Part shown: positions 1-64,000 of the stretch, in pieces
Numbering within the stretch: position 1 is the stretch's first letter
How the letters are laid out: the number at the start of each line of letters is the position of its first letter
Origin: Candidatus Hydrogenedens sp.
GTDB lineage: Bacteria > Hydrogenedentota > Hydrogenedentia > Hydrogenedentales > JAEUWI01
Length of the DNA: 64,000 bases
Direction: 5' to 3'
Assembly (NCBI GenBank): GCA_016125095.1
Contig: WGMK01000010.1
Location: forward strand, 331,336 to 395,335
Position numbers and translations under genes: made by a program
Notes under the pieces: model-generated
The model's input: only the letters and a program-made list of their open reading frames with translations
What the model was told of the DNA's origin: nothing
Database searches by the model: none

Positions 1-143
1 CTATGCATTGACTAGAGCGCAGAATGCCTCTACACTCACCTCGTGGGCCTTGGGCAATCGCCGTGATTCGACCCTGGCTCCGCACTGTAGGTCTGCGTGG
101 TTGGTCGCACCGCGTGAGCGCCGAATAAATCGGGGAGAATCCG

Positions 144-1577
144 ATGCAATCGAGCAAGGGTCAGCGCGTGCTCCGTTTCCTGATGCCGCTGGTATTCCTG
201 GGCTTCGCTGGTTACTCGTATGCCGGCGTCGAGGGAGCCGGATTCGAGGAAGGATCCATTGAGGGTGATGGGGCCAATGAGGGGGCGCTTGAAGGTTCCG
301 GCACGGACGAGGGCCAAAGCGGTGCTGAGGGGATTTCGGATGGCGAGGACGGCGAGACAGAGACGTCCTCGCGGTTGCGGATGCTTTGGATACGGCTCAC
401 AAACGATGTGGCCTACGGCGGTCGCAGCGGTCATGTGGCGCTGGTATTTAGGAACCGGCTCTGGATCATGGGCGGCGCCCGTTCACATACCCAGCAGACC
501 AGCAATGACGTGTGGTACACGCGGGACGGCTGGCACTGGGTGGAGGCGACGCCTGCGGCGGCGTGGGCGCCACGGCTGAGTCACTGCGGGTTCGTCTACG
601 ACGACGCCATGTGGATAGTCGGTGGCAACAGCAATACCGGACGCCGCAATGACATCTGGCGTTCCCGCAACGGTGTGGATTGGGAAGAGGTGGTGAACAC
701 GACGCCGTTTGCGGCCCGGAACCGATCGACGACGCTGGTATACGATCACGCGATCTGGATTCTTGGCGGCAGAACCAACACCACCCGCAGTGCGGAAGTG
801 CTGCAGTCTACGAACGGGACCGTGTGGGACACGGTCTTGAATCCTGCAGATTGGGGCGGTCGTTCGAGTGCCGACAGTCTGGTGTTCAAGCGGGGCATGT
901 GGCTGGTCTCCGGGGCGACCTCCGCGCAATTGCGCACGAGCGACGTCTGGCGATCGAGCGATGGCTTGCAGTGGAACCAGGTGAGGGCCGATGCCGGGTT
1001 TGTCGGCCGGTTCGACCAGGCGAACGTGTCCTGGAAAGATCGGCTCTGGGTGCTTGGCGGCGACGCCGTAGGCGGGTTGGCCCACGATACCTGGTATTCG
1101 GAAGACGGCACGGACTGGCAGCAGCCTATACCCGCGGATGCCCCGTGGACGCCGCGTTCCGATATGCCGGCCGTTGTCTGGCATGGCGCCCTGTGGGTGC
1201 TCGGCGGCTGGGAGGGACGCGTCGGGGGCATCAATCAGTACGCGAGCGATGTCTGGATCGGCTTTACCACCGAGTTCCACACGGCCGATCTGGATCACGA
1301 TCACCATCTCTCGCTGTGGGAACTGCTGCGTATTATCCAGTTCTACAATGCCAACGGCATCGAGTGCGCCGAGGACCCGGATGGAACGGAGGACGGATTC
1401 GTCGCACGGCCGTTTTCCGGGCGTGGCTGCGGCGAGCACGACGCGGATTTCGGGCCCCAGAACTGGGAACTCAGCCTGAGCGAGCTGCTGCGGCTGATTC
1501 AGCTGTACACGGTGGGCGAGTACTACTACGACCCCGCGGGCGGCACGGAAGACGGGTTCGCTCCGGGCGCGAAATAA
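144..1577 (+). CDS. Secreted/membrane-anchored Kelch-type beta-propeller repeat protein with a Glu/Gly-rich acidic linker and a C-terminal tandem dockerin-like (EF-hand-like) repeat pair
   Basis: ATG at 144 preceded by GGGGAGAA. N-terminal hydrophobic segment, then a low-complexity EG-rich stretch (EGAGFEEGSIEGDGANEGALEGSG...), then six or more repeats of the W..GG / IW..GG Kelch-like pattern. C-terminus has DLDHDHHLSLWELLRIIQFYN and NWELSLSELLRLIQLY, homologous to the C-terminus of the 52818..57644 protein. Confidence 0.6.
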   Translation: MQSSKGQRVLRFLMPLVFLGFAGYSYAGVEGAGFEEGSIEGDGANEGALEGSGTDEGQSGAEGISDGEDGETETSSRLRMLWIRLTNDVAYGGRSGHVALVFRNRLWIMGGARSHTQQTSNDVWYTRDGWHWVEATPAAAWAPRLSHCGFVYDDAMWIVGGNSNTGRRNDIWRSRNGVDWEEVVNTTPFAARNRSTTLVYDHAIWILGGRTNTTRSAEVLQSTNGTVWDTVLNPADWGGRSSADSLVFKRGMWLVSGATSAQLRTSDVWRSSDGLQWNQVRADAGFVGRFDQANVSWKDRLWVLGGDAVGGLAHDTWYSEDGTDWQQPIPADAPWTPRSDMPAVVWHGALWVLGGWEGRVGGINQYASDVWIGFTTEFHTADLDHDHHLSLWELLRIIQFYNANGIECAEDPDGTEDGFVARPFSGRGCGEHDADFGPQNWELSLSELLRLIQLYTVGEYYYDPAGGTEDGFAPGAK

Positions 1578-1583
1578 TCGCGC

Positions 1584-2285
1584 TTACGAGCCCGCGGGCC
1601 GGCGTCCGACGCGGATGCGGTACTCGAGGTAGAAACTGGCGAACATGTAGTAGAGCGGGTAGAACGACGAGATGAGCACGAGAGTGCGGTCGGGCTCGGG
1701 CTGGTAGAGCAGGTAGAGGCAGATGGCGCACCAGACAAAGCCGAGCGCCCACGTGGTGCGCCACAGGAAGGTATTGCGGCTGGGGTAGAGGTAGCGCGTG
1801 GGGATAAAGGTGAGCAGCGCGGGAATGGTGACCAGAAGTACCGCGCCCATCGGCCCCGGTTTCAGCCACCACATGTATAGCGCAACCACGTTCCAATAGC
1901 TGGGAAAGCCGAGGAAGTAGTGGTCCTCGGTTTTCATGTCCACTTGGCCATAGGCATACATGGCGGCGAATATCGGCACGGCCACCCAATAGACGCTCGG
2001 CAGCAGCTCTATCCAGGCCATGATGAAGATGGGCACGAAGATATAGGTGAGCACATCGACGGCGTTGTCCATGTAGGCGCCGCTGAACTTGGGCAGGATT
2101 TCGGAGACCTTGTAGCGGCGGGCCAGCATGCCGTCGGTCGCGTCGATAAAGCCGGCCAGCAGCAGCAGCAGGAACGACAGCCGCAGTTCTTCGCGCGCCG
2201 CCGCAATCAGCGCCAGCATGCCCACCACCGCACCGCTGGCGGTGTAGCAGTGAATGAGCCAGGCAATCGTTTTTTTACGCAACAT
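1584..2285 (-). CDS. pcs: CDP-alcohol phosphatidyltransferase family protein, phosphatidylcholine synthase (Pcs)-like
   Basis: Motif DG-x2-AR-x12-G-x3-D-x3-D (DGMLARRYKVSEILPKFSGAYMDNAVD), with the x12 spacing reported for Pcs rather than x8 of PgsA. Multi-TM protein; N-terminus AWLIHCYTASGAVVG is Pcs-like. ORF-track frame extends to 2387, but ATG at 2285 (MLRKKTIAW) gives a Pcs-sized product of ~233 aa. Confidence 0.6.
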   Translation of the reverse strand: MLRKKTIAWLIHCYTASGAVVGMLALIAAAREELRLSFLLLLLAGFIDATDGMLARRYKVSEILPKFSGAYMDNAVDVLTYIFVPIFIMAWIELLPSVYWVAVPIFAAMYAYGQVDMKTEDHYFLGFPSYWNVVALYMWWLKPGPMGAVLLVTIPALLTFIPTRYLYPSRNTFLWRTTWALGFVWCAICLYLLYQPEPDRTLVLISSFYPLYYMFASFYLEYRIRVGRRPAGS

Positions 2286-2589
2286 CAACACGGGCTTTGC
2301 TCCGTACCGCAAGGAATGCGTTAGCTTAGTGTTAGCTGCAGCACGGAAGCAAGACCTGCCGGAAATCGGGCGATTGTAACTTCGCATTCATACGGCGCAA
2401 GGGCTTGCGCAGGTGCCCGATTTTTGTCACTTTCACCCGCCAACAGCGAACGATTTTCGCCATTTGTCAGGTGCCGGATCTCGGGGTAGAATCCCCTCGT
2501 GCTTGCCGGGGCAGACGGCAAGCAGCGGGCCGCGGGCGACGTTCTCCCAAGCGGCTTCCGGCTACGAGGGCTGTACCGGGGATTGGTCT

Positions 2590-5500
2590 ATGAAGCATTC
2601 CATGCGCGCGGAACTGCGACGGGATATCATGCCCGATTCACGTGCGCGCAGCTTCGTAGTCCTCGGCGTGATGCTCTTCCTTTTCGCGTCGTGTGTCGGC
2701 CAGGCGCAGGATTTTCCGAATGTCGCCCGCACGGCCGGCGAACTGCTGGCCGGCCCCATCGCGCCGGAGCAGGGCCGCACCGCGATTGTGGGCTGGCACG
2801 GCGGCCGCATCGTCTCGGTGCCCGAAGCGCCGGGCAGCCAGCCGGGCGCCGATTTGAATATGCGCGTGGTCAGCCTCGAGAACCTCGACACCACGGGCCC
2901 GGAGGTTACCGTCGTTCCGGCGCACGCCTCCGGCTTTCATGCGCATGGCTATTTTCAGTCGGGGCCCTACATGTACGTGGGGCCGCATTGCCTGGGCGAT
3001 GCGCTCGATACCTGCAACGGCACCTATCCGCACGATGTCTGGGGCAATGCCTTCCGCATCGGTGGCGCAGGCACGGCCATTGGCGATTCGCAGCTCCGCC
3101 GCGCCGACCTCGATGGCGAGACCGGGCTGCTGCTGGGCAGCGTGCAGCGCGCGGGCGCGCAATCGCCCTGGGGGCTCAACGATTTCTGGACCTACAACAC
3201 CATCGGCGGCGACATGTTTCTGGCCGTGCGCCGCAATAACGACTGGGTGTACGACTGGGCCAACGGCGGAGAACCCATCGGCCCGGCGATCAAGGCGCAG
3301 TGGGACCATCTCGGCCTGACCGGCGTCACCGGCTTTCCCTTCATCATGGGCAACATTCTCCTGGTGGCATCCGACCAGGCGGGCAGCGGCGTGGCGAGCT
3401 ACGACATCTCCGACCTGTCGAATCCCATCCTGCTCGACGTACTGAAGGAGGGGAATCCCGGCGGCTATTGGCCCGAGATTTACAGCCACTACATCTTCTT
3501 TCCGCGGCGCGATGGCGAGGGCGGCGTGGGCAGCCAAGCCGGCTACATGGTCGTCGATTTCGAGGATCCCACCGACCTGAAGATCGTCGCGAACCGCAAC
3601 CTGCAAGGGTCGAATCAATACGTCACCTTTCAGGACGAGTTCGCATTCATGAATCGCTACAAGATCGACATGCGGAACTTCGATGTGGCGCTCGAACTGG
3701 CGACGGTGCCGGGCGTAATTGATGCCAGCCAGTTTTCGCTGCCGGTGGGGAATCTCGTGGTGACGGGCGGCTACGGCAGCGATGGTCCCGGACTCGCGGT
3801 GTGGGCGCATCAGGATGCTCCCGATACGCGCGGGCCGTATGTGGCCTATCACGTGCCCGTGCCGGACCAGGCGAACTATCCGCTCGAATGCCCGATCACG
3901 CTCTCCATTCCGGAATCGCTGCGGACGGAAACGATCGTGGATGGCACATCGCTCATTCTGCGGCCGGTGGGGGGCGCCGCAGTGCCCACGTGGCATGCCT
4001 TCAGTCAGGGCAAGCTGTTGACCGTGACGCCGCATGAGCCGCTGCTGCCGGACACCACCTACGAGTTTCTGCTGACCAGTGTCATCGAGGATGCTGCGGG
4101 CAATCCTTTCGAGGCCTATACCTTCCGCTTCTCGACCGGTAGCGCATTGAGCGGCGGCAACCAGCCGCCGGTGGTGGATATGGTGACCTTCAATCCGGCA
4201 GTGCCCGCACCGGGCGTGTCGGTTGCGGTATCGTGGAGCGGCCATGATCCCGATACCGACCCCATCGAGTTCCGCGTTGACTATGGCGATGGCACGGCGC
4301 TGTCGGCGTGGGGTGCGGCGACTACCGGGAACCACGTCTATGCGGAGGCCGGTCACTACCAGTTCACCGTGCAGATTCGCGACGACCAGGGTTCCGTGTC
4401 GGCCCTTTCGCGCAAGGTAACGGTGATCGATGCACCGACCGAAACGAACGCCACGGCCAGCGGGCCGCTCGCGCTGAACGGCACGGCAGGGCGGCTGTAC
4501 GTTGCGAACCCCGACAACCAGAGCGTGACCTGCATCGACACCAGCACGAACGCCGTGTTGTGGGAAGCGCCCGCCGGGAAACACCCCATGAGTGTCGGCA
4601 TCGCGGCGGATGGCACGGTGTGGTTGGCCTGCCGCGACTCGGACAACCTCGTGCTGCTGAACCCTGCTACCGGCGCCGTCGAAGCGACCATAGCGCTCGA
4701 TTACGGCGCGGCGCCGGTCGCCATTGCGCCCACGCCGGACGGAACCGCGATGCTGGTGAGCCTCGACGGAGAAGGTGCAATCGCGCGCTTCAACACAGCG
4801 ACCCACGCGCAGACCGGGATGCTGGCCGTCGGGCCGTCGCCGCGTGCGATCGCCATCACGCACGACGGCTCCCGCGCGCTGGTCACCCGGTTCATATCAG
4901 GGCCGCATTCGGGATCGGTCTACGACGTCGCGCTTGCCGGCAGCATGAGCCTGACCCGCACGATCATCCTCGCGCGCGATCACTCAGTCGACAGCTCGGC
5001 GTCGGGGCGCGGTGTGCCGAATTACCTGGCCGGCATCCGCATTTCGCCCGATGGCGCGCACGCGTGGGTGGTGGGCAAGAAGGACAACACGACGCGCGGA
5101 AACTTCTTCAGTCCGGACATGACGCCCGGGCAGGACAGCACCGTGCGCGCCGTGCTGATGTTGATCGACCTCGGCACCAACGCCGAGGACCTGGCGCTCC
5201 GCCTCGACATCGACAACAGCGAATCGCCCAGCGCCGTCGCCTTCAGTCCGCTCGGGGACTACGCCCTGATTTCACTCCAGGGCAACAACCAGATCGGCAT
5301 CATCGACGTGCTCGACCTGCTCCGCGACGACACGCCCGGCACGCTGCAAGGGCGGTGGTCGACGGGCCTGGCGCCGCAAGGCGTGCTGGTCGATCCGGCG
5401 TCGCTGGCGGTCTATTCGAAGGACTTCATGGGCCGCAGCGTGACCCGGCTCGACGCTTCGGGCTTCTTCAACGCGGGCGCACTCAATGTGCCGTCGGCCG

Positions 5501-7440
5501 CCATCGCTACGGTAGGCAGCGAGCGCCTGCACCCGCAGGTGCTGCAGGGCAAGCGGATTTTCTACAACGCCTCCGACACGCGCATGAGCGCCGAGGGCTA
5601 CATCAGCTGCGCTACGTGCCACATCGACGGCAGCCACGACGGCCGCACCTGGGACTTCACCAACCGCGGCGAGGGCTTCCGCAATACGACCGATCTGCGC
5701 GGCCGAGCGGGCATGGGCCACGGCAATGTGCACTGGACCGCGAACTTCGATGAGATACAGGACTTTGAGAACGACATCCGCGGGTTCTTTGGCGGCTCGG
5801 GATTCCTGACCGACGGACAGTTCGCTTCCACGAGCAGTTCGCTGGGCTCGCCCAAGTCCGGGCTGAACGCCGACCTCGACGCGCTCGCGGCGTATGTGAC
5901 TTCACTGGGTACGGCCTCGCTGCCGCGCAATCCCGAGCGTGATCCGTTGGGAGCCTTGAGCGAGGCGGCGGTGCGGGGCGCGGCGGTATTCACCGCCCAG
6001 GGCTGCGCTGTTTGCCACATCCCCGAGGACGGCTACACCGATCGCCAGATGCACGACGTCGGCACGCTGCGCGCCTCGTCGGGACAGCGGCTGGGCGGTC
6101 CGTTAACCGCGATCGATACGCCGACGCTGCTGGGCCTGCAGGCCTCGGCCCCCTACTTCCACAACGGCACCGCCGCGACGATCGAGGAAGTGTTCACGAC
6201 GACCGGCGGGCGGCTGGTGCAAGCCGAGGACGCCGTGCTGGGCGGCGGCGCGTATGCGGAAGACATTCCGTGGTTCGCCATGAAAGAGTGGCATGGCGGG
6301 GAATTTGTGACCGTCGAAGCGGGGCAGTCGATCACCTTTGACGATGTGGTGTCCACGCAGGCCGGGGCGGGCTATGCCGAACTGCGCTACAGCGCGCGGT
6401 ACAACCAGCTGACGCTCGGCGTGTCAGTCAATGGCGGGGCCGTGCAGAACTACCTCGTCGCCATGACGCCGAACGAGCCGAGCTATGCGCCGACCGAATG
6501 GCGCGAACTCCGGGTGCCGATCACCTATCAGGCGGGGACGAATACCATCGTGCTCAGCAAGATATCCGGCGGGCAGCTGGCCTTCGACGATGTGATGTTC
6601 TCGACTCCCGACGACGCCGTGAATGCGGCCGCGCATTTCCGTGTGCTTGCGCCGGGCGATCTGGCCGACCTGACCGCGTACGTCGGTTCGTTGGATGGCT
6701 CCGACGCGCCCGGGGGACAGGTGGAAGTGCGGCGCGGCGTCGTTATCGCGCCGGGCAGCACCGACCATGCCACGGTGGCCGTCGGCGGAGCGGACACGCT
6801 GACCTATACCGTTCACAACACCGGCGCGGGTCCGCTCGATCTGGGCGCGTTCGCCCTCGTATCTGATCCCGCCGGCGCATTGGTCGTATCGCAACAGCCC
6901 GCGCCGCAGGTGGCACCCGGCGCATCCACCACGCTGGTCGTGACGGTGCAGCTACCGGGGACCAGCGCGCAGGCCGATTTCCATGGCTGGACCAGCGACC
7001 CGGGAGCCGAGTCGCTGTCGTGGTCGGTCACCGCCTTGGAAGAGGGCGCGTGCCTTGGGGAATGCCTGACGGTCGATGCCGTGGGTGCGACGCAGTACCT
7101 CCGCGAAGTGGGGGATTCGGTGACCTTCCGTGTGCAGGCGGCGGGTGATGCGCCGCTGCTCTATCAGTGGTACCGCAATCTCTCCGGCAAGGCCCTGCTC
7201 GAACTCGATGCGACCGATGCGACACTCACCTTGACCGACCTGCAGATCGCCGCCAGCGGCGAGTATTTCTGCGTGGTCGAGGATGCCAACGAGATGGTGC
7301 AGGGCCCGTCGTTCACGCTGACGGTCGTGGCGGAATTGCCGGCGGCAGGGAGCGCGGGCTTGTTGGTTATGGCGGCTTTGCTGGGCCTTGCCGGTACGAT
7401 TCTGATCCGGAGTAATCGCGTCCGTCGATGCGGGCTCTAG
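2590..7440 (+). CDS. Giant secreted multidomain protein: beta-propeller region, Ig-like/PKD domains, YVTN beta-propeller repeats, di-haem cytochrome c peroxidase (CCP/MauG-type) domain with two CxxCH, Ig I-set domain, C-terminal PEP-CTERM-like anchor
   Basis: ORF frame 2413..7440; ATG at 2590 (or 2629) precedes signal peptide MPDSRARSFVVLGVMLFLFASCVGQAQ. PKD-like segment (VDYGDGT...GNHVYAEAGHYQFTVQIRDDQG). YVTN repeats (LYVANPDNQSVTCIDTSTNAV...). CCP signature CATCHIDGSH...GCAVCHIPEDGY...HNGTAATIEEVF. Ends ...ELPAAGSAGLLVMAALLGLAGTILIRSNRVRRCGL. Confidence 0.7.
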   Translation: MKHSMRAELRRDIMPDSRARSFVVLGVMLFLFASCVGQAQDFPNVARTAGELLAGPIAPEQGRTAIVGWHGGRIVSVPEAPGSQPGADLNMRVVSLENLDTTGPEVTVVPAHASGFHAHGYFQSGPYMYVGPHCLGDALDTCNGTYPHDVWGNAFRIGGAGTAIGDSQLRRADLDGETGLLLGSVQRAGAQSPWGLNDFWTYNTIGGDMFLAVRRNNDWVYDWANGGEPIGPAIKAQWDHLGLTGVTGFPFIMGNILLVASDQAGSGVASYDISDLSNPILLDVLKEGNPGGYWPEIYSHYIFFPRRDGEGGVGSQAGYMVVDFEDPTDLKIVANRNLQGSNQYVTFQDEFAFMNRYKIDMRNFDVALELATVPGVIDASQFSLPVGNLVVTGGYGSDGPGLAVWAHQDAPDTRGPYVAYHVPVPDQANYPLECPITLSIPESLRTETIVDGTSLILRPVGGAAVPTWHAFSQGKLLTVTPHEPLLPDTTYEFLLTSVIEDAAGNPFEAYTFRFSTGSALSGGNQPPVVDMVTFNPAVPAPGVSVAVSWSGHDPDTDPIEFRVDYGDGTALSAWGAATTGNHVYAEAGHYQFTVQIRDDQGSVSALSRKVTVIDAPTETNATASGPLALNGTAGRLYVANPDNQSVTCIDTSTNAVLWEAPAGKHPMSVGIAADGTVWLACRDSDNLVLLNPATGAVEATIALDYGAAPVAIAPTPDGTAMLVSLDGEGAIARFNTATHAQTGMLAVGPSPRAIAITHDGSRALVTRFISGPHSGSVYDVALAGSMSLTRTIILARDHSVDSSASGRGVPNYLAGIRISPDGAHAWVVGKKDNTTRGNFFSPDMTPGQDSTVRAVLMLIDLGTNAEDLALRLDIDNSESPSAVAFSPLGDYALISLQGNNQIGIIDVLDLLRDDTPGTLQGRWSTGLAPQGVLVDPASLAVYSKDFMGRSVTRLDASGFFNAGALNVPSAAIATVGSERLHPQVLQGKRIFYNASDTRMSAEGYISCATCHIDGSHDGRTWDFTNRGEGFRNTTDLRGRAGMGHGNVHWTANFDEIQDFENDIRGFFGGSGFLTDGQFASTSSSLGSPKSGLNADLDALAAYVTSLGTASLPRNPERDPLGALSEAAVRGAAVFTAQGCAVCHIPEDGYTDRQMHDVGTLRASSGQRLGGPLTAIDTPTLLGLQASAPYFHNGTAATIEEVFTTTGGRLVQAEDAVLGGGAYAEDIPWFAMKEWHGGEFVTVEAGQSITFDDVVSTQAGAGYAELRYSARYNQLTLGVSVNGGAVQNYLVAMTPNEPSYAPTEWRELRVPITYQAGTNTIVLSKISGGQLAFDDVMFSTPDDAVNAAAHFRVLAPGDLADLTAYVGSLDGSDAPGGQVEVRRGVVIAPGSTDHATVAVGGADTLTYTVHNTGAGPLDLGAFALVSDPAGALVVSQQPAPQVAPGASTTLVVTVQLPGTSAQADFHGWTSDPGAESLSWSVTALEEGACLGECLTVDAVGATQYLREVGDSVTFRVQAAGDAPLLYQWYRNLSGKALLELDATDATLTLTDLQIAASGEYFCVVEDANEMVQGPSFTLTVVAELPAAGSAGLLVMAALLGLAGTILIRSNRVRRCGL

Positions 7441-7456
7441 CCACAGGTCCCGGGCT

Positions 7457-8641
7457 CTAGGTCCACTGCGGCACCTTCAGCCATTCGCCGCCTTCACCCG
7501 CCGATTCGTGGGCCAGGATGCCGGCCGCCGTCATGTTGAGCGCGAGGCCGATGTCGACGAGCGGCTGTCGATCTTCCAGAATCGCCGACACGAATTCGTC
7601 GCACAGGTAGCCATGCGAGCCGCCGTGTCCGCCCCCCTCTACTCCCGGCGGCAGCGGCGGCTTCTTGAGCAACGCCGGGTCGAACTCGGTGAGGCCCTCG
7701 AAGGTGATGCCCTGCATCGAACCCTGCTGTCCGCGGACCCGCCCGACTTCGCCGCCAAAGCCGGGAGTATCCCAACTGACCACCATGCGCGCCGTGCCAT
7801 CGGTCGTCTTGAGTTGGGCGACCTCGGTGCCGAAGGGGTTCACGTAGGTGTTGTTTTCCGGGCGGAGGTGGCCGACGATACTGGGCACGCCAACGCACGA
7901 AACTTCGGTGAAGCGGCCCCCGGTGACGCAGGAGAAATACCCGTTCGAATGGGTCGGATACCATTGCGGCGGCAGCCCGACGCGCCAGCCCTGGTAGGAA
8001 TCGATGGGCTCAAGCATGAGGTGGTAATACTCGCCCTCCGCATAGACGAGCTTGCCGAACACGCCGGCCTGATACAGCTTGCGCATGGCGTAACAGTCGT
8101 CTCGGAACGCGGTCGTCTCGAACATCATGTACTTGCGGCCGGAGCGCTTCACGGCGTCATACAGGGCCTCGGCGTCCTCCATCGATCCCCACACCGCCGG
8201 CACCGCACTGGCCACATGCTTGCCCCGCTCGAGCGCGGCGATACACAACCGCGCATGGCTCGGCGCGTCTGTCGCTACAAAGACGGCCTCGAGCGAATCG
8301 TCCGTCAGCATTTCTTCCATGGACGAATAGGTGGTTTCGCAGCGGCATATGCGCGCCAACTCGGCACAGCGGTCGGGAAACAGATCGCTGACCGCCGCCA
8401 CTTCGACGTTGGGATGATGCTGAAATCCGAAGGCCGCGCCGAACTTGCAGACGCCATAGCCCGCGATACCCACGCGGATCTTCCGGTCGCTGATGGGCGA
8501 CCATACGGCCCCGGCATCGGTGTTGCTCGAAGTCTCGTCGAAGCCCTGAATCGTGCTTTCTTCGGCGCCTGCCGCGCGGCTCAGCGCCGCCAGCAATGCA
8601 GTGCTTCCCAGAAATCCCCTTCGCGTAAGTCTGAATGGCAT
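7457..8641 (-). CDS. Tat-exported Gfo/Idh/MocA family oxidoreductase
   Basis: ORF frame runs to 9049, but internal ATG at 8641 gives MPFRLTRRGFLGSTALLAALSRAAGA (twin-arginine signal). Next comes KIRVGIAGYGVCKFGAAFGF (Rossmann fold) and a Gfo/Idh/MocA C-terminal domain. Periplasmic Gfo/Idh/MocA oxidoreductases are typical of PVC glycoside 3-oxidation systems. Confidence 0.7.
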   Translation of the reverse strand: MPFRLTRRGFLGSTALLAALSRAAGAEESTIQGFDETSSNTDAGAVWSPISDRKIRVGIAGYGVCKFGAAFGFQHHPNVEVAAVSDLFPDRCAELARICRCETTYSSMEEMLTDDSLEAVFVATDAPSHARLCIAALERGKHVASAVPAVWGSMEDAEALYDAVKRSGRKYMMFETTAFRDDCYAMRKLYQAGVFGKLVYAEGEYYHLMLEPIDSYQGWRVGLPPQWYPTHSNGYFSCVTGGRFTEVSCVGVPSIVGHLRPENNTYVNPFGTEVAQLKTTDGTARMVVSWDTPGFGGEVGRVRGQQGSMQGITFEGLTEFDPALLKKPPLPPGVEGGGHGGSHGYLCDEFVSAILEDRQPLVDIGLALNMTAAGILAHESAGEGGEWLKVPQWT

Positions 8642-8817
8642 AAGTTGCTTTCCTTGTGAAGACCCGTTGGCACACGGTAGGAAAGTCTGCTCGGACAATG
8701 CAATAAGAAAAGCGGTTGCGGCATGGAAACCGCGCGCGGCTGAACCGCGGTACGTGCGGGCTGCTGAACTTGTAACCGGGGGTAGGAAAAGATCGTGGCG
8801 GCACTCGGGGGCGCCTG

Positions 8818-9906
8818 CTACTCGAACAGAAAAGCCTCCGCCACCAGGCCCGGACCGAATCCGAGTGCGACGCACGGCCCCTCGGCGGCCCGGCTTATCA
8901 TTTCCTGAAGGATAAAGAGGACCGTGGGCGACGACATGTTCCCGAATTTGCGGAGGATATCCCAGGAAATCGCTAACTCCGCGCGACCAATTCCCAGGGT
9001 TTGCTGCACCGCACGCAGAATTGCGGGACCACCCGGGTGGACCGCCCAATGGCTCACCGTATCGACACTAAGATTCCTCTGTTCCAGCCACCCTTCCAAC
9101 CAGGGCCGCAAGTGCGTACGGATCAATTGCGGCACTTCATCTGAGAGCGTCATTACAAATCCATGATTCCGAATGCGCCACGACATCGCGTCCCGCGAAT
9201 CCGGCAGCACGCACGAGCCGGTGTGCGTGCCGCGCCAAACGCCGGCACGATCGGGAGCTCCGCCGACGACCATGGCTGCAGCGCCATCGGCGAAGAGTGC
9301 ATTCGCCACATTGCGCTCCGGATCCCAGCCATACTGAAAATGCAGACTGCAAAGCTCCACCGCCACCAGCAGAACGACGGCCGCAGGATCGGCATCGACA
9401 TAGCCCTTGGCCACGCGCATCCCGTTTATGGCGCCGTGGCACCCCATGAATCCAACCTGTGTCCGTTGTACCGTTGGCTTGAGGCCCAGAGTATCCATGA
9501 GGTGCACATCGACACCGGGGGACATAAAGCCACTGCAGGTGACAACAACGATGTGGGTGATTTCTGCCGGTTGCGCGCAAGCGGCGTTGAGCGCTTCCCG
9601 CGCGGCTTGTTCCGAGAGTCGCGGCGCCTCGATCTCATAGCGCCTCATCCGCTCTGCAACCGCCGGCCCGGTATCGTCCGCGTTCTTGGCATCCTCATAG
9701 AAGTCTATCGTGGGGCTATCGTTCGGCCCGGCGCCCAACAATACGCTGCGGCGCTGCTCCACCCCGGTAAGACGATATAATCGTTGAAGGTATTGTTCTT
9801 GCATCGCGTCGGCGTAGGCGAATTTCGCCGCCGACAACGCGGCTTGCTGCTGCGTTATTGAATGTTCCGGAATAGCAGTTCCCATTCCCAGTACAGCAAA
9901 GCTCAT
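8818..9906 (-). CDS. Type III polyketide synthase (chalcone/stilbene synthase family)
   Basis: Internal ATG at 9906 (MSFAVLGMGTAIPEH...). Catalytic-Cys context VVVTCSGFMSPGVD, His context HWAVHPGG, Asn context KFGNMSSPTVLFIL, C-terminal GFGPG. ~363 aa. Confidence 0.8.
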   Translation of the reverse strand: MSFAVLGMGTAIPEHSITQQQAALSAAKFAYADAMQEQYLQRLYRLTGVEQRRSVLLGAGPNDSPTIDFYEDAKNADDTGPAVAERMRRYEIEAPRLSEQAAREALNAACAQPAEITHIVVVTCSGFMSPGVDVHLMDTLGLKPTVQRTQVGFMGCHGAINGMRVAKGYVDADPAAVVLLVAVELCSLHFQYGWDPERNVANALFADGAAAMVVGGAPDRAGVWRGTHTGSCVLPDSRDAMSWRIRNHGFVMTLSDEVPQLIRTHLRPWLEGWLEQRNLSVDTVSHWAVHPGGPAILRAVQQTLGIGRAELAISWDILRKFGNMSSPTVLFILQEMISRAAEGPCVALGFGPGLVAEAFLFE

Positions 9907-9976
9907 GGGGCCTCCTTTTCTCGGTGCGGGCGGTCGCCAGCTCCACATCTGCCCGCTCTCGGGCGGGAAAATTGCG

Positions 9977-11128
9977 TCAAAATGCGGGAGTGTTGATGTA
10001 TCGGATAAGTGGTGTCGCCAGGCCCGGCTGCCAGCCCAACGCGCGCAGAAACATACGGACCGCGAGGGGATACCGGAGCAAGGTGGCCACCCCGCGGCAC
10101 ACCAATTGCCGCGAACCGACATGCCCGCGATAAACGTTGCGCCACTCTTGGAGCGGCAGGGGGACATCGTGCGATACCGCGTGTTCCACGAGCGGTGCTA
10201 CGGCGTATCCCGAGGTAAGCGCCCAGGCCATGCCTTCGCCGGTGAACGGCTCTATGTACCCGGCCGCGTCTCCCAGCACAAGCACGCGCTCTGCTCCTAG
10301 CACGGTGGCCCGCCGAGTCAGCGGCGGAGTGCCTTTCCATTTCGTGCTCGCTTCCACAGGTACAGGGGCGTACCCGGCGCTCATCAGAATCTTGTTCGCT
10401 GCATCGGCCGGCCCGTTGCACTCGCGCAGGAAACTTGGGTCAAAGGCGGCTGCCACGTCGATACGGCCTGCTTCAACCATCGCCGCGCCGACATAGCCGC
10501 CCACGGCAATCGCCATACGGATTACGCCAGGCTCTATCCGCACGGAACCCGCGGGCAACACTGTTCCTGCGCCTACGCGCGCGTCCGCCGCGATACGGGG
10601 TTCATGTCCCGCGCTGCGCAGGGTGCCGCCATGCAGGCCATCGGCCGCGAGCACCGTGCGCGCACGGACCGTTTTCTGGCCGTCGTCTGAATACAGCGTG
10701 ACGATACGGTGTCCGCCATCGACGTCTCCCAACACCGCCTTTGTACCGTCTACAAAACACCCGCCGGCGTCAATGACAGCTTCACTCATCAGGGTATCCA
10801 GCGCGGCGCGCGAAATGCTCAGCCCCGTCGGTACAGCGAGGCGGATTCTCTGATCCGTGGTCGCAAGTTCCAGCGCAGCCTGTGACACCGCGCCTGCCTG
10901 CACCACCGCGTCTCGCATGCCGAGCCGCATCAAAATATCAATGGCACGCTGATTCAGGCAGCCGCCGCATACCTTGTCGCGTGGAAAGCGTGCCCGCTCC
11001 ACAAGCAGAACGCGGAGATTCAATTGCGAAAGTCTGAGCGCTGCAGCAGTTCCCGCGAGACCTGCGCCGATAATCAGGCAGTCCCAAGGCTCGTCGTTGA
11101 GCAATTGGAAGTCGATGGCATTTTCCAT
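9977..11128 (-). CDS. FAD-dependent oxidoreductase, geranylgeranyl-reductase/flavin hydroxylase family
   Basis: N-terminal GxGxxG dinucleotide fold DCLIIGAGLAGTAAALRL and FPRDKVCGGCL motif typical of the geranylgeranyl reductase family. Lies immediately between the methyltransferase and type III PKS genes on the same strand. Confidence 0.7.
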   Translation of the reverse strand: MENAIDFQLLNDEPWDCLIIGAGLAGTAAALRLSQLNLRVLLVERARFPRDKVCGGCLNQRAIDILMRLGMRDAVVQAGAVSQAALELATTDQRIRLAVPTGLSISRAALDTLMSEAVIDAGGCFVDGTKAVLGDVDGGHRIVTLYSDDGQKTVRARTVLAADGLHGGTLRSAGHEPRIAADARVGAGTVLPAGSVRIEPGVIRMAIAVGGYVGAAMVEAGRIDVAAAFDPSFLRECNGPADAANKILMSAGYAPVPVEASTKWKGTPPLTRRATVLGAERVLVLGDAAGYIEPFTGEGMAWALTSGYAVAPLVEHAVSHDVPLPLQEWRNVYRGHVGSRQLVCRGVATLLRYPLAVRMFLRALGWQPGLATPLIRYINTPAF

Positions 11129-11132
11129 CCTG

Positions 11133-11897
11133 CTATTCCGTGCTCCGGCGCCAGTCGAGCATGAAGCGCTCGGGCCAGCGGCGGCCCAGTTGCGCCGTGT
11201 GCATGCCCACCGCGTTCGCCATCTGGCGGATTTCCTGCATCGTGAACGCAGAACGCGCCGACAACACGGCGTCCACGTGCACCACGTACGAGCGGCTCAC
11301 GATCGGCGGCACGAGCCGCGCGAGCCAAAGACCCGCCTTCGAACGTACCAAGTCATTGACCAATACTCCCCTCCGGGCCCGCTTAAACATTTCTCCCAGC
11401 AAGGCGGTGGCCTGCGCTTCCGTCAAGTGATGCAGAAACAGCGAGCAGAGAATCACGTCAAAGCCCTCGGGCAGGCCATTGGCCAAGACGTCCCGCTGCA
11501 TCCAAATCACCTTGACTCGCTTCGATTCCGCCTCGCGCGCGGCAAAGCGAAGCGCCTGGGCACTGATATCCAGCCCAGTTACTTCGATCGCTGCGTTTGC
11601 GCGTCTGGCGAGACGCGCCACCCAGATCGAGGTTCCACCTCCCCCGCACGCCACATCCAATACCCGTAACGGTCGTTCAGGCTTATGACCGCGTGCCATT
11701 TCCAAAAGCGGCCGCCGAAAACCAAGCGACGCAAGGCTCAAGAGGTTGATGCGCCCCAAGCCCGTCAGCGCGGCAAAGTGATCCGATTCGGCCAGCCCCG
11801 GCTCGTCCATCAATTCGGGATCGAGTACTCGTTCCGGTAGGGTGAATATCGTTCTCGCTTTGAGCAACGCCAGTAGCTCCGATCGTGTTTTGTTCAA
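11133..11897 (-). CDS. Class I SAM-dependent methyltransferase
   Basis: SAM-binding motif I VLDVACGGG and acidic motif LVND. TTG start at 11897 per the ORF track; the start is uncertain. First gene of a three-gene same-strand unit with the FAD oxidoreductase and type III PKS. Confidence 0.65.
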   Translation of the reverse strand: MNKTRSELLALLKARTIFTLPERVLDPELMDEPGLAESDHFAALTGLGRINLLSLASLGFRRPLLEMARGHKPERPLRVLDVACGGGGTSIWVARLARRANAAIEVTGLDISAQALRFAAREAESKRVKVIWMQRDVLANGLPEGFDVILCSLFLHHLTEAQATALLGEMFKRARRGVLVNDLVRSKAGLWLARLVPPIVSRSYVVHVDAVLSARSAFTMQEIRQMANAVGMHTAQLGRRWPERFMLDWRRSTE

Positions 11898-12259
11898 CTT
11901 ATAGTGGACAACACATCGTCAGCCTGATTAATTCTTGCGTCAGGAATTTTTTGTTGGGGGTGTTTGGTGGTGGATGAAGATGTCGACCCGCTCTGGCGAG
12001 GTATTGCCGCTGCGGAGACGCAAGCTGCTGCGGTGTGCGCCGATGCAAAAAGGCGGTGCGAAGCAACGTGGCGCACGGAACGTGCTTGGTAGCGACCGAA
12101 GGCAAGCAGGCATCTGAGGTTGGAGGCCCAGACCTGCGTGGGGTCTTCCGCTCTGAATTCCATTAAGCAGAAGAGCATCCGTTCTTTGCACGCCGCAAAG
12201 GGGGGCCCCTGAGGCCGTAAGCTTCAAAGAGAGCCTATGCCAAAGCGCAAAGAAAAAGG

Positions 12260-12346
12260 TGGTAGCGGCACTCGGGGTCGAACCGAGACGGGGTTGCCCC
12301 CACTGGATTTTGAGTCCAGCGCGTCTGCCAATTCCGCCATGCCGCC
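12260..12346 (-). tRNA. tRNA-Leu (anticodon CAA), class II with long variable arm, encoded CCA
   Basis: Manual fold of the reverse complement: acceptor GGCGGCA/TGCCGCT (G1-U72 wobble), U8, anticodon stem CTGGA/TCCAG with loop CTCAAAA (anticodon CAA), long variable arm TGGGGGCAACCCCGT, T-arm CTCGG-TTCGACC-CCGAG, discriminator A, CCA. Confidence 0.85.
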
Positions 12347-12430
12347 GCGATGGGAGCGGAAGTATAGCTTAGTAATCCCGAGGTTTCCAAGGTGTGGGAT
12401 GCTGCGGGTGCATCTGATGTGGATCGGGGC

Positions 12431-12472
12431 GGAAATAAAAGTGCCCCGTCTCGGGGAGGAGTCGAGACGGGG
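12431..12472 (-). terminator. Rho-independent terminator (10-bp GC-rich stem CCCCGTCTCG/CGAGACGGGG followed on the minus strand by CACUUUUAUUUCC)
   Basis: Seen directly in sequence. On the plus strand the same hairpin is followed by T runs (gattttttcgcttttt), so it may be bidirectional. Sits between the candidate sRNA/sORF locus and tRNA-Leu. Confidence 0.5.
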
Positions 12473-12542
12473 CGAAGCGAAGAAGGGATTTTTTCGCTTT
12501 TTGAGGCCACCGCGGCATAACGGGCCGCGGGACCTCTAAATT

Positions 12543-12729
12543 ATTTTTTCGGCGCCCGGTCGGCAAGGGCTCGGACGGGCTTGACCTGGTGTTCGGGCCG
12601 CCTCACCAGGAGAGGCGTTGGGCTTTTGCCTGGAGTCGAGTTGTGGCATAGGTCGCTTGGCGGGAGGGAGGCCGCGCAAGGAGTGTAGAAGGGATCCGAA
12701 CGGATTCGCCTTCCGGGCGCCGGAAAAAA
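12543..12729. ncRNA. Candidate ~187-nt structured RNA closed by a long-range 16-nt terminal helix (UUUUUUCGGCGCCCGG ... CCGGGCGCCGGAAAAAA); 6S-RNA-like size and architecture; strand undetermined
   Basis: Near-perfect inverted repeats ~170 nt apart enclose a GC-rich region with several local hairpins (e.g. CGCCTC-ACCAGGA-GAGGCG). No convincing ORF inside. The region lies in a ~1 kb gene-free gap. Confidence 0.3.
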
Positions 12730-12761
12730 CGGATTCAACTATCTTCAGCGGTCAGCGCGTG

Positions 12762-12944
12762 TCAGCGCGATCGGTACGTGTGGGCCAGGGCGGAGAGCTG
12801 CTCGAGAGAAAGCCCGGCGTGCCAGTTATTGCTCAGGCCGGCCGCGTGCGCTTCCGCGTTGTACGCGTACTGCGCCATCAGACGCGTTCCGGCGTCCTGG
12901 GGGGCGGGGCTAAGCATTACTGGGGTCGTCGTGCGGGCTTCCAT
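12762..12944 (-). CDS. Possible small protein (60 aa) MEARTTTPVMLSPAPQDAGTRLMAQYAYNAEAHAAGLSNNWHAGLSLEQLSALAHTYRSR
   Basis: ATG preceded by AAGGAGAGCAGAGG (SD-like, ~8 nt spacing). High GC3 consistent with the genome's coding bias. The longer 102-aa ORF-track frame was trimmed to the ATG with an RBS. No homolog recognised. Confidence 0.3.
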   Translation of the reverse strand: MEARTTTPVMLSPAPQDAGTRLMAQYAYNAEAHAAGLSNNWHAGLSLEQLSALAHTYRSR

Positions 12945-13381
12945 CCTCTGCTCTCCTTGGGGTTGGCGGCGGCTGCTTCCGGTCGGTCTTGCGTTGCGTC
13001 GGGCGGCGGCGCTGGGCGACGTGGGGTTCGCCCAGCGTCCGCACACCCAGGGGGGAGATTCACAACGCAATCACGATTGTCCTGAACGCAGCCTCCTCTT
13101 GTTTCGGGTTGCTTTTTCAACTGTGCTGTCGCTACCGCGCCAGCGACAGGCTAATAGCAGCGCCCGTGCCAACTTTGGAAAATTTGGGGAATTCCCAACA
13201 AAATGGAGGTTTTGGGCTCGCTGGTCGTGCCAACTTGGCACGGAACCGGCACAAAACAACCTACCGGCGGGTGTGCGAGATAGGCAACATTACCAAAATG
13301 TAGGATTGGTGGCTGCGTGCAGGGTTTGCATGGGCAGGCAGGGATCTCCCGACGGGGAGTCCATGCATACTTCAGGGGGGA

Positions 13382-13957
13382 CTAGAGCACCAAATCGTCG
13401 GGTTCGGACACGGGAATGGCCGCAAGCGTGGGCGGAAGGGATTCCGCGTCGTAGGTTTCCAGCGTGAGGGTGGCGAGGGGATGGAAGGGTACGTCGAATT
13501 CGGCCTGTCCGCCACTGCGATCGATCAGCGCGGCCACGGCAACGATGTCCGCGCCGCGGGCACGGAGGTGGTCGATGCTCTTCTTTACGGAGCCGCCCGT
13601 GGTGATGATGTCCTCGACGACGAGCACCCGCGTGCCGGGTTCGAGCCGGAAGCCGCGCTTGAGCGCCATCGTTCCGTCGGGCTCCTTCTCCGTGAAGGCG
13701 GCCCGGCAGCCGAGGTGCCGCGCGGTTTCGTAGGAAAGAATGATGCCGCCCGTGGCGGGACCAACGACCAGCTGGATCCCGGCATCCTGAAACGATTCGG
13801 CCATGGCCTTGCAGAGCGCTTCGGTCTGTTCGGGAAACTGCAGCACACGCGAGGCCTGCAGAAAGCGCGAGCCGTGCCGGCCGCTGGCATAAATAAAATG
13901 TCCGTTCAGCAGGGCGCCGGTCTGTTCGAAGAGCGCGAGTACTTGCTGGGTGTCCAT
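13382..13957 (-). CDS. pyrE: Orotate phosphoribosyltransferase
   Basis: PRPP-binding motif VLVVEDIITTGGS; overall length and sequence typical of PyrE. Confidence 0.85.
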   Translation of the reverse strand: MDTQQVLALFEQTGALLNGHFIYASGRHGSRFLQASRVLQFPEQTEALCKAMAESFQDAGIQLVVGPATGGIILSYETARHLGCRAAFTEKEPDGTMALKRGFRLEPGTRVLVVEDIITTGGSVKKSIDHLRARGADIVAVAALIDRSGGQAEFDVPFHPLATLTLETYDAESLPPTLAAIPVSEPDDLVL

Positions 13958-13997
13958 GGCAGGATATCCTTTAGCGAGGCATGTTCCGGAGACCGGC

Positions 13998-14687
13998 CTA
14001 GTTCAGTTCGTCTTGAATCAAATCCACGGCCTCGGCCGGGTTTTCGTGTCCGAGTATCGGCCGGCCTACCACGATGTAGTCGGCACCGGCGGCGCGGGCG
14101 TCGGCCGGGGTCATGATGCGCGCCTGGTCGTTGGCGGCCGCCCAGGCCGGACGGATGCCGGGCGTGACGATGAGCGCGTCGGGCCCGACGGCCTCGCGCA
14201 CGGCGGTAATCTCGAGCGGAGAGCAGACGATGCCGTGCGCGCCGGAATCGACGGCCAGACTAGCCAGACGCCGCACGGCCTGCTCGGGCGTTTCGGGCAT
14301 GCCGACTTCGCCGCGCAGGGCTGCTTCACTGATGCTGGTCAATACTGTCACCGCGAGGATACGCGTGTTCGTGCCCTCGGCCGCCTCGCGCGCGGCGGCA
14401 ATCATGGCGCGTCCGCCGCTGGCGTGGATGGTCAACAGCCCGGCATCCAGCGCGATGCTCGATTCCACGGCGTGCTTCACGGTGTTGGGAATGTCGTGGA
14501 ACTTGAGGTCGAGAAAGAGCTGCTTGCCGGCCTGACGCACCGCATGGGCGATATCGGGGCCGTAGCGCGTGTAGAGCTGCAGGCCCACCTTGAACCAGGC
14601 GCAGCGCCCGCAGCGTTCCACGGCGGCCAATGCCTCCTCGCGCGTGGGCACGTCGAGGGCGGTAATTAGTTCGGTCTGGCGGCTCAT
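13998..14687 (-). CDS. pyrF: Orotidine 5'-phosphate decarboxylase
   Basis: Real gene is the C-terminal 229 aa of the 755-aa ORF-track frame, with ATG at 14687 (MSRQTELITALDVP...). The FKVG...DLKFHDIPNT motif contains the catalytic Lys and DxKxxD. Overlaps the pyrD stop by 4 nt (ATGA). Confidence 0.85.
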   Translation of the reverse strand: MSRQTELITALDVPTREEALAAVERCGRCAWFKVGLQLYTRYGPDIAHAVRQAGKQLFLDLKFHDIPNTVKHAVESSIALDAGLLTIHASGGRAMIAAAREAAEGTNTRILAVTVLTSISEAALRGEVGMPETPEQAVRRLASLAVDSGAHGIVCSPLEITAVREAVGPDALIVTPGIRPAWAAANDQARIMTPADARAAGADYIVVGRPILGHENPAEAVDLIQDELN

Positions 14688-15745
14688 AGCGCGGCTCCCG
14701 TGGCTTCTTGGATAGTGGCGATGCCCTCGGCTTCGAGGCGTTCGAGCAGACCGGCGTTGATGTCGCGCACGAGCCCCGGCCCCTTGTAGATCATGCCCGT
14801 ATAGACCTGCACCAGCGATGCGCCGTGAACAATGCGGCGCCAGGCCTCGTCGGCACTGTCGATGCCGCCGACGCTGATCAGGGTCGTCTTCCCGTAGAGC
14901 TCTGCGGCAATGGCCTGAAACACGGCAAAGCTGCGCTCCGTCAGCACGCGTCCGCTCAGGCCGCCGAAGTCTTTCGCGCCTGGGCAGAGCGCGTAGTCCA
15001 CCGTCGTATTCGTCGCGATGATGCCCGCCGCGCCTGCGTCTACTGCCGCACGGCACAGGCCGACGATGGTGTCGGGCTCGGCATCGGGCGAAACTTTGAG
15101 CAATACCGGCGCCTGGGTCAGCGGCAGGCAGGCCCCGAAGACTTCCGCGATGAAGGCCTCGTTCAGCAGGCCGCGCAGCCCCGGCGTGTTCGGGCTGGAG
15201 ATGTTGATGACAAAGTAATCGCAGAGCCCGTCGAGCCCCTGAATCAGCTTGGTGTAGTCCGATACGGCGTCGGCCTCGGGCGTGTCTTTGTTCTTGCCCA
15301 GGTTGATGCCGATGGGTATGCCCGCCGGGTAGGTCCGCTGCAGGCGGGCGCGCACGGCATCGAGTCCGTCGTTGTTGAAGCCCATCGCGTTCTGCAGCGT
15401 CTCCTGCGCCGGATGGCGGTACACGCGCGGCTTCGGGTTGCCGGGCTGCGGGCGCGGGGTGACGGCGCCCAGCTCGGCGTGTCCGAATCCGAGCAGCGGC
15501 CAGGCGCGCACCAGCGTGGCGTTCTTGTCGTAGCCTGCCGCCAGCCCCACGGGGTTGGGAAACTGCAGGCCAAGGCAGTCCACGGCCAGCCTCGGATCGG
15601 CCAGGCAGAACTCCGAGCGCAGGATGGCCGGACCAAAGGGGGCGAGCGCCGCGGCGCGCAGGGCGGCGCTGGCGGCGGCGTGCGCCTGTTCGGGCTCCAA
15701 CTGGAATAGCGCGGGTTTGAGCAGCGGATACAGGAGGCGGTGCAT
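14684..15745 (-). CDS. pyrD: Dihydroorotate dehydrogenase (quinone), class 2
   Basis: MHRLLYPLLKPALFQL N-terminal extension typical of membrane-associated class 2 DHODH. FMN/substrate motifs GFNNDG, NISSPNTPGLR, GGI. Confidence 0.85.
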   Translation of the reverse strand: MHRLLYPLLKPALFQLEPEQAHAAASAALRAAALAPFGPAILRSEFCLADPRLAVDCLGLQFPNPVGLAAGYDKNATLVRAWPLLGFGHAELGAVTPRPQPGNPKPRVYRHPAQETLQNAMGFNNDGLDAVRARLQRTYPAGIPIGINLGKNKDTPEADAVSDYTKLIQGLDGLCDYFVINISSPNTPGLRGLLNEAFIAEVFGACLPLTQAPVLLKVSPDAEPDTIVGLCRAAVDAGAAGIIATNTTVDYALCPGAKDFGGLSGRVLTERSFAVFQAIAAELYGKTTLISVGGIDSADEAWRRIVHGASLVQVYTGMIYKGPGLVRDINAGLLERLEAEGIATIQEATGAAL

Positions 15746-15751
15746 GGGCCC

Positions 15752-16831
15752 CTACATGCGCGAGCGCTGCACGTGCTGGTTGCGCAGCAGCTCGAGACTC
15801 ACGCGCACGCGTTCGGCGAGCACCTCGCCGATGCCGTCCACTTCCACGAGGTCGTCCTTCGGGGCGCGCACAATCATCTGCAGGGTGCCGAAGCGCTGCA
15901 CGAGGTTTTCGATGATGGCGTTCGGCAGGCGGTGGGTGGCGGCGAGCACACGGTAGCCGCGCGGCGCGAGATAGGTATCCACCGCGCGGATGTTGCTGCC
16001 GAAGCCCAGCGCGTGGCTGATACTTTCCAGGTTCAGCAGGTCTTCCTGCGAAATCTGGCGGATCCGGTCCATCACCGTGTCCAGGTTCACGCCGGACTTC
16101 GTGCTGTAGTAATCCTTCACCACCAGCTGGCACTGCTCGATGGGCTGCATGAGTTCTTCCAGCTGCAGCTCGATCAGGCGGCCCTCGGTGCCGAGCTCGA
16201 CGATGATGGGCTCGATTTCCTTGGCGATGCGCACCACCATCTCGGTGCGCTGAATGGCCCGGCACACGTCGAAGATCGTGACGATGTCCTGGAACTCGCG
16301 CGTCGTCAGCTCGGTCATGGCCTGCTGCAGCACGGTCATGTACTTCTCGAGCGTCTGGATGGCCTGCATGCCCTTGTTCACCAGCGAGGGGATCTCGTCC
16401 ATCACGTGGCGGATTTCGTGCACATAGACGGTGACCGCGCTGCGGCGCTGCGAGACCGCGATGACCATGGCCTTGGCCTGGTTCGCGAGGCGCTGCGCGG
16501 TGCGGTGGCGGGTGCCGGTCTCTTCGGAATGGATGTTCGCGTCGGGCTTGAGGAAGCGGTTGGCGTAGAGGATGCGGTCGCCCTTGGGGGTGAGGATGAT
16601 GGCGCCGTCCATCTTGGCGAGTTCATACAGCAACTGCGGCGTTACGCGCTCGTCCAGCTGCACGCCGCCTTCCGAAAGGCTGGCGAGCTTCTTCATCGGC
16701 CCGATACAGATGAGTGCGCCGGTGCCGCTCTGCAGAATCGCGGAAATGCCCTCGCGTATGATCGTGCCGGGCGCGATCATCTGCAACGCCTCGCGGAAAG
16801 CCTCGTCGGTGGATTTCGTTTTCGCCGCCAC
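15752..16831 (-). CDS. disA: DNA integrity scanning protein DisA (diadenylate cyclase, c-di-AMP synthase)
   Basis: DAC-domain DGA and RHR motifs (KMDGAIILTP...GTRHRTAQRLA). C-terminal HhH region (VDGIGEVLAERV). Directly downstream of radA, as in the Bacillus radA-disA operon. Confidence 0.8.
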   Translation of the reverse strand: MAAKTKSTDEAFREALQMIAPGTIIREGISAILQSGTGALICIGPMKKLASLSEGGVQLDERVTPQLLYELAKMDGAIILTPKGDRILYANRFLKPDANIHSEETGTRHRTAQRLANQAKAMVIAVSQRRSAVTVYVHEIRHVMDEIPSLVNKGMQAIQTLEKYMTVLQQAMTELTTREFQDIVTIFDVCRAIQRTEMVVRIAKEIEPIIVELGTEGRLIELQLEELMQPIEQCQLVVKDYYSTKSGVNLDTVMDRIRQISQEDLLNLESISHALGFGSNIRAVDTYLAPRGYRVLAATHRLPNAIIENLVQRFGTLQMIVRAPKDDLVEVDGIGEVLAERVRVSLELLRNQHVQRSRM

Positions 16832-18196
16832 TTAGTACGCCTCCATGCCGGATTCCAGGGCGCGCTCCAGACTGTCCACCGCATGCGCGGTTTCGAGCAC
16901 CCCGCCCGCGTCGCGGGCGCACCCCTTGGGCAGTATACATTGTTTGAAGCCGAATTTCGCGGCCTCGGCCACCCGCTGCCGGGCCATGGACACGGAGCGT
17001 ATTTCGCCGGAAAGCCCGACCTCGCCGAAGGCGACCAGGTCAGAAAAGGCGGGGGATTCGCGGAAGCTCGACACCAGGGCCAGCGCGATGGCGAGGTCTG
17101 CGGCGGGTTCGTCCAGCCGCACGCCGCCGGCCACATTGACGAAGACATCGCGGTCGGAGAAGTGCAGCCCCGCGCGCTTTTCCAGCACGGCCAGCAACAG
17201 CGATACGCGGTTCTGGTTCACGCCGGTCACGGTGCGCCGGGGCGAGCCCGCGTGCGATTCACCCACTAGCGCCTGCACTTCCACCAGCAGGGGGCGGGTG
17301 CCCTCGATGCTGGGGAACACCACCGAGCCGCTGATGCCCTCGGGCCGCTCGTGCAGGAACAGGGCGCTGGGGTTGGGTACTTCGTGCAGGCCCGAGCCGC
17401 GCATTTCAAACACGCCGATCTCGTTGGTCGATCCGAAGCGGTTCTTCACCGCGCGGAGGATGCGGAGCGATTGCCGGCCCTCGCCCTCGAAATACAGCAC
17501 GGCATCGACCAGGTGCTCGAGCAGGCGCGGCCCGGCGATGGCCCCGTCCTTCGTGACATGGCCCACCAGCATGATGCCGACGTTCTGGCCCTTGGCCAGC
17601 CGCAGCAGCTCATTGGCGCATTCGCGCACCTGGCTGATGCTGCCCGGCACCGCGGGCACCTGGGGACTGTACACCGCCTGAATCGAATCGACCACGACGA
17701 GTCTGTAGTCGCCTTCGCGGATATGGCGGGCCACCGATTCGATATTCGTCTCGGTGAGCATCATGAGGTGGTCGTGCATGGCGCCAAGGCGCTCGGCGCG
17801 CAGCCGGGCCTGGCTGAAGGATTCTTCGCCGGAAACATAGAGCACCGGGCCATGCTGCGCGGCCAGCCGCTGGGAGACTTGCAGCATCATGGTGGACTTG
17901 CCGATGCCGGGGTCGCCGCCGATGAGGGTGAGCGAGCCGGGCACCAGGCCGCCCCCGAGCACTCGGTCGAATTCGTGGATGCTGGTGCGGATGCGCTCGG
18001 GCGGAGCGAGCGTGCCATCGGTAATCGGCACGGGCTTCGCATTGGACACAATGGCGGGCCGTTCGTGGGCGCCCGACTCCGCTTGCACGTCCTCTTCCAG
18101 CGTGTTCCACGATCCGCACGCGCCGCACTTGCCGCTCCACTTGGGGGCGATAGCGCCGCAATCGCTGCAGATGTATACCGTGGTGAGCTTGGCCAT
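16832..18196 (-). CDS. radA: DNA repair protein RadA/Sms
   Basis: ATG at 18196 (MAKLTTVYICSDCGAIAPKWSGKCGACGSW, zinc finger). Walker A GDPGIGKST. RadA-specific KNRFG motif (AVKNRFGSTNE). Lon-like C-terminal domain. Confidence 0.85.
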   Translation of the reverse strand: MAKLTTVYICSDCGAIAPKWSGKCGACGSWNTLEEDVQAESGAHERPAIVSNAKPVPITDGTLAPPERIRTSIHEFDRVLGGGLVPGSLTLIGGDPGIGKSTMMLQVSQRLAAQHGPVLYVSGEESFSQARLRAERLGAMHDHLMMLTETNIESVARHIREGDYRLVVVDSIQAVYSPQVPAVPGSISQVRECANELLRLAKGQNVGIMLVGHVTKDGAIAGPRLLEHLVDAVLYFEGEGRQSLRILRAVKNRFGSTNEIGVFEMRGSGLHEVPNPSALFLHERPEGISGSVVFPSIEGTRPLLVEVQALVGESHAGSPRRTVTGVNQNRVSLLLAVLEKRAGLHFSDRDVFVNVAGGVRLDEPAADLAIALALVSSFRESPAFSDLVAFGEVGLSGEIRSVSMARQRVAEAAKFGFKQCILPKGCARDAGGVLETAHAVDSLERALESGMEAY

Positions 18197-18335
18197 GAAC
18201 CCGATTCCTGTCCGGCCGAGCAGGGTAACAGAGCCGCGCGGATCCGGGCAACGGTACGCATGGTTCGGTGAGAATCGGGCAGCGTACATGCTATGCTCCT
18301 CCGCCTGTATCTACCCGCAACCGAAAGGCTGAACC

Positions 18336-19586
18336 ATGTCCCAAGCTGCGTTTCTATCCGCCGAGCAAGCTGCCGCGCTGGCCGAATCCTTCGGCACGCC
18401 GGTGTTCGTTTACAGCGAGGCGGAGCTGTTGAAACGGGCGGAACAGGCGCTGTCGTTTCCCTGCCGCCACGGGCTGACCGTGCGCTACGCGATGAAGGCG
18501 CTGCCGACGGCGGCCATCCTGCGGCTGTTCGACGCGCAGGGCATCCACATCGATGCAAGCAGCGGCTACGAGGCAGAGCGCGCCATGCGCGCCGGAATCG
18601 CGCCGGACCATATTCAGCTGACCGCGCAGGAAATGCCGTCGAACCTGGCGGACCTGCTGGAGCAGGGCGTGCTGTTCAACGCGTGCTCGCTGCGGCAATT
18701 GGCCCGCTACGGCGAACTGCGTCCGGGCAGCGAAGTATCCGTGCGCATCAATCCGGGCCTGGGCTCGGGGCATAGCCAGCGCACCAACGTGGGGGGGCCG
18801 TCCTCGTCGTTCGGCATCTGGCACGAGCACCTCGATACCGTGAAGTCGGTGGCGGAGCAGCACGGCCTGCGGATTACCGGCATGCACACGCACATCGGCA
18901 GCGGCTCCGACCCCGAGACCTGGGTGAAGTGCGCGCAGCTCGGTATCGGCATTGCGGCGCAATTGCCGGACGTGACGCGCCTGAGCCTGGGCGGCGGCTA
19001 CAAGATCGCCCGCATGCCCGACGAGAGCCCGGCCGACCTGCGGGCCATCGGCGCGCGCATGCTGTCGGAGTTCGAACTCTTCGAGCAGCGGCAGGGCCGC
19101 AAGCTCCACCTGGAAATCGAGCCGGGTACCTTCCTGGTGGCGAATGCCGGGGCGCTGATTTCCACCGTCATCGACGTGGTGGACACGGGCGCGCAGGGCA
19201 TGAACTTCATCAAGCTCGATACGGGCATGAGCGATATCCTGCGTCCGAGTATGTACGGCGCGCAGCATCCGATTACCTTCTTCGCCGCGGACGGCGGGGA
19301 GCGCCCCGAAGCGAGCTGCATGGTGGTGGGGCATTGCTGCGAGAGCGGCGATATCCTCACCCCCGAGCGCGGCAACCCCGAGGCGCTCGCCCCGCGCATG
19401 CTGCCGCTGCCCGAGCCGGGCGACCTCGCGGTGATTGATGGCGCGGGCGCGTATTGCGCTTCGATGGCGGCGCGCAATTACAACAGCTTTCCGGAATCGG
19501 CCGAGGTGCTGCTCGGCACCGATGGAACGCCCCGGCTCATCCGCAAGCGCCAGACGCTCGATCAGTTCCTGGTCAACGAGGTATAA
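18336..19586 (+). CDS. lysA: PLP-dependent group IV decarboxylase, diaminopimelate decarboxylase (LysA)-like
   Basis: N-terminal GTPVFVYSEAELLKRA...YAMKALPT (PLP-Lys context), HTHIGSGSD, CESGD, YCASMA motifs of the Orn/DAP/Arg decarboxylase family. Exact substrate (DAP vs carboxynorspermidine) not resolvable by eye. Confidence 0.6.
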   Translation: MSQAAFLSAEQAAALAESFGTPVFVYSEAELLKRAEQALSFPCRHGLTVRYAMKALPTAAILRLFDAQGIHIDASSGYEAERAMRAGIAPDHIQLTAQEMPSNLADLLEQGVLFNACSLRQLARYGELRPGSEVSVRINPGLGSGHSQRTNVGGPSSSFGIWHEHLDTVKSVAEQHGLRITGMHTHIGSGSDPETWVKCAQLGIGIAAQLPDVTRLSLGGGYKIARMPDESPADLRAIGARMLSEFELFEQRQGRKLHLEIEPGTFLVANAGALISTVIDVVDTGAQGMNFIKLDTGMSDILRPSMYGAQHPITFFAADGGERPEASCMVVGHCCESGDILTPERGNPEALAPRMLPLPEPGDLAVIDGAGAYCASMAARNYNSFPESAEVLLGTDGTPRLIRKRQTLDQFLVNEV

Positions 19587-19606
19587 CCGGTCCAGGAGGA
19601 TCACCC

Positions 19607-20404
19607 ATGTCCAAACCACGCTGTTTACTCGCCGCGCTCGTCGCGGCGGCAATCGTTCCCGCGTTGAGCGCTTCGGCGGCCGAGCCGATTGCCTTGTTCG
19701 ATGGGACCAGCCTCGACGCCTTCTATACCTTCATCAAGGATCGTGGCCGGGATGACGACCCCAAGGGCGTCTTTTCCATGAAGGACGGCGAGCTGGTCAT
19801 CACCGGCGAAGAGTGGGGCTGCGTGACGACGAAGGAATCCTTCGGCGACTATCACCTTGTGGCGGAATTCCGCTGGGCGGGCCCGGCGCACGGCGACCGG
19901 AAGGACAAGGCCCGCGACAACGGGCTGCTCATCCATTCGCAGGGCGAAGACGGCGCCTACAGCGGCACGTGGATGTATGGCATCGAAGTGCAGATTATCG
20001 AGGGCGGCACAGGCGATTTCCTCGTGGTGGCCGACGGACGGCCCGAGTTCGCCCTGACCGCGCCCGTGAAAGACGAACAGGATTCCGGCTGCTGGGTCTA
20101 CGATCCCGAAGGCCATCTCGAGACCATCCATAAAGGCCGCATCAACTGGTGGGGCCGGGACCCCGCCTGGACCGACACCATCGACTACCGCGGTCCGCAG
20201 GACGTCGAGAAACCCGTCGGCGAATGGAACCGGCTCGAAGTCATCGCCCTCGGCCGCACCGTCACCGTGGTGCTCAACGGCACCCTCGTCAACCAGGCCG
20301 TCGACGTGCTCCCCCGCGAAGGCCGCATCCAGATACAAAGCGAAGGCGCTGAAATCCGCTACCGCAAAATCGAACTCACCCCCCTTGCCACTCCCGAGAA
20401 GTAG
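19607..20404 (+). CDS. Secreted DUF1080 family protein (3-keto-disaccharide/3-keto-glycoside hydrolase-like, concanavalin-like fold)
   Basis: ATG at 19607 preceded by AGGAGGA. Signal peptide MSKPRCLLAALVAAAIVPALSASAA. Family hallmarks YHLVAEFRW...DNGLLIHSQ...WMYGIEVQIIEG...GRIQIQSEGAEIRYRKIEL. Confidence 0.65.
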   Translation: MSKPRCLLAALVAAAIVPALSASAAEPIALFDGTSLDAFYTFIKDRGRDDDPKGVFSMKDGELVITGEEWGCVTTKESFGDYHLVAEFRWAGPAHGDRKDKARDNGLLIHSQGEDGAYSGTWMYGIEVQIIEGGTGDFLVVADGRPEFALTAPVKDEQDSGCWVYDPEGHLETIHKGRINWWGRDPAWTDTIDYRGPQDVEKPVGEWNRLEVIALGRTVTVVLNGTLVNQAVDVLPREGRIQIQSEGAEIRYRKIELTPLATPEK

Positions 20405-20620
20405 GCGTCGCTCGTTCGCGGCTTCGCGAATGCGTCCGATCAATGTAGGTCGGGGTTCTACCCCGGCAAAATCCGCAGCACACGCGCCAAGATGCCGGGA
20501 TAGAATCCCGGCCAACGGGAATGCCGCGCCGGGAGCGCCGTTTTCCATAGCGGCTCTTCACTCGATTGCGCCGCCTTCGTATCAAGGTGGCTCGCGCGTA
20601 CGCTCGCCCTACCTTACTTA

Positions 20621-23600
20621 TCAGTGGTGACCGGCCTTGCCTTCCCAGTGCTGGGGAATCAGCCAGGGCTCATTGTTGAGCGATTGGAGGAAGGTGAGGA
20701 GGTCGATGAGTTCCTCGTCGGTGAAGGCGGCGTCGAGGCCTTCGGGCATGATGGATACTGCGGCGGGCTGCATGTTGCGCACGTCGCTGCGGGGGATGTG
20801 GCGCACCTCGTTCACGCCGGGCGCGATGGTGATGGTGTCGGCGGTCTGCTGCAGGATGATGCCGACGTAGGTCTCGAATTCGAGGTCGATCTGATAGGGC
20901 ACGAAATCGGGCACCATGCTGGCGCTGGGAAACAGGACCGACTCGATAAGGTCGTGGGCGGACCGCACGAGGCCGATGGTCGTCAGGTCGGGCCCGAGAT
21001 GGCCGCCGTCTTCGCCCACGGCGTGGCATTGCGAACACTGCGCCTTCTCGCTGAAGAAGAGTTCGCGGCCGCGTCCGACGTCGCCCGTGCCGAGGCGCGG
21101 GGTGAGCGCCAGCAGCCGCTGCACGCTGCCCTCGGCGCGCTGCGCCATCTGGCTTTCCAGCGCCGCCGCGCGTTGCCGGGTCTCTTCCGGGTAGCCCTTC
21201 AGGGCGTTTTCGATCTGCGTCATCGACAACAGGTCCAGCACATTCGTGTGTTCCTGCAGGGCCGCCACGAGGGCATCGCCCGCTGCGGCATCCGAGCCGC
21301 GCACGACACAGGCCAGCACGGTGGAGAGCGCCAGCGGGTCGGCCTGCGGCAGTTGCGTTTCAATCAGGGCTAGCAGGGTGGGCGTGTCGAGCGCAGCGGC
21401 GGTGAGCACGCTCGAGGCCGCCCGTCGCACCAGCGCGTCTCCGCCGGGACTCAATCGGTCGGCGGCAAACGTGATGCGTGCGTCGGACAGCGCGCCGTCT
21501 TCCTGTGCAATTACGGCCAAAGCCGCAAGGCGCAGCATGTCGCTTTCCGTCTTGTCGCCGGCGATGGCGTTCAGGTCCTTGCCAAACCCGTCGAAGCCGC
21601 GCGCCTGGATGACGCGGATGGCCCCGGCGCGGATGTCGGCGTCGGCGCTGTGCAGTCCGTCTTCGAGCGCTTCGCGCCATGCGGCGGAAAGACTGCCGCC
21701 CGCAGCCGATTCGATGCAGGTCAGCATGAGTTGGCGGACGCTGGCCACGGCCTTCTCGTCCGAAAGCAGCGCCGCGATTCGCGTTTCTCCGGCGTCGGTG
21801 GCGGCGTAGGCCAGCAGAATTTCCTGCAACGCCGCGCGTTCGGCATCGTCGGCGCTGCCGCTGCGGAGGCGGGCCTCGACGAAATCGAGTACGGCGTCGG
21901 CCCAATCCGAATGGCGCGAGGCCACCCAGAGTGCATCGGCGCGGAGACCCGGATCGCCGCTCTCGAGGAAGGGCAGTACCTGTTCCGCCGCGAGCTGCTG
22001 GTCGCCCAGCTGATCCAGCGCGATGAGCGCGGCCTTGCGGGTGGGCCAGGGGGCGTCGGAATTCAGCGCGGCGCGAAGCGATTCCTGCTCGCCCAGTTCA
22101 ATCAGCGCGTAGATAATCGCGTGTTCCTCGAAGCGGTCCGCCGACTTAGCGCTCGCTTCGAGCAGCGCGGGCACCCCGGCGGCATCGCCAATCTGACCGA
22201 GCGCCGTGGCCGCCGCCATGCGCTCCGCCGGAGACTCCGCGCGTAACTGTGACGACAACCCGGAGACTGCGGCCTCGCCGCCCATATCGCCCAGCAGCCG
22301 TGCCGCCAGCGACCGAACTTCCGCATCGGTATCGTGCAGCGCCTCGACGAAAGGTGCGGCATCGCCCTCCGGATTCAGGCGAAAAAGCCCCGACAGCGCC
22401 AGCAATTTCGCGGGCGTGCTCTGCGACTTCGCGATCACGCGGCGGAATGGTTCCGCTGATTCCGGACCGCGACGCAGCAGGACCTCCAGCGCTCGCGTCC
22501 GCACACGGAAACGCGGGTCTTCCAGCAGCGCGGCCAGTTGCGCGTTATCCACCTGCTCGAAATCTATCCGGCCGCCCCAGGGGTCGATTGCTGCCGGGGC
22601 GTCTTTCTTGCGGATACGGTAGATGCTGCCGCGCACATCGGGCTTGGCCACTCGGCTGATGGGACAGGCATCGACATACCACCCGCCCGTGTCGCTCACG
22701 AGGATGCTGCCGTCGGCGTCTTCGAGCACATCCGTCGGATAGAAGTCCGGACTCGACGAGATCAGGAAGTCCTCGTCCTCCGTGCGATACGTCGCGCCAT
22801 CGGCCACGACCTGGTGTCGCTGCACGCGGTGCGGGTTGAACTGCGCGCTGAACAGGCTGCCGGTGTAGTCCTCGCCGAAGCTCGACGCCTGATATTGCAG
22901 CAGGCCCGCCGGGGCGATGCGGGCGTACTTCGACATCACCGGCATCAGGCTGCCCGTGCGGATGAATTCAGCGGTGGATTCGTGCGGCTTGGGATACACG
23001 CCGCCCCAGACCCAGTGCATCAACGCGTCGCGCTGCCCCAGTTTGGGGTCGGTGAAATAGGTCATCGTGCCGACCAGCTGGCCGCCCGGCATGAACACCA
23101 GCTCGACCGGATTGTCGAAGCCGCCGCCCGCGAAGCGCTCGAGCTGCGTGCCGTCGGGCTGACACCGCCAGATGCGCGACGCCAGGCCCTCGAGCGTCTC
23201 GCCTTCCTTGGTCGTAATCTTGTAGCCGTGGCGTCCATGGGTCAGATACAGGCGGCCATCAGGCCCCAGGAACGGGCCGTGCAGGCTGGCCGTATTGAAA
23301 ACGTTCCAGCCGGTCAGCAGCACTTCGCGCTCGTCGGCTACGCCGTCGTGGTCCGTGTCGCGGAAGCGCACGAAGTCCGGCGGGCTGGCCACGTAGAGGG
23401 CGTCCTGATGCCAGAGTACGCCCATGGGCAGGCTCAGTTCCTCGGCGAACACCGTCTTGCGGTCGTATAAGCCGTCGCCATTGTCGTCGGTCAGCCGCAG
23501 GATTAGGCACTTCGGGTCCGCCGCCATTTCCTGGCCGGAGAGATCGAGTCCGGTCGATTCGGCAATAAAGAGATTACCCGTCTCGTCGAACTCCATGAAC

Positions 23601-23740
23601 ATCGGATACGACGAGAGCTCGGGGCCGGCCGCCCGCTCGACCACGAAGCCTTCGGGCACGGAAATCGTATCGAGCGTATCGGCGCCCGCGGCCGAAGCCG
23701 CCAGTGAAAGTAGCGCGCCTATCGTGCAGCAAAGTTTCAT
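20621..23740 (-). CDS. PVC-type multidomain protein: N-terminal putative membrane-bound (glucose/sorbosone) dehydrogenase-like beta-propeller, central HEAT repeats, C-terminal haem-binding CxxCH domain
   Basis: Signal peptide MKLCCTIGALLSLAASAAGA. Long HEAT-like repeat stretch (ALEVLLRRGPESAEPF...AALIALDQLGDQQ...). C-terminal CSQCHAVGEDGGHLGPDLTTIG cytochrome c motif. Architecture characteristic of Planctomycetes/Verrucomicrobia. Confidence 0.65.
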   Translation of the reverse strand: MKLCCTIGALLSLAASAAGADTLDTISVPEGFVVERAAGPELSSYPMFMEFDETGNLFIAESTGLDLSGQEMAADPKCLILRLTDDNGDGLYDRKTVFAEELSLPMGVLWHQDALYVASPPDFVRFRDTDHDGVADEREVLLTGWNVFNTASLHGPFLGPDGRLYLTHGRHGYKITTKEGETLEGLASRIWRCQPDGTQLERFAGGGFDNPVELVFMPGGQLVGTMTYFTDPKLGQRDALMHWVWGGVYPKPHESTAEFIRTGSLMPVMSKYARIAPAGLLQYQASSFGEDYTGSLFSAQFNPHRVQRHQVVADGATYRTEDEDFLISSSPDFYPTDVLEDADGSILVSDTGGWYVDACPISRVAKPDVRGSIYRIRKKDAPAAIDPWGGRIDFEQVDNAQLAALLEDPRFRVRTRALEVLLRRGPESAEPFRRVIAKSQSTPAKLLALSGLFRLNPEGDAAPFVEALHDTDAEVRSLAARLLGDMGGEAAVSGLSSQLRAESPAERMAAATALGQIGDAAGVPALLEASAKSADRFEEHAIIYALIELGEQESLRAALNSDAPWPTRKAALIALDQLGDQQLAAEQVLPFLESGDPGLRADALWVASRHSDWADAVLDFVEARLRSGSADDAERAALQEILLAYAATDAGETRIAALLSDEKAVASVRQLMLTCIESAAGGSLSAAWREALEDGLHSADADIRAGAIRVIQARGFDGFGKDLNAIAGDKTESDMLRLAALAVIAQEDGALSDARITFAADRLSPGGDALVRRAASSVLTAAALDTPTLLALIETQLPQADPLALSTVLACVVRGSDAAAGDALVAALQEHTNVLDLLSMTQIENALKGYPEETRQRAAALESQMAQRAEGSVQRLLALTPRLGTGDVGRGRELFFSEKAQCSQCHAVGEDGGHLGPDLTTIGLVRSAHDLIESVLFPSASMVPDFVPYQIDLEFETYVGIILQQTADTITIAPGVNEVRHIPRSDVRNMQPAAVSIMPEGLDAAFTDEELIDLLTFLQSLNNEPWLIPQHWEGKAGHH

Positions 23741-24813
23741 GCGGCTTGCTCCGGTTCCGGTTCAGCGTCGGGACCGCGCAGCGCCGGTCCGCCCAGCAGA
23801 AAGAAGACGAGCGTGCCGATGCCGAAGCCCAGCAATCCGCCCATCAACACATCGGACAGGAAATGCGCGACGGTATACACGCGTGACGCGGCCTGAAGCG
23901 CGCCGAGGCTGAGAATCGCCGTGCGGGATTTGCGCCCGCGCACCCACCAGAACAGCGGCGTAATCAGCGCGAAGGTGCCCGAGGTATGTCCGGAGGGATA
24001 CGAGTTGTTGCCCTTCAGCGTTTCCTCGGGGATGGCGCGCAGCACATCGTTCGAGGGCTGGTAGGAATCGCTCAAGGGCCGCGGCCGCGCGATCGATTCC
24101 TTGATGGTGTTGGTGACGAAGACATCGGTGATGATGGAGGCGAGCAGCACCAGCCAGAACACGCCGATGAAGCGGCCGATGCGCGCGTCGTCCATCTTCA
24201 GGAAGGCCGCAAGCGCGCCCGCATGCGCCACCAGCAGGGCAGGCAGCAGCAGATAGTTCGCCCCCGGCAGGCCATCGTTCCAGAAGAGCTTGTGCGTGGC
24301 CCACAGAACAATCAGCAGCACAATCTCCGCCACCATCACCCCGCCCACCCAGCGCTTCGGGTTGAGGTTCTTTAGCAACAGCGGCGGCACCGCGCCAATC
24401 AGGATAAGCACCGGAGCCAGCGAGCCCAATCCGATCACCAGCGGCGGCTTGGCCTTGTCGCCCACGGCCAGCGCCAGCAGGCCGATGACGCAGCCCCACA
24501 ACAGGCAGGTAATCAGGCTCCACCGAACGGCCCGGTCGCTCGACATCCGTACCAGGTTGTACAGCCCGATGGCTATCGCCAGGGAAACCAGGGGCAGCGC
24601 GATGATCAGGTTGCTGTAGTCGGTATAGGCCCGGAAGAATTCATCCACGCCCGGGACGTAGTTGTCCGGGTTCATCGCCGCCGAGAAGGCCATGTCGAGG
24701 TCGTGCACCCGCGGCATGACCCACAGCCCGAAACCCTGCACGACGGCCCAGATGACGGCCGTGCCTGCCGCGATGCCCCCGATGCGCGTACCGCGCGAAA
24801 CCCAAACGTTCAT
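23737..24813 (-). CDS. Integral membrane PAP2 family phosphatase (acid phosphatase/phosphatidic acid phosphatase-like) with ~250-aa N-terminal multi-TM domain
   Basis: ATG at 24813 (MNVWVSRGTRIGG...). PAP2 tripartite motif KESIARPRP ... PSGHTSGTFA ... SRVYTVAHFLSDV. Overlaps the upstream PVC haem-protein gene by 4 nt (operonic). Confidence 0.65.
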   Translation of the reverse strand: MNVWVSRGTRIGGIAAGTAVIWAVVQGFGLWVMPRVHDLDMAFSAAMNPDNYVPGVDEFFRAYTDYSNLIIALPLVSLAIAIGLYNLVRMSSDRAVRWSLITCLLWGCVIGLLALAVGDKAKPPLVIGLGSLAPVLILIGAVPPLLLKNLNPKRWVGGVMVAEIVLLIVLWATHKLFWNDGLPGANYLLLPALLVAHAGALAAFLKMDDARIGRFIGVFWLVLLASIITDVFVTNTIKESIARPRPLSDSYQPSNDVLRAIPEETLKGNNSYPSGHTSGTFALITPLFWWVRGRKSRTAILSLGALQAASRVYTVAHFLSDVLMGGLLGFGIGTLVFFLLGGPALRGPDAEPEPEQAA

Positions 24814-24945
24814 GCTGATTGCTCCCGCTACTGCTGAATCTTGCCTAGGCGGGGAGCATAGCAAATGGAACCGGCGGCGCGCGGCATCGCTCGGGTGTTC
24901 CGTCGCGCGGGGCAATCTGCTATCGTGGCGCAATTGTGTTAGCGC

Positions 24946-26475
24946 TTGGCGAGGACTACCACCATGACCCTGGAAGAACGTGCGCGGCTGAGCCGACGTG
25001 CCGCATTTAAGACCGCCGCAGCAGCCGGCGCGGGCGCGCTGCTGTCGGGTGCCGCGCCGTCGGCCGATCCGGGCCTGCTCGCGCGCGAGAACCAGCGTCC
25101 GGGCACGACGGACTGGCAGCTGACCTATACCCGCGTGGAGCCGTCCACCCGGTACCGCTGCCCGTGGATCGAGGGTTTCGTGTCGCACGCCAGCATCGCC
25201 GCGGGCGAAGAGCTGCGCTTCATAGTCAGCACGAACCCCGCTGCACCCTTCACCATCGACCTCTACCGCATGGGCTATTACGGCGGGGCGGGGGCGCGGT
25301 ACCTGCGGACGCTAGGCCCCTTCGAGGGCGCCGTGCAGCCCGATCCGCCCGTGGGCGAGATGCGCCTGCGTGAATGCCGGTGGGAGCCCTGCGCCGCCAT
25401 CACCATTCCCGAGGACTGGCCGAGCGGCGTGTACCTCGGCAAGCTGTCGCTGGTGGAGGGCCGCTGCCAGAGCTACGTGATTTTCATCGTGCGCGACGAC
25501 CGCCCGGCGGACCTCGTGTTCCAATGCAGCGACAATACCTGGCAGGCCTACAACCGCTGGCCCGACAACTTCGCGCTATACGACAACGGCGAAACCAGCT
25601 GGGCGCTGAAGGACGGCATCAAGGTCAGCTACGACCGGCCCTACGGCAAGTACTGCCAGGTCGTCGATGCGCCGCTCTCGCAGGGCTCGGGCGAATTCCT
25701 GCTGTGGGAATTCCCGCTGGTGTACTGGCTAGAGCGCGAGGGCTACGACGTCACCTATTGCTCCAACCTCGACGTACACACCGGTGCGGCGGATCTGACG
25801 CGCGCCAAGGGCATGATATCGGTCGGGCACGACGAATACTGGAGTCAGGAGCAATACGACCGCGTGAAAGCTGCCATCGAGGCGGGCGTGAACATCGGTT
25901 TCTTTTCCGCCAATACCTGCTGCTGGGTGACCCCCGCGACGCCGGGCTCGGACGGCACCCCCAATCGCGTGTTGCGCCGCGCGGGCAGCTTCGGGCCGTT
26001 GTCCGAGCGGGACATCGCCTACGGCATGGGACCGTTCGAGATTACCGGCCCCGGCGAGGAGTGGCTGATCGGCGCGCAGACGATTAATCCTTTCAATGGC
26101 TCCGCCGACTGGACCGTGACGCGGCCGGACTGCTGGATATTCGAGGGCACGGGCATGAAGGCGGGCGACGGCATTCCGGGGCTCGTGGGCTGGGAATTCC
26201 ATGGCCTTCCGGCGGACATTCCCGGCCTGGAGATCGTGGCCGAGGGCGATGCCATCAACGCGGGCGGCGATTCGGCGCATTGGACCGCGACGCTGTATCC
26301 GGGCCCGAAAGACAACTGGGTGTTCAATGCCTCAACCATCTATTGGGCGCAAGGGCTGAGCAGTCCTCCGGGGCATGTGCTGCCCTACGCGCACTACGGC
26401 CGCCCGCATGGTCCCGACGCCCGAGCGCAGCGCATCACGAAAAACATTCTCGACCGATTCATCGGCAAGACCTGA
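24946..26475 (+). CDS. Tat-exported hypothetical protein (possibly N,N-dimethylformamidase large-subunit-like fold)
   Basis: Twin-arginine signal LSRRAAFKTAAAAGAGAL. No catalytic motif recognised with certainty; family assignment is from overall resemblance only. Confidence 0.45.
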   Translation: MARTTTMTLEERARLSRRAAFKTAAAAGAGALLSGAAPSADPGLLARENQRPGTTDWQLTYTRVEPSTRYRCPWIEGFVSHASIAAGEELRFIVSTNPAAPFTIDLYRMGYYGGAGARYLRTLGPFEGAVQPDPPVGEMRLRECRWEPCAAITIPEDWPSGVYLGKLSLVEGRCQSYVIFIVRDDRPADLVFQCSDNTWQAYNRWPDNFALYDNGETSWALKDGIKVSYDRPYGKYCQVVDAPLSQGSGEFLLWEFPLVYWLEREGYDVTYCSNLDVHTGAADLTRAKGMISVGHDEYWSQEQYDRVKAAIEAGVNIGFFSANTCCWVTPATPGSDGTPNRVLRRAGSFGPLSERDIAYGMGPFEITGPGEEWLIGAQTINPFNGSADWTVTRPDCWIFEGTGMKAGDGIPGLVGWEFHGLPADIPGLEIVAEGDAINAGGDSAHWTATLYPGPKDNWVFNASTIYWAQGLSSPPGHVLPYAHYGRPHGPDARAQRITKNILDRFIGKT

Positions 26476-26490
26476 GCGAGGGAGCACGGG

Positions 26491-27489
26491 ATGAAGTCCA
26501 CTTGGAAACACGTTCTGGCCGCATCGGCCATCGCTATGTTCACGGCGCTGCCCGCCCGCGCGGAGGAGCCGATCAAGGTCGGCATCATCGGCCTCGATAC
26601 GTCGCATGTGACGGCATTCACGGAGCTGCTGAACAACCCGGACAACGCGAAACACGTGCCCGGTGCCAAGGTGGTGGCGGCCTACCAGGGCGGCAGCGAC
26701 GACATCGAGTCGAGCTATTCGCGCGTGGAGGGCTACACCAGGACGCTACAGGAAGACTACGGCGTCGAGATTGTCCCGACGATCGAAGACCTCTGCGCGA
26801 AGGTGGACGCGGTGCTGCTGGAAAGCGTGGATGGCCGACCGCATCTGGAGCAGGCGCGTCCGGTATTCGAAGCGGGCAAGCGCGTGTTTATCGACAAGCC
26901 TGTCGCAGGATCGCTCAAGGATGCCATCGAAATTTACCGGCTGGGCAAGCTGCACGGCGTGCCCTGGTTCAGTTCTTCGTCCTACCGCTTTTACGACAGC
27001 ATGACCGCGCTGATGCAGCAGGACGTGGGGGACATCAAGGGCGCGATTTCCTTCGGTCCGGCCACCTACGAGGAGCACCACCCGGACTTGTTCTGGTATG
27101 GCGTGCATCCGACCGAGGCGCTCTTTACGGCGCTCGGCCGCGGCTGCGAATCGGTGGTGCGGACGACGACCGAAGACACCGACGTCGTGACCGGCGTGTG
27201 GAGCGGGGGACGCGTCGGCACGTTGCGCGGACTGCGCAACGCCGCCACTCCGCATGGCGTGATTCTGTTCGGGGCCAAGGCCGTCGCGCATCAGGAAGAC
27301 AGCGGAGACTATGCGCCCCTGGTAGCCGAAATCGTGAAGTTCTTCCAGACCGGGGTTGCGCCCGTTTCGCCCGAAGAGACCATCGAGATCTTCGCGTTCA
27401 TGGAGGCCGCCGACGAGAGCAAACGCCAGGGCGGCGCCGTGGTGACCATCGCGGACGTGATGAAGGCAAACGGCGGCCCGCTGGAATAA
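26491..27489 (+). CDS. Sec-exported Gfo/Idh/MocA family oxidoreductase
   Basis: Signal peptide MKSTWKHVLAASAIAMFTALPARA, then IKVGIIGLDTSHVTAF Rossmann N-terminus and a GFO_IDH_MocA C-terminal domain. Starts 16 nt after the upstream gene (operonic). Confidence 0.7.
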   Translation: MKSTWKHVLAASAIAMFTALPARAEEPIKVGIIGLDTSHVTAFTELLNNPDNAKHVPGAKVVAAYQGGSDDIESSYSRVEGYTRTLQEDYGVEIVPTIEDLCAKVDAVLLESVDGRPHLEQARPVFEAGKRVFIDKPVAGSLKDAIEIYRLGKLHGVPWFSSSSYRFYDSMTALMQQDVGDIKGAISFGPATYEEHHPDLFWYGVHPTEALFTALGRGCESVVRTTTEDTDVVTGVWSGGRVGTLRGLRNAATPHGVILFGAKAVAHQEDSGDYAPLVAEIVKFFQTGVAPVSPEETIEIFAFMEAADESKRQGGAVVTIADVMKANGGPLE

Positions 27490-27689
27490 CTTGCTTTAGA
27501 GTAACCGCATTTACCGAAAACGATCCCAGACAAACTTGATGTCGAGCGTCGAGTAAGGAAAAACATCTACCATCTTCGTCATTGCGAGGAGCGAGTCTTC
27601 GAGCGACGCGGCAACCTCCTTTTAGTGGGATGCCGATGCGCCAACGAGATTGCCGCGCTTCGCTCGCAAGGACGGAACGAGAGGTCGCC

Positions 27690-29051
27690 ATGAAAGTACT
27701 ATCTGCATTGCTCCTTGCAACCTCCGTACTGCTCTCTTCGGCCTACGCCGCGCCGCCCATGCGGGTGGCCGTGTTTCAGGCCGACGTGACGCCGCCCGTG
27801 GGCACGCCCCTCTGCGCGGGCGGGGTATTGCCGGCGCAGCGTATCAATGATCCCCTGAGCGCGCGCGGCATCGCGTTGCTGCCCGAGGGCGAAGCGCCCA
27901 TCGTGCTCTGCGCGGTGGACTGGGTGGGCATCGCCAATGGCGCGCACGATGCCTGGCGCGATGCCCTGGCCGAGGCCGCCGGCACGACGCGTGAACGGGT
28001 GGCCGTGCATACGCTGCATCAGCACGACGCGCCCTACGCCGACACGACGACCGAGGCGCTGGTGGAGGCAGTGGGCCTGGGCAGCCGCATGTACGATCCG
28101 CGTTTCGAGGCGAAGGCCCGGACCCGGACGGCGGAGGCCCTGAAGGCGTCGCTGGACGAGGCGCGAACCGTCACGGCGTTTTCAATCGGGCAGGCCGATG
28201 TGGAGAAGGTGGCGAGCAACCGCCGCATTCTCGGGGAGGACGGCAAGGTGCGGGCCGTGCGCTGGACGGCGACCACCGACCCCGCCATCCGCGCGGAGCC
28301 GGAAGGGGTCATCGACCCCAAGGTGAGGGCCATCGGGCTTTGGGACGGCGACGACTTGATCGTGGTGCTCACGTACTACGCGACGCACCCGCAGAGTTAC
28401 TACAACACGGGCTCGGTGAGCGCGGACTTCGTGGGCATGGCGCGCGATGCACGGGCCGAGGCGGACGGCGTGCCGCATGTGCATTTCAACGGGGCGTCGG
28501 GCAACATCGGCGCGGGCAAATACAACGACGGTTCGCCGGAGAACCGGCCCGTGCTGGCGGGGCGCCTGGCCGACGGCATGCAGCGCGCCTGGGAATCGGC
28601 CCAGCGCTACGACCTGAACGCAGACACGGCCTTCGGCTGGAAGTCGCTCGATGTGGATCTGCCGCGTCGCTCGGAGGTGAAACTCGAGGCCGAACGCGCG
28701 ACGCTGGCAAACCCGGAGGCAGACTCGAATCTCCGTATGCAGGCCGGCCGCGAGATAGCGTGGATGGAGCGCAAGGCGGAGCACCCGATTCAGTTGTCTT
28801 GCCTGACCCTCGGCCCGGCGCGTCTCGTGCAGATGCCCGGAGAGCTTTTCATCGAGTACCAGTTGGAAGCGCAGGCCATGCTGCCGGACAATTTCGTCGC
28901 GATGGCCGCCTACGGCGACTACGGTCCGGGCTACATCGGCACCGCTATATCCTACGAACAAGGCGGCTACGAGACCGGCATATATACCAGCCGCACCGAT
29001 CCCGAAGTCGAAACCGTACTGCACAACGCGCTGGAGACCCTGCTCAAGTAG
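27690..29051 (+). CDS. Secreted hypothetical protein; weak resemblance to the neutral/alkaline ceramidase N-terminal domain
   Basis: ATG at 27690 (MKVLSALLLATSVLLSSAYAA signal peptide). AVFQADVTPPVGTPLCAGG and VHTLHQHDAP segments resemble ceramidase motifs, but the match is weak and the function is uncertain. ORF-track frame begins earlier with TTG at 27582. Confidence 0.45.
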   Translation: MKVLSALLLATSVLLSSAYAAPPMRVAVFQADVTPPVGTPLCAGGVLPAQRINDPLSARGIALLPEGEAPIVLCAVDWVGIANGAHDAWRDALAEAAGTTRERVAVHTLHQHDAPYADTTTEALVEAVGLGSRMYDPRFEAKARTRTAEALKASLDEARTVTAFSIGQADVEKVASNRRILGEDGKVRAVRWTATTDPAIRAEPEGVIDPKVRAIGLWDGDDLIVVLTYYATHPQSYYNTGSVSADFVGMARDARAEADGVPHVHFNGASGNIGAGKYNDGSPENRPVLAGRLADGMQRAWESAQRYDLNADTAFGWKSLDVDLPRRSEVKLEAERATLANPEADSNLRMQAGREIAWMERKAEHPIQLSCLTLGPARLVQMPGELFIEYQLEAQAMLPDNFVAMAAYGDYGPGYIGTAISYEQGGYETGIYTSRTDPEVETVLHNALETLLK

Positions 29052-29057
29052 CGGGGC

Positions 29058-29654
29058 TTAGGCGTCCCCCACCATGCACACGAGGCAGGAGCGGGGGCCC
29101 TGCGCGCCAATAACGAGGCATTGGGCGATGTCGGAGGTCTTGGAGGGACCGGCGATAAAATAGCCCGAGGTGTCGCCGCGCTGGGCGAGGCGGGCGTAGG
29201 CTTCGTGCATGGTCGGCAGGAGGGCATCGCGCCGGACAATGAGCACGAGGTGCTCGGCGAGGTAGAGCAGCGAACGGTGCGGCACGGCCCCGGCGGGCAC
29301 CCACACGGCGGCGTTTTCCGCCACGCATTCGCAGCCGTCCACGATGGCCAAATCGAGGTGCTGCAGCGCGGCGGTATCGGTAAACGCGGCCTCGGGCAGC
29401 GAGGTGGGCACGGCTGCGGGGTTCGTGGAATACACGGACCGCTCCGCAAGATCCGGCCAGCGGGCGGAGAGTAGTGGGGCTAGCTCCTCTACACTCCGCA
29501 GCACGGCCAGTTCGCCGCCGCAGGCCTTCAGCCGGAACTCGAAAGACTCCAGCAAGTCGGCCGCCGGGGCGTCGGGCGTGTACATAGCAGGCGCTTCGAC
29601 GCCTCCGGGCGCGGCCTCGCGCAGCGCCTTCAGTATGGTATCGCGGCTGCTCAC
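29058..29654 (-). CDS. lutC: Lactate utilization protein C (LUD domain)
   Basis: GTG start overlapping the lutB TGA stop (CCGTGAGC). LUD/DUF162-like sequence; ~198 aa. The ORF-track frame extends upstream (to 30104) as a high-GC read-through artefact. Confidence 0.6.
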   Translation of the reverse strand: MSSRDTILKALREAAPGGVEAPAMYTPDAPAADLLESFEFRLKACGGELAVLRSVEELAPLLSARWPDLAERSVYSTNPAAVPTSLPEAAFTDTAALQHLDLAIVDGCECVAENAAVWVPAGAVPHRSLLYLAEHLVLIVRRDALLPTMHEAYARLAQRGDTSGYFIAGPSKTSDIAQCLVIGAQGPRSCLVCMVGDA

Positions 29655-31018
29655 GGGCGGCCTCCGTCCAGATAGGAGCGCTTCGGCGGCACCGGCAGTT
29701 CGCGACGCTTGCCCCACGCGTTCCAGGGGCCGTAGACCAGCGCGCGCGGCGTGATCCGCAGCGAGAGGCGCATCATCCGCCCGCCCAGCTTGAACAGCCA
29801 CGGGCGCGTGGCGACAAAGGTAAACACGTGCGCGCCGAGCTGCTTGGACAGCGGCACGCGCCCCTCCTTCGCCAGTTCTTCGCGCCAGTACAGCAGCTGC
29901 TTGTGCAGGTCGATCTTTACGGGGCACACCTCGGTGCAGGAGCCGCAGAGCGAGCTGGCGAAGGGCAGCGTCTCGGTCTGCTCGAAGGCGACGTTCGGCG
30001 CGAGCACCGACCCGATCGGCCCCGGAATGACGTGGTTGTACGAGTGGCCGCCGCTGCGCCGGAATACCGGGCAGGTGTTCATGCACGCGCCGCAGCGGAT
30101 GCACTTGAGCGCATTGCGGAACCGGTCGCGCGCGAGGAGCGCCGAACGGCCGTTGTCGAGCAGCACGATGTGCAGTTCGCTGCCCGGCGCCGGCCCCGTC
30201 ACGTGCGAGGTATAGGCCGTGATGGCCTGGCCCGTGCCCGAGCGCGCCAGCAGCCGCGTGAACACGGCCAAATCCTCGAAGCGTGGCACGAGTTTTTCCA
30301 GCCCCATGCAGGCGATGTGCAGCTTCGGCACCGTCATGCCGAGATCGGCGTTCGCCTCGTTCGTGCAGACCACCAGCGTGCCGGTCTCGGCGACCGCGAA
30401 GTTCACGCCGGTGATGCCCGCTTGCGCATGCAGGTAGCGCGCGCGCAAATCCTGCCGGGCGGCCTCGGTCAGCTCCTCGGCCGAGTCATTGCCCGGGGCC
30501 GTCCCCAGGTTCTTCTCGAATATCCTGCCGATCTGCTGCTTGTTCAAATGGATCGCCGGCAGCACGATGTGGCTCGGGTGCTCCTGGTTCAATTGCACCA
30601 CGCGCTCGCCCAGGTCCGTATCGACCACCTCGATGCCCTGCGCTTCCAAATACGGGTTCAGCGCGCATTCCTCGGTCAGCATGCTTTTGCTTTTCGCCAC
30701 CGAGGTCACGCCGTGCTGCTTCAAGAGCCCGTGCACCAGCACCCGGAATTCTTCCGGGTCCTTCGCCCAGTGTACCGTCGCGCCCGCAGCCCGCGCGGCG
30801 CGCTCGAATTGCTCCAGGTAATCGGGCAAATGCGCCAGCGTGTGCTGCTTGATGCGCGTGGCCTGCTCGCGCAGGCGCTCCCAGTCCGGCACCGAAGCGG
30901 CAGCCTTGTCGCGCCGGTCGCGCACGTTCCACAGTGCGGCGTCGTGCCAGGCGGCATGTGCGCCATCGTCCAGAAAGCGCGCGGCAGCCGGCGGGTGCGC
31001 CTCCGTGCGCGCGCTCAT
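29651..31018 (-). CDS. lutB: Lactate utilization protein B, iron-sulfur cluster-binding (LUD + 2x[4Fe-4S] ferredoxin)
   Basis: ATG at 31018 overlapping the lutA stop (ATGA). CIRCGACMNTCPV and CGSCTEVCPV ferredoxin motifs. 455 aa. The ORF-track 690-aa frame is an upstream read-through. Confidence 0.8.
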   Translation of the reverse strand: MSARTEAHPPAAARFLDDGAHAAWHDAALWNVRDRRDKAAASVPDWERLREQATRIKQHTLAHLPDYLEQFERAARAAGATVHWAKDPEEFRVLVHGLLKQHGVTSVAKSKSMLTEECALNPYLEAQGIEVVDTDLGERVVQLNQEHPSHIVLPAIHLNKQQIGRIFEKNLGTAPGNDSAEELTEAARQDLRARYLHAQAGITGVNFAVAETGTLVVCTNEANADLGMTVPKLHIACMGLEKLVPRFEDLAVFTRLLARSGTGQAITAYTSHVTGPAPGSELHIVLLDNGRSALLARDRFRNALKCIRCGACMNTCPVFRRSGGHSYNHVIPGPIGSVLAPNVAFEQTETLPFASSLCGSCTEVCPVKIDLHKQLLYWREELAKEGRVPLSKQLGAHVFTFVATRPWLFKLGGRMMRLSLRITPRALVYGPWNAWGKRRELPVPPKRSYLDGGRP

Positions 31019-31785
31019 ACGCGGTCTCCCGCCAGAATCTGCGCCACATGCGCCACGCGCACGGCCCGGTGTTCGCGCCGGATGATCCCCTCGAGGTGCA
31101 TCAGGCAGCTCATGTCGCCGCTCGCGATGATCTCCGCGTGCGCGCGCTCGTGGCAGGCCACGCGGTCGCGCCCCATGCCCACGCTCACCGCTTCCTCCGA
31201 CACCGCGAACAGTCCGCCGAAGCCGCAGCATTCGTCCGGCCGGTCGAGATTGACGAGTTCGATGTCGCGCACCAGGCTCAGCAGCGCGCGCGTCTTGTCC
31301 GTAGCGCAGCCGAAAGATTCGCTCGGCTGGGCCAGCCGCAGTTCGCGCAGGCCGTGGCAGCCCTGGTGAATGCCCACCCGGTGCGGAAAAGACACGTCCA
31401 TTTCCCGCACGCCGACCACATCGTGGAGAAACTCGCAGAACTCGAATACACGGGGGATCTTGGCGTCGTCCAGCCACAGGTCGCGGTAGTGCTCGCGCAC
31501 CATCGCTGTACAGGAACCCGAAGGGCAGACCACATACTCGAAATCCGCGAAGACCTTGCAGCAGTGTTTCGCCACCGGCAGCGTTTCCTTCGCGAAGCCC
31601 GAGTTCAGCATGGGCTGACCGCAGCAGGTCTGCTGCTTCGGCACCACCACCTCGCAGCCGTGGCGCTCGAGCACCCTCCGCGCGGCGTCGGCCACGGCCG
31701 GATAGAACTGGTCCACATAGCACGGCACCATGAGGGCGGCGCGCAGCGATTGGGTGGTCGGGGCAGCAGAAGTCATGGCGCGCAT
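31015..31785 (-). CDS. lutA: Lactate utilization protein A, (Fe-S)-binding CCG-domain oxidoreductase
   Basis: Two cysteine-rich CCG domains (TCCGQP ... CPSGSC ... ECCGFGG). Confidence 0.8.
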   Translation of the reverse strand: MRAMTSAAPTTQSLRAALMVPCYVDQFYPAVADAARRVLERHGCEVVVPKQQTCCGQPMLNSGFAKETLPVAKHCCKVFADFEYVVCPSGSCTAMVREHYRDLWLDDAKIPRVFEFCEFLHDVVGVREMDVSFPHRVGIHQGCHGLRELRLAQPSESFGCATDKTRALLSLVRDIELVNLDRPDECCGFGGLFAVSEEAVSVGMGRDRVACHERAHAEIIASGDMSCLMHLEGIIRREHRAVRVAHVAQILAGDRV

Positions 31786-31901
31786 TTTAGCCTGTGTCGA
31801 AAGGTTTGTGCGAACTGCGCCGCCGCGATCGCCTTTCGCTGGCGTTGGAAACCGCGACAGGAGTAGACTTCAACTCCCCTCTTTACCGATTGGATTCCGC
31901 C

Positions 31902-33653
31902 ATGAGCCCCAAACGCATCGCCCGAAGTGTGTCCAGCGCCCTCCTAGAGCCGGCGTACCTGGGCACTGCGCTCCGACAGACCTTCCGCGAAGGCTACGGC
32001 CGCGCCGATCTGCTCGCCGATCTTTCGGCGGGCGCGGTGGTCGGCATCATCGCCATTCCGCTGTCCATGGCGCTCGCCATCGCCACGGGCGTGCCGCCGC
32101 AGATGGGCCTCTACACGGCCATCGTCGCGGGCGCGCTCACGGCCCTGCTCGGCGGTTCGCGCGTCCAGGTCACCGGGCCGACTGCCGCCTTTATCGTCAT
32201 CCTTGCGCCCGTCGTGCACCAGTTCGGCGTCGGCGGACTTATGCTGGCCACCGGCATGGCGGGCGTCATGCTCTTCGCGCTCGGCTTCGCGCGCATGGGG
32301 CGGCTCATTCAATTCGTGCCCTATCCCGTCACTGCCGGCTTCACCGCGGGTATCGGCATTGTTATCGGCACACTGCAGGTGAAGGATTTTCTCGGCCTGC
32401 ATATCGAGGCGATGCCCGAGGAATTCCTCGAAAAGGCGCTGGCGATCGCCGAGGCCTTGCCCACGGCGTACCTGCCCGATTGCCTTGCAGGCGCCGCGAC
32501 GCTGGCGCTGCTGCTGCTCGTGCCGCGGGTACTGCCGAAATTCCCGGCGCCGCTGGTGGTGCTGCCCGTCGTGGCGGGCGCGGCCTATGCCGCTGCACTG
32601 GCGTGGCCCGATGCCGCTGCGGTCACCATCAACGACCGCTTCTCCTACACCCTCGGCGGCGAGACCCTCGCGGGCATTCCGCGCCTGCTGCCGCCGTTCA
32701 TGGCCCCCTGGAACCAGCCTGGACCCGATGGTGCGCCGTTGACGCTATCGCTGGGCCTCATCAAAATCCTGCTCGGGCCCGCCTTCGCCATCGCGATCCT
32801 CGCCGCCATCGAGTCGCTGTTGTCCGCCGTCATCGCCGATGGCCTCACGGGGAAAAAGCACGACCCCGATTCCGAACTCATGGGCCTTGGGCTGGGCAGC
32901 ATCGCGGGCACGTTCTTCGGCGGCATCGCGGCCACCGGGGCCATTGCGCGCACGGCCGCCAACGTGCGCTTCGGCGCACGGTCGCCCATCGCCTCCATCA
33001 CGCACGCTCTCGTCATCCTCATCGCCATCGTGGCGGCCGCGCCGCTGCTGGGCTACCTGCCCATGGCCTCGCTGGCCGCACTGCTTATGCTTGTCGCGTG
33101 GAATATGTCCGAGGCGCGCCACGTGCTCTACGTGCTGCGCATCGCTCCCAAGAGCGATGCCTTCGTCCTGCTCACCTGCATCACGCTCACCGTCGTCTTC
33201 GATATGGTGGTCGCGGTCAGCGGCGGGCTGGTGCTGGCGTCAGTGCTGTTCATTCGCCGCATGGCCGAGGTATCAAGCGTTACGCTCGTGGATACCAGCG
33301 CGGGGGAGACAATGCATGGTCTGCGGCCCGGGGTGGTGGTTTACGAAATCGCGGGACCGCTCTTTTTCGGCGCGGCGGAAAAGGCCATGTCCTCCCTGCA
33401 CGAAGTCGGCACCGAAGTCCGCACAGTCATCTTCGATTTCCGGAAGATACCCGCCATGGACGTGACCGGACTCATCAACCTGCAGTCGGCCATCCGCCGC
33501 CTGCGCAGTGAGCAGATCGACATTGTCCTCGCGGGCGTGCACGGCCAGCCCCAGCGCGTCCTGGCCAAGGCAGGCACGGACGACAACGTCATCGTCGAGT
33601 CCGACTTCGAGGCCGCCCTCGCGCCGTATCGGGCATTTGAAAGTAGCCGGTAG
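31902..33653 (+). CDS. SulP family anion transporter (sulfate permease/DauA-like) with C-terminal STAS domain
   Basis: ATG at 31902 (MSPKRIARSV...). Multiple TM helices, the SulP signature region, and a C-terminal STAS domain (VVVYEIAGPLFFGAAEK...). Confidence 0.75.
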   Translation: MSPKRIARSVSSALLEPAYLGTALRQTFREGYGRADLLADLSAGAVVGIIAIPLSMALAIATGVPPQMGLYTAIVAGALTALLGGSRVQVTGPTAAFIVILAPVVHQFGVGGLMLATGMAGVMLFALGFARMGRLIQFVPYPVTAGFTAGIGIVIGTLQVKDFLGLHIEAMPEEFLEKALAIAEALPTAYLPDCLAGAATLALLLLVPRVLPKFPAPLVVLPVVAGAAYAAALAWPDAAAVTINDRFSYTLGGETLAGIPRLLPPFMAPWNQPGPDGAPLTLSLGLIKILLGPAFAIAILAAIESLLSAVIADGLTGKKHDPDSELMGLGLGSIAGTFFGGIAATGAIARTAANVRFGARSPIASITHALVILIAIVAAAPLLGYLPMASLAALLMLVAWNMSEARHVLYVLRIAPKSDAFVLLTCITLTVVFDMVVAVSGGLVLASVLFIRRMAEVSSVTLVDTSAGETMHGLRPGVVVYEIAGPLFFGAAEKAMSSLHEVGTEVRTVIFDFRKIPAMDVTGLINLQSAIRRLRSEQIDIVLAGVHGQPQRVLAKAGTDDNVIVESDFEAALAPYRAFESSR

Positions 33654-33740
33654 GGCGAGCGTACCCGCGAGCCATCTTGATGCGAAGACTTTGCTACAGC
33701 GCCAAAATGGCTCGCGGGTACGCTCCCCCTACCGTTCCAA

Positions 33741-36700
33741 TCAGATCCCCCCGCCGGTGTCTTTGGTCTTCGCGGCGGCGCGCCGGTGCGCCAGCAAATA
33801 CAGGATCGGCAGCACGAACAAGGTGAGGATGGTGTCCGTCACCACGCCGCCCACGACGACCGTCGCGAGTGGGCGCTGCACTTCCGCGCCGACGCCCGTC
33901 GACAGCGCCATTGGAATGAAGCCGGCCGCGTCGGTGATAGCGGTAGCGAGCACCGGCCGCAGCCGCTGCTTGCCGGCCTCGACGATCGCCTCGCCCAGTC
34001 CTTGGCCCTCGTTCCGATAGGCGCGGATGGCTGCGACGAGCACCTGCCCGTTGAGCACGGCGATGCCACTGAGCGCGATGAAGCCGACCGCCGCGCTCAC
34101 GCTGAACGGAATGCCGCGCGCGTACAGCGCCAGCACGCCGCCGATGGCCGCGAAGGGCACGCCGCTGTAGATGATGAGCACATCGCGCAGGCTGCCCAGA
34201 CTGAAGAACAGCAGCATGAACACGAGCAGCAGCGTGAGCGGCACGATGATGGCGAGCCGCTGCTGGGCGCGCTCGAGGTTCTCGAACTGGCCGCCCCAGT
34301 CGATCACGTAGCCCTCGGGGAGGTCCACCTGCGCTTCAATCTGCTGGCGTGCCTCGTCCACGAAGGATGCCACGTCCCGGCCGCGCACATTGGTCTGCAC
34401 GCGTATCAGGCGCCGGCTCCACTCGCGGTTGATGGTCGACGGACTCTCCGTCACGCGCAGGTCGGCCAGCTGGTTCAGTTCGAAAAGGCCGCCCGATTCC
34501 GTGGCGACGCGCGCCTTGGAGAGCGCGTCGAGATCCTCGCGGTAGCGGTCCGGCAGGCGTAGCACCAGCGGGAATACCCGCTGGCCCTCATAAATCGCGC
34601 CGACCTCGGTGCCGCCGAGCGCGGCGACAAAGTCGAGCACGTCCCCCGTGGGGATGCCGTAGCGCGCGGTGCGGGCCTCGTCCACGTCCACCTGCAGGGT
34701 CGGCTGCCCGGTAATCTGGTCCACGGAGATATCCGCCGCGCCTTCGATGCCGCCGAGCACGGTTTGCACTTCGTCGGCGATGCGCACGAGTTCGTCGAAA
34801 TCGTCGCCGAAGATCTTGATGCCGAGGTCCGACCGGATGCCCGCCGCCATCTCGTTCATGCGCAACTCGATGGGCTGCGAGTACGACATGTTCACGCCGG
34901 GCAGATCCGCCAGCGAGGCCTGGATCTTGGCCACCAGTTCATCTTGGCTCGAGGCCTTGGTCCATTCCTCGCGCGGCTTCAGGGTCATGAACATATCGGT
35001 CAGCTCGATGCCCATCGGGTCCGTGGCGACCTCCGCCACCCCGATACGGCTCCAGACGTATTTAATCTCGTCGGGAAAGTTATCGAGTATCAGCTGCTCG
35101 ATGCGCGTGTTGTACTCGGTCGATGCTGGAATGGCGACGCCCGCGAGCCGCACGATGTTGGCCACGGCCGCGCCTTCGCTAAGCCGGGGCGTGAATTCGC
35201 CGCCCAGCCGCGAAGCGTACACCCCGGCCACAATCGCCAGCGCCGCTGTGCAGACGAGGATGGGCCCCCGAGCGACCAGCGCGCCTCGAAGGAGTGCCCC
35301 GTAGCCTGCGGTCATCCAGTGGCCCAGACCCTTGCGCTCCGGTCTCAGGTTCCACGGCAGTGCGTAGTACGAGAGCACGGGGGAGAGGCACAGCGCCACA
35401 GCGAGCGCGCCGCCCAGCGCCAACATGAAGGTGAACGCCATCGGCCGGAACATCTTGCCTTCGACGCCCTCGAGCGCGAGAATCGGCAGAAATACGATGG
35501 CGATGATGCCCATGCCGAAGCCGATCGGCCGCGCCACTTCCTTGCTCGAATGCACGATGCACGCGATGCGCTCGGCCGCGGTCAGCTTGCGCCCTTCGCG
35601 TTCCTGCGATTCGCGCAGGCGGCGCAGGTTCGCCTCGGTCATCACCACGCTGCCGTCCACCAGGATGCCGAAGTCGATCGCGCCCAGGCTCAGCAGGCTC
35701 GCCGCGATGGACAGCTCGAACATGCCCAGCGCCGCGAACAGCATCGCCATCGGCACCGTCACCGCCACCAGCAGCCCCGCCCGGAAATTGCCCAGCAGCA
35801 CGAACAGCACCACGACGACCAGCAGCGCGCCCATCGCGAGGTTGTGCTCGACCGTGCCGATCACTTCCGATACCAGTTCCGTGCGGTCGTAGACCACGGT
35901 GACGTTAATGTCGTCGGGCAGCGCCTTGGCTGCAGCCTGCAGGCGATCACGCAGCGCCGCCGTCACCTCGTTGCTGTTCTCGCCCAGCAGCATGAAGCCG
36001 AGACCCATTAGCGCCTCGCCCTGTCCCTGAAACGTCACCGCGCCCTGCCGGATCTCATGGTCGAGCCGCACTTCCGCCACGTCCCGCACGCGCACCGGGG
36101 AGCCCTCGTGCGCATCGATGACGATGCCGCCGATCTCCTCGATGCTCGATACGCGCCCGAGGCCGTGTACCAGCAGGGCCTCGCCGCTGCGGGTCAGCTG
36201 GCCGCCGCCCACATTCTGGTTGTTGCGCCGCAGCGCTTCTTCCACCTGCGCCAGCGTCAGGCCGTATTTGATGAGCGCATCGGGATCCGTGATGACGTGG
36301 TACTGCTTCTTGAAGCCGCCCCAGCTGTTTACTTCGGCCACGCCCGGCACCTTCAGCAGCTCCGGCTTAATGACCCAGTCGTGCGGTTCGCGGATTTCCG
36401 TGAGCGTGCGGTCGGGGTTGTCGGAGCGCAGCACATAGTGCAGCACTTCGCCGAGTCCGGTGGAAATGGGGCCGAGCTGCGGACGCCCGATACCCTCAGG
36501 CAGCTCGACAGTATTGAGCCGCTCGGTCACGAATTGCCGGGCGTTGTAGATGTCGGTGCCGTCTTCGAACACCGCCACCACTTGCGAGAAACCGAACTTG
36601 GAGACCGAGCGGGATTCCTCCAACCCGGGCAGCCCCGATATCGCCAGCTCGATCGGCAGCGTGATCTGCTGCTCGATTTCGAGTCCGTTCAAAGCCGGGG

Positions 36701-36857
36701 CGGTCGTGTTGATTTGCACCTGCACGGGCGAGGTGTCGGGAAACGCGTCGATCGGCAGCTGCGTCAGCCGCCACGCGCCGACGGCGCAGACGATCGCGAA
36801 GCCCGCCACCACGAGCAGGCGGTTGTGCAGCGAATAGGTAACGATTCTCTCAAGCAT
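33741..36857 (-). CDS. czcA: Heavy-metal efflux RND transporter (HME-RND, CzcA/CusA family)
   Basis: 1038 aa with 12-TM RND topology. TM4 motif AIDFGILVDGSVVMTEAN, resembling the HME-RND A-x5-DFG-x3-DGA-x3-VEN signature. Confidence 0.85.
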   Translation of the reverse strand: MLERIVTYSLHNRLLVVAGFAIVCAVGAWRLTQLPIDAFPDTSPVQVQINTTAPALNGLEIEQQITLPIELAISGLPGLEESRSVSKFGFSQVVAVFEDGTDIYNARQFVTERLNTVELPEGIGRPQLGPISTGLGEVLHYVLRSDNPDRTLTEIREPHDWVIKPELLKVPGVAEVNSWGGFKKQYHVITDPDALIKYGLTLAQVEEALRRNNQNVGGGQLTRSGEALLVHGLGRVSSIEEIGGIVIDAHEGSPVRVRDVAEVRLDHEIRQGAVTFQGQGEALMGLGFMLLGENSNEVTAALRDRLQAAAKALPDDINVTVVYDRTELVSEVIGTVEHNLAMGALLVVVVLFVLLGNFRAGLLVAVTVPMAMLFAALGMFELSIAASLLSLGAIDFGILVDGSVVMTEANLRRLRESQEREGRKLTAAERIACIVHSSKEVARPIGFGMGIIAIVFLPILALEGVEGKMFRPMAFTFMLALGGALAVALCLSPVLSYYALPWNLRPERKGLGHWMTAGYGALLRGALVARGPILVCTAALAIVAGVYASRLGGEFTPRLSEGAAVANIVRLAGVAIPASTEYNTRIEQLILDNFPDEIKYVWSRIGVAEVATDPMGIELTDMFMTLKPREEWTKASSQDELVAKIQASLADLPGVNMSYSQPIELRMNEMAAGIRSDLGIKIFGDDFDELVRIADEVQTVLGGIEGAADISVDQITGQPTLQVDVDEARTARYGIPTGDVLDFVAALGGTEVGAIYEGQRVFPLVLRLPDRYREDLDALSKARVATESGGLFELNQLADLRVTESPSTINREWSRRLIRVQTNVRGRDVASFVDEARQQIEAQVDLPEGYVIDWGGQFENLERAQQRLAIIVPLTLLLVFMLLFFSLGSLRDVLIIYSGVPFAAIGGVLALYARGIPFSVSAAVGFIALSGIAVLNGQVLVAAIRAYRNEGQGLGEAIVEAGKQRLRPVLATAITDAAGFIPMALSTGVGAEVQRPLATVVVGGVVTDTILTLFVLPILYLLAHRRAAAKTKDTGGGI

Positions 36858-36869
36858 GCTGCACCCCGC

Positions 36870-38297
36870 TTAATGGTCGGCGCAGCCCGCGCCGAGGCGG
36901 GCCTTGAGAAATTCGCCCTTGAGGATGTGGCTTCCCTGCAACGCGACGGTCTCGTCGGGCGACAGGCCGGCCGCCACGTACACGCGGCCGTCTTCCTTGT
37001 CGCCGAGCCGCACCAGGCGGGCGTCGTAGAGATCCTCGTCGAGCTTCACGAAAACCATTGGGCGGCCGTCCACATCCTGCACGGCGGACGCGGGCAGCGA
37101 TACCCCGGCGGTCTCCGTGCCCGCGAGCGTGGCTTCGCCGAACAGGCCGTCGCGGAGTTGTCCTTGCGGATTGTCCAGCACGGCGCGCGCCTCGACGGTG
37201 CGGGTCTGCGGATCCACACGATAGGCCAGCCAGGTCAGGGTGCCCGGGAAAACGAGATCGGGGTAAGCCTCGAAGCGCGCCTGCACCGGCGCGCCCACGG
37301 CCACCTGCCCCAGCTGCGCTTCCGGAATCGCGAGCTTCATCCACATCTGCGACAGGTCCGCCACGCGGAACAGCACGGTGCCCGTCTCGACGTTGTTGCC
37401 GATTACGGCCTGCCGGTCCACCACGGTACCGGCGAAGGGCGCGCGGATGGGGAGCAAGGGGCCAGCCTCGCGGCTGCGGGTCACGGCCTCGGCCTCCTCG
37501 GCGCTCAGGCCGAGATTCATCAGGTGCTGCCGTGCATGGTCCACTTCCGTCGCGGCGGCCTGCGCCTCGGCGCGTGCACGTTCCAGGTCCTGCCGCGCCG
37601 AAATCTCCCGGGCGTGCATGTCCTGTTCGCGGGCGAGCACCTGCCGCGCCAGGTCGGCGTCGGCCAGCGCCTTTACGTACGCGCTCTTGGCCTCCGCCAC
37701 GGCGTGCGAGCTGACCGTCGCGAGCAGCTGTCCGGCCTTCACCTGATCGCCCACGTCGGCTGCCACTTCGGTGATGATGCCCTGGCCGAGCGGCGTCACC
37801 ACGGCCAGATGATTACCGTCGAAGGTGACTTCGCCCAGTAGATGCTGCACGCGCCGCCCCGTACGGCTCTCAGGCTTGCCCACTTGCACGCCCGCCTTGG
37901 TCAGCGATTCCGCCGAGCCAAATCGCACTTTCATGCCATCGCCCACCGCGCGCTCGCCGATGCTGGCGGAGCTGCAGATGCCGCATTCGGCTTCCGGCAA
38001 ATCGTGCTCGCCGCACCAGGCCACGCCATCGCGCATGGAATGTCCGTGCCCGTCGTCGTCGCCGTGGTCGTGCCCTTCGTGGTCGGAATGATCGTGAGCA
38101 TCGTCCTCAGCATGGGCGTCAGCATCGTCGTGTCCATGGTCTGCGTCGTGATCATGATCGTGGTCATGGCCGGACTCTTCGTGTCCGTGTTCGTCTTGAT
38201 CCTGTGCGAAGACCTCCGCCGTGCAGCCCGCATACAGCGAGGCCGCGAGGCACAAGGAAAGCCATCCAGCGAACCAGATCCAGTTATTTGTCGTCAT
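36870..38297 (-). CDS. czcB: RND efflux membrane fusion protein (CzcB/CusB family) with His/Asp-rich N-terminal metal-binding extension and CxxC
   Basis: ATG at 38297 (MTTNNWIWFAGWLSLCLAASLYAG). Segment HGHEESGHDHDHDHDADHGHDDADAHAEDDAHDHSDHEGHDHGDDDGHGH then CGEHDLPEAECGIC. HlyD-like beta-barrel and lipoyl domains follow. Confidence 0.75.
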   Translation of the reverse strand: MTTNNWIWFAGWLSLCLAASLYAGCTAEVFAQDQDEHGHEESGHDHDHDHDADHGHDDADAHAEDDAHDHSDHEGHDHGDDDGHGHSMRDGVAWCGEHDLPEAECGICSSASIGERAVGDGMKVRFGSAESLTKAGVQVGKPESRTGRRVQHLLGEVTFDGNHLAVVTPLGQGIITEVAADVGDQVKAGQLLATVSSHAVAEAKSAYVKALADADLARQVLAREQDMHAREISARQDLERARAEAQAAATEVDHARQHLMNLGLSAEEAEAVTRSREAGPLLPIRAPFAGTVVDRQAVIGNNVETGTVLFRVADLSQMWMKLAIPEAQLGQVAVGAPVQARFEAYPDLVFPGTLTWLAYRVDPQTRTVEARAVLDNPQGQLRDGLFGEATLAGTETAGVSLPASAVQDVDGRPMVFVKLDEDLYDARLVRLGDKEDGRVYVAAGLSPDETVALQGSHILKGEFLKARLGAGCADH

Positions 38298-38299
38298 GT

Positions 38300-39772
38300 C
38301 TATTCCTCCGCGGCGGCGCTTGCGCCGTCCAGGGGTTGGGCCGCATCGGGTACTGCTACCGGCAGGGCCAGGCCCGCGGTGCGTTCGATACCGGCGATGG
38401 CGCGGTGGTAGGCAATCCGCGCATCCGTCAGGTCCAGGCGCGCATTCGTCAGCGCGCGGTCCGCCTCGAGCACCGCGAGCAGGTCGAACTTGCCCAGTTC
38501 GTAGCCCTCGCGCGTCAGGCGGCTGGTGGTTTCGAGTTCGGGTACGACCCGCGCGGCCAGCGCCTCGGCGCGTTCGTATGCCGCTGCGGCCGCTGCGTGC
38601 CATTCGGTCAGCGCGGTTTCCATGGCCGCGTCTGCTGCGCGCTGCTGATGCTCTGCCTGCCGCGCCCGCAGTTCCGCCGCGCGGATGGAGCCCTGGTTGC
38701 GGTTGAACAACGGCAGCGGAATCGAGCCTTCCAGCACCAGCGAGTGGCGTAATGTGTCGTCCGGCTCCTCGTTGGCGCGGCTGTAATTGAAGCCGCTCGT
38801 GCCCAGCGACCAGCCGCGTGTCGTTGCGCCGTCCAGCGCCGAGGCGCGGTAGCCGAGGCCCACGGTCAGGTCGGGCACGGCATTGCGTTCTTCCAGGGTC
38901 ACGAGGGCCTCGCGCCGGGCAAGTTCGGCATCCCAGCGTTTCAGCAGGGGATGCTCCGCGCGGGATGCGAACAGCGCGTCGAGTGCAGGCAATTCCGGCA
39001 TGGGGTCGAGGCTGCCTTCGACGCTCTCGAAGCGCGGGTTCGTGGAACCCCACAGCGCCGCCATCCGTAGCCGTGCCCGGTCCAGGGTCGCCCGCGCGCC
39101 GGCTTCCTCGATACGTACGCGCTCCAGTTCAGCGCGAGCACGCCGCTCGTCCAGCGGCGACACATGCCCCGCTTCCACCTGGCCACCGACCGCCGCATCG
39201 AGTTTTTCGGCCAGCGCGACCAACGCCGCGCGTTGCGCGACGTGCTCGCGGGCCGCCAAGACCTCGGTAAAGGCCGCCACGGTATCGCCGGCGATTGCAT
39301 AGCGCGCCGCCTCGTAGTCCCACGCGGCGACAGACTCGGCGAGTTTCGCGGCGTTGACCCTGGCGGCACGCTTGCCGCCCAGTTCGAACACTTGCGAAAG
39401 CCGCAAGGTCGTATCGAGCTCGTCCACGCCGCCGCCGGTTCGGGTCTGTTCCCGGGAGGTGCCCGCCTCGAGCCCGTCCGGCGCTAAGCCGATCGTGCGT
39501 GCGCGGATCGTGCTGCCGGTACCGCCATCGAGAAAGAGATTCTCGACCTCGACACCCAGCTCCGGATTCGGACGCAGGCCGGCTTGCAGGGTTTCGGCCT
39601 CGGCGATGGGGGATTCCCACGCAAGCGCCGCGAGTTCAGGGTTATGCGCCAGCACGATTTCCAGCGCGGTTTCTAGTGTCAGGGTGCCCTCAGGTTCCGT
39701 AAACGGGGGAGTGGCTTCCTGTGCCATAGCCGCCGAGGCGGCCAGTAAGAGCGGTAGGCACCGCAATAACAT
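38300..39772 (-). CDS. czcC: TolC-family outer membrane efflux protein (CzcC/CusC-like)
   Basis: ATG at 39772 (MLLRCLPLLLAASAAMA signal peptide). Two OEP repeat halves with extensive coiled-coil Ala/Arg-rich helices. Confidence 0.7.
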   Translation of the reverse strand: MLLRCLPLLLAASAAMAQEATPPFTEPEGTLTLETALEIVLAHNPELAALAWESPIAEAETLQAGLRPNPELGVEVENLFLDGGTGSTIRARTIGLAPDGLEAGTSREQTRTGGGVDELDTTLRLSQVFELGGKRAARVNAAKLAESVAAWDYEAARYAIAGDTVAAFTEVLAAREHVAQRAALVALAEKLDAAVGGQVEAGHVSPLDERRARAELERVRIEEAGARATLDRARLRMAALWGSTNPRFESVEGSLDPMPELPALDALFASRAEHPLLKRWDAELARREALVTLEERNAVPDLTVGLGYRASALDGATTRGWSLGTSGFNYSRANEEPDDTLRHSLVLEGSIPLPLFNRNQGSIRAAELRARQAEHQQRAADAAMETALTEWHAAAAAAYERAEALAARVVPELETTSRLTREGYELGKFDLLAVLEADRALTNARLDLTDARIAYHRAIAGIERTAGLALPVAVPDAAQPLDGASAAAEE

Positions 39773-39844
39773 CGGATTCGTCTCCAAGTTGCGCGCAGAA
39801 ACGCACGCGGCTTCCAGTTCGTGCAATCGAATGGGAGGGAGCGA

Positions 39845-40225
39845 TCAGATGAGGAGGCAGGCCGTCCGTTGAAAGAAGGGTTGCGGTGGCAGGGTATGCC
39901 GGGCCACGGGCACCAGTCCGGGCGCGGACGGTGCAAGCGGAAGCTCCAGCATGGTTACCGCGGCCGCAGGCACCTGAGGCGCCGGCGCGCTGTACGGTGC
40001 GGCGGCAGGCAGGGCTTCGGCGAAATCGCCGCCGATGGGCAGCGGGATATCGGTGCAGGGCTCAGGCTCCACGGGGGCGGGAGTCTCGTCGCAGCAGGTC
40101 GAGGGCAAGCACTCGCGCTCCAGTGCCACATGCCCATCGCCTCCCAGGCACAACACCATGCCGTCTGCACCCGCGGGCAATACCGCGAGTACAGCGAGTA
40201 GCAAGGTGAGGGTGCGTTGAATCAT
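39845..40225 (-). CDS. Small secreted Cys-rich, Pro/Ala-rich hypothetical protein (possible periplasmic metal-binding accessory of the czc operon)
   Basis: ATG at 40225 (MIQRTLTLLLAVLAVLPAGADG signal peptide). Cys cluster CLGGDGHVALERECLPSTCCDETPAPVEPEPC. Lies 72 nt upstream of czcC on the same strand. Confidence 0.4.
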   Translation of the reverse strand: MIQRTLTLLLAVLAVLPAGADGMVLCLGGDGHVALERECLPSTCCDETPAPVEPEPCTDIPLPIGGDFAEALPAAAPYSAPAPQVPAAAVTMLELPLAPSAPGLVPVARHTLPPQPFFQRTACLLI

Positions 40226-40251
40226 GCGTGTACCAGATACCGGAGACGAAA

Positions 40252-40962
40252 CTACGCGCGCAGGATAGCGCCCCGCCGACTCCGGATCAACCGGGTCAGC
40301 GCCAGCGCCGCCAGCACCGTGGCCGCGGCGGCACCAAGCCATGCGCCCAGCGGCAGCGCCTGCGTCGGCGCATTCCCGGCAAACACGCCCTCGTTCCGGA
40401 ATGTTCCCCCGTTCTCGAACACGCCGTGATTCTCGATTTGCCCCGTGTTATGCAGCGTGCCCCGGCATTCCAGGGTGCCCACATTGTCCAGCATGGCGCC
40501 ATTCTGGAACTCGCCCAAAGGCCCAACCGCCAAGCGGCCGTGATTGATGAGGTTTATCCGCGCAGTGGTCTTGTCGGGATCGCGTATCGCGATGCGACCG
40601 TCCGTGCGCAGGATCCCCGTCGTGCCCACGGTTACCTCGCAGCCCTCGAAATCGCAGGAGGCATCCGTGTCGATAGCGAGCAGCCCTTCAAGGACGACCG
40701 TGGTGTTGGTCGCGATGAGGTGCCCCAGAACGGAAAGCACGCCGTCAATGCGGAGGGGGGTATTCACCGTAACGAAGTCGCCCGAGAGTACCGTTACCTC
40801 GTCTCCGGGCGCAGGCACAGTTTGCCCGGCCCAAGTCGAATCGGATTCCCAGGGCCCCCCGCCCGTACCATTCGTTACCAAGGATGCTGCATTCGCCGAA
40901 CTGGACACGAGGCCCAGCACGGCACACATGATTGCCCAACCACGAGCCATGCCGTACTCCAA
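40252..40962 (-). CDS. Secreted beta-helix-like repeat protein with C-terminal PEP-CTERM-like (variant) anchor
   Basis: Signal peptide MARGWAIMCAVLGLVSSSANA. Gly/Asn/Thr-rich short repeats (GTLHNTGQIENHGVFENGGTFRNEGVFAGN). C-terminus ALPLGAWLGAAAATVLAALALTRLIRSRRGAILRA. Confidence 0.5.
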   Translation of the reverse strand: MEYGMARGWAIMCAVLGLVSSSANAASLVTNGTGGGPWESDSTWAGQTVPAPGDEVTVLSGDFVTVNTPLRIDGVLSVLGHLIATNTTVVLEGLLAIDTDASCDFEGCEVTVGTTGILRTDGRIAIRDPDKTTARINLINHGRLAVGPLGEFQNGAMLDNVGTLECRGTLHNTGQIENHGVFENGGTFRNEGVFAGNAPTQALPLGAWLGAAAATVLAALALTRLIRSRRGAILRA

Positions 40963-41022
40963 AACCCCAAGCCGCCATTCTGGGCATATCCTGCCCCGCG
41001 GTTCAAGTCGATGCCGGCCGCG

Positions 41023-41880
41023 CTACCAGGCGCCGACTTTCCCCAGCAGCCAGTTGCTCAATTCCGCACGGCGCACGTCGGGGTTCGCAAGCCCCGCGTC
41101 ATTCAGGGGATCATTCGCGGTCACGCGCCCTGCAGCACGCCGCGCATCAAACGAACTGTAGCGCTCCATCTCCGCATGCACCTCGTCGACATCGCGGAAC
41201 AGTCCCTCCGCCAAGAGCGCATTCGTTAGCCGGTCCAGCACCCGCGCCATGGTGGCATGGTCGAACTCCGGATGGTATTGCACCGCCCAGAGCGAAGCAT
41301 CGCCGTCGTCGTAGGCGAAGGACTGCACGGCGCACATGTCGTTGCACGACAACACGACCGCGCCCCGGGGCAATTCCGCCACCTCGTCCACATGCACGGC
41401 AAAGGCCGAGAACTTGCGCGGCTTTCCGGCATACATGGGGTGCGCGTGCCCCGCGTCCGTCAGGGTAATTCCGGTTGCGATGCCGATTTCGCGGCCCTTG
41501 GGATTGGCGCGCACCTTGCCGCCGAGGATCGTCGCGAAAACCTGTAGCGCCCAACAGCTGCCGAAGGCCGGCACGCCGGCCTGCATCACCCGTTCGGCCA
41601 GCCTGAGTTGCTCCGTCACCGCGCCATGCGCGTCATACACATTCAGCGCCGACCCCGTCCAGATTGCGCCGTCGAAATCAGTCAGGGCCAGTCCGTCGGG
41701 CAGGCAATCAGCGCCCTCGTCGGCCGGGCGCACGATGGTGCAGGCCGTGCCAGGCGCGATTTCGTCCACCAGCGCCGCGTACCACTCGCCGTAGGGCGTG
41801 CCGCCGACCGCCGCGATTTTGCCGCTCACCTCCCGCGTGTTGCCCTCGACAATCAGCACCCGCCGCCGCATTTGTTCCAT
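41023..41880 (-). CDS. Class I glutamine amidotransferase-like hydrolase (PuuD/gamma-glutamyl-amide hydrolase-like, peptidase C26 family)
   Basis: Nucleophile-Cys context GSCWALQ and His context QYHPEF (type 1 GATase triad). Last gene of a four-gene same-strand cluster with the GS-like synthetase, Fe-ADH and ALDH. Confidence 0.7.
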   Translation of the reverse strand: MEQMRRRVLIVEGNTREVSGKIAAVGGTPYGEWYAALVDEIAPGTACTIVRPADEGADCLPDGLALTDFDGAIWTGSALNVYDAHGAVTEQLRLAERVMQAGVPAFGSCWALQVFATILGGKVRANPKGREIGIATGITLTDAGHAHPMYAGKPRKFSAFAVHVDEVAELPRGAVVLSCNDMCAVQSFAYDDGDASLWAVQYHPEFDHATMARVLDRLTNALLAEGLFRDVDEVHAEMERYSSFDARRAAGRVTANDPLNDAGLANPDVRRAELSNWLLGKVGAW

Positions 41881-41898
41881 GGGTCTGCGCGGCTCCGC

Positions 41899-43272
41899 TC
41901 AGATGATTTCGAAGTACCGCTGGAGTTCCCAGTCGGTAATCGCCTTGCGGAATTCGCGCTCTTCCCACTCGCGCGATTGCGCGTAGTGCTCCACAAAATC
42001 CGTGCCGAAGATGGTGTGCGCTTCTTCTGATTTCCGCAGCCGTCCCGCCGCCTCGTACAGCGTTGCAGGAAGCGACAGCCGCTTGGCGTGCTTGCCCTCG
42101 TAGGCATTGCCGATGACGGGTGGAGTCGGTTCAATCTTATGTTCGATGCCCCACAGCCCCGAGCCCACAGCCGCCGCCATGGTGATGTAGGGATTCGCGT
42201 CGGCTGCGGCAATGCGGTATTCCACGCGCTGGCTCGAGGGCCCGCCGGGTATCGCGCGCAAGGCGCAGGTGCGGTTCTCGATGCCCCAAGTCGCCGCCGT
42301 CGGCGCCCAGAAACCAGGGATCAATCGGCTGTAGCTGTTCACGGTGCAGGCCACCATCGAAAGGAACGACGGCATCAGCGCTTGCTGCCCGCCGATGAAC
42401 CAGCGCATCTCGTCCGACATGCCGTGTTCGCCCGAGGGATTGTGGAAGACCGGCTTGCCCTTGGACTGAAGCGACAGGTGCAGGTGGCCGGATTGACCCG
42501 GCCAGTCCTTCGACCACTTCGCCATGAACGTCGCCATCCATCCCCGGCGCTGCGCGAGCACCTTGGTAAACGTCTTGAAGAGCGCTGCACGGTCGGCGGC
42601 CTCCAGTCCCTGCGCATGGCAGATGGCGGCCTCGAGCACGCCCGGACCGGTCTCCGTGTGCAGGCCTTCCAGCGGATAGCCCATGGCCTCGCAGAGATGC
42701 AGCAGCTCGTGGTAAAACTCGGCATGCACCGAGTTGCGCAGCATCGAGTACCCGAAAAATCCGGGTGTGATCGGCTTGAGGTTCTTGTAATCCTTTTCGC
42801 GTACCGTATCGGGCGATTCCTCGAAGAGGAAGAACTCGTACTCGAAGGCGCCGGTGACCGAATAGCCCATGCCCGCCGCCCGATCGAGCACGCGCCGCAG
42901 CACGCCGCGCGGGCAGATGGCCTCGGCCTGCTCGTCGAACTCGCCCAGGAACAGCAGCGTGCCCGGTTCGAAGGGGATCTTTCGGCAGGACTCCGGAATG
43001 ATGCGGACCGGGGCGTCCGGGTAGGCCGTATGCCAGCCCGTATACTTCGCGCTGTCGTACAGCTGGTCGTGGCTGTCCCAGCCCAGCACCACATCGCAGA
43101 AGCCGAAGCCCTTCTCGAGCGAGGAGAGAAACTTGTCGCGCTGCATGTACTTGCCGCGCATGATGCCGTCCACGTCGAATACGCCGACCTTGACGTATCG
43201 AATCTCCTGCTCGTTGAGCAGTTGCTTAATCTTCTCGATTCTCATCGTCCCGCCCTTCCCTTGCTTCGGCAT
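41899..43272 (-). CDS. Glutamine synthetase family protein (type I-like gamma-glutamyl-amine synthetase, PuuA/GlnA3-like)
   Basis: GS beta-grasp N-domain and catalytic C-domain motifs (GFEYEFFLF, NxY, SYSRLIPGFWAP, ENR). Start may be the internal ATG at 43245 (MRIEKIKQL). Confidence 0.75.
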   Translation of the reverse strand: MPKQGKGGTMRIEKIKQLLNEQEIRYVKVGVFDVDGIMRGKYMQRDKFLSSLEKGFGFCDVVLGWDSHDQLYDSAKYTGWHTAYPDAPVRIIPESCRKIPFEPGTLLFLGEFDEQAEAICPRGVLRRVLDRAAGMGYSVTGAFEYEFFLFEESPDTVREKDYKNLKPITPGFFGYSMLRNSVHAEFYHELLHLCEAMGYPLEGLHTETGPGVLEAAICHAQGLEAADRAALFKTFTKVLAQRRGWMATFMAKWSKDWPGQSGHLHLSLQSKGKPVFHNPSGEHGMSDEMRWFIGGQQALMPSFLSMVACTVNSYSRLIPGFWAPTAATWGIENRTCALRAIPGGPSSQRVEYRIAAADANPYITMAAAVGSGLWGIEHKIEPTPPVIGNAYEGKHAKRLSLPATLYEAAGRLRKSEEAHTIFGTDFVEHYAQSREWEEREFRKAITDWELQRYFEII

Positions 43273-43275
43273 CGT

Positions 43276-44454
43276 CTACGCAGCAGCCACCGGTTCCGGC
43301 AGTTCGCCTGCCAGCGCGCATTCGAAAATCGTCTGGTACTGCGCCGGGGTCAGCGCAATCGGATTGCCGCCCGCCGAAGGATCCTCGATGGCGAGGCGTC
43401 CCACCTCTTCCGCCTGGTCCCCCGGGATACCGAGCGAGGCCAGCGTATGCGGAATGCCGATCTCTTCGCGCAGCGCCAGCACCCAGGCAATCAGGCCGTC
43501 CAGGCTCGCCTTTAGCCCCAGACAATTCGCCAGATAGGCGGCATCGTCCGCGATCGCGTTGCGGTTGGCCGACAGCACATAGGGCATCAGCACGGCGTTC
43601 AGCATCCCGTGGTGCGCGTTGTAGAGCCCGCCCAGCGTGTGGGCCAGGGCATGCATGCCGCCGAGCCCGCGCTGAAACGCCGTCGCCCCCGCCTGCGACG
43701 CCGCCAGCATGTGCGAACGCGCCTCGATGTTGCCGCCATCTTGCACCGCAGTGGCCAGGTTTTCTTTCACCAGCCGCATGCCTTCCACCGCTATACCGCG
43801 TGCGAAGGGATGGTAGAACGGCGCGAAGAAGGCCTCCATGCTATGCGAGAGCGCATCCATGCCCGTGGCGGCGGTAATGCCCGCCGGCAGTCCGGTCGTC
43901 AGTTCCGGGTCCGAAAGCGCGATCCGCGGCAGCATCGTCGGGTGGAAAATGATCCGCTTGCGGTGCGCCGTCTCGTCGGTGATGACGCTCGCTCGGCCCA
44001 CTTCCGAGCCGGTGCCGGAAGTCGTCGGCACGGCCACCACCGGCACCAGGTTCTCCGTGGTCGCGCGCAGCCAGTTGTCGCCGATGTCTTCGAAATCCGC
44101 TATCGGGCGGTTCTGTCGCGCCATGAACGCAATCGCCTTGGCCGCGTCCACGCCGCTGCCGCCGCCGAATGCAATGACGCCGTCATATCCGCCCGCCCGG
44201 AACGCCGCGGTTCCAGCCTCTACCTGCGTTTCGGTCGGATTGCCGCTTACATCGCTGAAGACTCCACAGTCGAGTCCATCAGCCTTGCACGCGGCGACCG
44301 CCGCCTTGGTGATAGCGTGTTCCGCCAGGCCCGAATCCGTAACCAGCAGCGGACGCTGCATGCCCAGTTCGCGGCAGCAGGCCGCCAGTTCACTGATACG
44401 GCCCGCCCCGAAGCGGACGGTCGTCGGGTAATTCCAGTTGCCGCGCAGGTTCAC
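43276..44454 (-). CDS. Iron-containing (group III) alcohol dehydrogenase
   Basis: GGGSGVDAAKAIA NAD-binding motif and metal-binding His clusters typical of Fe-ADH. Confidence 0.75.
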   Translation of the reverse strand: MNLRGNWNYPTTVRFGAGRISELAACCRELGMQRPLLVTDSGLAEHAITKAAVAACKADGLDCGVFSDVSGNPTETQVEAGTAAFRAGGYDGVIAFGGGSGVDAAKAIAFMARQNRPIADFEDIGDNWLRATTENLVPVVAVPTTSGTGSEVGRASVITDETAHRKRIIFHPTMLPRIALSDPELTTGLPAGITAATGMDALSHSMEAFFAPFYHPFARGIAVEGMRLVKENLATAVQDGGNIEARSHMLAASQAGATAFQRGLGGMHALAHTLGGLYNAHHGMLNAVLMPYVLSANRNAIADDAAYLANCLGLKASLDGLIAWVLALREEIGIPHTLASLGIPGDQAEEVGRLAIEDPSAGGNPIALTPAQYQTIFECALAGELPEPVAAA

Positions 44455-44470
44455 GCGCTTACTCCTTGTG

Positions 44471-45856
44471 TTACTTGGTGGAAACGCGGAAGTGAAAGGA
44501 CTTCGGACGCGTCAGTTGTTCAAAACCCAGACGACTCAACGTGCAGCCGCGTCCCGTATTCTTCACCCCGGTCCACGCGAGGTCGGGGTCCAGATAATCG
44601 CATCGGTTCAGAAATACCGTGCCCGTGGCAATGCGGTCGCCCAGCGCCAGCGCGGCGTCCACGTCCTCGCTCCAGATGCTCGCCGTCAGGCCGAGGTCGC
44701 TGTCGTTCATCAGCGCGACGGCCTCCTCGTCGGACTGCACCTTCATGATGCCGGCCACCGGGCCGAAGGTCTCCTCGTTCATCACGCGCATCGAGTGGTC
44801 CACATCCACCAGCAGCTGCGGTGCCAGGTAGGGCGTGCCCTCCCGGTTTTCCGCGAAGCCCGCCGGATCCACCAGCGCCTTGGCGCCGGCCGCCACGGCC
44901 TCGGCCACCTGCCCGCGCACGAAATCCGCGGCGGAAGTCCGCACGCAGGGCCCCAGCGTCGTGGCCTCGTCCAGGGGGCTGCCCAGCACGTATTGCTTCG
45001 TCAGCTCGACCGCGCCCTCGACGAACGCGTCGTAGACGTCGGCATGCACGTAAATCCGCTCGACGCCGCAGCAGCTCTGACCGGAATTGAAGAAGGCGCC
45101 ATCCACGACATTTTCGATGGCATGCGCGAGGTTGGCGTCGTGGCGCACATAGGCCGGGTCTTTACCGCCGAGTTCGAGGCCCACTGGAATGAACCGGCCC
45201 GCAGCCGCTTCTTCAATCTGCGCGCCGCCGGGCACCGAACCCGTAAACGCGACGCCCCCGATGGCGGGCTCCTTGATGAGCTTCGCCGTTTGCGCGCGGC
45301 TCAGGTGTAAAAACTGAAATAAGCCCTCGGGCAGTCCTGCCGCCCGGCCGGCTTCCACAAACCGCTCGGCGCACAAAGGCGTCTGATGCGAATGCTTGAG
45401 CAGCACCGCATTACCCGCCATCAGCGCCGGAATCACGCTATTCACCGAAGTCAGGTAGGGGTAGTTCCACGGGGCCACCGTCAGCAGCACCCCGATGGGC
45501 GTGCGCCGGATAAAACGCTGGAATCCCGGTTTCTCGGGCATGCCGAGGTCGGCCAGCGCTTCAGGTGCCAAGGCAATCATCTTGCGGGCGCGCTCTTCAA
45601 AGCCCCGGACTTCGCCCAGCCCGTAGCGCACCGGCCGGCCCATCTGCCAGGCCAATTCGTCGCGGTGGGTATCTCCTTGCGCCACAAAGGCATCCACCAA
45701 GGCCCCGCACAGGCGCGCCCGTTCGTCAATACTCGCAGAGGCCCACGATCTCGCCGCCGCATCGGCGCGTTCCAGGGCTTGGGTTATCTCGTGGTCGGCG
45801 GCTTCCGGGCGCTCGCAGTAGAGCGAGCCATCCACCGGGGAAATGCATTGAATCAA
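44471..45856 (-). CDS. NAD(P)-dependent aldehyde dehydrogenase
   Basis: ALDH motifs LELGGKDP, catalytic Cys in NSGQSCCGVERIYV, EETFGPV. Confidence 0.8.
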   Translation of the reverse strand: MIQCISPVDGSLYCERPEAADHEITQALERADAAARSWASASIDERARLCGALVDAFVAQGDTHRDELAWQMGRPVRYGLGEVRGFEERARKMIALAPEALADLGMPEKPGFQRFIRRTPIGVLLTVAPWNYPYLTSVNSVIPALMAGNAVLLKHSHQTPLCAERFVEAGRAAGLPEGLFQFLHLSRAQTAKLIKEPAIGGVAFTGSVPGGAQIEEAAAGRFIPVGLELGGKDPAYVRHDANLAHAIENVVDGAFFNSGQSCCGVERIYVHADVYDAFVEGAVELTKQYVLGSPLDEATTLGPCVRTSAADFVRGQVAEAVAAGAKALVDPAGFAENREGTPYLAPQLLVDVDHSMRVMNEETFGPVAGIMKVQSDEEAVALMNDSDLGLTASIWSEDVDAALALGDRIATGTVFLNRCDYLDPDLAWTGVKNTGRGCTLSRLGFEQLTRPKSFHFRVSTK

Positions 45857-46028
45857 CGGCGTTCTCCTGTCGTCGCGTCAGCCGAATTTCGACCGCATAG
45901 TCTAGGCTTCTTGCATGGCGCAATCAACCGCGCGACGGACGGCCAAGCATTCAGCAGGCTTGCAGAAATATGCGATTTATGTTGTAATGCCTATGGTGTT
46001 TTAGGGTGCCTAGACGGGAGGTCTGAGT

Positions 46029-47069
46029 GTGGAAGCTGGGAAATCCGCTTCCGAGGAGTCGCGCTTGGACATTTACGAGGGAATTTTTGAATGCGCGCCC
46101 GATGCGATGCTGGTCGTCGGCGGCGATGGCATCATCGCCAAGGCAAACCAGACGGCGGAGCGTATGTTCGGCTATGAGCGCGGGGCTCTGGCCGGCGCTT
46201 CGGTCGAGTCGCTGATCCCGCGCCGCTTCACCTCGCGCCATGTACAGCACCGCTCGGAATACTTCTCGGAGCCCAGGACGCGTCCCATGGGCGAAGGCCT
46301 CGACTTATTCGGCCTGCGGAATGACGGCACCGAGTTTCCCGTCGATATCATGCTGAGCCCCATGAAGACCGAGTCCGGTCCGGTGATACTCTGTGTCGCG
46401 CGCGATTGCACGGACCGCAAGCGCGCGGAGTCGCTTATCCTCGAGTCGCTTCGCGAGAAGGAAGTTCTCATCAAGGAAATCCACCACCGGGTGAAGAACA
46501 ACCTTGCCGTCATGTCCAGCCTGTTCTATCTGCAGTCAACGTATACGCATGACGAGCCGACGATAGAGATTCTTCGCGAAAGCCAGGATCGGGTGCGCTC
46601 CATGGCGCTGGTGCACGAGTCACTTTATCAGTCCGGCAACTTCTCCGCCGTAAACTTCGCGGACTACGCGGTGAACCTCAGCGAACAGCTTATCGGCGCC
46701 TATACCATGCCTACAGGGCGTATCAAGCTCATCTCCAATGTCGAGTCCGTGCAGCTCAATATGGAATTGGCGGTGCCGTGCGGACTGATTCTCAACGAAA
46801 TCGTGACGAACGCCCTCAAGCATGCATTTCCGCACGGATACCCCGGCGAAATTCAGTTGAACCTGCGCACGCTGGACACCGGCGATATCGAGTTGTGCGT
46901 CATCGACAACGGCGTAGGCATCACCGACATGTTCGATCCCGATGCGTCGCCCACGCTCGGACTTAGGCTGATACGTCTACTCGCCCGCCAAATCGATGGC
47001 GATTTCCGGATGTCCGCCAGGCTGCCCGGTACCGAGGTCTGCCTGAAAGTGCCGGCGCTGCATGGATGA
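46029..47069 (+). CDS. PAS-domain sensor histidine kinase, HWE/HisKA_2 type
   Basis: GTG start. PAS fold (FECAPDAMLVVGGDGIIAKANQTAERMFGYER). H-box EIHHRVKNNLAVMSSL typical of HisKA_2/HWE kinases. Overlaps the next kinase gene by ATGA. Confidence 0.7.
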   Translation: MEAGKSASEESRLDIYEGIFECAPDAMLVVGGDGIIAKANQTAERMFGYERGALAGASVESLIPRRFTSRHVQHRSEYFSEPRTRPMGEGLDLFGLRNDGTEFPVDIMLSPMKTESGPVILCVARDCTDRKRAESLILESLREKEVLIKEIHHRVKNNLAVMSSLFYLQSTYTHDEPTIEILRESQDRVRSMALVHESLYQSGNFSAVNFADYAVNLSEQLIGAYTMPTGRIKLISNVESVQLNMELAVPCGLILNEIVTNALKHAFPHGYPGEIQLNLRTLDTGDIELCVIDNGVGITDMFDPDASPTLGLRLIRLLARQIDGDFRMSARLPGTEVCLKVPALHG

Positions 47070-50000
47070 TTACCAGCATCGAACATAGCATCTTGAGCGT
47101 ACTGGTCGTGGAGGACGAGGCCCTGATCGCCGAGGAAATCTCCGACCGGCTGCAGCGGCTTGGCTACCTCGTCGCGGGAATCGCCGACAACGCGGAGTCC
47201 GCTATTGAAATCGCTTCCCGCGAGCGGCCTGACGTTGTGCTCATGGACATCAGCATCAAGGGCGCTGACGATGGCGTGGAGACAGCGCGCAAAATCTACG
47301 CCGAACTCGATATTCCCGTGGTGTTCCTCACGGCCCATTCCGACGAGGTGACTTTCGCGCGCGCGATGTCGGCGGCATCCTTCGGCTACGTGCTCAAGCC
47401 CTTCCACGAGCGCGACCTCCTGTCTGCGGTCAAGGTCGCCCTGCATCGCCATCACACCGAACAGTACCTGCGGGACAGCGAACTGACCTATGCAACCATT
47501 GCCGCGAACGTTGCCGATGGCATCATCGCGCTAGATGCCGATGCGCGCGTCCGATATCTCAATCCCGCTGCCGAATCCATGCTGCGCATTGAAGGGGCGG
47601 ATTCGATTGGCCAGCCGCTCGAGTCGGTGCTGCGATATACCACCCTCACGGGCGACGGTATCGACGCGGGCATGGTGTCCGCCGTGCTGACCTCGGGCGA
47701 GCCGTCCCAGAACTCGGAATGGGAAGTGCTTCAGGCAGACGGGGGCAAGCTGATAGCGGAGGCCAACGTAACGCCGATCCGGGGAGGCGGAGGGACCGTC
47801 AAGGGCGCAGTGATTGCCCTGCGCGATATCACCGAGCGCAGGAGACAGGAGTCGGCCCTGCGCGAAAGCGAAGAACGCTGGCAGTTCGCCCTCGAGGGCG
47901 CGGATGACGGCGTGTGGGACTGGGATGCTTCCAGTAATTATGCCTATTTCAGCCCCGGCTGGAAGGCCATGCTCGGCTATGCGGAACATGAGATCCCGGG
48001 TACCTACGAGGCGTGGGAGTCGCTCATTCATACCGACGACCGCGAAGGCGTGCTCAAGTCGCTGGACGAGTTGTTGAGCGGAAGGCAACCGAACTACGCC
48101 GTCGAGCATCGGCTCCGGTGCCACGACGGCTCGTACAAGTGGGTGCTCGCCCGCGGCAAGGTAGTCGCTCGCGATGCGGAAGGCGCCGCCCTGCGCATCG
48201 TCGGCACGCACACCGACCTCAGCGAAATGAAAGAGGCGATGCACACGCTCCAAGAGAGCGAAAGCCGGTTCCGGGCGCTTATCGAGGACCTTGCTGTCGG
48301 GGTGGTGTTGCAGGATCCGGACGACCGCGTGACCCTTATTAATCGTGCCGCCAAACAAATCCTCGGCATCGATCTCGATCGCGACCGAAATATCGGGTCG
48401 TCGGATCCACGCTGGAACTTGACGCGGGAAGACGGTGCGACGCTGCTGCCGGAGGACGCTCCTTCTGTGATTGCAGCGAAGACGCTGGTTCCTGTGCGGA
48501 ATCAGGTGCTCGGGGCCTGCAACCTGGAGACAGGAGAACGAAAGTGGCTGCTGGTCACGGCCGCACCGAGACTTTATGAAGATAATTTGCTCAAGCACGT
48601 CCTCGTGACGATTGCGGACATTACCGCTCAGAAGCAGACGGAACAGGCGCTGCGCGAAAGCGACGAGCGCGTGCGGGCGTTGAACGAGCGCTTTGTGCTC
48701 GCCGCCGATTCCGCGGGTATCGGTGTCTGGGAATACAACGCGCAATCGGGTGCCGTCGTTTGGGACGAGCAAATGCACCGGTTGTTTGGCTTGTCGCGGG
48801 AAGATTTCGAGGGTACCTACAAGGCTTGGGTGAGTTGTATTCATCCGGACGATGGCGCAGCGTTCCACTCCGCGATGAAGACGGCCATGGCGGGAAGCGG
48901 TTTCCTCGACATCGAATACCGGATCAAGCTGCCCGACAATGTCGAACGCCATTTGCGTGCCTGTGCCCGGGTGCTTCCCGGCAAGGACGGCCAATCCCTG
49001 CGGATTGCGGGCGTACATATCGACATGACCCGGCAGCGCCAGCTGGAGCGGCGACTTCTCCAGGGGCAGAAAATGCAGGCCATCGGCCAGCTGGCCGGCG
49101 GCGTCGCGCATGACTTCAACAACCTGCTTACCGTAATTTGCGGTTACAGCGACATGATGCTCGGGGAACTCATGGACTCCGCGCATCCGCTGCGCCCCTT
49201 CGTGGAGGCCATGCACGAAGCCGGGGAGCGTGCCGCGCGTCTGACCCAGCAATTGCTGCTCTTCGGCCGCAAAGCCGATCAGCGACTGGAAACGTTCAGT
49301 CTCAATGATTTGCTTCAGGACATGCACCGCATGCTGCGCAGGCTTATCGAGGAAAGCATTGCGATCGAGGTTGCACCGCAACCCGACTGCAAATCGGTCT
49401 TGGCCGATCGCACCCAGCTGGAGCAGGTGATCCTGAACCTGTGCCTGAATGCCCGGGACGCCATGCCCCGGGGCGGCAATTTAGTACTATGCACCCGGGA
49501 CGCGACACCCGAGGAAGTGGCAGCACCGCGCACACCGGGCGATCACGTGGTACTTCTGGTGAAGGACGATGGCCTGGGCATGTCGCCCGAAGTGAAAGAC
49601 CGTCTGTTCGAGCCCTTCTTCACCACCAAGGGCGCCGGTCAGGGCACCGGGCTGGGCATGGCCACGGTGTATAGCGTCGTCGAGCAGGCAGGCGGGTTCA
49701 TCGAAATTGAAAGCGAGCCCGGTGAGGGCACCGAAGTTCGTGTATATCTGCCCGTGGCCGATGCCTGGGTGACTGCGGCGGCGGCGGCCAAGGCGCAAAG
49801 GAAAGTAAAAGGCAACGGCGAAACGATTCTGCTCGTGGAGGATGAGGATGAAGTGCGCCGCGTCGGCCGCCTCATTCTTGAACAATCGGGCTTTACAGTG
49901 ATCGAGGCCGAGAGTGCCATGGAGGCACTGGGCAAATACGATGCCCACGAGGGGCGGGTCGATATGCTCGTGACCGATGTGGTCATGCCGCAAATCAATG

Positions 50001-50185
50001 GCCGCGAATTGGCCGAGCGTCTGCGCGCCAAGAAGCCCGATCTCATAGTGCTCTTCGTAAGCGGCTACAATGAGGATGCCGTACTACGCCAGGGTATTTC
50101 CGACACCACTACGGGCTTCCTTTCCAAGCCCTTCAGCCATCACGAATTCGCACTGCGTGTCTGGGAGGCGCTCCAGAAGCGCTGA
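47066..50185 (+). CDS. Hybrid sensor histidine kinase/response regulator (REC - multiple PAS - HisKA - HATPase_c - REC)
   Basis: N-terminal receiver (VLVVEDEALIAEE...DVVLMDISI). Three or more PAS/PAC modules. H-box AGGVAHDFNNLLTVI. G-boxes DDGLGM...GTGLGM. C-terminal receiver (ILLVEDEDEVR...DMLVTDVVMP). Confidence 0.8.
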   Translation: MITSIEHSILSVLVVEDEALIAEEISDRLQRLGYLVAGIADNAESAIEIASRERPDVVLMDISIKGADDGVETARKIYAELDIPVVFLTAHSDEVTFARAMSAASFGYVLKPFHERDLLSAVKVALHRHHTEQYLRDSELTYATIAANVADGIIALDADARVRYLNPAAESMLRIEGADSIGQPLESVLRYTTLTGDGIDAGMVSAVLTSGEPSQNSEWEVLQADGGKLIAEANVTPIRGGGGTVKGAVIALRDITERRRQESALRESEERWQFALEGADDGVWDWDASSNYAYFSPGWKAMLGYAEHEIPGTYEAWESLIHTDDREGVLKSLDELLSGRQPNYAVEHRLRCHDGSYKWVLARGKVVARDAEGAALRIVGTHTDLSEMKEAMHTLQESESRFRALIEDLAVGVVLQDPDDRVTLINRAAKQILGIDLDRDRNIGSSDPRWNLTREDGATLLPEDAPSVIAAKTLVPVRNQVLGACNLETGERKWLLVTAAPRLYEDNLLKHVLVTIADITAQKQTEQALRESDERVRALNERFVLAADSAGIGVWEYNAQSGAVVWDEQMHRLFGLSREDFEGTYKAWVSCIHPDDGAAFHSAMKTAMAGSGFLDIEYRIKLPDNVERHLRACARVLPGKDGQSLRIAGVHIDMTRQRQLERRLLQGQKMQAIGQLAGGVAHDFNNLLTVICGYSDMMLGELMDSAHPLRPFVEAMHEAGERAARLTQQLLLFGRKADQRLETFSLNDLLQDMHRMLRRLIEESIAIEVAPQPDCKSVLADRTQLEQVILNLCLNARDAMPRGGNLVLCTRDATPEEVAAPRTPGDHVVLLVKDDGLGMSPEVKDRLFEPFFTTKGAGQGTGLGMATVYSVVEQAGGFIEIESEPGEGTEVRVYLPVADAWVTAAAAAKAQRKVKGNGETILLVEDEDEVRRVGRLILEQSGFTVIEAESAMEALGKYDAHEGRVDMLVTDVVMPQINGRELAERLRAKKPDLIVLFVSGYNEDAVLRQGISDTTTGFLSKPFSHHEFALRVWEALQKR

Positions 50186-50438
50186 CCCACCCGTAGTGCC
50201 GCCCTTCGGGGCGCCTTGCCCCGGCAATACCCCTTCGTACGTATGTCAACAATCCCGGCTTTCGCTGGCGGGAACCCAGTGAAATCACCATTTTCATATA
50301 ATGTAGGTATCTATGGGATTGCGATTTTTTCGGGATACCCGTATAATTCCGTCGGGCTTGTAAGGCTTCCGTCTCAATCAGCGAGACCACGGAAGCCGTA
50401 GTAACGCGAGCCATCAGATACCCGCAGAATGAGGTCGT

Positions 50439-52769
50439 ATGTCTATCCAAGCAGAGACACTGGAATCGCTGTCGATATTATGTCGGCTACTTTCCAGTCT
50501 TCCATCCGCCGCCTATATGACCGGCACGGGCGGGAAAATCAGCTTTTACAACAAGCATTTTGAGACGCTCGCGGGCGGCGCGCCCGCCCAAGACGTGCCC
50601 AGCGAGACCTTCTTTGCTCCGTTTCGTTTTGTGGGGCCGGCCGCCACGCCGCTGCCGTTCCGGGATACCTGCCTGAGTCGCGCGGTGCAGGAGCGCCGCG
50701 ATTTTCATGATCAGGAGGTCACGCTGATCCGTCCCGATGGCGCCCGGCTCGAGTTGCTGATCCAGGTGCTTATGCTCTGGGGCGACACGGAGGAGAACGT
50801 CGGCGCGCTCCATATTCTCACGGACATGACGAACCGCAAATTGGCGGTCGATTCTCTCCGGCGGAGCGAGGAACGATTCCGCAGCCTGTTCAATGCGACC
50901 GGCGATGCGGTTTTCGTGCATGACCTTGAGGCGCGGATTCTGGACGTAAACGCGGCGGCGTGCAAGAGCCTCGGGTACACCCGCGAAGAACTGCTCGAGA
51001 TGCACGTGCAGGATATCGAGCAGGCGTTTCCCATCGATAGGCTGGATGAGATCTGGGAACAGGTGCAGCAACTCGGCGGCTTGAAAGTGGATGGCCACCA
51101 CCGCCGCAAGGACGGCTCGGTATTTCCGGTCGAGATCAACATTGCGCCATTCCCGGGACCTGACGGAATGACCATGTGCGCTGCCGTGCGCGACATCAGC
51201 GAACGCAAAGCCTCGGAAGAAGCGATCCGCCGGAGCGAGGAGTTGTTGCGGCTCTACTTCGATCTCGGTCTTATGGGCATGGCGATCTCCTCGCCGGATA
51301 AGGGCTGGGTGCAGTTTAACGACCGCTTCTGCGACATGCTCGGCTTCTCGCGCGAGGAAATGGCCGCAATGTCCTGACCGCAAATCACGCATCCCGACGA
51401 TGTGAGCCTCGACGAGGCACAGTTCGCGCGGGTGATGTCGGGCGAGATTGATGGTTACGCCATCGAGAAGCGCTATCTCACTCGGAGCGGAACCACCATC
51501 CCGGTCGAGTTGTTCGTTAAATGCGTACGCCGGGCCGACGGCTCCCCGGACTATTTCGTGGCGATGGTGCAGGACATCAGCGAACGCAAGCGTGCCGAGC
51601 TTGAGAAGGCTGAACTTCAAGTTCAGCTGCTGCAGGCGCAGAAGCTTGAGGCGGTGGGCCAATTGGCCGGTGGCGTAGCGCATGTTTTCAACAACCTGCT
51701 GCAGGTCATTGAGGGTTACACCGAATTCGCCCAGCAGGACTTGCCCCGGAATCATACCGTGCAGGAAGCCCTCGGCAAGATCGCCGGTGCGGCCTCGCGG
51801 GCTGCCACGCTGGTCGACCAGTTGCTCGCTTTCAGCCGCCGCCAGGTGATGCGGCCCGAAAGCCTCGACCTGAATGAAGTCATCAGCGTCCTCTCCGAAG
51901 CGATTGGTCGCATCGCGGGCGACAGTATCGCGGTGCAAGTACATTCGGCGGCGCCACTCAATCGCATCATCGCGGACCGGAGTATGATCGAGCAGACCAT
52001 ATTGAACCTCTGCGTCAATGCGCGGGAGGCCATGAGTGATTCGGGGGTCCTGACCATCAAGACCGGAGAAAAGACGCTCGACGAGGAATTCTGCGACGCC
52101 AGCCACTGGGCCGTACCCGGGGAATATGTTTCGGTCGAAATCAGCGACACCGGCTGTGGCATGAGTGCCGAACTTCTCGATCACATCTTCGAGCCGTTCT
52201 TTACCACGAAGGACAAGAGCGGTGGCGGCGGTTTGGGGCTCGCGACAGCCTACGGCATGGTGCGGCAGTACGCCGGCCTGATTCACGCGGAGAGCACACT
52301 GGCCAAGGGCTCGACCTTTACCTGCTACTTCCCCGTATCGCCTTCACGGACCGCATTGGCCGACCGGCCGCAGCACCCCTATCAGCCCTCCGGTGCTGAA
52401 GTCATCCTGCTTGCGGAAGATGACGAGGCGGTACGCATGCTTACCGAGCGCATTCTTCGCAATGCGGGGTACCAAGTCATCACGGCGGCCGACGGGCGCG
52501 AGGCGGTCGAGATGGTTGCGCAGTCCGGGGTACGGATCGATATGCTGCTGTTCGACGTCGTCATGCCAAACATGGGCGGCCGCGAGGCCAGCGACGCCAT
52601 TCACAAGACGCATCCGGAAATTCCCGTGCTGTATTACAGCGGTTACAGCGAGAACGCCATACATGCGAACTTCGTGTTGAATGAAGAGACCCGCCTGCTG
52701 GAGAAGCCTTTCAAACCGAAGGAGCTCCTCGAGCGAGTGCGGGAAACCCTGGAATCGGCCAGACGCTAG
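50439..52769 (+). pseudogene. Hybrid PAS sensor histidine kinase/response regulator interrupted by one in-frame TGA (51378..51380) at a conserved PAS tryptophan position
   Basis: ORFs 50439..51377 and 51402..52769 are in the same frame; the only interruption is TGA in ...EEMAAMS*PQITHPDDVSLDE..., where PAS consensus has GxSW.xxIHPDD (TGG Trp). Downstream H-box AGGVAHVFNNLLQVI, HATPase G-boxes, and a C-terminal receiver domain are intact. Confidence 0.6.
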
Positions 52770-52817
52770 GCTGGGATTAAGCCGTCCATCTTTACGACGA
52801 AAGCGTCCGCCAAACGA

Positions 52818-55800
52818 TCAGAAGCAGAAGCCGTCTTCGCTTTCGCCGCACCACCGAATGGTTCCACGATTGAAGAACTGCACCACGCGGAGCAGTTCGG
52901 ACAATTGGATGACCCAATCCTGCACCTGAAAGTCTGCGGCGTGGGGGGCGCAGCCGTCCTTGGCGCCTGCGCCCGGGGCGTAGGCATCCTCCGAGCCGCT
53001 GCTGCAATGCAGTCCGCCCGCGTTGTAGAACTGGATCAACCGCAGCAATTCGGCCAGGTCGATCTTGCCATTGCCATCGAGGTCGGCCGAATGCCGGTGC
53101 TGCTGCGGTTCGCCCTCGGCAGCGCTTTCGCCCTCAAGGGTGGTTTCGCCTTCTTCTCCTTCGACGCTACCTTCACCTTCCGCCGGGTGACCTTCGCCCT
53201 CGAGCGTGCCGCCGCCGCAGGGGCAGCCGCCGCCGTTGGCCGTGGCGTCCGCATTCAGCGCCCACGGCACGAACTGGGGCAGGGGACTCGCCGCCATCAG
53301 GCTGGCGTTGTACTCGCCGAGATTGCACGCCCCATCCAGATCGGCGTCACCATTCCATGCCAGAAACCGTTCAGACGTCCGGTCGAAATCGTTCAGGTCG
53401 AGGTCCGGGAGCGAGAACGGTAGCGAGTCCAGCGCATCGACAATGATAGCGATGGTGGCCTCTTCGCCCAGCGTCATGAGGCCCGCGATCGCATTCACGA
53501 CCGTGGCGCGCGGAAACAGGGTGAACAGCAGCGGCTGCTGGGTGTTTACTGCCGTCGCGAATTCATTGGCCAACGGCAGGTTGGTCTCGTAGGCCGAACG
53601 CACGCAGCAGTAGGCATGATAGTCCGGGTCGGCCAGCACGGCGTCCACCAGCCGCGCGTGCAGCGTATCCGGGATGCCGTTCTCGTCGAGGTCGGCCGTG
53701 TCGGGGTCCTCGCCCACCAGCGGATTCGCATAGATGGTCCGCATCGCCGCCTCGAAACCGGCGTCGATGCCCTCGGCATACGCGCAATCGCGGTCGCATC
53801 CTTCGATTTCGCATGAAGGTTCGCCCTCGCCGCCGCCTTCCGTCGCGCCCTCGCCGTCCACGGCTCCCTCGGGCTTGCCCTCGCCGTCGACCGCGCCTTC
53901 AACAGCAGCCTCGCCTTCGCCCTCGGCGTCACCCGGATCGATGCAAAGGCCCGGCCCCGGCTGAAGCAGCGCATCGGTTGCCGCCAGCAGATAGCAGCAC
54001 CGGCTGCGCAGCCGGAAGCAGGAATACTCGTCGGCGTTGCTCACGCCGTCGTTGTCGGCGTCGCCATTGAAGGCGAGTAACGCCGGCAGCCGCGTGTAGT
54101 TGCTGGGATTTACCGCCGTTACCCCGAGGTCGATATCCGTAACCGCCGCCGCCTCCGTGGTCGCCGTCACCGGTATCGCCACGGAGTCGTCATCGCCCAG
54201 CAACATGTACGCCGCCAGCACTTCGTGCAGCTGCGGCGATATGGCGTTCACCAGGCCAGTCGGCCCGCCCAGGTCGGCGTACATCCGGGCCTTGTTGTTG
54301 TTCCAGCCTTCGCACACCTGCTGCGATGCACCAAGGCCGCCCTGCGTGAGGAAGTAATTAATCAGCGCGAACTCGTCGCTGTCGAGCAGACCGTTGGGGA
54401 AGATTTGCTCGTCCTCGATGCTGAATCCGCCGTTGATGTCCGACGAACTGGGGTCGAAGGAATAGCCGCCCAACTGAGACCGGAACTGTTCGAGCGCCCG
54501 ATCGACCGCCGCCATCTTGCCGTCGAAATCCACGGGACCGCAGGGACCGCTGCCATCCGGGCCGCACTGGTCGAAACAGCGATCCACATTGCCGCCCAGC
54601 GGCGTCATGGCCGCCGCCACATAGTCGGCGCGCGTGCCGCCCTTGCCCGCCACATAGTTACGCTCGAAGAGGTTGGTCATCTCATCGCCGTCGGGGTCGC
54701 CTCCGCTGGCCAGTTGCTGCCGCCCGCCGGGCGCGGAATCGCGGTAGGGGTAGTAATAGCCGGAAAGCTGCAGCAGCTTGGAGAAGTATTCGGCGTGCGC
54801 CTGGCTCACGGTCATCAGCGCAGCGAGCACATGCTGGAATTCCTGGATAAGTTTGAATTGTGCGTCGCCCTGCAGCCGCGACAGGTTGCCGGTGTACTTC
54901 TTTCGCGCGCCCAGGTAATGTGCGAAGTCGGGCGCGCAGGTCGCGCCGGCCAGGAGTGCGGCCTCCCAGCAGTCCGCGATGCCGTTGGCGTCCAAGTCTT
55001 CCGTCGCCCAGCCGTCGCTGCCGGGAATCGCTGCATAGAGCGCGCTGCCTTCCGCATCAAGGAGGGCCAGAAAGCCCGAGCAGTCCGCCGGCTCTTCGCC
55101 ATTGTTGTTCTCTTCGCCGTCGCAGCCGCCACCATTGGCGAGCACGTCCGGGTTCATCGCGTTGGCAACGAACGAGACGTAGCCGCCGAGGTCGCGCGGC
55201 ACCGCATTGAACTCGCTCAGGTTGCACACGCCGTCGTCGTCGGCATCGCCCAGCGCCCCGACATACGGTGCTGCGCTGGTGTCGAACAGCGTCGCATCGA
55301 CTTCGATCTGTTTGTCTTCATCCAGCAGGGTGTTCAACTCGCTGAAGATGGCGAGCATGGCCGCCACGCCGGCCGGTTCGCCCTGGGTCACCAGCCCCAC
55401 CAGCGCGCGCTGCACCTTGCCCACGTCGATAACGAGGCCGATGCCTTGCTCGACGGGCAGCCCGTAGTATTGCTGCGAGAGCTTGTCCCAGAGTTCGTCG
55501 AGGTAGCCCTTCACCACCACCTCGTTGTTCAGGTACGCGCTACCCACCTCGAGGTAATGCGGATTGTCGGCGCACCAGAGGACTGCGTCGATCAGCAGCG
55601 CCTGCGCGTAGTCGACGATGCCGTTCTCATCCAGGTCCGTCGCGTAGGAATCTTCGCACAGCAGGCAGATCGGATCGGTGAGGGGGATGGTGATCGTCTT
55701 CGTATAGAGGTACTCGATAGAGCGCGCGAACTCGACGCCCCGCAATATACCCTCGGGGCAGGCGGCCGTCAGCACCGCGTCCACGTAGGCGTCGCGGTTG

Positions 55801-57644
55801 CCGAAGTTGCTGAGGACCGCGTCGTACTCGGCTTTGTTGTTGTAGGAGTCGCCATCGATGTCGGCGGCGGGGGAGAAGGGCTGGATAAACTGACCCAGCA
55901 AGTCGATCGTAAAGGGCTGATAGGGCCGCGTCAGGTAGGCGCTCAGCTTGTTCTTGATCATGCTGTTCACGCTGGGATTCACCAGCAGCAGCGCCGCGAG
56001 CACGTTTTCCGAACTGCGCAATTGCGTGGAATACGCGGGTTCGGTCTTCAGCAGGTTGAGCGTTGCCTCGTATTGGCCGCGCAACTGCGGATACAGGGGA
56101 TGGCTTGGGCGGCACAGCACCTCGGCCAGCGGCGCGATTTCCCAGCTGTCGATCATGCCGTTCCCGTCGAAGTCCTTCAGCTCCCAGAAATCGCCGAACA
56201 GCAGATAGAGCGGCTGGCCCTGCCCGTCGATGCCGGGCAAAAGGGGACAGTCGCTGTCGAGATCGCCGCCGCCGCCTTCGCCCGTGCCGATGGTGTACCA
56301 AGCGCCTTGGATAAAGTCGTCCGCGCCCAGCCCGCCCAAGGGGTTCCACACGCCATCGTACACCGAGTCGTTGTCGATGAAGTCGATGCTCAGGCTGCCA
56401 TCGCCGGTGGACACGCTCGTCGTCACCACCCAGTCGCGGCCGCTGCCGCTCACGCTTAGAATCGCCGCGCCGGCCGCTGTGCCCTTTTCGTCGATTGCGA
56501 AGTCGCCCGCGTCCACCCCGGTCACGCCCTCGGTGAAGCGGACGTTGAAGGAGACCGTGCTATCGACCGGCGGGTCGGCGCTGCCGAGCGTGATCGATTC
56601 GCAGCGCGGCGGCACCGGGTCGCTGAACCAGGGGATGTACGCCTGATAGACCGCGTTCTCCATCAGGTAGATGTAGCCCTGCGGGCTCAGGTGAATGGGG
56701 TCCAGTTCGTTGCTGCCGGCCATCGCCTGGCGCGGACTCCACAGCCCGCGGTCGCCGCCGGGAAAATTGGCATAGCCGCCGCCCGGGCCGTCGGGCAGCC
56801 ACCCGGGATTCGCACCGACGTTCAGGCTCGGAATCCCAAAGCGCGCCATCATCGTGCCGAAGTTGTGCACGTAGCGCACCCGGTCCATTCCAAGCGCCAA
56901 GTCCTTCTTCAACCGCTCGAGTTCCACGAAGACATCGTTCACCTGTCGCTGATATCCTGCGATCTGCGCGGCTGTCGTGTAGTCGAACTGAAACAGGTCC
57001 GGGTTGAAGATCGGCACATGGATGCCGAAGGCCACGAGCGCGATTGCGGTCGGGTTTTCGATGCTCTTCACATAGGTGACGATGTCGAAGGGATTGAAGG
57101 GATTCGTCCAGGTATCGTAGGTGTAGCCTTCGGCGATGTTCAGGTAGTCGTAGCCGTTGATGACGCAACGGATGTTCGGCCGTACGCTCAAGCAGTGCTG
57201 GATGACATTGCGGATATGGTCGCGCGTGGCGGCGAGCAGGGCATTCGTATCGCCCTCGCTCATACCGATGGTCCAGTTTATGTTGACGTCGTTGCCGCCG
57301 AGGCTGATATGCACCACGTCGATCGTGGGGTAGGCATTCAGCATCGACGTGATTTCGTCCTTGAGCCCCGGCGTGTCCCAGCCCTCGGCCGTGGGGCTGT
57401 GCAGCGCGATATCGCCGACTTCCGTGAACTCGCCGCCCACCGCCTGCTTCACGTCGTTGCGCCCGAGCACCGAACGCAGCGCGGGCGGGTCCTGCTCGGC
57501 CCAGGGGAAATACGTCCAGCTATCGCCGACGTAGAGAATACGGGGTATCGGAGCCGCGTTCCCCGTTGCAGCGGGCAGCATTGCGCTGAGCACACAGGCC
57601 ACCACCGCCACGAAGTCACGGATTCGGTTACAGGAAGACTGCAT
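52818..57644 (-). CDS. Giant (~1608 aa) secreted protein: N-terminal SGNH/GDSL hydrolase-like domain, three or more ~150-aa internal repeat modules bracketed by DxDxDG calcium-loop-like motifs, EG-rich acidic linkers, C-terminal tandem dockerin-like repeat pair
   Basis: ATG at 57644 (MQSSCNRIRDFVAVVACVLSAMLPAATGNA signal peptide). ILYVGDSWT (GDS-W block I). Repeated modules starting DLDENGIVDY / DLDANGIADC / DLDENGIPDT and ending NGDADxDGxxNxxEY. Linkers GEGEAAVEGAVDGEGKPEG.. and EGEGHPAEGEGSVEGEEGETTLEGE. C-terminus DLDGNGKIDLAELLRLIQFYN ... LSELLRVVQFFNRG, homologous to the C-terminus of the 144..1577 protein. Confidence 0.7.
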   Translation of the reverse strand: MQSSCNRIRDFVAVVACVLSAMLPAATGNAAPIPRILYVGDSWTYFPWAEQDPPALRSVLGRNDVKQAVGGEFTEVGDIALHSPTAEGWDTPGLKDEITSMLNAYPTIDVVHISLGGNDVNINWTIGMSEGDTNALLAATRDHIRNVIQHCLSVRPNIRCVINGYDYLNIAEGYTYDTWTNPFNPFDIVTYVKSIENPTAIALVAFGIHVPIFNPDLFQFDYTTAAQIAGYQRQVNDVFVELERLKKDLALGMDRVRYVHNFGTMMARFGIPSLNVGANPGWLPDGPGGGYANFPGGDRGLWSPRQAMAGSNELDPIHLSPQGYIYLMENAVYQAYIPWFSDPVPPRCESITLGSADPPVDSTVSFNVRFTEGVTGVDAGDFAIDEKGTAAGAAILSVSGSGRDWVVTTSVSTGDGSLSIDFIDNDSVYDGVWNPLGGLGADDFIQGAWYTIGTGEGGGGDLDSDCPLLPGIDGQGQPLYLLFGDFWELKDFDGNGMIDSWEIAPLAEVLCRPSHPLYPQLRGQYEATLNLLKTEPAYSTQLRSSENVLAALLLVNPSVNSMIKNKLSAYLTRPYQPFTIDLLGQFIQPFSPAADIDGDSYNNKAEYDAVLSNFGNRDAYVDAVLTAACPEGILRGVEFARSIEYLYTKTITIPLTDPICLLCEDSYATDLDENGIVDYAQALLIDAVLWCADNPHYLEVGSAYLNNEVVVKGYLDELWDKLSQQYYGLPVEQGIGLVIDVGKVQRALVGLVTQGEPAGVAAMLAIFSELNTLLDEDKQIEVDATLFDTSAAPYVGALGDADDDGVCNLSEFNAVPRDLGGYVSFVANAMNPDVLANGGGCDGEENNNGEEPADCSGFLALLDAEGSALYAAIPGSDGWATEDLDANGIADCWEAALLAGATCAPDFAHYLGARKKYTGNLSRLQGDAQFKLIQEFQHVLAALMTVSQAHAEYFSKLLQLSGYYYPYRDSAPGGRQQLASGGDPDGDEMTNLFERNYVAGKGGTRADYVAAAMTPLGGNVDRCFDQCGPDGSGPCGPVDFDGKMAAVDRALEQFRSQLGGYSFDPSSSDINGGFSIEDEQIFPNGLLDSDEFALINYFLTQGGLGASQQVCEGWNNNKARMYADLGGPTGLVNAISPQLHEVLAAYMLLGDDDSVAIPVTATTEAAAVTDIDLGVTAVNPSNYTRLPALLAFNGDADNDGVSNADEYSCFRLRSRCCYLLAATDALLQPGPGLCIDPGDAEGEGEAAVEGAVDGEGKPEGAVDGEGATEGGGEGEPSCEIEGCDRDCAYAEGIDAGFEAAMRTIYANPLVGEDPDTADLDENGIPDTLHARLVDAVLADPDYHAYCCVRSAYETNLPLANEFATAVNTQQPLLFTLFPRATVVNAIAGLMTLGEEATIAIIVDALDSLPFSLPDLDLNDFDRTSERFLAWNGDADLDGACNLGEYNASLMAASPLPQFVPWALNADATANGGGCPCGGGTLEGEGHPAEGEGSVEGEEGETTLEGESAAEGEPQQHRHSADLDGNGKIDLAELLRLIQFYNAGGLHCSSGSEDAYAPGAGAKDGCAPHAADFQVQDWVIQLSELLRVVQFFNRGTIRWCGESEDGFCF

Positions 57645-57792
57645 TGAAGCACCCCAAGCGAAAAAAGACAGCCCACGACAGGGCTGTGGCCGGATACCCC
57701 CGCGACCGGCTTTTGCCCATATTCGCAGTATATCATGCTTCTTGAAGATTGCCAAGAGGGCGAAGGCGGCGCTTGACATTTTGTTTAGCTGA

Positions 57793-57819
57793 TTATAATA
57801 TCAGTAATTGTTTCGGGTG
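57793..57819 (+). promoter_or_regulatory. Near-consensus sigma70-type promoter (TTGACA - 15 nt - TATAAT) upstream of the DinB-family gene
   Basis: Sequence cgcTTGACAttttgtttagctgatTATAATatc seen directly. Sits ~55 nt upstream of the GAGGAG RBS and the ATG at 57876. The spacer is 15 nt (slightly short), so the call is tentative. Confidence 0.4.
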
Positions 57820-57875
57820 GCGCGTGTGCGTAACCAGAATACGGTCTGATAAAACCAACAGAGGAGATAGCGACC

Positions 57876-58370
57876 ATGGCGATGATCGATGGAATCTTGA
57901 TGGAATTCGATATGGAGTCGGCGACGACGCGGCGCGTGCTCGAGCGCGTTCCGGATGATCGCTGGTCGTACCAGCCGCACGCGAAGTCGATGACCCTGCA
58001 GGCCCTGGCCAGCCATATCGCCGACAACCCGGCGTGGGTCGGAAAGACGCTCAATCAGGATCAGTGGGTGATGGGGCCCTACGAGCCCTATACCGCGCAG
58101 TCGCAGGACGATTTGCTGAGTACCTTCGACGCGAACGTCGCCACGGCGCGGGAGATCATGGCGGGCACCAGCGACGACACGCTGCTGACGAACTGGCAGC
58201 TGGTCGATCCGGCCGGCAAGGTGATGTTTGAGGCCCCCAAGATCGGCGTCTTGCGGGGATTCATTCTGAGCCACACGATCCATCACCGCGGTCAGCTCAG
58301 CGTCTATCTGCGCCTCCTCGATGTACCGGTGCCGTCCATCTACGGGCCGTCTGCCGACGAGGGTATCTAG
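57876..58370 (+). CDS. DinB/YfiT-like (DinB_2) metal-dependent four-helix-bundle protein
   Basis: 164 aa with conserved His triad positions (ASHIADNPAW ... SHTIHHRGQLSVYLRLL) typical of the DinB_2 family. Good RBS. Confidence 0.65.
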   Translation: MAMIDGILMEFDMESATTRRVLERVPDDRWSYQPHAKSMTLQALASHIADNPAWVGKTLNQDQWVMGPYEPYTAQSQDDLLSTFDANVATAREIMAGTSDDTLLTNWQLVDPAGKVMFEAPKIGVLRGFILSHTIHHRGQLSVYLRLLDVPVPSIYGPSADEGI

Positions 58371-58417
58371 AGCGATAGCAATACTTAGCAGCGTGGCCGA
58401 GAGCGTTTTCGGCCGGC

Positions 58418-58455
58418 AATCCGGGTTGCGCGTGCACAAGCGCGCAACCCGGATT
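58418..58455 (+). terminator. Perfect 15-bp palindromic hairpin (AATCCGGGTTGCGCG-tgcacaag-CGCGCAACCCGGATT) 48 nt downstream of the DinB-family gene; probable transcription terminator or protein-binding palindrome
   Basis: Seen directly in sequence. The T run (ttttttag) lies ~25 nt downstream, which is atypical spacing for a classical intrinsic terminator. Confidence 0.4.
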
Positions 58456-58923
58456 CGTGTTGAAGTCTGCTTTAAGAGAATTTTTTAGAATCGCAACAGC
58501 AAGGTGCGGGAGATGGCGGTTATGCACATGAATTCCACAGGGTCCGGAGCGCGGCGCAGTTCAGGCATGCATAGTATCGTCATGCTCATAACTTGTTTAA
58601 TTACAGTTTGTTATGCGGGGTGTTGCTGAACCGTCGCCTTGGCTTGGGCGGATATGGAACAACCGGAAATCGATTTCTATCCCCACGCGGATTCGGACGG
58701 TCTTGACTCTCATAAAAACGTAACCAACGCCCCTCGAACCGTATGAATTCGATCGGATGGGCGCCCCTAAATTATTGCAAATCAAGGCCATGACGCGGAA
58801 TACTCTGCGCATGAAATTTTTCCTTGACATTCCCCCACAGAATTTATCCAGCGCCACGGCGCACGGTTATAGGAAAATGTTGACAGGAAATCTCCGGCAG
58901 GGTTGCGGCATGGATATCGCCGT

Positions 58924-59475
58924 ATGCGGGTAATTGCAGGGAGCGCGCGGGGCACCAAGTTGTTCTCGCCCGAGGGCAATGCCATCCGTCCGACGCTGGA
59001 TCGCGTCCGCGAGGCCTTGTTCAACATGCTCGGGCCGAGTCTCGAAGATGCCCGCTTCCTGGATCTCTTCGCGGGGACCGGCGCGAACGGCATCGAGGCC
59101 CTCAGCCGGGGGGCGGCCGAGTGTGTTTTTGTAGATCTCTCGCGCGACGCGCACCGGATTCAGCGCGAGAACCTGCTCAAGACCCGGCTCGCGGCGGACG
59201 CCCAGACCCTGACGCTGGAATTGCCGCGCGATATTGCCCGGATTCCAGGGGATTTCGATCTCATTTTCGCGGATCCGCCCTACGATTACGCACACTATCC
59301 AGCGCTGCTCGAAGCCGCCGGCCAGCGGCTCCTGCGGCCGGGGGGAAGCTTTGTCATCGAACACCAGCGCCGGGTAGAACTACCGGATAACGCCGGTGGC
59401 CTCGTACGGACCAAGTTCAAGCACTACGGCGACGTGGCCTTGAGCGTGTACGAGCACCCGGAATCCGCCGGATAA
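58924..59475 (+). CDS. rsmD: 16S rRNA (guanine966-N2)-methyltransferase
   Basis: ATG at 58924 (MRVIAGSARGTKL...). Motifs FLDLFAGTGANGIEALSRGA, DPPY, and size are typical of RsmD. Confidence 0.75.
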   Translation: MRVIAGSARGTKLFSPEGNAIRPTLDRVREALFNMLGPSLEDARFLDLFAGTGANGIEALSRGAAECVFVDLSRDAHRIQRENLLKTRLAADAQTLTLELPRDIARIPGDFDLIFADPPYDYAHYPALLEAAGQRLLRPGGSFVIEHQRRVELPDNAGGLVRTKFKHYGDVALSVYEHPESAG

Positions 59476-59545
59476 CTGGCAGCGGACCTCCGTCGCGCGG
59501 TACACTTGCGGCCAATTCCCTTTCTTTCCGCACGGAGATTGTATC

Positions 59546-59932
59546 TTGGAGGCCCTGGTCCGATTCCGTCTGATGGTAGTCCGTTGGTCGCTGGTGCTCG
59601 TGGCGCTGGCGGCGGCGGGGTGTTATCTATGGGAAAAAAAAGTGGGGCTCGGCCTGGCGATGGGGGGGCTCGGGGGCGTCTTGGCTTTCTGGATTTTAGC
59701 CCGCCGCGTAGAAAAATTTGCGCAGGTTACGCCCGCTCAAGTACACTCCGAGGCCGTGAAGGGGATGGTACTCCGCATGGCGGTGTACGGGGTCGTTCTG
59801 TGGCGGGCTTGGTCACTCGATCCCGTCGGGCGGTTGCCCCTCTTCGCGGCCGTGGCAGGCATTCTGATTCCCCGCTTGGTCCTCTATTTTCTGGCACTTA
59901 CCAATATCGATCTAGGCAAAAAGCACAGTTAA
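59546..59932 (+). CDS. atpI: Small 4-TM membrane protein, ATP synthase protein I/AtpZ-like
   Basis: TTG start per ORF track (alternative ATG 9 codons in). Hydrophobic 128-aa protein immediately upstream of atpB, with its stop overlapping the atpB start (TAAATG). Confidence 0.5.
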   Translation: MEALVRFRLMVVRWSLVLVALAAAGCYLWEKKVGLGLAMGGLGGVLAFWILARRVEKFAQVTPAQVHSEAVKGMVLRMAVYGVVLWRAWSLDPVGRLPLFAAVAGILIPRLVLYFLALTNIDLGKKHS

Positions 59933-60691
59933 ATGGAACATATCGGTAACAGGCTGGTCTGGTATTTCATCCCGTTCACGGATATCGAGATTCCGATGGG
60001 CGGGCTCAATGTGCTCACCGTTTTCAATACCCTTGTGGTCATGGCGGTGTTGTTTTTCCTTTGCCGTCTGGGTGTGCGCCGCTTCGCGCTCGAGCCCACG
60101 CGCGGCCAGTACATGGTCGAGCTGATCACGGGCGTCTTCGACAACCTGGTCATCGCCTCGCTCGAACTCGAGACCAAGGAAAAGAACCGCAAGTTTTTCT
60201 TCCTCATCGCCTCGCTCTTTCTCTTCCTGCTGCTCTCGAACTTCATGAGCTTCCTGCCCACGCACTATTTCGAGGAGCCGACGGCGGACATCAACTGCAC
60301 GATGGGCCTGGGGCTCATGGGCATGGCCATCGCCACCTATTGCGCCATCAAGGCCAAGGGCGGCATCGGCTACGTCGAGGAGCTGCTGGGACCGCTCTGG
60401 CATCAGGAAGACGCCACGGGCGGCGCGGCCATCGCGGGCAAGCTCTCGGCGCTGTTCTTCTTTCCGCTGAACATCATCGGCGAAATCGCCAAAGTCATCT
60501 CCATTTCCTTCCGTTTGTTCGGCAATATCACCGGCGGCGGCATCATCATCATCGTGATTTCCCACCTCGTGTGGAACTTCAGCGTGCTGTCCATCGGCAT
60601 GGACCTGTTCTTCATCTTCTTCGTCGGCACGGTGCAGGCCTTCGTGTTCACCATGCTGACGCTGACCTATATCTCGGTCGCCATCAAGTAG
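59933..60691 (+). CDS. atpB: F0F1 ATP synthase subunit a
   Basis: Conserved stator Arg in ISISFRLFGNITGGG; 5-6 TM helices; 252 aa. Confidence 0.85.
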   Translation: MEHIGNRLVWYFIPFTDIEIPMGGLNVLTVFNTLVVMAVLFFLCRLGVRRFALEPTRGQYMVELITGVFDNLVIASLELETKEKNRKFFFLIASLFLFLLLSNFMSFLPTHYFEEPTADINCTMGLGLMGMAIATYCAIKAKGGIGYVEELLGPLWHQEDATGGAAIAGKLSALFFFPLNIIGEIAKVISISFRLFGNITGGGIIIIVISHLVWNFSVLSIGMDLFFIFFVGTVQAFVFTMLTLTYISVAIK

Positions 60692-60707
60692 GCGCCGCGG
60701 GGGCATC

Positions 60708-61691
60708 GTGATCGAACTCGAACCACATCAATGGGAAATGCTCGGCCGCTATCTCGGCGCGGGCATCGCGCTGGGCATGGGCGGCCTGGGCGCCGCGCTG
60801 GGCATGGGCAATGCCGCCGGCGCCGCGTCGAACGCCATGATGCGCCAGCCCACCCAGCAGGGCGAACTCCGCCGCACCATGCTCATCGGCCAGGCCATCA
60901 CGGGCGACGCCTCGATCTTCGCCCTTGTGGTCGGCCTGTTCATCCTGTTTTTCCCGGCCGTACAGCCGGAAGAAGTGGGCGGTAACTTTTTCGCCGCCAT
61001 GACCGGCGCGGGCATCGCGATCGGCTTCGGCGCCTTCGGCAGCGGCTTCGGCTGCGGTTTCGCCGCGGCCAACGCCTGCGCAGGCGTCGCGCGCAATCCC
61101 CGCCGCGCGGGCCAGACCACGCAGTCGATGATCATCGGCCAGGCGGTGGCGCAGTCGCCCAGCATCTTCGCGCTTGTGGTTGCGCTCATTCTGATTATCC
61201 GCCAGGCCCCCGGCACCGACCTCGCCACGATGGGCGTGTGCATCGGCGCGGGCATCGCGATGGGCGTCAGCGCCATCGGTTCGGGTATGGGCTCGGGCCA
61301 GACCGCCGGCGGCGCCGTGCTCGGCCTCAGCCGCTGGCCGCGCTCCTACGGCGTCACGCTGCGTACGATGCTGATCGGCCAGGCCGTCTGCGAAACGCCG
61401 GCCATCTTCGGCATGCTCGTGGCCTTCATCATGATGTTTGCCATGCAGGACATCCCCGAGGGCATCCTGGGCTTCGCGCACATGCTGGCGGCGGGCATCG
61501 CGGTTGGCTTCGGCGGCATCGGGCCGGGCATCGGCTCGGGGCTTACCTCGGGTCCGGCCTGCGTGATGGCGGCCACGTATCCGCGCCGCGACACGCTCAT
61601 TCTCCGCACGATGCTGATCGGCCAGGCCGTGGCGCAGTCCACCGCCATCTACGCCCTGATCATCGCGCTGGCGATTCTCTACGTCGTCTAG
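60708..61691 (+). CDS. atpE: Fused quadruple-hairpin ATP synthase c subunit (four tandem c-subunit repeats in one 327-aa polypeptide, 8 predicted TM helices)
   Basis: Four ~80-aa repeats, each with a GxGxGxG helix-1 ([12 protein letters not shown] / [12 protein letters not shown] / [12 protein letters not shown] / [12 protein letters not shown]), an R(Q/N/W)P-type polar loop, and a helix-2 TMLIGQA... At the conserved ion-binding Glu position: repeat 1 has Gly with Asp one residue later (ITGDAS), repeat 2 Gln (AQSPS), repeat 3 Glu (CETPA), repeat 4 Gln (AQSTA). Nucleotide-level repeats of atgctgatcggccaggccgt. No internal stops. GTG start (alternative ATG at 60738). Confidence 0.75.
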
Positions 61692-61747
61692 GCGGCGCGG
61701 GCAACACATACGGTAACAAGGCGCCTGGGGCGCAGAAGGATAGGAAC

Positions 61748-62071
61748 ATGGACGCGACAACGATGCTGATGATGATGGAAACCGTTGTCACGCAGGTGCC
61801 GCAGAAGGCGGCGGCCGCGGGCGTGACCGGTGCGGATCTGGTGAAGGCCGGCGCGCTGATCGGCGCGGGTATCTGCATGGGCTTCGGCGCCATCGGGCCG
61901 GGCGTGGGCGAAGGCTACGCCGCGGGCAAGGCCTGCGAATCCGTGGGGCGCGCCCCGCAGGAAGCCGGCCTGCTGACCCGCACCATGCTGATCGGCCAGG
62001 CCGTGGCGGAATCGACGGGCATCTACTCGCTCGTTATCGCCCTGCTCATGCTGTTCGTGGTGGGTGGCTGA
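61748..62071 (+). CDS. atpE: F0F1 ATP synthase subunit c (monomeric, single hairpin) with a Na+-type two-carboxylate ion-binding motif
   Basis: Helix-2 [23 protein letters not shown] is almost identical to the Ilyobacter tartaricus Na+-binding c subunit (E65-S66-T67...Y70 equivalents). Helix-1 [13 protein letters not shown] has Glu at the Q32-equivalent position, the two-carboxylate arrangement described for the Fusobacterium nucleatum c-ring. RBS AAGGA upstream. Confidence 0.8.
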
Positions 62072-62114
62072 ACCTCCGGTACTGAAATCGCAATCGCAAG
62101 GCGGAAGCTGACCC

Positions 62115-62546
62115 TTGGTCAATCTTAACTTCACCATAATCGTCGAGACAGGACTGTTCCTCGTGTTCCTGTGGCTCATGTACGCGTTCGTGCTGCGACC
62201 GCTGCTGAAAGTCATGGATGCGCGCGAGGCGCAGTTGACCGGCGACGAGACGGCGGCGGCGAAGCTGGAGCAGGATTGCGAAGATACCGAGCGGCTGTAC
62301 CGCGTGTCGCTGGCGGCGATTCACCAGCGCGGCTCGATGCGTGTGGCCGAGGCCAAGCGCGAAGAGCAGGCCCGCCACAACGAGCAGGTGCACGCGCTGA
62401 AGGCCGAGGGCGCCGAGCGCATGTCCGTGCTGCTCAAGGAAATGCGCGAGCAGGTGCGCCAGCAGCGCGCCGCTTCGGACGCCGTGGTGGCCGACATCAA
62501 GATGGCCCTGTCCGACAAGCTCGGCTCCGGAAAGGGGGTTCAGTAA
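62115..62546 (+). CDS. atpF2: F0F1 ATP synthase subunit b' (second b-type stator stalk subunit)
   Basis: Single N-terminal TM helix (IIVETGLFLVFLWLMYAFVLRPL), then a long charged coiled-coil helix. Stop overlaps the atpF start (TAATG). Confidence 0.6.
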   Translation: MVNLNFTIIVETGLFLVFLWLMYAFVLRPLLKVMDAREAQLTGDETAAAKLEQDCEDTERLYRVSLAAIHQRGSMRVAEAKREEQARHNEQVHALKAEGAERMSVLLKEMREQVRQQRAASDAVVADIKMALSDKLGSGKGVQ

Positions 62547-63325
62547 TGTTCCGCATCGCCCCCAAGCCCTTCCTGCTCGGCCTGTTCAGCTTGGCCTTCG
62601 TGGGCTGGCTCATCGGCAATAGCATCTGGGGCTTCCCGGGGCTCAGTGCCGAGTACCTCGAGGCCCATAAGCACGAGCACGAGCACTACCTCGAGGTGGT
62701 GAAGAGCGACGACTATAAGCGCTATATCCAGCGCCCGCACCTCTTCGACATGTCGAAGGCGCACGATCATCACTTCGAGGCGAGCGTTAAGTTCATCGAA
62801 GAATACGAGAAGAACCCCGAGCTGGTGGCGGAAGAGGCGCGCCTCGCGAAGCGCGGCCTGTATTTCGATTTCTTCAACGCCACGCTGGTCGTGGTGCTGT
62901 TTATCCGATTCGGTTGGCCGCCGCTCATGCGCTTCCTCGACAGCAGCATCGCCGAGAAGGTGGAGCGCATGCACGCCGCCAAGGCGGCACGCGCCGAGGC
63001 GGCCGGACGGCTCGACGGCCTGCAGTCGAAGGTAAAAGAATTGCCCGAGGCGGAGGCGCGCGCGACCGAGGAATCCGAGGCCGCCATCGAGCGCCTGCGC
63101 GAAGAAGCCCGGGTGCGTAATGAAGAGCGCCTCGAGGAAGTGCGCCGCGAATTGGCCGACCAGGAAGCGGGTGCCGTGGCCGCAGCGGAGCGCCGCCTGC
63201 GCCGCGAGCTTTTCGACAAGGCTGCGCGCGAGTTCGAGGAAGAGCTGCGTAAGAATCCCCCCGAGTACGCCCGAGGCGGGCTGGTGGACGCGTTCGCGGC
63301 CGCCCTGGAAGGGAAGCGGCTATGA
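62546..63325 (+). CDS. atpF: F0F1 ATP synthase subunit b with ~100-aa N-terminal extension (extra TM helix plus His-rich segment)
   Basis: ATG at 62546 (MFRIAPKPFLLGLFSLAFVGWLIG). The canonical b TM helix LVVVLFIRFGWPPLMRFLD is preceded by an extra TM and a His-rich stretch (HKHEHEHYL...HDHHFE). C-terminal coiled-coil Ala/Glu/Arg-rich helix. Confidence 0.65.
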   Translation: MFRIAPKPFLLGLFSLAFVGWLIGNSIWGFPGLSAEYLEAHKHEHEHYLEVVKSDDYKRYIQRPHLFDMSKAHDHHFEASVKFIEEYEKNPELVAEEARLAKRGLYFDFFNATLVVVLFIRFGWPPLMRFLDSSIAEKVERMHAAKAARAEAAGRLDGLQSKVKELPEAEARATEESEAAIERLREEARVRNEERLEEVRRELADQEAGAVAAAERRLRRELFDKAAREFEEELRKNPPEYARGGLVDAFAAALEGKRL

Positions 63326-63867
63326 GAAATTACCTGCTGGCAGAGCGCTATGCGCGCGGGCTATCGGTGAGCCTTCCGGACACCGACGCCATGAAGCTCG
63401 CCTGCGAGGGCCTCGAGACGGTTGCCGAACTGTTTGAAACCCATCACGACTTCCGCCGTCTCATCATGAATCCCTCGATTCCGCTGACCAAGCGGCTCGA
63501 GGTGGTCTCCGAAATTCTCGACAAGAGCGGCATCGCCGTGGAAGAGGTCAAGCGCCTGTTCCGCGAACTGCTCCGCCGCGGCCGCGTGCCGCTGCTTCCC
63601 GACGTGGCGGTGGTGTTCAGCCAGCTGCTCGACGCGCGCCTGAACCAGACCCAGGCGCGGGTGCGTTCGGCGGCGGCGCTCGACGATGCCCAGAAGGCCC
63701 GCGTGACGGCCGCGCTCGAGGCCTTTACCGGCAAAGAGATTCATGCCGTGTACTCCGTGGATCCGCGCCTGCTCGGCGGCGTGCGCGCCGAGGTGAGCGG
63801 CGTGGTGATCGACGGCACGATACGTTCCCAGATTCGACGTCTCCGCGATGCGATTCTCGCGGATTAA
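63322..63867 (+). CDS. atpH: F0F1 ATP synthase subunit delta (OSCP)
   Basis: MRNYLLAERYARGL N-terminus and C-terminal VYSVDPRLLGGVRAEVSGVVIDGTIRSQIRRL are typical of subunit delta. Overlaps the atpF stop (ATGA). Confidence 0.75.
   Translation: MRNYLLAERYARGLSVSLPDTDAMKLACEGLETVAELFETHHDFRRLIMNPSIPLTKRLEVVSEILDKSGIAVEEVKRLFRELLRRGRVPLLPDVAVVFSQLLDARLNQTQARVRSAAALDDAQKARVTAALEAFTGKEIHAVYSVDPRLLGGVRAEVSGVVIDGTIRSQIRRLRDAILAD

Positions 63868-64000
<133 letters not shown>

Follow-up and report, generated by a model that had tools for sequence, protein, structure and literature searches.

Introduction

What kind of rotor is built from an F-type ATP synthase operon in which one c gene encodes four fused hairpins (c4), only one of them with a Glu at the ion-binding position, and the next gene encodes a monomeric c subunit? 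This question is raised by a stretch of 64,000 nucleotides from Candidatus Hydrogenedens sp. (hereafter, the window), for which an initial annotation had proposed a mixed c-ring that carries fewer ions per turn. Rotary ATPases are governed thermodynamically above all by their ion-to-ATP ratio, which the count of identical c subunits is believed to determine in F-type enzymes. To our knowledge, the only recognised type of exception is the acetogen hybrid rotor, such as that of Acetobacterium woodii, in which one of 11 sites is missing.

The ion site of a c-ring lies between two hairpins, one of which supplies the helix-2 Glu and the helix-1 Gln or Glu, and the preceding one of which supplies the Val63 carbonyl, Ser66, Thr67 (through a water molecule), and Tyr70. 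Contacts of Ser66, Val63, and Tyr70 with Glu65 of the adjacent subunit have been described (PMC3692424), and in E. hirae NtpK the donor hairpin is N-terminal (Leu61/Thr64) and the carboxylate hairpin C-terminal (Gln110/Glu139) (PMC2359735). The two hairpins of A. woodii c1 fit the same donor rule in our alignment, with Q-V-E-T-S-F in the first and Q-V-Q-T-T-Y in the second. In the present study, the site columns (Gln32, Val63, Glu65, Ser66, Thr67, and Tyr70) were numbered by alignment to I. tartaricus c, and residue sets are given in this order.

Results

Organization of the operon

The operon had been described as canonical F-type, with which both the Pfam assignments and the gene order in the window (atpI-a-c4-c-b'-b-delta-alpha, with an OSCP-type delta) agree; the complete order onward to alpha-gamma-beta-epsilon is visible in the relatives L006 and L002. 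The features are as follows.

59546..59932, + strand: atpI-like gene, 128 aa (Pfam ATP-synt_I, E 5.1e-15; also called in L001)
59933..60691, + strand: Fo subunit a, 252 aa (Pfam ATP-synt_A, E 2.6e-40)
60708..61691, + strand: c4, 327 aa, four fused hairpins (Pfam ATP-synt_C, four times, E 5.8e-51)
61748..62071, + strand: monomeric c, 107 aa (Pfam ATP-synt_C, E 3.6e-17)
62115..62546, + strand: Fo subunit b', 143 aa (Pfam ATP-synt_B, E 8.4e-06, under the gathering score; called in L001)
62546..63325, + strand: Fo subunit b, approximately 259 aa (Pfam ATP-synt_B, E 1.2e-04, residues 107-225; coordinates from the L001 gene call)
63322..63867, + strand: F1 subunit delta (OSCP) (Pfam OSCP, E 9.2e-34)
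63880..64000, + strand: N-terminus of F1 alpha, truncated at the window end (from the translation)

Subunit a retains the stator Arg in its SFRLFGN / RLFGN motif, and its alignment with E. coli a and relatives revealed no unusual feature. Subunit b is unusually long, with a His-rich insert between two hydrophobic segments; the b subunits of relatives have 250-258 aa. No terminator-like site was found in the window between the c4 and monomeric c genes. A scan of 20 large ORFs within the window identified neither Na+ pumps (Rnf, Nqr, decarboxylases, or Mrp) nor a second ATPase, and yielded RND efflux, SulP, a LUD-domain Fe-S protein, histidine kinases, RadA, and PyrF.

Four hairpins and their site residues

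The c4 gene starts with GTG and runs through 327 aa without a single internal stop, as first reported, and an HMM count, which the initial annotation had suggested, finds four stretches of ATP-synt_C (PF00137, 171 bits against a gathering cutoff of 24); the hairpins span approximately residues 1-88, 89-168, 169-250, and 251-327. The top NCBIfam models for c4 are those for F0F1 c, with scores above their cutoffs. Identity as a V/A-type proteolipid was considered and rejected, the V-type K models reaching 25-83 bits against cutoffs of 101-211 in an operon that is F-type. The N-ATPase, an alternate F1Fo with the gene order atpDCQRBEFAG (PMC2881411), was rejected as well, as the gene order here is the canonical F-type one, and neither c4 (118.9, four hairpins summed) nor the monomer (61.5) reaches the TIGR03322 cutoff of 130.85.

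The motifs that had been read from the translations, namely, ITGDAS, AVAQSPS, AVCETPA, and AVAQSTA in c4 and GVGEGY in the monomer, are all present. The site columns read M-I-G-D-A-F in hairpin 1, C-V-Q-S-P-F in hairpin 2, S-V-E-T-P-F in hairpin 3, and S-V-Q-S-T-Y in hairpin 4. The Met/Cys/Ser/Ser series noted for helix 1 falls in the Gln32 column, and the Glu65 column holds G66 (with D67 adjacent), Q149, E229, and Q310, which bears out the Gln assigned to hairpins 2 and 4. An F-type c is expected to have a helix-2 carboxylate in each hairpin, whereas the alignment places one in the Glu65 column of hairpin 3 only, and the complete E-V-E-S-T-Y Na+ set occurs in none of the four.

Two of the original readings hold only in part. 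Hairpin 3 was regarded as canonical, which is correct for the position of its Glu but not for the remainder of the pocket, in which the helix-1 ligand is Ser and hairpin 2 contributes Pro in the Thr67 column and Phe in the Tyr70 column; moreover, 56 of 115 relatives have Gln in place of this Glu, and the residue switches state no fewer than nine times on the tree. In hairpin 1, the Gly and the Asp shifted by one residue are seen as described, but the Asp is present in only 6 of the 115 relatives, most of which have Ser there, and it lies in the Ser66 column; it is therefore expected to face the Gln site of hairpin 2 and not to substitute for the carboxylate of its own hairpin.

An AF2 model of c4 (pLDDT 95.5, pTM 0.91) has eight TM helices, and its connectors of 7-10 residues are so short that the hairpins would be forced into neighbouring positions. 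Among PDB entries, the model most closely matches A. woodii c1 (4bem_J, rmsd 1.4 A, 37% identity), the solved analogue that had been named as the closest one; superposition on this subunit of the solved hybrid ring covers two consecutive c4 hairpins at 1.4 A. The second-best fold matches are V/A-type proteolipids.

Conservation and selection

No tandem repeat of approximately 240 nt was detected in the c4 DNA by TRF, and the hairpins share 53-60% identity with each other in DNA and 39-47% in protein. The c4 protein was found in identical form in an NCBI MAG record and a Logan assembly, and its 94% and 89% relatives (L013 and L005, respectively) derive from other samples. Estimates of dN/dS were 0.07-0.12 overall and 0.04-0.20 per hairpin, for all four hairpins, with L006 left out because of saturation at its synonymous sites and a register shift caused by an indel. 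Among 50 homologues, none of the four hairpins shows any variation in its helix-1 glycines or in the R-x-P residues of its loop.

Distribution of fused c genes

The search of related genomes for the same fusion yielded more than 100 c4 homologue clusters in Hydrogenedentota and a sister family in Desulfobacterales with four-, five-, and six-hairpin versions, and environmental relatives with three to six hairpins number hundreds to thousands. The fusion had been called very unusual, which applies to the full-text literature searched, in which no description of F-type c subunits with four to six hairpins was found, but not to sequence space. The survey of hybrid-rotor distribution by Brandt and Muller (2015, Biol Chem 396:1031) may already mention such genes, and a 2026 mBio paper mentions only two to four atpE copies in Desulfatiglandales. 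Our scan of a genome collection with a single query reached close relatives only (Hydrogenedentota MAGs, some of which carry the label "uncultured Nitrospirales"). The Hydrogenedentota loci L009-L011 have the same operon without c4, which makes c4 an add-on to the standard F1Fo.

A monomeric c gene follows the fused c gene in 73 fetched loci (63 with four hairpins and the others with two to six, some being cut by contig ends) and nearly always encodes E-V-E-S-T-Y; in another 15 fetched loci no monomer was called after the fused gene, mostly due to contig-end cut-offs. This pairing is seen across two phyla, including with the five- and six-hairpin versions. The number of fused hairpins varies (three, four, five, and six), and the end hairpins retain their features: the last is [S/C/N]-V-Q-S-T-Y in nearly every four-, five-, and six-hairpin protein, and Pro and Phe fill the Thr67 and Tyr70 columns of their internal hairpins.

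The adjacent monomeric c subunit

The gene at 61748..62071 encodes a single hairpin with the set E-V-E-S-T-Y, which is the full two-carboxylate Na+ motif as defined from F. nucleatum c (PMC3692424), preceded by an N-terminal extension of approximately 25 aa. The initial assignment of this motif is supported by alignment, in which Glu32, Val63, Glu65, Ser66, Thr67, and Tyr70 match F. nucleatum 3zk1 and all ligand positions are also identical to those of I. tartaricus 1yce. By motif, the monomer is a putative Na+-binding c of the F. nucleatum type.

Discussion

A putative hybrid rotor

We consider it likely that c4 and the monomeric c co-assemble into one heteromeric c-ring of a Na+-coupled F1Fo, which would carry the F/V-hybrid principle of A. 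woodii from two fused hairpins to four. Under the donor rule, the interface between the preceding subunit and hairpin 1 would be dead because Met and Gly occupy the two key positions of hairpin 1, and that between hairpins 1 and 2 would be dead because hairpin 2 has Gln, with the hairpin 1 Asp of the window's lineage pointing into this pocket. What remains between hairpins 2 and 3 would be a reduced Glu site that lacks the Na+ ligand set and that half of the relatives have lost, and the interface between hairpins 3 and 4 (Gln) would again be dead. At the end of the arc, the Val, Ser, Thr, and Tyr of hairpin 4 may complete the full Na+ site of the following monomer. Each c4 would then represent a four-hairpin rotor arc with at most one ion and probably none, and the number of Na+ per revolution, and hence per ATP, would fall well below the value of a homomeric ring.

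Besides the pairing with a monomer gene, the purifying selection, the short connectors of the model, and the stator Arg kept in subunit a, two observations point in this direction. The last hairpin keeps the donor ligands for the next carboxylate, which argues for c4 being placed beside a monomer in the same ring, and the 56 of 115 family members without a carboxylate in any hairpin are not expected to form a working ring from the fused subunit alone. Of the readings considered, the conservation pattern best supports the one first proposed, a mixed ring that moves fewer ions per turn. Co-assembly and ring stoichiometry are what we infer from these patterns, and the same applies to the lowered Na+/ATP ratio and to the main direction of the enzyme, which may be ATP synthesis at a high sodium-motive force or, as the initial annotation suggested, Na+ pumping.

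More tentatively, at slightly less than even odds, we propose that at least two phyla possess Na+ F-type rotors with a genetically fixed, contiguous ion-blind arc of three to five hairpins, in which the c4/c5/c6 hairpin count acts as a heritable gear setting. The Na+/ATP ratio would be roughly 2-2.7, for example with seven active sites in 11 hairpins when one c4 is present or, alternatively, with six of 11 active when one c6 is present whose first hairpin stays active, as in the Desulfobacterales family; we know of no F-type enzyme with a ratio this low. With a contiguous inert arc of approximately 100-130 degrees, ions would provide no torque over roughly one whole F1 step, through which the rotor would coast. 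In Bacillus PS3, no ATP was made when one hairpin of an engineered c10 ring carried Gln in place of Glu56 (PMC8809890), from which three to four contiguous inert hairpins are expected to cripple synthesis unless they are tolerated, as one inert hairpin is in the A. woodii enzyme.

Alternative explanations

A role of c4 mainly as an assembly template or size-setter is unlikely but merits discussion. The arc would nucleate the ring or fix its curvature and hairpin count, and then stay or leave, with any change in the ratio as a side effect. The presence of an AtpI-type assembly factor among the Fo genes, the high conservation of the helix-1 glycine packing motifs in the fused arc, and the varying hairpin number between constant ends are consistent with this role, whereas the F1-contacting R-x-P loop is conserved in all four hairpins, as expected of a permanent part of the rotor, and the ligand set of hairpin 4 is retained for a functional neighbouring site. 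If c4 stays in the ring, a template role overlaps with the mixed ring.

It appears quite improbable that c4 forms a homo-oligomeric ring of its own (e.g., three copies with 12 hairpins) that is V-type-like, moves approximately one ion per ATP, and replaces the monomer ring under some conditions. Multi-hairpin proteolipids with reduced sites do make up homo-oligomeric rings in V-type and some A-type enzymes (PMC9171764; PMC2359735), and the single Glu (E229) of the window's c4 would give a trimer three-fold symmetry. However, such rings would be unable to transport ions in the carboxylate-free relatives, and the repeated switching of the hairpin 3 Glu on the tree speaks against them as well. 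Hairpin 4, with V-Q-S-T-Y, would also face the dead Met/Gly pocket of hairpin 1, leaving its conservation unexplained, and the monomer gene accompanies the fused gene in the 73 loci, with no intervening terminator-like site in the window.

A similarly low probability is given to two working sites in the window's c4, with E229 acting at the interface of hairpins 2 and 3 and a second site rebuilt between hairpins 1 and 2 from Asp67 and Gln149, and thus a smaller loss of capacity. The donor rule points the Ser66-column residue of hairpin 1 into the Gln149 pocket, and the I-G-D-A motif is common to the window and its closest relatives, L005 and L013; against this, the Asp is rare among the relatives, both pockets lack the Thr67/Tyr70 and helix-1 Gln/Glu ligands, and we know of no precedent for a coupling carboxylate at the Asp67 position, that is, in the Ser66 column.

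Finally, mis-assembly is possible in principle for a repetitive coding sequence, but an artefact of assembly (expansion or collapse) or annotation, or a decaying pseudogene of tandem c genes, is effectively refuted by the absence of a DNA-level repeat, the divergence of the hairpins, the many homologues (more than 115 protein clusters with the 327-aa architecture, drawn from assemblies of NCBI, JGI, ENA, and Logan, and c4-type architecture in 447 metagenome stretches), a dN/dS of approximately 0.1, and the confident AF2 model.

Significance

These genes point to a class of F-type rotors that is natural and widespread, occurring in Hydrogenedentota as well as in Desulfobacterales of marine and sediment origin. 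If the mixed ring is correct, a third or more of it would be inert, with the inert part contiguous, which would offer a direct test of the share of a ring that needs to be ion-active for torque and ATP synthesis, given that synthesis in PS3 was abolished by a single engineered inert hairpin. It would also represent a simple genetic route to the re-gearing of ATP synthases for low-energy or high-sodium-motive-force lifestyles and an F-type counterpart of the steps by which synthases are proposed to have evolved into V-type pumps, and coasting through a sector of approximately one F1 catalytic step would challenge current models of torque generation. The fused c genes are annotated simply as "ATP synthase F0 subunit C", a label from which metabolic reconstructions will assume a normal ratio.

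Comparison with known systems

The system in the window most resembles the hybrid rotors of A. woodii and Clostridium aceticum (PMC7911925), in which an F-type operon likewise contains a multi-hairpin c with a Glu-to-Gln hairpin and then a single-hairpin Na+ c. A. woodii c1 is the closest structural and sequence match to c4, its hairpins 1 and 2 are mirrored by c4 hairpins 3 and 4, and the two proteins share the last-hairpin signature Q-S/T-T-x-x-Y. In the A. woodii ring, nine c2/3 and one c1 leave one of 11 sites missing (Matthies et al., 2014, via PMC9171764). However, c1 combines two hairpins with one fully competent Na+ site, whereas c4 would have three dead sites and a degenerate, dispensable one in four hairpins, and its relatives have a single site in five or six hairpins. 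Unlike in the A. woodii system, the monomer here has the two-carboxylate motif, and the hosts are Hydrogenedentota and Desulfobacterales, not Firmicutes. Ligand complementation speaks indirectly for c4 and the monomer sharing one ring, as c1 and c2/3 do.

Covalently fused hairpins, some of which have lost their carboxylates, are also found in E. hirae NtpK (2bl2), the eukaryotic c/c'/c'' proteolipids, M. jannaschii, and M. kandleri, with three hairpins in M. jannaschii c and 13 in M. kandleri K, all 13 sites being kept in the latter. The formation of a Na+ site from two consecutive hairpins, as we read c4, is likewise known from V/A-type proteolipids (PMC2359735). These proteolipids belong to V/A-type enzymes, whereas c4 is F-type by its operon and best HMMs; furthermore, in the known ones every two or three hairpins retain one site or more, and inert hairpins alternate with active ones in the place of a contiguous arc of three to five.

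Regarding the monomer, its site residues are identical and the surroundings near-identical to those of c in the F. nucleatum c11 ring (3zk1; PMC3692424). The F. nucleatum ring is homomeric, and this organism has no fused c gene; the N-terminal extension is a further difference. The Bacillus PS3 c10 fusion (Mitome et al., 2004, via PMC8809890) demonstrated that linked hairpins work in an F-type ring and that their carboxylates may be altered singly. That fusion is artificial, whereas three to five consecutive Gln hairpins are naturally kept under purifying selection in the proteins described here.

The fused c subunit gene and its operon

The features discussed here are as follows.

52818-57779, minus strand: 1653-aa ORF upstream of the operon region
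59912-62215, minus strand: antisense ORFs of 264, 358, and 175 aa over the a, c4, and c genes
60708-61691, plus strand: c4, the four-hairpin c subunit (hairpins h1-h4), with a GTG start and open for 327 codons
61748-62071, plus strand: monomeric c, 107 aa, single hairpin
61748-61840, plus strand: N-terminal extension of the monomer, ~25-30 residues
62546-63325, plus strand: b subunit, ~259 aa

The initial annotation described four c hairpins in one ORF without an internal stop inside a canonical F-type operon, and both descriptions were borne out. Pfam identified four ATP-synt_C stretches in c4 (E 5.8e-51), the top NCBIfam models were all "F0F1 ATP synthase subunit C", and c4 scored under the cutoffs of the V-type K models and the N-ATPase c model. 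The gene is accompanied by atpI, a, b', a long b, delta, and the N-terminus of alpha; subunit a retains the stator Arg (in SFRLFGN), and the operon runs on as alpha-gamma-beta-epsilon in the Hydrogenedentota relative L006. The AlphaFold2 model of c4, based on a 50-sequence alignment (pLDDT 95.5, pTM 0.91), consists of eight long helices with connectors of 7-10 residues, and the helix-1 glycines and loop R-x-P residues are invariant across all four hairpins. Two consecutive hairpins were superposed on the two-hairpin c1 of Acetobacterium woodii at 1.4 A, and solved chains covered at most half of the model (query-normalised TM-score, 0.46 or lower).

An artefact or pseudogene origin of c4 was excluded. 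Tandem Repeats Finder revealed no ~240-nt tandem repeat in its DNA, the hairpins have diverged (53-60% identity in DNA, 39-47% in protein) and are each nearer to the monomer (44-52%) than to their sister hairpins, the structural model is confident, and a 100% protein match is found both in the deposited record of a Candidatus Hydrogenedens sp. MAG and in an independent Logan assembly. Against relatives from other samples, L013 (94%) and L005 (89%), dN/dS was 0.07 and 0.12 overall, respectively, and 0.04-0.20 per hairpin, the ion-blind hairpins included.

Regarding the surrounding ORFs, those antisense to a, c4, and c most likely reflect high GC content rather than true genes because the sense-strand products match their families strongly. 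The b subunit is ~90 residues above the usual length and has a His-rich insert between two hydrophobic segments (EAHKHEHEHYLE...KAHDHHFE); since b has 250-258 aa in relatives both with and without c4, this looks like a Hydrogenedentota feature. The 1653-aa ORF carries many repeated acidic DLDxNGxxD motifs, which resemble calcium-binding or dockerin-like repeats, and no Pfam match is on record for its equivalent in locus L001.

Ion-site residues

The residues previously assigned to the site columns of c4 matched exactly those in our alignment of h1-h4 and the monomeric c with Ilyobacter tartaricus c, the numbering of which is used for column names. The Glu65 column holds Gly66 (then Asp67), Gln149, Glu229, and Gln310 in h1-h4; at the helix-1 Gln32 column, these hairpins have Met, Cys, Ser, and Ser, respectively. 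The two-carboxylate Na+ motif proposed for the monomer was also confirmed, in that its PDB-sequence comparison with Fusobacterium nucleatum c (3zk1) showed identity at Glu32, Val63, Glu65, Ser66, Thr67, and Tyr70, the set that constitutes this type of site (PMC3692424). Hydrogenedentota monomers (103-113 aa) conserve the length of the N-terminal extension, which neither the 82-aa monomers of Desulfobacterales nor the c subunits of I. tartaricus and F. nucleatum possess.

The claim of "one canonical site" in h3 was overstated. The Glu229 pocket (h2/h3) is without a helix-1 Gln/Glu, and h2 has Pro and Phe at the Thr67 and Tyr70 columns. Among 115 close relatives, the carboxylate pattern of h1-h4 was GQQQ in 51, GQEQ (the type in the window) in 39, SQEQ in 8, GQDQ in 6, SQQQ in 5, and one of four rarer patterns in 6; any carboxylate is absent in about half. 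The h3 carboxylate state switches at least nine times on a neighbour-joining tree, and the Glu229 pocket is evolutionarily dispensable.

Relatives and family history

The same fusion, which the initial annotation had advised seeking in related genomes, was found there. An initial homology search identified 115 clusters of ~325 aa (59-89% identical to c4), the named sources of which were Hydrogenedentota or unclassified bacterial MAGs, as well as five six-hairpin proteins of ~485 aa. A metagenome scan found 447 relatives, and an exhaustive search across 1.84 billion representatives yielded 1230 matches, among which were F-type-like proteins with 2, 3, 4, and 5 or more hairpins and many Glu/Gln patterns. 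A sister family, ~45% identical, occurs in Desulfobacterales / Thermodesulfobacteriota with 4, 5, or 6 hairpins (324, ~404, and ~485 aa, respectively), as in the following examples.

L002, 10001-11464: six hairpins
L055, 947-2161: five hairpins
L045-L092: four hairpins, 324 aa

Its pattern is E-Q-Q-Q(-Q-Q), with a site, of the two-carboxylate kind, only in the first hairpin, and an 82-aa monomeric c is always next, inside complete F1Fo operons (atpZ-I-a-c6-c-b'-b-delta-alpha-gamma-beta-epsilon in one six-hairpin member). The four-hairpin gene was followed by the one-hairpin gene at 63 fetched loci, the other orders being 6-1, 5-1, 3-1, and 2-1. A monomer gene accompanies the fused gene at every fetched locus with downstream sequence available, and the loci that lack a monomer call are mostly truncated at a contig end.

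Hairpin identities between the Hydrogenedentota and Desulfobacterales families are weakly diagonal (46, 52, 48, and 51% on the diagonal, 35-49% off it), which suggests one ancient fusion behind both; the five-hairpin form originated through duplication of hairpin 2. Three loci of other Hydrogenedentota have the same operon, in synteny, with the monomeric c only (L009 10034-10348; L010 4518-4838; L011 10034-10348), and c4 thus represents an addition to an ordinary F1Fo operon. At these loci, Val replaces Thr in the Thr67 column of the monomer (E-V-E-S-V-Y), and some MAGs of this group carry the label "uncultured Nitrospirales".

Proposed placement of c4 in the ring

The Na+ site of a c-ring spans two hairpins, with Glu65 and Gln/Glu32 from one and the Val63 carbonyl and Ser66 from its neighbour, the Ser66 and Tyr70 of which hydrogen-bond the Glu (PMC3692424). 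In the duplicated NtpK of Enterococcus hirae, the first hairpin provides Leu61 and Thr64 as donors and the second contains Gln110 and Glu139 (PMC2359735), and, thus, the donor hairpin precedes the carboxylate hairpin. This rule explains the whole ligand pattern of the fused proteins, which was scored at six columns per hairpin.

Table. Site signatures (Gln32, Val63, Glu65, Ser66, Thr67, Tyr70)
First hairpin: Hydrogenedentota M-V-G-S-P-F; Desulfobacterales E-V-E-S-A-F
Internal hairpins: Hydrogenedentota h2 C-V-Q-S-P-F, h3 S-V-[E/Q/D]-T-P-F; Desulfobacterales x-V-Q-T-P-F
Last hairpin: Hydrogenedentota [S/C]-V-Q-S-T-Y; Desulfobacterales N-V-Q-S-T-Y
Monomer: E-V-E-S-T-Y in both families

A hairpin ahead of a dead (Gln) pocket would be free to lose Thr67 and Tyr70 to Pro and Phe. 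The last hairpin, which would precede a hairpin of another polypeptide, keeps Val-x-Gln-Ser-Thr-x-x-Tyr intact in nearly all 4-, 5-, and 6-hairpin proteins. The same rule holds for c1 of the solved A. woodii hybrid ring (h1 Q-V-E-T-S-F, h2 Q-V-Q-T-T-Y), where h1 lies ahead of the dead pocket and accordingly has Phe at the Tyr70 column. On the basis of these sequences, the simplest reading is that h4 lies beside a monomeric c of the same ring and supplies the missing part of the monomer's Na+ site. This reading is also favoured by the fit to c1, the invariant R-x-P and glycines, and the gene pairing.

Proposed mechanism and ion ratio

We consider it fairly probable that c4 is part of an extended hybrid rotor, in which at least one c4 arc, with 0-1 ion per four hairpins, is set among Na+-binding monomers. 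A role mainly in assembly or in setting the ring size is possible and partly overlaps with this reading. A ring built of c4 alone is disfavoured because about half of the family is carboxylate-free and the ligand pattern of h4 speaks against it. An ion site rebuilt from Asp67 is unlikely, being confined to one lineage (6/115 close relatives); since this residue occupies the Ser66 column of h1, the donor rule would point it into the Gln149 pocket, not to the place of the lost h1 carboxylate.

The monomer shares 62% identity with the I. tartaricus subunit, which forms a c11 ring, and the A. woodii ring has 11 hairpins (PMC9171764). In an extended hybrid rotor of this size, one c4 and seven monomers would carry 7-8 ions per turn, or 2.3-2.7 Na+/ATP, compared with 3.7 for a homomeric c11, and one EQQQQQ six-hairpin subunit with five monomers would carry 6 ions per turn, or 2.0 Na+/ATP. 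This type of rotor could raise the ATP yield per ion when the sodium-motive force is high or, in reverse, establish a steeper Na+ gradient for each ATP spent. The main mechanical difficulty would be the unbroken run of blind hairpins, an arc of 100-130 degrees or approximately one F1 step; an engineered Bacillus PS3 c10 with a single Glu-to-Gln hairpin made zero ATP (PMC8809890). Purifying selection on thousands of fused c genes implies that these enzymes cope with the blind arc, and this tolerance is what makes them interesting.

Comparison with known systems

A separate and numerous four-hairpin family of ~318 aa, 27-31% identical to c4 (P0166, P0178, P0181, P0185, P0187, and ~50 more), shows E-Q-E-D or E-Q-E-E, i.e., three sites per four hairpins, and among NCBIfam models it matches those for F0F1 c best. 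Other proteins fuse 7-15 hairpins, nearly all of which keep Glu (P0139, P0220, P0189, P0186, P0194, and P0182), and resemble the single-polypeptide rotor of Methanopyrus kandleri; P0139 (1139 aa, 15 hairpins) best matches V-type K models. Our literature search found no description of an F-type c subunit that combines four to six hairpins with no more than a single site; the review of hybrid-rotor distribution by Brandt and Muller (2015), outside that search, may mention such genes. Acetogens are known to have F/V hybrid rotors (PMC9171764, PMC7911925), and multiplication of hairpins is known from A-type enzymes of archaea (PMC2359735). The components of the fused-c rotor are of known kinds, and the fused four- to six-hairpin F-type family is large and unrecognised.
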